Assembly: GCA_965644265.1 (NCBI GenBank)
Contig: OZ286471.1
Location: 25,358,001 to 25,422,000 of the forward strand
Direction: 5' to 3'
Origin: Glycera tridactyla
Lineage: Eukaryota
DNA: 64,000 nt
The translations under genes were made by a program, and so were the position numbers. Within the stretch, counting starts at the first letter, position 1; each line of letters starts with the position of its first letter. Shown here one piece after another: positions 1 through 64,000 of the stretch. A model generated the notes under the pieces. It did no database searches and was not told the DNA's origin. It was given only the letters and a program-made list of their open reading frames with translations.

Positions 1-439
1 TAAACTTATTGACTATTAATCTGAATGACCAATTCAAGTAATTGCTCAATTTAAAAAATTGCAGTGTGTCCAGAATACCATGGAATGATCCTACATCACC
101 CATGGCATGGTAGGGACTCATCGTCATTGAATGCTGCAAGTCCCAGGACTCATGCTGTTTCATTTGTAGATAAATCACTGAATAGGGACAACTGACTGGG
201 TAGGATTTTCTGCATTGAGATTATAGAAAATTACTTTCGGCTACTTCACTACCCAGCACTCCTGGCTCTCCAGCAAGATACATTTGCACCAATCTACAAA
301 GACCACTCTTAGTTGCAAATTACATAGTGGTATTTGTAGAGAGTTGGCCTTTGTAGAGATAGTTTATTGTAGAAAATACTATCCTCAAATGGTATAGATA
401 AATGGTTTAATATAGAGATGGTCTTAAGCAGGTTTGATT

Positions 440-590
440 GTCAAACCTCTCTATAACACCACCTTTGGTCACATCAAAAATTGGCCTATATGGAGGTGGT
501 ATTTATAGAGAGGTCATTCACGGTTGCAGCTCAAGGTGGCCTTTATGGAGTGGTGGTCTTTATACAGAGGTGGTCTTTAGAGGTTCAATT
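440..590. mobile_element. Tc1/pogo (Tigger-like) MITE copy
   Basis: Ends TGTCAAACCTCT...AGAGGTTCAATTG followed by TA. Internal repeated GGTGGTCTTTATAGAGAGG motifs are shared with 1091-1267 and 3664-3843. More partial copies at ~290-440 and ~1810-1870. Confidence 0.6.
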
Positions 591-1090
591 GTACATATAT
601 ATTATATGAAAGTTCAAGGGCTAAGGATGGGCTACTTGTCAAACTATTGATATGATTATTGTTTACTGGAAAGTTTCCAGTGAATTATAGCAAATGGACA
701 GTGGGAATATGATGTTTCAGTGTGCATTTTCACATACGAAAATCACAGAGATCAAGTTTTCCTCCTTTCCAGTCAGCTTTACAGTTGACAGTCCTCAAAA
801 TTCACCCCTATATAACCAGAGTAACACATGCCTGCAAATAAACAGAGGACATTCAGTCCATATATTTTGAGCTGATTAAGCTTAGTATTGTGAGTATGCT
901 CTAACAATGAAATTTGATATATTCTTTCCCCATACCAAGAAACCAGTTCAATCTCAGTCTTCATATTGGGTTCATACAAAACACAAACACCCACAAAACT
1001 TTGATTCAATTTTTTTTTATTCATTTGGTTATGGAGTATACCTCAAAGAAAATATATGATTTCACTCTCTGGTCATTATTCCATAGAGTA

Positions 1091-1267
1091 CAGTTGAACC
1101 TCTTTATAGAGACCACCTTTGGTCCCATAAAAAGTGACCTTTATAGGGAACTGGTCTTTATAGAGAGGTCATTTACTATTGAAAATACTACCACAGTCCC
1201 AGCTCAGGGTGGTCTTTATAGGGAGGTGGTCTTTATAGAGAGGTGGTTTTTAGAGGAGGTTCAACTG
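1091..1267. mobile_element. Tc1/pogo (Tigger-like) MITE with clear TIRs
   Basis: TIR CAGTTGAACCTC ... GAGGTTCAACTG, preceded by TA (right flank TG). Non-coding, 177 bp. Confidence 0.75.
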
Positions 1268-3663
1268 TGATGTGTGTTGATGAAAAAATAAACGGATTCA
1301 CTGTATTCACTATCTATCCAAACTGGTACAGTCAAACTTGCCCTAAGCATGAAGCATTGGGACATGATAAATCTGTTTGCTTAGGACAAGTTCATGCTTA
1401 GTACAGGTCAATTATAGTTCTACTTAAAAAATACTCTTGTGTGATGGGTAGAGATTCAAGGCAGAGTACATCCCACTCAGTCTGGCTTGTTTGTGTGTGT
1501 GTGTGTGTGGGGGGGGGGGCTGTACTGTAGCAGAATTCTTGACTCATATTCACAGGCAGATTTCCTGTCACACAGTGATAATGATGGTTTACAATATCAA
1601 CATTTCATAAATACAATCTGTCTGTTTCCCCAAGCACTCCGAATATCTGCCCATCCCTATATCACTAGGAAATTATGGAGTGATCTGGGAAAACTCTTCA
1701 CTGTTTATTCCTTATCCCAGAAGTCTCACATCAAACAGTAGCACACATCTGGAAGATAAAAGCCCAGATCATATGCATGTTACCTGTTTCATGCCATAGA
1801 ATCACCATATAGTTGAACCTGTTCAAGAGACCACCTCTCTACAAGTAAGGGCCACCTTCCTAAGAAGGCCATTCTGCAACTCATTGATGGTGTAATATAT
1901 CTAAACCCCATATGGCTGCACCTGCTAATAGCAGTATATTATGTTATTCCAGATACCCAATCCCACTTGAAGTCAAGTTTATTCATAATAAACAAATGCA
2001 TGTTAGGCAGAAATGGTCCCTGAAATTCCCTATACCTGTAGTGTTCATCAGACCATTTGGTGAATTACAAATTGTTGTAAATGGGAATGGTAGAGTGGCT
2101 ATGCATGAGGAGTGCAAGTCCACATCTGACCCGCAATCGTGTAGTAGTAGTCATGTCAGGAGCCGAGCATGTTTCATGGCCTTTCCATCTTCTTCCCTCT
2201 CTGAACACCTGCAACAAATGTTACATGATATGATTCATATGTTTGGTGGTATATCAGGGTGAGAAGAGATTGCATCTCACCTGGAGAGGCCAGATAAATT
2301 GTCTAAGTGAGCAGGTACAATTTGAATTCACCTGCCCAATAAACAGGTGGAAAAGATAAATTTGATGATCATATAAAAGGCAATTTGTTTATTGTTTCGC
2401 ACATTGTGAGTGCCACTTGGATGATTATTGATTATTGATTCCAGGTAGTTATAGTCAATTGACTGTTCAATGAAAAATATATATTGCCCTACTGGCACAG
2501 GCAGGCAGATTTGTTGTTTGGTCAGACGGATTCCAGTATAATGCAGTGTGAGGAAAAATTCGGTTGGGTGGGGGTTGGGGTGGGGGGGGGGGGGGGGGGG
2601 GGGGGTGGGGGGTTGGCACAATGATATTGGATTATGACGGCTGTATATGCCATTTTTCTGGTCAATTGACATCACAGAATATGAAACATCCATCCATGCA
2701 GTTTCATAGCAATTGTCAATGACTTCAGTGAAGAAATCAGCAAGGAATAACAATCAGAAAGAACTCATGCTGGCAATGCTTGAATAGGATCCTGACATTA
2801 AAAACCCTGCTCATTTCTTAATATTCAATACAGATAAGATTGATCTGCATCAATACAAAGGACAAGATGTGGAGATGAAATGAGCAATTTGAAAAATCCA
2901 CTAAACCTTTTTATTCAATGATAAATCAACCTTGAAACCAGAGAGGTACCTGAGCAATAATGGGTTGATTTCCGTCATTGCCACATGAAAGAATGTATGG
3001 TATTGAATGACAAGGAGGTTGTCAACACCAGATCACTGATCCTCCATGTTGCAGGATATATTACCAACATACCTGCGCCAATGGAACCTCTCGTAGCTGC
3101 TGATTTGCTCAACAGTTGCCTTTCATCCTTCAGGGGCCGGCGATGCTGTCAAGCAGTACGCCATTTGTAAACAAACCACCAGTCCGTGCCTGCCGTCCCT
3201 TTAGCCCTAGCGACGACGGCGGGAACCAGCCAGGGGTAATAGCAGACGCTCACACATTGCCCCAACACTTCCGGCCTACACGCGCGAAATTCGGCACGCT
3301 GGTGGCGGGTAGCGTTGATGCGTAGCAGACGACAGATCGATCNNNNNNNNNNNNNNNNNNNNNNNNNNNNNNNNNNNNNNNNNNNNNNNNNNNNNNNNNN
3401 NNNNNNNNNNNNNNNNNNNNNNNNNNNNNNNNNNNNNNNNNNNNNNNNNNNNNNNNNNNNNNNNNNNNNNNNNNNNNNNNNNNNNNNNNNNNNNNNNNNN
3501 NNNNNNNNNATCGTCATCGTCTTCACCTTTGAGCTCAAAGGGGGTCACCGAACTTTGAGCTGTGGCTTTGACACCTTCCCCTCTGTGATCTTGATCAAAG
3601 CACACCAAGCTCACGTATGAGGCCATGCTCCAGTGATTTATGGTGAAAGCAGTCGCTATTATA

Positions 3664-3843
3664 CAGTCAAAGCTGTCTATAAAGACCGCTTTCGGTCGCA
3701 TCGGAAAGTGGTCTTTATAGGCGGGTGGTCTTTTTAGAGAGGTCATATACTATCGAAAATACTTTCACGGTCACAGCTGAGGGCTGTCTTTATAAGCAGG
3801 TGGTCTTTATAGAGAGGTGGTCTTCAGAGCAGTCTTGTAATTG
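3664..3843. mobile_element. Tc1/pogo (Tigger-like) MITE copy
   Basis: TA-CAGTCAAAG start and ...ATTG-TA end; internal sequence closely resembles 1091-1267. Confidence 0.65.
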
Positions 3844-4794
3844 TAGATTCCGTCCATCCGACGATGCTTGCCTGTCTGCCTACCTACCACCCCATCACCC
3901 ATCCATCTATCCATCCATCCATCCATCCATCCATCCATCCATCCATCCATCCATCCATCCATCCATCCATTATCATCATTTCTATAATAATAATAACAAT
4001 GATAATNNNNNNNNNNNNNNNNNNNNNNNNNNNNNNNNNNNNNNNNNNNNNNNNNNNNNNNNNNNNNNNNNNNNNNNNNNNNNNNNNNNNNNNNNNNNNN
4101 NNNNNNNNNNNNNNNNNNNNNNNNNNNNNNNNNNNNNNNNNNNNNNNNNNNNNNNNNNNNNNNNNNNNNNNNNNNNNNATTTCACCAAGGCTTGGACCGA
4201 AGTCGCATTACAAGCAACAGTGTACAGATGAGAAGGCATATATACATTTACAAAATACCAATAGTAACAATGGAGTAGCAGCTGGTAACACAGGATGATA
4301 TTTACAGATGAAAGATTATGAGGTCATGACAGCTGGTAAGGATGATGGCTATGACGAATGGGCTTATGATGAGTGATACTATTGACACTGGTATATGCAG
4401 GTTCACGATATACATAAGTCGTTACACTCCGTCTTACCAAAGTGATGACGTCTATGAAGGTATGTATTGAAAGAATGTATTGACGGTTATAGACAAGATT
4501 CAGGTGATGGAGTAGGAGATTGGATGTAATAGATCTAATCATGATGAGGACTATTGATTAAGCTTTTCTTATTGAGGACAATACAGACAAATTTCTAAAG
4601 GTGCCAGCACCCATGTTTCCCTACCCACCTACCATCACCATAATATAATCCGATGTGGTTGTTCGGATGTGTAGAGGGTTTGTAACCAGTTATGTTACCT
4701 ACACTCCTACATTCAGAACCCAGTATTATAGTAGAGGATGGATCAGAGAAATCATACTGAGGTAGTGTCATGTATTTAACTTGAAACTCTTATT

Positions 4795-7650
4795 TCATAA
4801 TTTCAAACTGAAATAAGATTTACAATTTCGCTTCATGATATAGTAGGAGGTGCTCTCTCTCACATGTAGAGGCAAGGAGTTCCATAACTTGATTCCTCTT
4901 ACTATAACACTACCAGCCGCAAAGTGTGTTCGTAGCCGAGGTAACTGGAGGTCGTTGTTGACCGTCTGTCTTGTTATTCTACTAGACACATTGGATCTAG
5001 TTAGAAGCCTGGTTGCATGCCTGTCATTGAGCGGTTCTTTCAGCATTTTGTACATTTCACATGCCAACTGCCTGTCTTGATATTTGTCCAAAAGTGGGAC
5101 TTTTAATGCTTTATGGCACTCGGTCGCAGAATAGCACCTCGGATTGTTCCATACCACCCGTAATGACCTATTTTGGGCCATTTGCAGCCTATGTGCGGCT
5201 TGCATATTCATACTGGCATAGACGTGCCCGTTGTAACTCAACAATGACTGTATCAGAGAGTGGAATAGAAATAGTGCCCTGTTGGTGCTAATATAGGGCC
5301 TTATGTGGGCCAGGGCTGATTTTCTAATGTTAATTTTCTTAATCAAGTAGTTGGCATGTGAGTCAAAAGTAAAGCTGCTATCCAGCATTATGCCCAAGTA
5401 CTTATATTCATCAACACGTTGAATTGAGTGTGACTCATACTGAAGGGATGTCATATTAATGCTACGTACCTGAGGGCGTGTCCCAAAAATCATGACAGAT
5501 GACTTTTTCAAGTTAAGGGACAATTTCATATATCTAAACCACTGACACAATGCACCTAGATCGCTCTCTAATTTCTCAACTAAGTCCAACTCACTTCGTG
5601 CACTTGCACAGATAGCCGTATCATCAGCATACAAGTATGGGATACATTGTCTCAAGACGTTAGGGAGTTCATTTACGTAGATGGCAAAAAGTAGGGGCCC
5701 AAGGATTGAGCCTTGAGGCACCCCACATATTACTTCGCGATCAGAAGACAGCACATTCTCATATTTGACCGTCTGTTTGCGCTCCGACAGATAGGAACTA
5801 AACCATTCCACAGTTCCATATCTGAAGCCGATTTCGCGCAGCCTATCAAGCAGCCGATCGTGGTCCACAGTGTCGAACGCCTTCTTCAGATCCAGGAAAA
5901 GAACTCCAGTGGGGCATGACCGATCAGCCTCCGTGAAAATGGTTTCAAGGAAGCTGGTCAGGCATGCCCCCGTCGAGTATCCCTCCCTAAATCCGAATTG
6001 GGCGTTCGACAAGATATTATATCGGGTCAGATATGCGTATACCTGCTTATGTACTAATTTTTCCATAATTTTGCCGAGTGTCGGTATTATGGAAATCGGT
6101 CTAAAGTTCGTCAGGTGCAGATCATTCCCCCCTTTGTGAAGTATAGTCACTACGCTTTCCTTCCAGGTATTTGGAAAAGTATGTGTAGATATTGACATGT
6201 TGCATATTCTAGTAAGCGCATGTAAGATATTTGCCGGGAAATTGCGACATAGTTCGACTGATATCCCATCTTTCCCGGTCGACAGAGTGTTGTTCATTTC
6301 CTTTATAACTTTTCGTATGTCATCTGAGTCGACCGGGCCTAGCTTGAAAACAGGTTGATATCGGATAACATGATGTGGTGGTGTATCCACATGTGGGATT
6401 TTACTCGCCAGGTTTCTACCTATATCACAGAAAAAATCATTTATCTCACAGGCTCTGCTATGATTATCGTCCTGTTCTAGTATTGGCGCAGCACACTTCT
6501 TTTTTGTAAGAGGCCACAGTTCCTTGATAGATCGCCACATTTTTTTGGGATCATGTTCGTGACGCTCGATGTTTTCTTCTACATAAGTGCTGATCAAATT
6601 CTTTTTCAATAAATATTTTCTGCGTAGGGCCTCTTTTTTCAACTCCAGATTCATGTAAGTAGGGCACTTTTGAAAAATGTATGACCTGTACTCGCATAGA
6701 TCTATTAAACTTAGAAAATCAGAATTTACCCATGGTTGGTACATTTCTCTGAATCTACGCGTCTTTATGGGTGCATGAATATCCAAGCACGCTCTTATAT
6801 GTGTTTGTAGATAATTTGTCGCAAGGTTAGGATCTGACGTTGTATCAACAAAATTGGTGTCAATTTTACTCAGTGAAAGGTTGAAGTCATCTCTGCGGAA
6901 ATTCCTGTAACTACGAAATTGGTACTCACGTTTACGGCGATAAATTTTTGCCCTCTTTCTACACACAAACACCATTGCATGATCGCTTATGCCTGGACTT
7001 AGCACACCCGATCTGTTAAAGTAGCTACTATTAGACACAAGGATATGGTCGATAATGGTACTTGACGAGGTGGTCACGCGAGTTGGACTTGATATCAGCT
7101 GTTGCAAACAATGGTCCTTCATGTGATCACGATATGCCTTCTGGCCAGCACCACGTGATTTGCTCACATCAATATTCACATCCCCTAGCATTAAAACATC
7201 AAAAGTGCTCCAGTATTCAAATAGTTTTTCATGACAGTTGGACAAGTGATTAAGACATTCATCCACATGGCCGTCTGGAGGGCGATAGATAGCACAAATG
7301 ACCAGTGGACGACACTTTTGCAGATACAGTACAAACCAACCAGTCTCTACAGCTGGTGAGCAAGTCGAGAGCTCAGATAGCATGTTTACATTATACTGTG
7401 AACCATAATAGATAATGCACCCACCACCTCCCGATTTACCACTTTCCTCAGTGCGGTCCAGTCTGATAAATTCATAACCAGCTATACTCAGTTCTTCGTC
7501 ACCAATGCTGTCATTCAAAAAGGTTTCTGTCAGGATCAGAAAGTCCAATTTACTTTGGGATAGTAGGAGCCGTATGTCATCAATTTTCCTTGTAATACTT
7601 TGCACATTTAAAGCAGCAAATGAGATACCGGGGACGTTTGAAAGCGAGGC
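4795..7650 (-). CDS. LINE A ORF2: APE endonuclease plus reverse transcriptase
   Basis: APE motifs (ALNVQS, LILTETFL, YRPP, LGDVNID, IDHI, SDH) and RT motifs (NFRPISII, QFGFR, LDLKKAFDTVDH, GVPQGSILGPLLF, YADDT, YKYLG). The frame is open from 7650 (after a TGA) to the stop at 4795; the track calls it from GTG 7605 (936 aa). Confidence 0.95.
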   Translation of the reverse strand, partial: ASLSNVPGISFAALNVQSITRKIDDIRLLLSQSKLDFLILTETFLNDSIGDEELSIAGYEFIRLDRTEESGKSGGGGCIIYYGSQYNVNMLSELSTCSPAVETGWFVLYLQKCRPLVICAIYRPPDGHVDECLNHLSNCHEKLFEYWSTFDVLMLGDVNIDVSKSRGAGQKAYRDHMKDHCLQQLISSPTRVTTSSSTIIDHILVSNSSYFNRSGVLSPGISDHAMVFVCRKRAKIYRRKREYQFRSYRNFRRDDFNLSLSKIDTNFVDTTSDPNLATNYLQTHIRACLDIHAPIKTRRFREMYQPWVNSDFLSLIDLCEYRSYIFQKCPTYMNLELKKEALRRKYLLKKNLISTYVEENIERHEHDPKKMWRSIKELWPLTKKKCAAPILEQDDNHSRACEINDFFCDIGRNLASKIPHVDTPPHHVIRYQPVFKLGPVDSDDIRKVIKEMNNTLSTGKDGISVELCRNFPANILHALTRICNMSISTHTFPNTWKESVVTILHKGGNDLHLTNFRPISIIPTLGKIMEKLVHKQVYAYLTRYNILSNAQFGFREGYSTGACLTSFLETIFTEADRSCPTGVLFLDLKKAFDTVDHDRLLDRLREIGFRYGTVEWFSSYLSERKQTVKYENVLSSDREVICGVPQGSILGPLLFAIYVNELPNVLRQCIPYLYADDTAICASARSELDLVEKLESDLGALCQWFRYMKLSLNLKKSSVMIFGTRPQVRSINMTSLQYESHSIQRVDEYKYLGIMLDSSFTFDSHANYLIKKINIRKSALAHIRPYISTNRALFLFHSLIQSLLSYNGHVYASMNMQAAHRLQMAQNRSLRVVWNNPRCYSATECHKALKVPLLDKYQDRQLACEMYKMLKEPLNDRHATRLLTRSNVSSRITRQTVNNDLQLPRLRTHFAAGSVIVRGIKLWNSLPLHVRESTSYYIMKRNCKSYFSLKL

Positions 7651-8285
7651 AGAGCAATAATCTAAGTCAGACAGTGGTTCAGCACTAGGGAAAACATGGG
7701 TGATACGACGACGGTTATTTGGTAGGATGCTGATGGTAATAAGTGGTATTGAGTGAAACTAGTAGGAGGAATAAAGATGAATAAAGGTAGAAGAGAAAGT
7801 AAGGATAGATTGAAAAGTAGGCGTGATAGACCTGGATGTGCTAAGATGTAACTCCTCGCACTGGTTGTAATAGTCGTAATGGTCAAGCGGGTGAAAAATT
7901 AACCTGCATCTGACATGTTAAACAAAGACATCTGATAAATAAATAAAGCTATCTGCCTGCCTTCTGGAAAATTGGTTCACTCTGATTCATGACACTATCA
8001 TAAATCTATTCTTGATCAGCTTATTTACTAATGTCACCCAATCCGCTGTGTGCTACATGAGTAGTAGCATTATCCATATAATCAACATTCAAAGTTGGAA
8101 TTAAAGTCCAAACTGGCAGCAGGGTGAAACAACATCCATCGGACTGGTGGTAGAGAGCTGGCTGGAAGGGTTCGTTGTGGTTCATGGTATGGTGGAGCCG
8201 GAGTCTATGCGTTGATGCGGCCCTTCCCCAGATTTCACACATATCACGTCGCATATTATTACAAACTTGACGGGCACGCATGCAC

Positions 8286-9083
8286 GCGGCTGTATGTCAT
8301 CCGCTTGATTTCATACAGGCGAGATGTTTAGCCCTATTGCTGTTGTTGTGTGTATGTAACGATTGCAGTATCTCATGCTGCAGCATGTCAGCCGCATGGC
8401 TCCATGCCGGCATAACATCTTGCTGGAGTTGAAAGCACGTAACAAATGCACTATCTCACGCTGCAACATGTCGCCCGCATGACTTCATGTCGGCATGAGA
8501 TCTTACATCTATGTGCAGCTACATATCGATGACTGATGTTGCACTTCATGATTCATGATTCACCTCCCGATATCACATGCTGCAGCATGTCGCCCGCATG
8601 GCTCCGTGCCGGCATAGGATATCGCTTCTATCTCGTTTCAATAAAAAATCGTATGCCATACGAGAACGACCTTGTGCACAGTGTTAACGTACTCATTCAC
8701 GCAGCAGTGTGTCACCCGCATGGCTTCATACTGGCGATGTGTGTACACGTGTGCCGATGATGCTACCTCGAGCTGCAGCATGTTGCCCGCATGACTCCAT
8801 GCCGGCTCAAGGTAACGTTTGTTTTAAGCATGTTTCGATAATGTTGAGATCAACGTGGTGCACATACTCCCTCATGCACGTATCCGTATGTTGCCGTATG
8901 ACTTCATGCTGGCGATATACACCGACTCTTGTTTCTACCTTTGAGATACGGAGATAATTGTTACCACGAGCAGCAGCATGTTATCCGCATGACTCCATGC
9001 CGGCTCAGGTAGTGTTTCTCTTCCAAGATTGAGTTGTGCCATGACCTCGCAGCAATATGTTACCCGCATGGTTTCACATCGGC
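8286..9083 (-). repeat. Array of nine ~35-nt structured repeats with unique spacers inside LINE A
   Basis: Units at 8286-8320, 8377-8411, 8460-8494, 8579-8613, 8701-8735, 8772-8806, 8880-8913, 8970-9004 and 9049-9083. Approximate minus-strand consensus GCCGGCAUG RARYCAUGCGGRYRA CAUGCUG CWGC. Spacers are 36-87 nt. Confidence 0.9.
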
Positions 9084-9136
9084 GAATGTCACTACAGTCT
9101 CAATGTCGGTTCTGATGATTTTGGTGTAGATTATTG

Positions 9137-10195
9137 CTAGTACTTCTTTATAATGACTGATTTCAGGCGTTTAGGAGCCGGTGTCGCTTGTGATACCTTA
9201 CGTGTATCACCATCGTCATTTCTTACGAACAATGTTGATGCTGGCTGACGAGCCGCCGATGATTTAGGACGTCGTCGACGTGGCTTACGTTGAGTAATAT
9301 ACTTCTCTGGACATTCTGCTAGTTTCTTAGTCTTCCACCATTCGTAGATACTAGGAAGTATATCCAATAGTAAGGCCTCATTTCCAGTGTCGCTCAGATG
9401 AAGGTTGTCTTCACTGATGAAACTACTCAGAATATCGTCATATACGTCAATTCTATCATGCTGATATAGAGACGTTGGGAGTAGTTTACGCGTATGATGG
9501 GATATACGTAAGTTGGTGGTGACATAATAGTTTAGATAGTCCGCTACGTTGCGTGCATGCTCACACCAGCCTCGACGTGGGATGATAGGGACAATTCCAC
9601 AGGGTACATTGGTGTATGATTTTTTGAAAAAATTCATCAAATTCAGCACTTCCGGTTCCAGTTGTTGCTTCCAAATTTTTGATTCAATCGGAGCTTTCCA
9701 GTTGAAATTATATCTTGTATTTGTATCCCGAATCTGCTTTAGATGCCCATTACAGTCATCTGCATCATTAGATCCTATTAGGAAAACGAAGTAGTCTGGT
9801 TGGTAGGCCGAGTCACTCAGGGAGGACCATTGATCACCAAAGATCCTTACCTTTTTTTCCGACATTTTCCTACCTTGCAGGTTGTCTTCGAGTGTCCAGT
9901 ATTTGGCACCACCCACTGCAAGAGATCTAACGGAGGATGGATTCACATATTGGAGAAGGTGATGGTCATCTTCCAGATGATGTATATAATCCACAAGGTG
10001 AACTGCATGGGAGGCTCCAACAAACGTAATTTTCGGTAATCCAAATGAGTCTGCGATGATTCTTGCCTGTGACATATGTATTCCTCCAAGTCGTTGAATA
10101 CGAGCTTTCGCCATTTTGTCATCTTCTATGGATCGTATCACCGATGAGGGATAGATCCGTTTTACCTGTCTTTTGTATATTGGTTGCAGACTCAT
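9137..10195 (-). CDS. LINE A free-standing SGNH/GDSL-like hydrolase (esterase) ORF, 352 aa
   Basis: Block I FVGASH (catalytic Ser), block II AVGGA, block III LIGSND, block V EDNLHL (DxxH). Basic C-terminal tail RKPRRRRPK. Confidence 0.8.
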   Translation of the reverse strand: MSLQPIYKRQVKRIYPSSVIRSIEDDKMAKARIQRLGGIHMSQARIIADSFGLPKITFVGASHAVHLVDYIHHLEDDHHLLQYVNPSSVRSLAVGGAKYWTLEDNLQGRKMSEKKVRIFGDQWSSLSDSAYQPDYFVFLIGSNDADDCNGHLKQIRDTNTRYNFNWKAPIESKIWKQQLEPEVLNLMNFFKKSYTNVPCGIVPIIPRRGWCEHARNVADYLNYYVTTNLRISHHTRKLLPTSLYQHDRIDVYDDILSSFISEDNLHLSDTGNEALLLDILPSIYEWWKTKKLAECPEKYITQRKPRRRRPKSSAARQPASTLFVRNDDGDTRKVSQATPAPKRLKSVIIKKY

Positions 10196-10197
10196 AT

Positions 10198-12618
10198 TTA
10201 GTATCGACCTCGTCTGCCACGTCTATCATGAGTGGGTTCTGGCCACTCTCTGTCCCAAAGTGATTGTATGTCTCTATTATATTGTCCGGTGCCCTGCCAA
10301 CTATTACGTCTTGTGTTATTGTCGCGGTCGTCATACGCATGGGTATGCTCATTTCCAGCATGTCTGCTTACGTTTTGGATGTCTTTAAACCGTCGGGCGT
10401 TTGAAGGTCGGTGACCGCGGCTAAAAACATGCTCATACGGTAGAGGCGGGTCATAATGACTGGCGCGCCGGTTGCTCTTTTGTTGACCTATTTCTGATTG
10501 ATTCCTGTAATTGATTGATTGTGTAGTATTGTCTGGCCGTCTGTTATCGTTCGTGGTATTCATCATGAGAGTGCCGTTCCCGTTTCTAGGGGCATTATCC
10601 GTGTTGTTGTTAGGAGCATCACGATTAGTATTCCGTGGTCTCATTTCCCCGCGATTTTTCATAGCTTCTGTATTTATCATACGTAGTTTTTCATGGTCTG
10701 TTAGAATGCTCGGTTTCGAGTTTGGTTCTTCTTGGGCCCAAATTAGACCATCGTGGGTCCAGACTTTACTTAGTAGGTTGTGTTTTTTAGCAGCTCTCGC
10801 TTCATAGAACACCTTGCTATTTTTGGTAGTCAGGAATTCCTTGAAGAAGATTGATGTCCCGCGTAGTTTTCCCTTGCATTTCATTAGATGCCTCTTTAGA
10901 TCAACATCCCTCAGTTTCACCAATATTGGTCGTGGTTCGTCCGTTGATGGCTTGCCAATGAAAACACACTTTACAAAGTCTTTATGAGATAAGCTCAAAC
11001 CCAGTCTGTCACAGATCTCATATCCTACATTATCTAAGAGGGAGTAGTCCGGATCTAGATTCAGTCCCTCGATAATTAAGCAGTTTAGGCGGTCTGATAG
11101 CTCCAAATTTTCCAGTCTGTATTCTGTATTCTGAGGGAGCAGACTATCACCAGTCATCTGTTGATTGATGTCTTGTGGTTCCAGTGGATCATCTATTGAC
11201 AATCTCTCAATGTTGCTTTTCAACATGGTGATAGTGCGAGTGTGTTCCTCCAGGTCCCGATTCATCCTGCGGAGCTGGTTCGAGAGGTTCAACATCTCAC
11301 CGCTAACCTCCCTGAGGACAGTATCTCTTATCTTAGTTGTTAACTCAGCTTCCACTTTCGCTCTCAGATCATTTTCAAGAATCTTCCTGAGGTCATCTAG
11401 CAAATCGGATTTTAGACTAGATATGAGGTCAGGCGGTATCTTAGTGAGACAAGGCGCTTCTTCGGCGCATGCATCTATTTCATTGACGGCAGATTGATCA
11501 TTCCCTGGCCTTGGGTTTGTACCTGCTTGAGTATCAAGTAACCCCCACCCATCAAGCTCACCTAGGGGTTCTATGTGGTTTGACAATGAGCTGTTATGGG
11601 AGATTTGTGTTGGAGGAGAGTCATGTGGTACTTGCCCGGGTTGAAATGGTTCTACATCCCCATCATCATGGATTGCTGCTTCTAATTCCATTTCCGAGGC
11701 CGACTCTGTTTCAGATCCTGATTCATCCGAGGTGTGATCGGAGCCAGTGTCATTTTTTGGATCTAAGGGACTTTCACTCTTCGTATTGGGTTTCTTGGTT
11801 GCAACCCCAGTACCTGTGATGTCATCAGGAGAGGCCGTATGGTGTCTACGTTTTCGTTTACGTTTTCTCTTGTCTTTTTTTGATGATGAGTTGGACGTAT
11901 CCCCAGGTTTGACTGTAGATTGGATGGGAGTTTGGATAGGAGTATGAGCGTTCGATATCATCGGTTGTGCTTCTACTACTGTCTGCGTCTGTGCCTCTGA
12001 GCCACCGGTTAGTATTATACTCCCTTGGGTATCGGGCATGGTATTTTCTGGGGTGCTCGCAATTAGTTCCCCTAACAAATTCTTTATAGGATTTGAATGG
12101 GAATCAGAAAGAGTTGCTGTCTGTTCATCAAGTCTATCATCCACGGTTGTGTGTAAGTTTACAGTTGAGCGTATTGCATTTCGGATCACCTCGTTTGTTG
12201 CCTGCGTTGCAGGAGAATCCGCCGCAGCAGCTTCAGCTCCTTGTATTTGACCTTGTTCATTGGGGCGTGACTGCCAACAGGGTGCTGGCGGCATGAGAGG
12301 GTGTTCAACCAGTGAGTTCCTGTATGTTTTTCCCCCCGCCTTACTATCACCCTCTGGGGGGGCATTCAACCGGTCCACCGGCTGATTAGCATTGCGATCA
12401 ATGGGAGCTGGGGTTCTACCGGGACCGCAGGGTGGCGGGTTCGAACTTCTACGTGCATTATCGCTCACCTTTGTTTCTTTTGAGAAATCAATGTTCGCAT
12501 GCCTCCACATCGACTCCAGGATAGACTCCTTCCTTGTCTTTGTGTCGTTTGGTTTCTTGGTGGTTTCCCCTTTCTTCTCGTCACCTTTGCCATTTCGTAG
12601 ATTGTTTCCAGAAGGCAT
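10198..12618 (-). CDS. LINE A ORF1, 806 aa: disordered N-terminus, coiled coil, L1/transposase-22-type RRM plus CTD, basic tail
   Basis: Heptad-rich segment (LKSDLLDDLRKILENDL...LKSNIERL) followed by LENLELSDRLNCLIIEGL...PRPILVKL...IFFKEFLT...VWTHDGLIW, typical of type II LINE ORF1p. Confidence 0.85.
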   Translation of the reverse strand: MPSGNNLRNGKGDEKKGETTKKPNDTKTRKESILESMWRHANIDFSKETKVSDNARRSSNPPPCGPGRTPAPIDRNANQPVDRLNAPPEGDSKAGGKTYRNSLVEHPLMPPAPCWQSRPNEQGQIQGAEAAAADSPATQATNEVIRNAIRSTVNLHTTVDDRLDEQTATLSDSHSNPIKNLLGELIASTPENTMPDTQGSIILTGGSEAQTQTVVEAQPMISNAHTPIQTPIQSTVKPGDTSNSSSKKDKRKRKRKRRHHTASPDDITGTGVATKKPNTKSESPLDPKNDTGSDHTSDESGSETESASEMELEAAIHDDGDVEPFQPGQVPHDSPPTQISHNSSLSNHIEPLGELDGWGLLDTQAGTNPRPGNDQSAVNEIDACAEEAPCLTKIPPDLISSLKSDLLDDLRKILENDLRAKVEAELTTKIRDTVLREVSGEMLNLSNQLRRMNRDLEEHTRTITMLKSNIERLSIDDPLEPQDINQQMTGDSLLPQNTEYRLENLELSDRLNCLIIEGLNLDPDYSLLDNVGYEICDRLGLSLSHKDFVKCVFIGKPSTDEPRPILVKLRDVDLKRHLMKCKGKLRGTSIFFKEFLTTKNSKVFYEARAAKKHNLLSKVWTHDGLIWAQEEPNSKPSILTDHEKLRMINTEAMKNRGEMRPRNTNRDAPNNNTDNAPRNGNGTLMMNTTNDNRRPDNTTQSINYRNQSEIGQQKSNRRASHYDPPLPYEHVFSRGHRPSNARRFKDIQNVSRHAGNEHTHAYDDRDNNTRRNSWQGTGQYNRDIQSLWDREWPEPTHDRRGRRGRY

Positions 12619-12800
12619 TTTGGAGGTTTTTTCACGACCGCGGTGTGACGTAGTGTGCTACTCCATGCTTTCCCCATGTCCTCCTTGATAATAATAGTAT
12701 TATGGCAGTATAAACACCACAACAGTTGTCACTGACTGATTGTATTTTTCGTTACAAAATAAAGTTTATTACAAGTACAATTGCTCGCATTTTATCGTTA

Positions 12801-12835
<35 letters not shown>

Positions 12836-13959
12836 TCATTATCATTATTTATTTATCATTCACATTACCATTATTATCATCATTATTACAATCATCACCA
12901 NNNNNNNNNNNNNNNNNNNNNNNNNNNNNNNNNNNNNNNNNNNNNNNNNNNNNNNNNNNNNNNNNNNNNNNNNNNNNNNNNNNNNNNNNNNNNNNNNNNN
13001 NNNNNNNNNNNNNNNNNNNNNNNNNNNNNNNNNNNNNNNNNNNNNNNNNNNNNNNNNNNNNNNNNNNNNNNNNNNNNNNNNNNNNNNNNNNNNNNNNNNN
13101 NNNNNNNNNNNNNNNNNNNNNNNNNNNNNNNNNNNNNNNNNNNNNNNNNNNNNNNNNNNNNNNNNNNNNNNNNNNNNNNNNNNNNNNNNNNNNNNNNNNN
13201 NNNNNNNNNNNNNNNNNNNNNNNNNNNNNNNNNNNNNNGGATNNNNNNNNNNNNNNNNNNNNNNNNNNNNNNNNNNNNNNNNNNNNNNNNNNNNNNNNNN
13301 NNNNNNNNNNNNNNNNNNNNNNNNNNNNNNNNNNNNNNNNNNNNNNNNNNNNNNNNNNNNNNNNNNNNNNNNNNNNNNNNNNNNNNNNNNNNNNNNNNNN
13401 NNNNNNNNNNNNNNNNNNNNNNNNNNNNNNNNNNNNNNNNNNNNNNNNNNNNNNNNNNNNNNNNNNNNNNNNNNNNNNNNNNNNNNNNNNNNNNNNNNNN
13501 NNNNNNNNNNNNNNNNNNNNNNNNNNNNNNNNNNNNNNNNNNNNNNNNNNNNNNNNNNNNNNNNNNNNNNNNNNNNNNNNNNNNNNNNNNNNNNNNNNNN
13601 NNNNNNNNNNNNNNNNNNNNNNNNNNNNNNNNNNNNNNNNNNNNNNNNNNNNNNNNNNNNNNNNNNNNNNNNNNNNNNNNNNNNNNNNNNNNNNNNNNNN
13701 NNNNNNNNNNNNNNNNNNNNNNNNNNNNNNNNNNNNNNNNNNNNNNNNNNNNNNNNNNNNNNNNNNNNNNNNNNNNNNNNNNNNNNNNNNNNNNNNNNNN
13801 NNNNNNNNNNNNNNNNNNNNNNNNNNNNNNNNNNNNNNNNNNNNNNNNNNNNNNNNNNNNNNNNAGGCAGACAGGCAGGCATTGTCGTCGTCCCATCCAT
13901 TGTCTAGTATTGTCAACATGATCCCCCTCCCCCCTCCCTCTCAGCAAGCCACCAAGAGT

Positions 13960-14205
13960 TCAAAGGTTGAGGTGCGGAAGCCATGGCTCAGTGATCAGAG
14001 GTAGAGGTGTAGAGGCAACTACTCAAGCTGGACAGCCCCACTGTGAGTTCACAGGTGAACTGTGAAAGCCACGGCTCAGCGTCGGCAACCCTTTTGGAGT
14101 TCATAGGTAAACTGCGAAGGCGTAGAAGCCACGGCTGAAAGCACAACACACTCCTTTGAGCTCACAGGTCAACCTCGAAGGTGTGGAAGCCGTGGCTCAA
14201 AGCTG
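13960..14205. repeat. Degenerate ~55-60-bp tandem units (AAGCCAYGGCT core)
   Basis: Four imperfect units containing GAAGCCATGGCTCA / AAAGCCACGGCTCA / GAAGCCACGGCTGA / GAAGCCGTGGCTCA. A related sequence lies in inverted orientation at ~3525-3580. Confidence 0.5.
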
Positions 14206-14534
14206 GGGGAGGGGAAGAAAGACACCTGAAGTCAGTGTATTTTCAATGGGATTGAGCTGAACCGGAAGTGAGCGGGCAATGCGGTACTCGCGACGAAATC
14301 TAACATGGCGGCGCCCACGTACTCGCGCGATTCCTCGTGTATAGATGGCCAGCATGAAGACAGATATATAGCTTCGACAGAAGCAAGAGGGTAAGACCCG
14401 ATGATCGTTTATCAATATTAACAAATAGAAAATGATGACGGGAGAGGTGGGGCCGCCGATCTCTGCTGATTCCATCTAAATCCGCGATAGCCACGCTCCT
14501 GAAAATTGCTTTCGGGAATCAATCAAGATGAATG

Positions 14535-14704
14535 AGGGTGTTGCATGCTGGGCGGGTGTGCAATGGGTCCGGGGTTCAATCCCCGGTCCTAACATGAAGA
14601 AATGTTTCACCCACCATCTTCGCTCCTCCTTGGCAGGTGGTCTGATTTAGCCTACTCAAGTGCAGAAAGTGGACCTGAAACCTTAACATTTCATTTCATT
14701 TTTT
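14535..14704 (+). mobile_element. tRNA-derived SINE
   Basis: B-box GGTTCAATCCC at 14573-14583 and a (CATTT)n tail. Clearly homologous inverted copy at 19733-19905. Confidence 0.8.
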
Positions 14705-17491
14705 TTGTTTATGTATAGGACACCCATGTGGTGATAAACGTTATCACATGTATATGGCATCATCAGTGAAGCATCAGGTGTTGAGTATTGCGTGTGATAA
14801 TTTATAGATGGGTGACAACTACTCTTGATGATATCTCCCCTATTACATGTGATAAAAGCAAAACATTGAACGATATTTCCACCTGCTTTGTATTGCGTTT
14901 CACTTCACCGACATATACCCTAGTCATACTTCTATGTCAACCTCCCTATACCCATTTTCAACCTTCTCAACTTCCTGTGTAATTGGTGGCACACGTGGGG
15001 AAACTTATGTGGTGACAAACGTCTTTGTTTTAGTGTCACTCTACTCGGCGTCAACTCTCCTATAATCAGCTTCAACTTTTTCTATGAAGGGATCTTCTAA
15101 ATTCAGAAGGCAATAGATCCTCCAATGTTTATGTAATTGGTGACATGATTACGAGTACTAGCATCTACCCGGGAATGAACAGATGCTTCCTGTCCTCAAC
15201 CACCCCAGCCTGTTTTGCAAGTGGGTTTCACAACAGTGGTCATTACTCAATGGCTTTGCTTCCCTCTCATCCATACATCTCCAATGAATTATGTGGATTA
15301 TAGGACAGTCCTGGACATATTCCTGTCCTGAACATACCCTCTGAATTGACCATTTTCAGCAATGCAAATATGCATCAAAATCAATCATTACAAGAATATC
15401 CGAGTCATCCACACCCGATGAACTGACAATAGTCTAAGCCATTGGTATTCAAAGTATTGAGTGAAATTCCATCATTTTGAGCAGATATCCGAGCCAATCT
15501 CCAAGCACACTGTCTTTGGTGGCAGCTTAAAGTCACATGAGTGACTCAGTAATTACTCGAATATGATTCATCCCAGATGAGTTGAATCCAGTGCTATCTC
15601 AATATTACAAGGGTCGCGTTTGATGAGATGCATTTTTCGTATTTTTTGTGATTATTCGGTATTATACTGAGGAATTGCCCTATTTGTTGTCACGGAAATT
15701 AGTTTGAGTATGTATGCACTGGGATAAGAGCATTGGTTGCGGCTTACGACAAAGCTGGAACTGGGCACAGGTCAGAAAGGGGACACAGGTGTCCCGGAGT
15801 TCATATGTTCATGCGCTTGAGAGAAGAACAAAACAGCTCCATACATGTATTTAACTTCATGGAAGGTATGTTTCTCCAGTGAGCATCTCCGGAGAGTTTG
15901 GAACAATATAACACACTAATGTGAATGACTTCATTTCAAGTAATAATTAACCCGACTTCGGTGGCAATATTCTTGGTCTTTTGCTCAGAATTCACTGATT
16001 CCCAATTCGCTCCCTTTTCCTTCATTCATACCACATCTCTCATACAACAATTAACAGATGATATCAATATAAGATGGTTTGACAATTTATTTAAAGTCTG
16101 TGGCAATGTATGCGCCGCAGGGCATTTCTTGCTAGTGGCCATTGCACTTTTTTTGAGAATTAATCAAAATTTATTTTCGAAAAATCCTGCCATCTCGTGT
16201 CTCTCTCCGTCTAAATTCCCCCCTCCAAGATAGAATACCAATCTTCTCCAGCACAAAAATTGATTTATATTTCAAAAAATATGCCTCTTGTATCTTTTTA
16301 ATGCGGAGAAGAATATGGGTTAAACAAATATGCCGGTGTTGAAGGGTTAATCCGGTGTGGGGACCACCCTAGTCGACTGAAGATTGGCCCTGTCAGGCAT
16401 AATTGATGCCTGCGAGAGGGAAAAATTCCAATCGTCATTGGATAGCCGGATGGGGGATGCTCCAATCGCAGGAAATTACTATGGCAACAACTTCCTCCAC
16501 ACTGTGATTGAATGGGAAATGGGGGTGCCTGTTTACAATAATACGGCCATCATCACTCGAGTGCAGTAATAGGGAGTTGCTTCCTGATTAATACTAGACT
16601 AAAGAATCGTCGGCGGTATCTTTTGTGATGAAGATTCTAATGAATATCTGCTGAATGTGCGATTAGTGAGTCGTTATAGAGCTTCTCGATTGAATATTCG
16701 ACAATCTGAGATCCCGGCTAGTCACATGATCTGGACATGTTATCGATACATTCAATCGGATTCACAGGCGGCTTGTGAGGTATGAACTGTCTTAGTGATT
16801 GGCTCACGCACGCATTCTCTCACCCACTAACTTACACACTCAACAATATGACCTCTCACTCACTCACTCATTCACTCAATGAGCCACTGACCCACACACT
16901 TAATCGCCCATTCAATCACTCATCAACACCATACTCAATTTTCGACTCTCTCTCTCTGCCCCCCCCTTCTGTCTCTCCCCCCCCCCCCCTCTCTCCGCCC
17001 CCCCCTCTCTGCCTCTCTCTCTCTCTCTCGCTCTCTCTCTCTCTCTTTCTTTCTCTCTCTCTCTCTCGCTCTCTCTCCCACCGACTGACTAGCTGATTAT
17101 TGAGTGACTCACTGACTCGTCAATTTCCAATTCACTCATTCACCCACAACGCTCCCTCACAAGTGGCCGGAGGCACTCTGGACTTATCATCCGATTAAAC
17201 TTAAAAAAACAAAGAAATTGACATTTGAAAGCCTTCAAAGTTTGAAAATCTTCATGAAACGAATAGTCACGTGATCGAAGTGACAAACCAAAGGGCGGAT
17301 TCGCATAGCGCTAATCCCCCACAACGTAAAGCAGGTCGCCGACGCGGGCCGGACGCAGCAGCTTCCCGACATGCTAGACTCAACATCGGATGATAAAGAC
17401 AGAGGGAGGGACAGAATGTGGGAACGGGGAAGATAGTATCGACATCCAAGCATCGAAGATATTGCATAATGATAGAAATCAACCCAATCAG

Positions 17492-17657
17492 TCAATCAAT
17501 CAATGAGATTCTGATAGGCATTGCGATGTAGATTAGATTAGAGGCCAGTGTGTGATATCGACATAGAGACATGGGGGTGTGGTGAAATGATAACACAGTG
17601 TCCATTTCTTGCTGTCTCATTACTGGGCTACGCCGAGGTAGAGGAACTTCTAAGAAA
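17492..17657 (+). pseudogene. Partial tandem duplicate of the intron 3' end plus the first 32 nt of the 18160 exon
   Basis: Matches ~18030-18191. GGCTACGCCGAGGTAGAGGAACTTCTAAGAAA is identical, but the acceptor is TTACTG instead of TTACAG. Confidence 0.75.
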
Positions 17658-18159
17658 AGTCGATCTTCAAATTAATCAATCAGTCAATCATTCTGTAGAC
17701 AGACAATACAATGTAAACTACATTAGGGAGAGAGAGGGGGAGAGAAATGAAGGGTGAGAGAGAAAGGAGAGAAGTATTGTCATTCAGCATCAGGAACGTT
17801 TTGGTGAGTTTGAGATCGATAGAAAAATCAATTGTTCAATCTTTCCATCAGTTGACCTGTGGACAAGTCCTGGTAAGCGGCTCAGTGTATAATAGATTAC
17901 AGAGAGAGGGTGGGGTAGCAAAAGGAGACAAACGGACAGACATACAGACAGACAGAGCAAGAGAAAGAAAAAGAAAAAATATCGGCCATCGGGAATATTG
18001 CCTAATGATCAAAATCAATCAATCAATCAATCAATCAATGAGATTCTGACAGGCAGTGCGATGTAGATTAGATCAGAGGCTGATGTGATATCGACATAGT
18101 GTCATTGGGGTGTGGTGAAATGATAACACAGTTGTCGATTTTCGGCTGTCTGATTACAG

Positions 18160-18301
18160 GGCTACGCCGAGGTAGAGGAACTTCTAAGAAAGGAGGGCAT
18201 CTGTGTGGCCGTCACCGACAAACTGATCAAAGACTCCGGTGTCGCCGCCGCCTCCGCCTACGACAGCGTCGTCAACAACATCAAGAAAACGAACGCACGA
18301 G
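18160..18301 (+). CDS. Internal exon of a class C GPCR (metabotropic glutamate receptor-like), Venus flytrap domain
   Basis: TTACAG acceptor and GTAGGT donor. Encodes GYAEVEELLRKEGICVAVTDKLIKDSGVAAASAYDSVVNNIKKTNAR-G, resembling the mGluR segment G.E....A....ICIA..EK.......YD.VI..L....NARVV. Ends in phase 1, matching the 39109 exon. Confidence 0.8.
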
Positions 18302-18501
18302 GTAGGTCGACCACAGTTATTACCACTTTTCCCGCATGCCTAGACGCTGTGGCTGTAACCCTAGATGAGCTCAAAATCGAGGTTTATCACATGGATGTGC
18401 CATTTTCGGTGAAGTTTCAGGTGTTGAGTAATGCGTGTGATACTTCACAGCTGGTTGGGAACTGCTTTTTGATGATTTCTCCCCTAATCCATGTGAAAAA
18501 A

Positions 18502-18650
18502 GCAAGACTATATGGCCGTGAGGTGAAAATGCAATACCAAACTTGGTGTGAATTTCTCCAGATGTCACTCGGCCTTCAGCCTCGTGACATCCATTGAAAT
18601 TCACACCTTGTTTGGTATTGCGTTTTTACTTCACGGCCATATAGTCTTGC
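18502..18650. mobile_element. Palindromic MITE-like repeat (family with several copies)
   Basis: GCAAGACTATATGGCCGTGA...TCACGGCCATATAGTCTTGC, with ~60-bp arms. Copies at 36899-37036, 59696-59829 and a partial copy at ~47855-47880. A shared flanking segment also appears at 18410-18500, 37040-37150, 14725-14800 and 59575-59695. Confidence 0.75.
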
Positions 18651-19732
18651 CATAATGTCAACCACAGTTATCACCTCACTATTCTCTGAGAACTTGCTTG
18701 CAAATCTTCGTATCCCTCCATCGTCAAATACTATACTTATTTGAGTTGAGCGTTGCTTTCTTTTGTTTGAGTGTCTGTGAACTTCATAAATGTTCGCCTT
18801 CGGTTAGGGACCCGGAGGTGGAGGAGGAAGGGTCTTGAATGATCCCACCCGTCCCCATTGCATGTGCGTCACAATATATGTTTTTTACCTTGTGCCCTTT
18901 TAGAACTAAAGGAAAAGAGGCACAATCTCCANNNNNNNNNNNNNNNNNNNNNNNNNNNNNNNNNNNNNNNNNNNNNNNNNNNNNNNNNNNNNNNNNNNNN
19001 NNNNNNNNNNNNNNNNNNNNNNNNNNNNNNNNNNNNNNNNNNNNNNNNNNNNNNNNNNNNNNNNNNNACATCTGATCATGTCGGTAGAAAGGCATCCATG
19101 GATTGGAAAATGACCTCGGAACATCTGTTTGAGGATGGCTCGATTCGTACCATGAAGAAGTTAGCTACTAATTGGGTTCATGAACAAAATACTGCTAGGT
19201 CTGGTTGGATTGAGCAAATCTTCACTCGAACGTTATTGTCACACATAGTATTCGCCAAAAGTATTCGCCAACGTGGCAACCTCCGTGATAGTATTTTTTT
19301 CGCCAAATCTAACTTAGATTCTGAAATGGCGACCGGGTGAGTTACGGTCAGAAGCAGTACTGGAAATTAGACGACTGATGTCTGTCCCTTTGTGGACCAC
19401 CTCACTTTCCTTTAATTTCCCAAGACGAGTACGAACTTGTATTAGTTGAAAAGACCGGGATTTGATGCTGGTCAATTACGGAGAATGGTGTATCGAGTTT
19501 TCTACCTCCTATGTGAGGCAATTAATATCTTAACCGGGTGTCACCTCACATACATTAGAGATGGCAACTGGAATCCGAGAGAAAAATTAGGGTATTGGAG
19601 TGATCGGGTTTTCTTCTTGTCTGCTCTCTGAGGATGGCATACTGTGGGGTGTATTGGTGCCTTATTCACATTTGTCCATAATGTGAAACAGCTGCTGCTT
19701 CAGCTGGTTGCAGGATGAGTGGACAGGAGAGG

Positions 19733-19905
19733 AAAAAAATGAAATGTTAAGGTTTTAGGTCCACTTTCTGCACTTGAGTAGGTTAAATCAGACCACCTGC
19801 CGAGGAGGAGCGAAGATGGAGGGTGAAACATTTCTGCATGGTAGGACCGGGGATTGAACCCCGGACCCATTGCACGCCGGCCCAACATGCTACCACTGAG
19901 GTGTG
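19733..19905 (-). mobile_element. tRNA-derived SINE (second copy)
   Basis: A-box-like CTCAGTGGTAG and B-box GGTTCAATCCC on the minus strand; homologous to 14535-14704. Confidence 0.8.
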
Positions 19906-21446
19906 AGGACAGCAAGCCAGTTTGCAGTGTACATATAGGTACACCTGGTAGTGGACCAAAATGACTGGCATCAGGCCCACAGTATTTGATCCCAAAACAT
20001 GGAGGTTGTCTTGGGCCACGCATTATGTGAATTGAGATGATGGCCCTCGATGCTTCGTGAAACTCCTGAAAAGANNNNNNNNNNNNNNNNNNNNNNNNNN
20101 NNNNNNNNNNNNNNNNNNNNNNNNNNNNNNNNNNNNNNNNNNNNNNNNNNNNNNNNNNNNNNNNNNNNNNNNNNNNNNNNNNNNNNNNNNNNNNNNNNNN
20201 NNNNNNNNNNNNNNNNNNNNNNNNNNNNNNNNNNNNNNNNNNNNNNNNNNNNNNNNNNNNNNNNNNNNNNNNNNNNNNNNNNNNNNNNNNNNNGCCTTTT
20301 CAAACATAGATATATATTCGACCATTTGATGTGGAAATATAAATCCGCCCGCCTCAGAATTCACACACTCTCACATTGTACACACATTTAGATGACTGCA
20401 CCTGCAGAGCAAGTAGGCAGTGCTAGTTCACTTATAGCTGGGGTATGATACTGGTGGTTCTCGCGTTCACACATCTTCAAAATTTCTCCACTCAGTCAAA
20501 GTATGCTCAGGAAAACTTGCCCACACGTTATGTATCTGTGGTAAAGCAGCGGCAATGCATGGAGATCTCGCCCGGTGATCCTGCTGAGTGATCTCACAAG
20601 GCCCTGATCATGCGAATATGAGGGACATATTTCATCTGAGCATTGATGCTATACGAAAAAGCAGCCTTGTCCGGCAATCAACACCAACAAGGGATGATCA
20701 TTGATTTGATTTGCTCCAGTGGCTCATTTGCTCAGTTTCCATGATGTATAGGATTGTTTCGACACGGGGGGGGGGGGCTTGGGTGGAATGGAAAAAATGT
20801 TGACCCCCGAATTCCAGATAATTGGGCACCCCCTACCCCTGAATTCAGCATTTTCCGGTGACCCCCCCCCCCCCCGAATGCTGAATATTGGCATATTTTA
20901 CACACACACCCCACACACCCCAATTCTGAATTCGCCCCTCACTCTGAATTATCTTTGACCACCCCATCCTTAAATTTTGAATTCTTTTAGACCCCCCCCC
21001 CCATCTGCGTCATGGATCTGCATCTCCATAAATGCTTGCATTGAGAGACCTCCAGCCACAGCCCAAGACATCACATGCATGCACACACACACACATTTTT
21101 GATTAATTTCATTCCAGTGACATGATGCACAGGCAGCAGGTCCAAATTTTGGGTTTCATACAGGTTTTGAACCTACAACCTCTGAGGGGGGCCCAAATTG
21201 TCAGCAACTACCAGTGCTTCTTGCCACAACCCCCCCCCCCCCCCCCCCACACACACACACTTTCGGACTTCATCTGGATTAGACCTCTCATACGAGAATT
21301 GTGCTATCGGCAGCACCAGGAAGATGAGAAATGTTCACGAGCTGATGCTAGTGATTATGAGTAGGTTGGGAGAGCTGCAACTGCATTGTTCACAACTGGA
21401 TAGAACGTCGCAAGAGTGCTTCGAATATCACTTGTGATTTATTACA

Positions 21447-22382
21447 GAATGATGACATATACTAAGCGACACCACAGTGATATCAAAAGAATATCAGTCA
21501 GGAAAGAAGTGACGGTTGTCGACCTTCATCAAGGCGGAATTCGGTCGATCAGATTGGTATCAGATCAATCAATGTAAGTGGTTGAGGTCATTTCTGACAG
21601 GGAGCTAGGCAGAATAACACGTCAATACACAGTGTATTGACATGCCATATTAGTTCTACTTGATATTACACTGCCCTACAAACCCGGCCCTCCTCTGACC
21701 TCGCTTGTAAATCGGACGTGCCTGTCTATCACACTTGTCAATATTCACCAGAGACGGGAGTGGTCCGCCAGTCAGCCCTCTTTCTGTTCCTGCTACTACA
21801 GCTTCTTGTTTTGTTTATGACCACACCACTCAATTCAATTCTATAAATAAAGTCTTCAAATGGCTGCAAAAAGGCTCAAGAAGATTATCCATGAAGATAA
21901 CAAATGATGAGGTGTGCCTCATCAGTATATCAACAATACCTCGGACAACAAGCCTATGACAAGATGCACACATATTACAAGTGAAGATATTCAGATAATC
22001 CAGCTATCAACGCTCGTACGGCAATATGTACGATATACATTCAGCCTTCCTGGGCTTCATCCAGCACACAGTACCTTCAATTCTGAATAATCGACCACTT
22101 CTACTCAGCTAATATTGATTATAACCAGCTTGAGGGTTCTACAACTATATTGTTCATGGCTGGATGGAAGGTTGTGAGAGTGTTTCATTTTTGTGATACA
22201 TTATGGTATGATGACATATCCTGAGCGACAACACAGTCATATCGAAAGAATATCGGTCAGGAAAGAAGGGACGGTTGTCGACCTTCATCAAGGCGGAATT
22301 CGCTAGATCAGATTGGTATCGGATCGATCAATGTGAGTGGTTGAGGTCATTTCCGACAGGGAGCCAGGCAGAATAACAGGTC
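21447..22382 (+). repeat. Direct ~180-bp duplication (21447-21630 and 22207-22382)
   Basis: Both copies read ATGATGACATAT...GGTTGTCGACCTTCATCAAGGCGGAATTCG...GGCAGAATAACA. Confidence 0.8.
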
Positions 22383-22734
22383 GATACCCTCATAATTCCA
22401 GGTGATCATGGACGTATATTACTGATGTACGTCCATGGTATGATACCAATAAATTCGAGGAAGATGATAAGAATGATAACGATAACGATAGTAATCATGT
22501 CAGTATCAGCAGTAGAGAAAGGAATGGGGTAGTAATGATATTGACTTTTGCAACTAACTTCTTCCATACCAATCCAATTCTCCTGGCTTCGACCCCATTC
22601 TTATGTGAGACTCTCGGTAACGGACGAGGGCCTCTGGTGTTCTTCCTTGCATTATGTAATATCTGGTTGATTTCATCATGGAGCAATAGCTCACTTCCAC
22701 TTCAATAAGCAGCTGTGAAAGGGCTGAATCAAAC

Positions 22735-22794
<60 letters not shown>

Positions 22795-24139
22795 GTATGA
22801 GTGTGTGCGCCCATGCATGTTTGCACTCTACATTGCTACCTGTTGGTACACTATGGCTACAGTACCCGAACCTGAGGCTGTCATCTTGAATGTTAATTTG
22901 TGGTGGTCATAAGGGGGGGGGGGCATTAGTCATCCTCTGGATTACAGTTCTAGTTGCCTCCTAGAAGACAGTGAGGTGAAGTCTACCCAGCGTCATCTTG
23001 TGGGAACAAATAATGTGGGAGAGATAAAAGTGTGAATACCTGCATGAAATTCATTAGAATCAGATACCCACTGATTTCGGAAGTTCGTCGATATTTTCAG
23101 TAGTATTGGACAATTTCAGCTGTGATGTGGCCATGTTTATATCTGTATTCACATTCCCTAATTAAGATATGCAAATTGTGAAAAAACTTGCGTCACGACA
23201 AACGTTAATTTTTTTTGTATTCTTCATTTTGATTCGTCATACAAGAAAATGCCCAACTAAAGAGCGTTCCCATGTTGACGAAAATAATGTGTTTTTTACT
23301 GCAAGAGAATGTTGAATAAGAATAAGAATAAGAATAAGAACTTTTATTCAAACTCAACATGGAACAGTCACAATACATTGACATGTCGTTTCCAATCAGA
23401 GTACTTTAGATGAAAAACTCACAGTATAATTATGTATACACGTTGGGATATAGATTGGTGGTCCAACAATTTTTTCGAATGCATGATTCTTAGGATGAAT
23501 CGATAATCTATTTCTATCCCAGTTTTGACATCATTGTTGGACAATGGAATAGAATAGAATAGAATGAACTTTACTTGGTCTCGTAAAGTAACGTATATAC
23601 AGTGTGCAATTAACCAGACTGATTTCATCAAGCACACACGAGAAAAAAACTACATAGAAAAAACAACAATAACTATGTACAGTATTGATACAAGTGGAAC
23701 CAGTTATAGTAATGAGTACCCAGCGAGTAGCTTCATATTTATGTGCTTCTAGGGGCATTTTGCAAATATAAGATAGCCAAAGGGTTCATTCACTCACACA
23801 TTCATATCCTGAAAAATAAACACACATACACAAATAAACAGTCATACACACATTTATATACGATATATACATATTTACAATGACTGTGGTTGGCATTGTT
23901 TGGCATGAAACTTTTGTGGTAAGTTGCTGAACTTTTGATTTCTTTTTTTTTCCACTTGATAGCTGATATATCGCAAAATATCTGTCTGGAAAGTTCACGT
24001 CTCGTAATTGCAATCATCCTGAGTCATTCCGAACATTTTGTTCAATCTCTCATCACCAATACCATTGGTCGATGCATCAGGACACTATTGTGTATACGCA
24101 CGAATAGACAGATCGTATTACGAATGTTATTCAGCGAAT

Positions 24140-24543
24140 CAGAGTAAGACTCATGACTTGTGGGGTGGGAATAGGTGGTCTGAAGGATATCAGCTAATAT
24201 GGTACGAGTTGTCACCTATGCTAACGGTGAATATCATACCATTTCATCTCCTACTGACGACCAGCAAATCACACCCCACTCAGAGTATGACTCATGACTT
24301 GTGGGGTGAGAAAAAGGTGGTCTGAAGCATATCAGCTAATATGGTACGAGTTGTCACCTATGCTAACTGTGAATATCATACCATTTCATCTCCTACTGAC
24401 GACCAGCAAATCATACCCCACTCAGAGTACGACTCATGACTTGTGGGGTGGGAAAAAGGTTGTCTGAAGGATATCAGCTAATATGGTACGAGTTGTCGCC
24501 TATGCTAACTGTGAATATCATACCATTTCATCTCCTACTGACG
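24140..24543. repeat. Minisatellite, ~141-bp unit x ~2.9
   Basis: CAGAGTAnGACTCATGACTTGTGGGGTG starts at 24140, 24281 and 24423. Confidence 0.9.
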
Positions 24544-25094
24544 ACTCCAAAGGAGAGCTTCTGGAGGATCTCGCCTCTGCTAAGTTTCATAATAAAGCCA
24601 TCGTGATATTCCATAACTGCGAACCAACCAACCCAGGGAGACTGAAGAAAACCCTTCCTCAATAATGCTGACGTGACATTTCATAATTACCTATCGACCC
24701 TACAGGGGGTTAAGGAAAATCTATTGGTTGGCACATGTATAGTCCATGTCAGCACGAGTCACATTGGGATGTTGCAAGATATAGAGCTCCTGAATCCCAG
24801 TGAGACTCGGCATTTTTGTTCTATTCTAGACAGCCGTCACTGCACTTCCGGTCGTACAAATCTCCGGTTTTTCAACTTCCGGCTTGTGGAGAATTCTACT
24901 GAGCGATTCTATCTAGTCTGTACTCAGTAAATCACCCCTCGTGCTCTATCAATGCGGTTTCTCTGAATAGGAAAGAAAGTCCTTTTCTCTTCCATCACTT
25001 TTGGAAGCCATTGGTTGCTTCGTCAGTATGTTTTTCGGTTGGTTTTTGTTGGTAACCACTGGTTACTTCGTCAGTATGTTATTCGGTCGGTTTT

Positions 25095-25750
25095 CGTTGA
25101 TCGGTAGGTTGGTTGATTTTTGGTCGGTTGGTTGGTTGTTTCCTTGGTCGGTTAGTTGGTTGGTTTGTTGGTCGGTTGGTCGGTTGGTATGTTGGTCCAA
25201 TGGTTTGTTGGTCGGTTGGTGGTTGGTTTGTTGGTCGGTTGGTTGGTTGGTTTGTCGGTCGGTTGGTTGGTTGGTTTGTTGGTCGGTTAGTTGGTTGGTT
25301 TGTTGGTCGGTTGGTTGGTTGGTTTGTTGGTCGGTTGGTTGCTTGGTTTGTTGGTCGGTTGATTGGTCGGTTGGTGATTGGTTTGTTGTTCGGTTGGTTG
25401 GTTGGTTTGTTGGTCGGTCGGTTGGTTGGTTGGTTTGTTGGTCGGTTAGTTGGTTGGTTTGTTGGTCGGTTGGTTGGTTGGTTTGTTGGTCGGTTGGTTG
25501 CTTGGTTTGTTGGTCGGTTGATTGGTCGGTTGGTGATTGGTTTGTTGGTCGGTTGGTTGGTTGGTTTGTTGGTCGGTTGGTTGGTCGGTTGGTGATTGGT
25601 TAATTGGTCGGTTGGTTGGTTGGTTTGTTGGCCAGTTGGTTGGTTGGTTGGTTTGGTGGTCGGTTGGTCTGTTGGTCGGTTGGTTGGTTGGTTGGTTGGT
25701 TAGTTGGTGGGTTGATTGGTTGTTTGGCTGGCTGGCTGGCTGGCTGGTTA
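25095..25750. repeat. (GGTT)n/(TTGGT)n microsatellite with higher-order repetition
   Basis: Repeating GGTT/GGTC/TTGTT units; the overlapping WLVC/VGRL ORFs are artefacts. Confidence 0.95.
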
Positions 25751-26014
25751 GTGATCGATCAACGAGGAGATGGCCAGACAGCGATTCACAAAGGTATCAC
25801 CGGGATTACAAGTACAGAGCTGGACAGGGCAGTGAAGGAAATGTAGACGTCCTTCAACAAGATCCAGCCTGGTCAAACAAGGTGTCGCTGAAGCAGTACA
25901 CACTCATAAGGAACAACTTCATCCAACCAAGACCAGGACCGGCACACACTCCCGATAATGTATCGGGAGCACCTCCATATGATAAGACAACTGCAGGTCC
26001 CGGTGTATAGGTAA

Positions 26015-26240
26015 CCCCCCCCCCCCCAGGTTTATTCATTTAACCTGGTGGTTAATACCTACCTGTCTCTCCCTCAAATTCTGCATCCCCATGCCTAACC
26101 GCCTACGCCGAACTTTCACAACAATAGTGAAAAAGAATGATACTAGATGGACCTCTCCCATACTCCGTCCTATAGCTCCATATGGAGTAAGCTCCGTCCA
26201 TTCAAACTGACGGCAAATGCGCATGTGCGCGTCGTATTTT
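26015..26240. repeat. DIRS right (3') ITR with terminal extension
   Basis: 26052-26240 is a near-identical reverse complement of 32827-33018. The extension 26015-26051 is complementary to the ICR. Confidence 0.9.
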
Positions 26241-26279
26241 CACAACAATTAGCGGGGACGGATGGGAGGGAACATCTTT

Positions 26280-26371
26280 TGAGGGAGAGACAGGTAGGTA
26301 TTAACCACCAGGTTAAATGAATAAACCTGGGGGGGTTAATACCGTCCCTGTCTCTCCCTCAAATTCTGCAT
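26280..26371. repeat. DIRS internal complementary region (ICR)
   Basis: GAGGGAGAGACAGGTAGGTATTAACCACCAGGTTAAATGAATAAACCTGGGGGGG is the reverse complement of 26021-26075. It is joined through a G-run to GGTTAATACCGTCCCTGTCTCTCCCTCAAATTCTGCATCC, the reverse complement of the ~32979-33018 end. Confidence 0.9.
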
Positions 26372-26484
26372 CCGCATAAAACACGGATGGAGGGCAAATT
26401 CTTTTTCACCTGAACAATTAATTAAATATATGATATATATTCTTATACTCATGAAGATACAACACATAAAAAACTCCTACCAGC

Positions 26485-27600
26485 TCAATCTGGAGGGGAT
26501 ACCACCTTCTGACCCGCAACAATTGGGCCAAGTGAATAGAGATCTAGTGCTTGACCGCACATGTCCCTCAAGTAATGTGTTGTAAATGTATTCCCAGATC
26601 TCCAATATGCAGCCTGCATAATCTCATTGATAGATGAGGACCTATTGAACGCTGTCCATGAGGCAGCCAAGGCCCTCGTCTCATGAGCTGAAACCCTGTC
26701 TTCTATCTGAGACTGTAAATTTTCCTGCTCATGAGACTTCATGATGATTGACTGCAACCATTCGGTGATCTGATCTGCCCTTATTTCCTTAGACGAACTT
26801 CGCGAAATAGGGATGAAAAGTCTACGTCATGCTGATCTGTAATCAGCAACTCTCTTCAGATAGTGTTCCAATGCTCTAACCGGACACAGTTTCTTCTGAT
26901 CATCATCAGAACCTGGTAGAGCTGGAATCTCTATAAATGGACTCTCCTTGTCGGGTGGTTGGTTTTTCGCCAAAAACCCAGGCATCATAGTCAAAATAAC
27001 TTTGGAGTTAGACCTTGTGAATCTCACTGCCCCTGGATCTCCAGACAGAGCGTGCAATTCACTTCTTCTCCTTCCTGATGCCAATGCTATCAGGAAGACT
27101 GTCTTCATAGTCAAGGACTCGGTATCTGAATCCCCTAGGGGTTCAAATCTATCTGATATTAGATATCTTAGAACTGTAAATTCCAGGATGGTACCAATTT
27201 CTTGGTAACCGGTCGTTCCAAGGAAAAGTTCCTGAATAGGTCTTTAATGTCCTTGCTATCCAAGAGATTGTTTCCATAGTGGTACAGTACTGACTTGATT
27301 GCTGATTTGAAACCTTTCAGCGTTTCCAAACTCTTCCCCTGATCCCATAGGGATGGAAAGAAAATAATAATCAAGGGTAAAGTGGGATTGGTTAGATCAG
27401 TCCGGTTATCCCTACAGCTTTGGTTCCAAATTTCCCATCGTGCATTGTATACCCTTCTGGTAGAGGCTCTAGTTGGTTCTGATATTCTGATGACTGCATC
27501 AGCTGCATAGCCCTTGCGCCTAAGGGCTGACCTGATAAACACCAGGCGTGAAGGTTCAGAGATTGAGGAGACAGATGATTCAACCTCTTCCCCTTCACGA
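26485..27600 (-). pseudogene. DIRS tyrosine recombinase (YR), frameshifted
   Basis: Fragments carry STRRVYNARW, VPSWNL, LIALASGRRRSELHAL (catalytic R), CPVRAL, SAHETRA (HxxR), AAYW and FTTHYL (catalytic Y), split over three ORFs (C-terminal half of 27168-28754, 26827-27114, 26485-26757). Confidence 0.9.
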
Positions 27601-29450
27601 CCTGGGTTAGCACATTTCTGGGAACTGGTAACTCCAGAGGTCTCAGTATCGCTAGCTCCAACAGATCGTGAAACCAGGCCTGATTCGGCCACCATGGTGC
27701 TATACACACCAGAATCAGGTCTAGTCCCCTTAATCTGTTGAGAACCTCTCTGATTAATGCAGTAGGAGGGAACACATAAGCTGATCCGAACTGGCTCCAC
27801 TGGACAGATAAGGCATCTACTCCGAATGCTGCTGGGTCTGGTACTGGACTTATGAAAACTGGCAACTTCCTGTTGCTGTGAGTCGCCATGAGGTCTATCA
27901 TTGGACTGATGTTCCAAACTGATAATATCTTCTGGAATATAGTCTGTTCCAACTCCCATTCGGTTTGAACAGGCTTTGCCCGGGACAAAGAATCTGCTAG
28001 TACATTTCGTTTCCCAGGGATATGATGTACTCTGATATAAGCTCCCTGATGATTCACCAACATCAGGATCTGCCAGGCGAGTCCACACAGGAACGAGCTG
28101 TGCGTCCCCCCCTGATTTTTCAGATAAGCAACCGTTGTCGCATTGTCTGAGAGAACTAAAATCGTTCTCCCTCTGATCTGGTTGGTGAACTCCTTCAATG
28201 CCAATAATACTGTTTCTAACTCGAGAGAGTTGATTGACTTCGGGAGGCCAAATCCCTGACACCTGTGTCCTTATACTCTCTCCTACCAGATGAGCCCCCC
28301 AACCTGTTAGGGATGTATCGGTTGTTATCGTTAGTTCTGGCTCTGGAAACACTAGAGGAACTCCTGACCTGGTGTTGTTCCTGTCCTTCCACCAATCCAA
28401 AATCCCCAGAATCTCTTCTGGAAGAGGAATGAGAATCTCCAAACTGTCTGAGATTGGTTTCCATTGGCTTAGAAGACAAAGTTGAATGGGTCGCATGTGC
28501 AGTTTGCCCAGATGTATATAATCTGACAGACTGGACATGTGACCCAGCAACTTGAGAACTGCGCGAGCAGGCTGAATGGGTCTTCTCTTGAAAAGTCTTA
28601 AACATCCCTCCAACCTCTCCAATCTGTTGAGAGTTGGACGAACAATCTGATCTCTGGTGTTGAACTCCACACCGAGGTAAATGAATTCCTGGCGAGGAAT
28701 GAGTTCCGACTTTTCTTGATTGATGATCCAGCCCAATTCTGTGGCTAGAATCATTGTATATTAGAGCTGTTGTATAAGGATTGATTGGTCTTGGTGGCGT
28801 ATCAACCAATCGTCCAGGTATAAATGTATCTTTATACCTCTCATGTGTAGATGGTGAGCCATCTCCCTTAGAACCATCGTAAAAATTTGAGGGGCAGAGC
28901 ATAGGCCGAATGGTAGGGCCTGAAACTGATATGCTCTGTCCCTGGAAACTGCAAATCTTAGAAATCTTTGATGGTCTTTCCGAATTGGAACATGAAAGTA
29001 TGCGTCCCGAAGGTCGATCGAAACCGACCAATCCCCGGGACGCACCGACTTCACCACTGATCTCACCGTTTCCATTTTGAACTTTGCGTTGAACATGAGT
29101 CTGTTCAGGGGCTTCAAGTTGATGATGGGACGAAACCCGCCCGAAGACTTTGTGACAAGAAAGAGGTTGCTGTAAAACCCTGACTTGCACCCCGGTACAA
29201 GGGGAACAATCGCCCCCTTGTCCAACATTTTTTGAATCTCCTCGTAGAGAGCTTTGAATTTTGGACTTCCTTTTGGAGGACCCGAGAATGGTAAGAAGTC
29301 TTCTGAAAGGGTAGGACTTATTTTGAACTGAAGAGTGAGACCCTCGCTGATAATATTCAGCACGAAACGGTTGTTGGTCAGTTTCCGCCAAGGCTCCACA
29401 AACTGGTTCAGCCTGGCTTCTACTTGTTCCAAGGGAGAGGCTCTCACACT
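27392..29450 (-). pseudogene. DIRS RT - RNase H - Dam-like methyltransferase, with a nonsense codon and a frameshift
   Basis: RT: FRPIINLK, IDLRDAYFH, FQALPFGL, YLDDWLI. RNase H: TDTSLTGWGA, SDNATTVAYL, HIPGKRNVLADSLSR. MT: IDLMAT, AYVFPP. In-frame TAA at 28761-28763 and a frameshift near 28220. Confidence 0.9.
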
Positions 29451-29451
29451 C

Positions 29452-32400
29452 CTAGGGCCGACGACCTCTGCCACGACCTCTCCTGAAAGGTCTCCTATCT
29501 CCTCTAGTCTCCTGATTGCCTCTTGACTGAAAAGACTGAAACTGTGGCTGTTCTGACGTCTCAGGTTTCGACTGTGCCTGTGCACCTCTACCTTTGCCCC
29601 CACCACGAGTTGCACCCCCTCTTGATCTATTTGCAGATTTTGATTGACTCGGTGTATAGTCCTTATAGGTAGACTTCTCTTTATGACCCGAATACCCCAT
29701 CTTAAAATCATACTCTATGTTAGGATTTTTCTTCGATCTCTGCATGGATTGTGTTGACACCTCATCCAATCTTCCTCCAAAGAGGAATTTCTGGCCAAGA
29801 GGGAGGGACCTGAGTTGTGCTTTAGCAATGTCATCAAAGTGCAACGTTTTTATGGCTTTGTCTCTCCTAGCGAGTTCCATGTTACTAGCCACCTTTGAAA
29901 TAAGTACGGTAACATGCTCTAGAGCTTTAAGACCAATGTTCATGGCCCTATCTGCTCTTTCAGCTAGGTCCTCCATGGACTCAAACTCAGGTTGAGATGA
30001 CCTCAAACCTGCTGCCAAAGCCAAGTCTGCATACGACATTACTTTGAGTGCTTCTCGTACCATGAACTCCTCAGAAGTAGGCATGAGCTCTAGTTTATTA
30101 GTTCTACCAAACGTGTAGTAATCACCATCAATGAGAGGTGGAACAACAATGTAACCCTCATGTCTAGACTCAGTTGGTCTGATTTTATAGACCCGTTGAT
30201 TACAACCAGGTACCACAGGGACATTGGACTTGAATGTTCGTGTAAGAGCATCAGATGTACCACTATTGCTCTCTATGAAAGAATCAAGAGGAGCATCCGG
30301 TGGATTGGTTGCTCGATTCTGATCCCTATTCTGAAGAGCCCTATCCAAAAACGTCTGGACATTAAATACTGTAGGAGACAAGGGAAGGGAAAGATCGATC
30401 ATCTTTTGTGTCTCAGTCTGCCTATGCTCATCCTTGAAAGAGGTATTCATTTCCCTAGCAGCTGCACTAAACCTTCCTACAAGGAAAGGATCAGGCTGCC
30501 CAATATACTGAGTTAGGACTTCTGAGGCAAAACGTCTGAAATCCACCATTCTCCTACTGGGAACTGCTTTCTCCTGTTCTCCTTCATCCTGTTCCTGAAG
30601 ATTAAGGGTTGTATCCTCGACTGCCTCCTTCGCAGATTTCAACTCCTCTCTCATTTCCTTCATTTCCATCCTTAATGACTGGACCAGAGCATTTGTTGAT
30701 AAATTCTCTGTATCCTGCTCAACTCCGGTTATGGGGCCTGGAGGTGATGGAGGAGCTACAGAAACAGTAGCAGGAGCATTTTTAGCCTTCATACGATTCC
30801 ACCAACTTCTATCCCTAGCTTTACTTGGTGGATCCTGATCACTTGACAGCACAATCTCCCTCTTTTTCAGCCCTACTTCAGGAGCTGTCGGAATATTCAC
30901 CTGCCTAGTGCCACTAGCTCCTACAGTAAACTTTGTATGAAGATTCTGAATAGAAAGTACTGCTAATCTAGAAGCAGGATCGGCTACTGATCCCTCTGAG
31001 CCAAAAACTGCTGTAGGAAGCTTAGGAACAGGAGTAGTACTAGGTACATGAGAAGCATGAGAAGGGAGGGTTGCTAACACCTGAGGACGTCTCTGCCTGG
31101 TGCCTGGTCTCTGCCCGGTGCCCGGTCTCTTCCCTGTGCCCGGTACCTGTCCGGCACCTGTAGCTGTATCTGGTTCTTCATCATCGTCTGAACCTAACCA
31201 TACTACATCATTTTCCTCCCCAATATCATCTGAATTGTCACCAGAAGGACGTGCATCAGTCTCCCGGCTATGCAGACCGATCTGAGTGACTTGTGCCCGG
31301 TGCCCAGGTGGTAGTAATGACTGCCCGGCGCCCGGTGAAGAGATATTCACCTGTTTGTCTCCAGAAGGATGTGCATCAATCTCCCAACTATGCAGACCGA
31401 TCTGAGTGACTTGTGCCCGGTGCCCAGGTGCTAGTAATGACTGCCTGGTGCCCGGTGAAGAGATATTCACCTGTTTGTCTCTAGAAGGATGTGCATCAAT
31501 CTCCCGACTATGCAGACCCATCTGAGTGACTTGTGCCCGGTGCCCAGATCCTAGTAATGACTGATCGGCGCCCGTTGTAGTGATATTCGTTTCACAACAG
31601 TACTCGGAGTTACAGTACTTGACTCACTATGCTCTTTACTCTTCATTACATCTCTTCTAATCTCACAGGGTGAATCACGATACGATACCCGGTGCTGGCT
31701 CACTTTAGTGCCTATGGCCTGAGGTAACTTTGCCTTGGTTGGCCTAGTGCCCGATGCCCGCTCATCAACAGAATACTCTTCAATATTCTTGTTTAGCTTG
31801 ATAATTCTGAACTCTAATTCAGGATCTTGTTCAGGTAACTGACTCATGGAAATATTGAGTCCTTCTTGTTCTGATTGATCTGCAGCTGAAGATCTAGAAT
31901 CATTTGAACCTGGACCACTAGCTCTACCTCTCCTAGCCTTCTGTACTCTGGGGGTACTAGTAACGATCGGTGCTTTTGCCTTGGTTACTTTAATAGGATA
32001 TAAGGGAGGTCTGAAGGACAACCCCTGTGCTGCTGACCAATCAGATTCCTGGCTAGTATCTAGATCCTTCTGTTCAGTATCAGCGAGCCTCCGAGCCGAA
32101 CATGAGGTTGTAGGGTCAGATCTCACCGACAGTTTAGTTGACTTCGGAGTCTGAAATATATCTTTGGATTGTAATGCCTTAGACGCTGCTCTAGCATCAC
32201 CATCCTTCCCAGCTGCAATTACAGATTTCAAATCTCTGACAAGTCTGTTAGCAATAGTCTTAGGACCTGGAAGCTCAGCAGAACGAGCACTGGAACTACC
32301 TGCTCCTTTGGCGTATTTCCGTGCTTTGTATGTACGTCTTTTATAATGCTTCTTCCAAGTCTCAGGGGACCAGTGTTTGCACACCTCGCACACCACTTCT

Positions 32401-32510
32401 TCACCAAACTCATCCCTGCCCTTCCCACAGGACCGACAAGAAGGACAAAGTTTGTGCTGGTCCCAAGCCGCCAGGAAATGACCACATTCCCCGTGCAATG
32501 ACATGATATA
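29452..32510 (-). pseudogene. DIRS ORF1 (gag-like) with N-terminal Cys/His zinc-finger, split by a frameshift
   Basis: CGH...H.LCPSCRSC...CEVC at the N-terminus. ORFs 31551-32582 and 29452-31521 are in different frames, and the break sits inside a 120-bp tandem repeat. Confidence 0.75.
31244..31590. repeat. 120-bp tandem repeat (40-aa unit) inside DIRS ORF1
   Basis: CTCCCnnCTATGCAGACC recurs at 31261, 31381 and 31501. The unit encodes GLHSREIDAHPSRDKQVNISSPGTRQSLLAPGHRAQVTQI. Confidence 0.9.
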
Positions 32511-33011
32511 CAGTACAGTGATACACACAGCCCCGAAGGGCTCCTGAAATGATATGAAAATCACAGACCTACGTCGAAGCACAAGTCATTTCAAACAGTT
32601 CAACTGAGGACAATGCTGAGCACGCGCGAGCGCACCCAGAAAGCTCTAAACGCCACTACCGCCGAAATAACGATAACGGACACTCCTTGCTTGTGTCTAT
32701 GAATAATCCGATATCTAGGCGTGTTATTCCAGGCCGCGACGTGCGTAGGCGAGATAAAGGCTGAGAATATCGAAATTATTCTCGGGGAATTTTCTCCCGT
32801 GACCGTTAGCGATGGCCGAAAGAAGAAAATACGACGCGCACATGCGCATTTGCCGTCAGTTTGAATGGACGGAGCTTACTCCAGATGGAGCTATAGGACG
32901 GAGTATGGGAGAGGTCCATCTAGTATCATTCTTTTTCACTATTGTTGTGAAAGTTCGGCGTAGGCGGTTAGGCATGGGGGATGCAGAATTTGAGGGAGAG
33001 ACAGGGACGGT

Positions 33012-33018
33012 ATTAACC
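33012..33018. other. DIRS left (5') terminus, end of ITR 32827-33018
   Basis: ...GACGGTATTAACC|GTGGC junction; the element-specific end matches the second half of the ICR. Confidence 0.7.
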
Positions 33019-34437
33019 GTGGCATAAGCTAGGGATGCAAGCGTTCACTGATGACTACCATTTATCGAAGTCAAGGACAGGGCGTGTTGCCCACAAAGCC
33101 TGATCTTGCACTTTGCAAGAAGACACTCTTGAGTGTAGGCGGTGATATTGTTGACCTTCTCCTCGAGTAGCAATGCCTGGATGAAAAATGTGGCACTTTC
33201 GGCCCCTAGATAGAAGATGACGCTATCAAATGTCACTCAGCTTGGGATCATCCTTGTTTCTCGAAGATCAAATCGTGACCTGAATAGAAAAAAAAGGATA
33301 TTAGATACAATGATTATCACGAATTTCCGGGAACGAGGGGGGTAGCTGTTGTTGTTGTTGTTGTTGTTGTTGGATTTGATGAATTTGGTGGTGTTGGTGG
33401 TGGTGGTGGTGGTGGTGGTGGTGGTGGTGATGGTGGTGTGATAGTGGTGTTGTTCAACGTCATACTTGTGATGGCGTCACTTGAAGCCTTCGAACCATTG
33501 TAGGATTGTGATACTGTGATAATATTTTCATTGCCAAAGAGCATGCGACCCGCAACGGTCATTTTACAGCCATTTGAACATAACACAAATGAGTGGAGAA
33601 GCATATAATTACGGTATGAAAAAAAAGAATGCTAGAACGAAATGTAATACGGTGACGAGGCAGATTCATAAACCAATTAGTATCTGGTGATATGGAATCA
33701 AGTGATATTGGAAATTGATGTTCAAATGATGGAGATTTTGCACTCGCTTGGCAAGAGTCGGTGGCGGATTGACTTGGAGGAGACTGCAGTTAGATGGACC
33801 ACCAAAGTCCCCTCTACTCCACACTCATTTAAGACTATTAGAAATCAAGCCCGATGCTGGCTGGAAGTTAGCCCTGTCTAAGGATCGCAATCAAAAAATT
33901 GGGAGAGGTAACAAAGGAAATAATACCCTCTGAATACAAAAGTGACAGATTTTACAGCATTCCTATGATGATCAGATCCCAATTACGATGGCGCTTCCGT
34001 AATCATGGGGAAGGCGAGATAACGTTGGCCTAATTAAAGGCTAGCTACGGGGACTGGTAATACTGTCCCACGGGCAAGGAATTCAATTACACAGCAGAGT
34101 AATTCAACAAAGATCGATATTCAACTTATTAGGATGAAGGACACCTCTCATGAAAGAAGGACCAAGTCCACTGATCTCAGCAATCACCCATCTCTAATCA
34201 CCCAATGTGACATTAAAAGGTTTCCGTGTCGGCTTCTGAGGTTTTCTCATTTTTCCATTGTCGAAATGTCATCTTGCAATATCGCTAAAGTCTGTCAAGT
34301 TGCTTGTAGGCATCTTCGATGATTAGAAATTAGAAACATCCTTGTATATTTCTCCTTAGAGCGTCGAATATGTCGATTTCAAGCTGATTTGGCGGAAATT
34401 ACGACGACCATTTTTTCACTTTCGCATACAAATATTC

Positions 34438-59088: not shown

Positions 59089-61359
59089 GGTGTACGTAAT
59101 CCTCACTATATAGTCACAAAAGTTCCCCCGCTCGTTGAGATTACGTCCTCTCCTCGCACATGCTCATTAGTCAAAAAATGATAGGTGTAGATAAATATGT
59201 TTCAAGAGAAAGGGACAGGTGAAGTGGGAGATAGTCAGTGTCAATACAAAACGGATGGCATAGTAACTAATTACATATATACATTTGGTATACTGTTCCG
59301 AACTATTGAAACACTATATCGAAAATTACGTTGTCCTTTTTTTCAGTCTAGTTAGAGATATGTTCGCCATGCCAGTTGTGTTCGATCTAGTGATTCTTTG
59401 ATGCCCTGTTTTCATCAAGTGTATTGAATACGGGAGAGGCAACATGTTTCTCCCTCCTGTCAATAAGTATGTCTTTCAACAAAAAGTTTGCAATATTGTA
59501 TCCACTGTAGAATATGAACATCTCTTTGTATGAATTGTCATGAACTATGTCAAAGCAGTCGAATACAGGGGCAACTATCATCACACAAGTGGTACATTTT
59601 CAGTGAAGTATCGGGTGTCAAGTAACAAATGTGATACTTCACAGCAGGGTGAAAACTACTTTTGGGTGATTTAAATCCTAATCCATGCGATGAAAGCAAG
59701 AATATATGGCCGTGAGATAAAAACGCAATACCAAACTTGATTTGAATTTAGCAATCCAATTCGAATTCAATAGCGAACTTCTCACCTCGTTTGCTATTAC
59801 ATTTTTACTTCACAGCCATATATTCCTGCTATAATGTCTCATAGAGAAATCAGGCGGTATCTGGGGCAATAATTGAGTTCTTCACTGTTGTTTTGCATTT
59901 AATTTGGTTTGCATGAGAATGCGAGATGTTGATCTAGTAGTACTAAATATTCAAATGCTGACACCCTTTTAACTACGTTACCCATGTCTTCGACCACTGC
60001 AGTGCTCGATGGTTCAAGCGACCTTTTGGTGTCGGAAACGCACTTGGTTTTACTCTTATTTAACAGCCGATTTGACTTGAACAACCCACAAATAAATTTG
60101 ATGAACCATCCACACTAAATTCGCTATAGGGTGTTTTTGTTAAATTCAATTCAGGTAAATAAAAACTTCAACTGATGTTTTCAAACAGATCTTGGTATTG
60201 TTGTTACTGGAGAACGATTCGCGACAGACAGGCGTCACAAAAAAAGCAAACCGACTCCAGTCATTCAAAGGACTTCAAATTCGTTCAACCATAGGTAGTT
60301 TGAACAAAATTGCTCCATCTATCGGACACCTTTATGTTAAGTTCTCATGTCGGGATGTGCTAAAGTTGACAGAGAAGACTTCACAGAATCGTCACCCTGT
60401 GCTGGGTCTCATACCAAAATGTTTCATAATTGCAAGTGAACCCTACAGAGAACTATCTAACTGGCTCTACTGCTAGAATATTCTAGAGTCATCAATGTGA
60501 TATAGATGAAGGTGTGTCTGAATTGTCGGCTAATTTTACATGCCATACTCCCCTTTNNNNNNNNNNNNNNNNNNNNNNNNNNNNNNNNNNNNNNNNNNNN
60601 NNNNNNNNNNNNNNNNNNNNNNNNNNNNNNNNNNNNNNNNNNNNNNNNNNNNNNNNNNNNNNNNNNNNNNNNNNNNNNNNNNNNNNNNNNNNNNNNNNNN
60701 NNNNNNNNNNNNNNNNNNNNNNNNNNNNNNNNNNNNNNNNNNNNNNNNNNNNNNNNNNNNNNNNNNNNNNNNNNNNNNNNNNNNNNNNNNNNNNNNNNNN
60801 NNNNNNNNNNNNNNNNNNNNNNNNNNNNNNNNNNNNNNNNNNNNNNNNNNNNNNNNNNNNNNNNNNNNNNNNNNNNNNNNNNNNNNNNNNNNNNNNNNNN
60901 NNNNNNNNNNNNNNNNNNNNNNNNNNNNNNNNNNNNNNNNNNNNNNNNNNNNNNNNNNNNNNNNNNNNNNNNNNNNNNNNNNNNNNNNNNNNNNNNNNNN
61001 NNNNNNNTGGTTGATATTGTGATACTAACCCCAAAATGTAGACTTCCAGGTGCAAAGAGCAGCGAAAATCATACCATGTCTTGATTCATGTACAGAAATG
61101 TGAAGAAAAAGATGATTTCGTCATATGGTAATATCTAACCAATTATCGATTCTCACGCAAATACCCCATTTGACATGATGAAATATAAGGGTGGCTTCAG
61201 AACGTCCAAAATAGAGCGCTGATTCTTGTATGACACGCGGGCGTCAATATGGGGGTCACGTGACTGCGTGTCAGATGACTTGGTTAATTGGTCGCCTGAC
61301 TGGGCTAATTAGATTTCTCTGAACAAGTTTCCTGATGGCAGTTATGATGATGGTTGGGT

Positions 61360-61545
61360 GGGTGGATGAGTGTAGGTAGGTGGGTAGGTGTGTAGGTGGG
61401 TGGATAGGTAGGTAAGTAGGTAGGTTGATAGGTAGGTAGGTAGGTAGGTAGGTAGGTAGGTAGGTAGGTAGGTAGGTAGGTGGGTAGGTAGGTAAGTAGG
61501 TAGGTAGGTATGTGGGTAGGTACGCACGTAGGTAAACAGGCAGGT
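61360..61545. repeat. (TAGG)n microsatellite
   Basis: Direct inspection; it produces the spurious LPTY ORFs. Confidence 0.9.
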
Positions 61546-61912
61546 ATGCAGACAGCCACACAAGCAGCCAGACGGGTTAGTCATACGTGTGGTTGTGCAA
61601 TGGTTATTTAAATCTCAGCTCGCACATTAACAAGATCTGTGGCCGTCAGTGCACCTAGAATGCTTATTTCTAGCCTTGCCGACCGTTTCAGTACATTGAT
61701 GATCGAGGACTTCACCTCCCATGTGGTATCAGACAGTTAATATGTTTTAGAGGAGATATGACCAGTAGCATGTTCCTGTATCACTGATGCGCTTTGCGAA
61801 CAAAAAATGCATTGCTATCAGGCCAGCTATATAGTTTGATCTGCCATCATAGGTTTATTATGTATATGTTCAGATTAGGTAGAGGTGTGTTTGAACTGTC
61901 AGCTACTTCCAC

Positions 61913-62070
61913 TTGACAACCTTTCAGGTTCCCCATCATCTTGTGTTCAGGATTTGTGAGAGTGATGTCTGTAGGGGAGAGAGCATCTAGCTTTCATTGA
62001 TCAGGAACACACGGCATAAATATTCCTGTGGGTTGATACATGCCGTTAAACCTCAAACAAACAAACAAAC
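61913..62070 (+). mobile_element. (CAAA)n-tailed retroposon 3' end (second copy)
   Basis: Inverted match to 37738-37904. Confidence 0.7.
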
Positions 62071-62731
62071 TGTATCACTGAATGGTGAATACGTATTTAT
62101 GTATTAACCACAAATGACATATAGAGGTCGATCATTCCATCATCAGACGATGAATACCCATAGGGTATATGTAGGTGGTAACCTATGCCGTTTCTCATAC
62201 CATTATAATGCTACTCAACTTTCGCAAAAGATGGTAATAGTCATTCGTGCCCGGTGTGTACTCTGGATTCCAAGATGGATATTCGTTATCTGCTCATTAA
62301 AATGAAGGTCGGCTCATTCACTTTGTGCTGGCTTCATTACAGACTTCATTACTGCAACTTGTCTAATTTAGGAAGAGTGGATGTATTCTTATTGCCTTCT
62401 CTGTTGGACGTTAGATTGTATTTAAAACAGAAAAATCATTCTGAATCATTTCTCAAACTGTTTTTTCTCATCCATTGTCGTCCCTGATGTTCCTTNNNNN
62501 NNNNNNNNNNNNNNNNNNNNNNNNNNNNNNNNNNNNNNNNNNNNNNNNNNNNNNNNNNNNNNNNNNNNNNNNNNNNNNNNNNNNNNNNNNNNNNNNNNNN
62601 NNNNNNNNNNNNNNNNNNNNNNNNNNNNNNNNNNNNNNNNNNNNNNNNNNNNNNNNNNNNNNNNNNNNNNNNNNNNNNNNNNNNNNNNNNNNNNNNNNNN
62701 NNNNNNNNNNNNNNNNNNNNNNNNNNNNNNN

Positions 62732-62899
62732 NTCTGCAGCTCGGATGCCCTTGATGATCCCTCTCCACACATCCCTATTGACTATTGCAGACTGTAGCTC
62801 TGTGGTATTGATGCAGCCGGTGTCTTTCTTCAACAGCTTGATGTATATGAGCTGTGGCCTTTCCCGTGTCATCATGCCGTGAGTTGGCTTCAATAGCAT
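62732..62899 (-). pseudogene. RTE-clade LINE C-terminal fragment
   Basis: LLKPTHGMMTRERPQLIYIKLLKKDTG...ELQSAIVNRDVWRGII resembles the RTE ORF end motif (W.P.HG.R.RGRP...Y...L..DTG......AM.DR..WR). Confidence 0.65.
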
Positions 62900-64000
62900 G
62901 CTGGGTAGCAGCCTATATTTCTAATACAGACATATGATAAAAGAGAATATGGTCCATCATTCCAGACGATGAGTGCCCAAAATCCATTCCCAACAATCGG
63001 ATGAGTTGGATCCTGAATCAGCCTGTAGATCGCTGAGATGAAATTGATATCTCCAGCATTTGCAACTCGATGAGGAGCTTCTCTATTCCATCTCTTGCAT
63101 CAGATCTGGAATTTTCCGAACGAGCTTTTTCACTTTCCAGAAATAATTCGGGGCTTATCGCCAAAATGTTTCAGGCCTCGAGGCAAGTGTCAACTAGGAA
63201 ATGTCATCTATATGCATGATATATGATAATGTCTGTGAGAGATACTGACCAGGGATCTCGATATAGCACACGAAGATAGGTCCAGGCTTCTCGATCCTCT
63301 TTATACACAATCCATGACAAGTAGTACATTCATATCCAGCGAGGATATATCAAAGATGCTTCTGGTGTTAGGTGATGATACGTCTACAAATCCTCTCTCG
63401 CTATGTAGGGAGACTTCACATACGCACTGGCTTGGCATCAGTGAGAATACAAGGTTATAGTGACACCTTCACCACAACCCCACCAAGGCAATCTCTGATA
63501 TCTACAAGTTGTACCGGGACCTTTTCGTTGGGAGCCCTTGATGTGTCGAGTACATGCAGTACAGATGAGAGACGAGTTGAATTCCAGTCATCGGATTTAT
63601 TCCTCCAACCAATACTACATGGTTACAGCATGGCTTTGAGGAGGGTTGAGGAGCGCGACCAAGTTCCCAGCAAAACGACCAGCTGCTGACAAATGCCCAA
63701 GGTGTGATCCGCTGCTCAACTCTCCTTCACACATATTTATAGGATGGTTTAGCAACCACCTGACATTACAAAAGTACCTATAATTGGATATTACCTAACC
63801 ATAATCCGCCGTTGGAGGGCGCTGGCAACCTGTGTTTCACAACCACTTTACAACATGGCGACCGGAACTTGTCCATAAAATGTCGCGGTTATTGCACAAT
63901 CTACTCGTGGTTGTTGTCATAGCTTCTGTGTTAGATAATCCTAATTAATGTGTTTTAAACTGTCAAGTCGACCCATTCTGGGATTCCCCGACGTCTGGTG

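What the first reader, a model, noticed from the sequence alone, without database searches (positions are those of the whole stretch)
8286..9083. Repeat-spacer array of nine covarying RNA hairpins inside a LINE, between the esterase and RT ORFs
Nine ~35-nt repeats are separated by unique 36-87-nt spacers (44, 56, 73, 36, 87, 84, 48, 56 nt from the 5' end). On the element-sense (minus) strand the units fold the same way; unit 8880-8913 is the most degenerate. From base to tip: (1) a variable lower stem made by each unit's own flanks, e.g. GUUACCUUGAGC/GCUCGAGGUAGC around 8772-8806, CGAUAUCCUAUGC/GCAUGUGAUAUCG around 8579-8613, AUCUCAUGC/GCGUGAGAU around 8460-8494; (2) a 2-nt 3' bulge (CA/CU/CC); (3) a 7-bp stem with compensatory changes (CGGCAUG/CAUGCUG, CGACAUG/CAUGUUG, CUGUAUG/CAUACAG, CGAUGUG/CAUAUUG); (4) a 2x2 all-purine internal loop; (5) a 3-bp stem that also covaries (GCC/GGC, ACC/GGU, AUC/GAU, GUC/GGC); (6) an AUGCG-type loop. 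G-U pairs work only on the minus strand, which points to RNA rather than DNA structure. Shared flanks (units 2/4, 3/5, 6/7/8) suggest growth by duplication, with spacers diverging while the fold was kept. I know of no described LINE with such an array. Inferred functions: multivalent binding sites for ORF1p or the SGNH protein (RNP packaging), an internal translation re-entry element for the downstream ORF2, or a processed small-RNA cassette.
Basis: partly seen in the sequence, partly recalled or inferred. Interest (0 to 1): 0.92.

Follow-up and report, generated by a model that had tools for sequence, protein, structure and literature searches.

The report
Covarying RNA hairpin array inside a LINE
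A retrotransposon (LINE) carries nine copies of one small RNA hairpin between its esterase gene and its reverse-transcriptase gene, and two related LINE families from other assemblies carry their own hairpin arrays at the same place, so this is probably an undescribed cis-acting RNA signal of this LINE clade.

Summary
Nine co-oriented units lie at 8271-9099, between the SGNH-esterase ORF and the APE-RT ORF of a minus-strand LINE, and nowhere else in the window. The 15-pair consensus is 92% paired, with seven compensatory pairs. G-U pairs outnumber A/C mismatches 19 to 4 on the sense strand. Lower stems are unit-specific and the spacers are unrelated.

New here: two related LINE families (ORF2 37% identical) have arrays of their own at the same position. 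L016/L017/L018 has eight units, all cells paired, and five of six pairs compensatory. L009 has at least four long hairpins. Each family has its own hairpin sequence on a similar plan: stem, 2x2 internal loop, 3-bp stem, small loop. Rfam and the literature searches gave no match.

My best reading (about 0.4) is a family-specific, multivalent binding platform for an element-encoded protein that nucleates the RNP. ORF2 translation control is the main rival. Function is untested.

First readers flagged similar arrays in other windows of this genome; those notes are unchecked. LINE B in this window and several relatives lack an array.

The parts
10198..12618 (-). ORF1 of the LINE (806 aa)
   Evidence: ORF list. 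No Pfam family. A single-sequence AF2 model of residues 400-700 gives a confident ~75-residue helix, then a low-confidence beta-alpha-beta-beta-alpha-beta segment, which fits an RRM but does not show one. The C-terminus is basic and rich in R and G.
9137..10195 (-). SGNH/GDSL-type esterase ORF (352 aa) with a basic arginine-rich C-terminal tail. It starts 2 nt after the ORF1 stop codon.
   Evidence: Weak Pfam hits to Lipase_GDSL, below the curated cut-off. Homologous to the LINE B esterase (22% identity, E 1e-15) and to the N-terminus of the L016 783-aa ORF (31% identity, E 1e-32). The stop/start arrangement is seen.
8271..9099 (-). The whole array: nine hairpin units and eight unrelated spacers. 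It begins 37 nt after the esterase stop codon.
   Evidence: Covariance model R1 scores the nine units at 55-75 bits, and the next hit in the window scores 11 bits.
9039..9093 (-). unit 1 hairpin (subfamily C)
   Evidence: The MFE fold is the consensus hairpin, -19.8 kcal/mol, z -2.3. Its own flanks give the best fold of the 9 swaps.
8960..9014 (-). unit 2 hairpin (subfamily A)
   Evidence: -24.0 kcal/mol, z -3.4
8869..8923 (-). unit 3, degenerate (subfamily C, 1-nt deletion in the loop)
   Evidence: z -0.08 and the lowest model score, 55 bits
8762..8816 (-). unit 4 hairpin (subfamily A), the most stable, 22 bp
   Evidence: -32.0 kcal/mol, z -5.8
8691..8745 (-). unit 5, partly degenerate (subfamily C)
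   Evidence: z -0.34, and the MFE is a different fold
8569..8623 (-). unit 6 hairpin (subfamily B)
   Evidence: -23.8 kcal/mol, z -2.4
8450..8504 (-). unit 7 hairpin (subfamily B)
   Evidence: -24.2 kcal/mol, z -4.4
8367..8421 (-). unit 8 hairpin (subfamily B). Its apical part folds as a 4-bp stem with a 4-nt loop.
   Evidence: -23.5 kcal/mol, z -3.2
8276..8330 (-). unit 9 hairpin (subfamily C)
   Evidence: -15.0 kcal/mol, z -1.5
7698..8270 (-). Leader between the array and ORF2. It contains a probably non-coding 86-aa ORF (8021-8281), a 209-nt ATG-free G-poor stretch, and a pyrimidine tract of about 70 nt at 7762-7830.
   Evidence: ATG depletion is not significant on its own because G content is only 10%.
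7695..7697 (-). ATG that corresponds to the ORF2 start codon of the relative L012 (MFPS.QPLSDLDY). In this copy it lies one base out of frame with the ORF2 reading frame.
4795..7758 (-). ORF2 reading frame (APE endonuclease + reverse transcriptase). The frame is open from 7758, and the ORF listing places the first start-like codon at 7605.
   Evidence: Pfam RVT_1 at 1e-35 and Exo_endo_phos at 1e-6; frame analysis

Best explanation
The array is an integral, selected, cis-acting RNA element of this LINE lineage. It consists of nine copies of a small structured hairpin in the sense transcript, directly downstream of the esterase ORF and upstream of ORF2. What is shown: the units fold on the sense strand, covary, keep invariant unpaired bases (A27 and A40 of the 2x2 loop, and the loop sequence), and sit among unconstrained spacers. 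Related LINE families carry their own arrays at the same place. What is inferred: each hairpin is a binding site for an element-encoded RNA-binding protein. Candidates are the esterase protein's arginine-rich tail, whose synthesis ends 37 nt upstream of the first hairpin, or ORF1p. The 8-13 sites together would form a multivalent, family-specific platform that nucleates RNP assembly on the element's own full-length RNA. That would give cis-preference, or self-recognition, and keep co-resident LINE families from using each other's proteins. In logic this is the non-LTR counterpart of retroviral Psi or of the dispersed packaging hairpins of ssRNA viruses.
For: Structure and selection:
- There are nine units, with none expected by chance.
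- Seven of nine have the consensus hairpin as their MFE fold.
- The 15-pair consensus is 91.9% paired, has 7 compensatory pairs (2/500 shuffles reach this) and a covariation score of 0.422 against 0.224.
- There are 19 G-U cells and 4 A/C cells on the sense strand.
- A unit's own flanks give the best fold in 5 of 9 units (one of these ties with a swap) and the second best in 2 of 9 in the swap test.
- Spacers are no more alike than shuffles.

Not a one-off:
- L016/L017/L018 has 8 units in its esterase-ORF2 spacer, 48/48 cells paired, and 5 of 6 pairs compensatory (0/500). Its ORF2 is 37% identical and its esterase 31% identical to LINE A's.
- L009 has at least 4 units upstream of ORF2, with a conserved apical module and unit-specific stems of 26-29 bp.
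- All of these sit in one RT clade with 100/99 support.

Protein-site reading:
- What is shared across families is the small apical module, not stem length or stability. L016 hairpins are only -5 to -11 kcal/mol.
- Unpaired bases are invariant within a family.
- Motifs differ between families that occur in the same sample, ERZ23486739. This argues for a co-evolving, element-encoded partner rather than a conserved host factor.
- Esterase-type ORF1 proteins are reported to lack RNA-binding domains but to carry arginine-rich motifs (PMC3905857).
Against: - No binding, expression or transposition data exist.
- The partner protein is a guess.
- LINE B in the same window has the same gene layout (ORF2 35% identical) but no recognisable array. 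Neither does L020 within 1.3 kb upstream of ORF2. So the array is not required by the clade as a whole.
- LINE B's esterase also has a basic KPRR tail.
- The units are paralogues within one copy, so shuffle statistics overstate independence.
- Other copies of LINE A could not be read.
- L009 and L016 may come from different hosts within the same metagenome.
- L009 shows one A/C mismatch on the sense strand.
Confidence: 0.4

Rival explanations
1. Translation control of ORF2. The array acts as an internal ribosome entry or landing platform, or as an insulator that stops ribosomes leaving the esterase ORF. ORF2 is then started from the unstructured leader that follows.
For: The esterase-ORF2 spacer has 54 AUGs where about 25 are expected, 38 of them in the array, so scanning through it is implausible. 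The array is followed by a G-poor, ATG-free leader of 209 nt in LINE A, 259 nt in L016 and 114 nt in L009. Relatives without an array have 29-77 nt. A pyrimidine tract of about 70 nt lies about 65 nt before the ATG at 7697. The array is always upstream of ORF2.
Against: The ATG depletion of the leaders is not significant given 10-11% G (P 0.07-0.46). L016 hairpins are too weak to block scanning. LINE B has the same dicistronic problem, with 23 AUGs in its spacer, but no array. Family-specific motifs are unexpected if the target is the conserved ribosome or initiation factors.
Confidence: 0.2
2. Binding sites for a host RNA-binding protein. The array would be a nuclear export, localisation or stability element, like the retroviral CTE or the NXF1-binding element of human L1.
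For: It offers repeated small hairpins with an internal loop and invariant unpaired bases. Intronless retroelement RNAs are known to use such elements (general knowledge, not tested here).
Against: The hairpin sequences of the three families are unrelated, although at least two of the families occur in one sample. A conserved host factor would be expected to hold the motif constant.
Confidence: 0.12
3. DNA-level feature: an internal promoter or enhancer made of repeated factor-binding sites that drives an ORF2-only transcript. This would be comparable to the monomer arrays of LINE 5' UTRs.
For: Repeat arrays upstream of the RT ORF are known in mouse L1 (general knowledge). Arrays of 1-5 subunits of 100-500 bp occur near the 5' UTR of ORF1-less CR1-group elements (PMC13343379). 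The ATG-free leader would suit a subgenomic 5' UTR.
Against: Compensatory changes keep pairing, which a protein-DNA site does not need. The strand asymmetry of 19 G-U to 4 A/C points to the sense RNA. The units are 26-55 nt with unique spacers, not head-to-tail monomers.
Confidence: 0.08
4. A non-functional variable-number repeat. A hairpin-prone sequence was duplicated by slippage or unequal exchange, and the apparent covariation is inherited from a few ancestral units.
For: The units fall into three subfamilies in the order C A C A C B B B C, so duplication is certain. Two units are decaying. Shuffle tests ignore relatedness (tool caveat).
Against: Spacers have diverged beyond recognition while the cores stay 68-100% alike. 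Double changes occur within and between subfamilies. Independent arrays with 100% pairing exist in another family. The array position is conserved across families.
Confidence: 0.1
5. A cluster of small-RNA precursors: miRNA-, siRNA- or piRNA-like hairpins processed from the LINE transcript.
For: LINE A and L009 units are imperfect hairpins of 22-29 bp, arranged like a polycistronic cluster.
Against: Conservation is apical (loop and internal loop), not in a 22-nt arm. Terminal loops are 3-6 nt. L016 units have only 6 bp. No Rfam miRNA family matched.
Confidence: 0.05

Closest known systems
Retroviral Psi and the dispersed packaging-signal hairpins of ssRNA viruses (MS2-type coat-protein sites)
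   Same: Several stem-loops share a short recognition motif in unpaired bases, their stems vary, and the motif is specific to each lineage. Multivalency is thought to nucleate protein assembly on the element's own genomic RNA.
   Different: No capsid or nucleocapsid protein is known for LINEs. Here the sites are a compact co-oriented array between two ORFs rather than in a 5' leader or spread over the genome. Binding has not been tested.
Arginine-rich-motif peptide and hairpin pairs (HIV Rev-RRE stem IIB, Tat-TAR, lambda N-boxB)
   Same: The targets are small hairpins whose recognition features are a purine-rich internal loop or bulge plus a small loop. The RRE also carries several sites that promote oligomerisation. 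The esterase ORF ends in an arginine-rich tail.
   Different: There is no sequence or structural homology, and the partner is hypothetical. LINE B has a similar basic tail but no array.
3' UTR stem-loop of stringent-type LINEs (UnaL2, ZfL2 and others) recognised by their own reverse transcriptase
   Same: It is a family-specific RNA hairpin of a LINE that marks the element's own RNA for its own protein.
   Different: That signal is a single hairpin at the 3' end, where reverse transcription starts. The array is internal and multi-copy, and models R1 and R2 find no similar hairpin in the readable 3' UTRs.
Monomer arrays in LINE 5' UTRs (mouse L1; 1-5 subunits of 100-500 bp in ORF1-less CR1-group elements, PMC13343379)
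   Same: They are lineage-specific repeats upstream of the RT ORF whose copy number varies.
   Different: Those are head-to-tail monomers of at least 100 bp that act as DNA promoters. Here the hairpins are 26-55 nt, have unique spacers, show RNA-type covariation, and lie downstream of two ORFs.
Inter-ORF translation signals of LINEs (mouse L1 ORF2 IRES; SART1 stop-start coupling)
   Same: They occupy the same position between the upstream ORF(s) and ORF2, and face the same problem of translating ORF2 from a polycistronic RNA.
   Different: The known signals are short and not repetitive. No hairpin array has been described for them (literature searches).
Polycistronic miRNA clusters
   Same: They are tandem paralogous hairpins separated by unrelated linkers in one transcript.
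   Different: The conserved part here is the loop and internal loop, not an arm. The loops are too small, and the L016 units are far too short.

Membership tests
Any Rfam 15 RNA family (ribozymes, miRNAs, IRES, cis-regulatory elements) | Covariance-model match at or near the family's gathering score | tested here: not met
   No match at E<=1 in 4500-13000, and none at gathering thresholds in the whole window.
Animal pre-/pri-miRNA hairpin cluster | A stem of about 33-35 bp (pri-miRNA) or about 22 bp plus a terminal loop of 10 nt or more, with conservation highest in the mature arm | tested here: not met
   The loops are 3-6 nt. The invariant columns lie in the loop, the internal loop and the stem junction. 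The units of the related L016 family have 6 bp.
Animal pre-/pri-miRNA hairpin cluster | Small RNAs of 20-24 nt derived from the arms | not testable with these tools
   No expression data are available.
LINE 5' UTR monomer (promoter) array | Head-to-tail monomers of about 100-500 bp at the 5' end, upstream of the first ORF | tested here: not met
   Tandem Repeats Finder finds no array. The units are 35-55 nt with unrelated spacers of 16-67 nt and lie downstream of ORF1 and the esterase ORF.
Stringent-LINE 3' stem-loop (RT recognition signal) | A hairpin at the 3' end of the element, next to the tail repeats | tested here: not met
   The array lies 3.5 kb upstream of the ORF2 stop codon. R1 finds no copy in the readable 3' UTR of LINE A (part of which is masked), and R2 finds none in the 3' UTR of L016.
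Kink-turn (L7Ae/15.5K-type site) | A 3-nt bulge followed by tandem sheared G.A/A.G pairs | tested here: not met
   The internal loop is a symmetric 2x2 loop (RA/RA) with no 3-nt bulge. The 2-nt bulge lies 7 bp away.
Inserted MITE, satellite or foreign repeat | Copies outside the LINE, terminal inverted repeats or target duplications, and absence from related elements | tested here: not met
   There is no copy elsewhere in the 64 kb. A metagenome scan gave only six single hits that look like chance. Related LINE families carry analogous arrays at the same site. The rest of this genome could not be searched.
Viral or retroviral packaging signal | Specific binding by the element's structural protein, and a requirement for encapsidation or RNP formation | not testable with these tools
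   Only the architecture (multi-copy, lineage-specific hairpins with conserved unpaired bases) could be examined.
IRES | Cap-independent internal initiation in a controlled bicistronic assay | not testable with these tools
   There is only context: an AUG-rich structured array followed by a G-poor ATG-free leader.
CR1/L2-type LINE with an esterase ORF (host element) | APE + RT ORF2 and an SGNH esterase encoded upstream | tested here: met
   Pfam finds RVT_1 and Exo_endo_phos in ORF2, and gives weak GDSL hits in the 352-aa ORF. The esterase is homologous to those of LINE B and L016. Assignment to a named clade (CR1, L2 and so on) was not tested, because no reference set was available.

The most novel reading that the evidence does not exclude
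This clade of non-LTR retrotransposons has evolved a Psi-like self-recognition code. Each family carries an array of 8-13 copies of its own small hairpin, read by a co-evolving element-encoded protein. This would give sequence-specific packaging and cis-preference, and would insulate co-resident LINE families from one another. No such mechanism is known for LINEs, whose ORF1 proteins are regarded as sequence-nonspecific.
Probability: 0.3. Interest if true: 0.85.

Novelty: new variant of a known kind. Interest (0 to 1): 0.74.

Why it matters
How a LINE RNA is chosen by its own proteins (cis-preference) is a long-standing open question. Known answers are co-translational binding and, for stringent LINEs, a single 3' hairpin. 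A multi-copy, family-specific, covarying hairpin array inside the element would be a new type of cis signal for non-LTR retrotransposons.

It is directly testable by binding assays, array swaps between families and reporter assays. It also offers natural orthogonal RNA-tag and binder pairs if a cognate protein exists. Even if the function turns out to be translational, it would be an unusual modular solution for expressing ORF2 from a three-cistron RNA.

Tried and rejected
- **Rfam:** a permissive search on the element and a gathering-threshold search on the whole window both found nothing.
- **Metagenome scan:** the 22-nt core pattern gave six single hits in unrelated contigs and no arrays. 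I treat these as chance.
- **Esterase homologues:** none were found by the word-indexed search, so relatives had to be reached through ORF2.
- **Relatives without an array:** L001/L002 have a NADAR ORF upstream, L011 and L014 have spacers of 100 nt or less, and L012 and L015 show only about 600 nt upstream. L019 is 5'-truncated into host DNA. L020 shows none in 1.3 kb.
- **Cross-family model searches:** R1 and R2 detect only their own family, so the three motifs are not alignable at sequence level.
- **Intron hypothesis:** I considered that the array is spliced out to give ORF2 an upstream start, because a pyrimidine tract ending in TAG sits exactly where the ORF2 frame opens. I dropped it after the relative L012 showed that ORF2 starts at an ATG homologous to 7697.
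- **Generic hairpin density scan:** it did not discriminate spacers from ORFs or from shuffles.
- **Loop targets:** a search for a complement of the loop elsewhere in the element (kissing partner) found only one 6-mer, which is the chance level.
- **ATG depletion:** it is suggestive in the leader but not significant.
- **ORF1 domain:** there were no PDB sequence matches, and the AF2 model is too poor for a fold search.
- **Host species:** the species of the related assemblies could not be identified.
- **CRISPR-like reading:** the 'repeat-spacer' layout resembles CRISPR only superficially. The element is eukaryotic, spacer lengths vary, and the repeats covary with their own flanks.

Full report
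**1. The observation**

The region 8271-9099 contains nine co-oriented repeat units. The repeat finder gives a nine-member family. A 20-nt degenerate core pattern with up to 3 mismatches hits exactly these nine places in the 64-kb window, with none expected in 100 shuffles. Tandem Repeats Finder reports no array, so the units are not head-to-tail copies. They are separated by unique sequence.

Once the whole hairpins are removed, the remaining spacers are 16-67 nt long and no more similar to each other than shuffled sequence.

**2. The host element**

On the minus strand, in order:
- ORF1, 806 aa, 10198-12618, with no Pfam family.
- A 352-aa ORF, 9137-10195, with weak GDSL/SGNH esterase hits.
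- The array.
- A 573-nt leader.
- An APE + reverse transcriptase ORF2, 4795-7605, with its frame open from 7758.

The esterase ORF starts 2 nt after the ORF1 stop codon. Both ends of the element run into masked N stretches, which I left alone.

The esterase assignment is backed by homology to the esterase ORF of a second LINE in the window and to an ORF of the relative L016 (31% identity, E 1e-32).

**3. Structure**

Folded as sense (minus-strand) RNA, seven of the nine units take the same minimum-energy hairpin. From base to tip it has:
- a unit-specific lower stem of up to 12 bp;
- a 2-nt 3' bulge;
- a 7-bp stem;
- a 2x2 purine internal loop;
- a 3-bp stem;
- an AUGCG loop.

The z-scores of these seven units against dinucleotide shuffles are -1.5 to -5.8. 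Units 3 and 5 are degenerate.

RNAalifold recovers the upper 15 pairs independently. On that structure:
- 91.9% of cells pair, against 82.8% in shuffles (0/500).
- Seven pairs carry changes on both sides, against 3.8 (2/500).
- The covariation score is 0.422, against 0.224 (0/500), and at most 0.198 when partners are slid.

The apical 3-bp stem moves between GC, GU and AU states through G-U intermediates. Overall there are 19 G-U cells and 4 A/C cells on the sense strand. On the opposite strand the ratio would be reversed, which points to RNA of the element's sense.

Columns A27 and A40 of the internal loop are invariant while their neighbours vary between G and A. From general knowledge of RNA motifs, this fits tandem sheared purine pairs.

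A swap test shows that the lower stems are unit-specific. With its own 3' flank, a unit gives the best fold in 5 of 9 cases (one of them tied with a swap) and the second best in 2 of 9. The mean is -24.4 kcal/mol with own flanks and -19.6 kcal/mol swapped.

The units form three flank subfamilies in the order C A C A C B B B C, so the array grew by duplication.

**4. Not a one-off: related elements**

Other copies of this LINE in the same genome could not be read. First-reader notes from other windows report arrays of 9-13 hairpins in LINE inter-ORF spacers. I treat these as unchecked leads.

Independent evidence came from relatives reached through ORF2. The closest proteins are only 35-41% identical.

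*L009.* This metagenome scaffold carries P0001. It has at least four co-oriented units in the 635 nt upstream of its ORF2, and the contig ends inside the array. Each unit folds into a long hairpin (-27 to -42 kcal/mol for the three complete units) with a conserved apical module and a unit-specific lower stem. The module has a 4-bp stem, a 2x2 loop, a 3-bp stem and a small loop.

*L016/L017/L018.* L016 and L017 come from two NCBI assemblies, and L018 comes from the same metagenome sample as L009. This family carries P0246, which is 37% identical to LINE A ORF2. It has the same layout: upstream ORFs, an esterase-containing ORF, a 1.1-kb spacer and ORF2.
- The spacer holds eight 26-nt units.
- Each folds as a 3-bp stem, a 2x2 loop (GA/GA or AA/RC), a 3-bp stem and a 6-nt loop, followed by a conserved YUUAG tail.
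- All 48 cells pair, and five of six pairs show compensatory change (0/500 shuffles).

Covariance models of the LINE A and L016 units detect only their own arrays and nothing elsewhere in the elements.

An ORF2 tree places LINE A, LINE B, P0001, P0246 and several others in one clade (100/99 support), with array-bearing families in both subclades.

Arrays are absent or unrecognisable in the following:
- LINE B of this window, which has the same layout and an ORF2 35% identical.
- L020, within 1.3 kb upstream of ORF2.
- Relatives with short spacers.

**5. What it is likely to do**

The feature shared by the three families is neither stem length nor stability. L016 hairpins are weak and 6 bp long, while LINE A and L009 hairpins are 22-29 bp. 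What they share is:
- a small apical module with family-invariant unpaired bases;
- many copies;
- the sense strand;
- a position between the esterase ORF and ORF2.

That is the signature of a repeated protein-binding site.

Each family has its own motif, and two families occur in the same sample. The partner is therefore more likely a co-evolving, element-encoded protein than a conserved host factor.

Candidate partners:
- The esterase protein. Its ORF ends 37 nt before the first hairpin and it has an arginine-rich tail. Esterase-type ORF1 proteins are reported to lack RNA-binding domains but to carry arginine-rich motifs (PMC3905857).
- ORF1p. It has a confident coiled coil and a possible RRM-like segment of low confidence.

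I therefore favour a multivalent, family-specific platform that nucleates the RNP on the element's own RNA (confidence 0.4). All of this is inference.

The main rival is control of ORF2 translation.
- The spacer has 54 AUGs against about 25 expected.
- The array is followed by a G-poor, ATG-free leader of 209 nt. The figure is 259 nt in L016 and 114 nt in L009, against 29-77 nt in relatives without arrays.
- The depletion is not significant on its own.

Other readings are less likely, for the reasons given under the rivals: a host-factor site, an internal promoter, a neutral repeat, or small-RNA precursors.

**6. ORF2 start**

The ORF2 frame has no in-frame ATG before the endonuclease domain. 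The relative L012 starts ORF2 with MFPS.QPLSDLDY. The matching ATG in LINE A, at 7697, is one base out of frame at a T run. So either this copy carries a small indel at the ORF2 start, or it uses a non-AUG start.

**7. Comparison with known systems and novelty**

Rfam has no match. Four full-text searches found no description of hairpin arrays between LINE ORFs.

The nearest published repeat feature is the array of 1-5 subunits of 100-500 bp near the 5' UTR of ORF1-less CR1-group elements (PMC13343379). That is a different thing.

In logic, the array resembles retroviral Psi or viral packaging hairpins, and ARM-hairpin pairs. Membership in any of these could not be tested. The defining features of miRNA clusters, monomer arrays, 3' RT-recognition hairpins, kink-turns and inserted repeats were tested and not met.

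I rate it a new variant of a known kind: cis-acting protein-binding RNA structures of retroelements. The architecture and location have not been described before.

**8. Limits**

- All units within a family are paralogues.
- No transcript, small-RNA or binding data exist.
- The host species of the window and of the related assemblies are unknown.

Noticed in passing
window 10193-10200 (minus strand): The ORF1 stop codon (UAG) is followed after 2 nt by the AUG of the esterase ORF, in another frame. This close stop-start arrangement is of the kind used for termination-reinitiation coupling in some LINEs and viruses.
   Followed up: partly
window 7695-7758 (minus strand): ORF2 has no in-frame ATG. 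The ATG that matches the start codon of a relative's ORF2 is one base out of frame at a T run. This copy may be slightly defective or may use a non-AUG start.
   Followed up: partly
window 51222-59088 (minus strand): A second LINE (LINE B) has the same ORF1-esterase-spacer-ORF2 layout. Its ORF2 is 35% and its esterase 22% identical to LINE A's. Its 871-nt spacer has no repeat array. It does have one very stable 37-bp hairpin (-47.7 kcal/mol) at 55056-55146, just after the esterase stop codon, and a CT-rich tract.
   Followed up: partly
window 56111-56450 (minus strand): Upstream of the LINE B esterase ATG there is an intron-like stretch: AAAG|GTAAGT near 56447, then a pyrimidine-rich stretch ending in TTTGTAG near 56125. 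This agrees with first-reader notes about introns in these LINEs. It was not tested.
   Followed up: no
window 40468-45051 and 27168-32582 (minus strand): There are two further retroelements. One is a third LINE, with a 1159-aa APE-RT ORF only 26% identical to LINE A ORF2, preceded by a 335-aa ORF after a gap of about 100 nt. The other is a block of ORFs that includes an RT domain. The window is dense in retroelements, all on the minus strand.
   Followed up: partly
L001 3916-5808 and L002 4016-6052: Distant LINE relatives (ORF2 28-30% identical) on long contigs of an ENA assembly encode a NADAR-domain (PF08719) protein as their upstream ORF. I have not seen this domain listed among ORF1 types.
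   Followed up: no
L013 1-248: A 124-nt inverted repeat, 97% complementary and with no gap between the arms, lies at the contig start, directly upstream of a truncated ORF2. It is probably an assembly fold-back artefact.
   Followed up: no
window 3900-3990: A (GGAT)n microsatellite in element sense lies just beyond the masked stretch that follows the LINE A 3' UTR. It may be the element's 3' tail repeat.
   Followed up: no
L016 6030-6653: Every hairpin of the L016 array is followed by a conserved single-stranded YUUAG (once YUUCG) 3-5 nt after the stem. This suggests that the recognised site extends 3' of the hairpin.
   Followed up: partly
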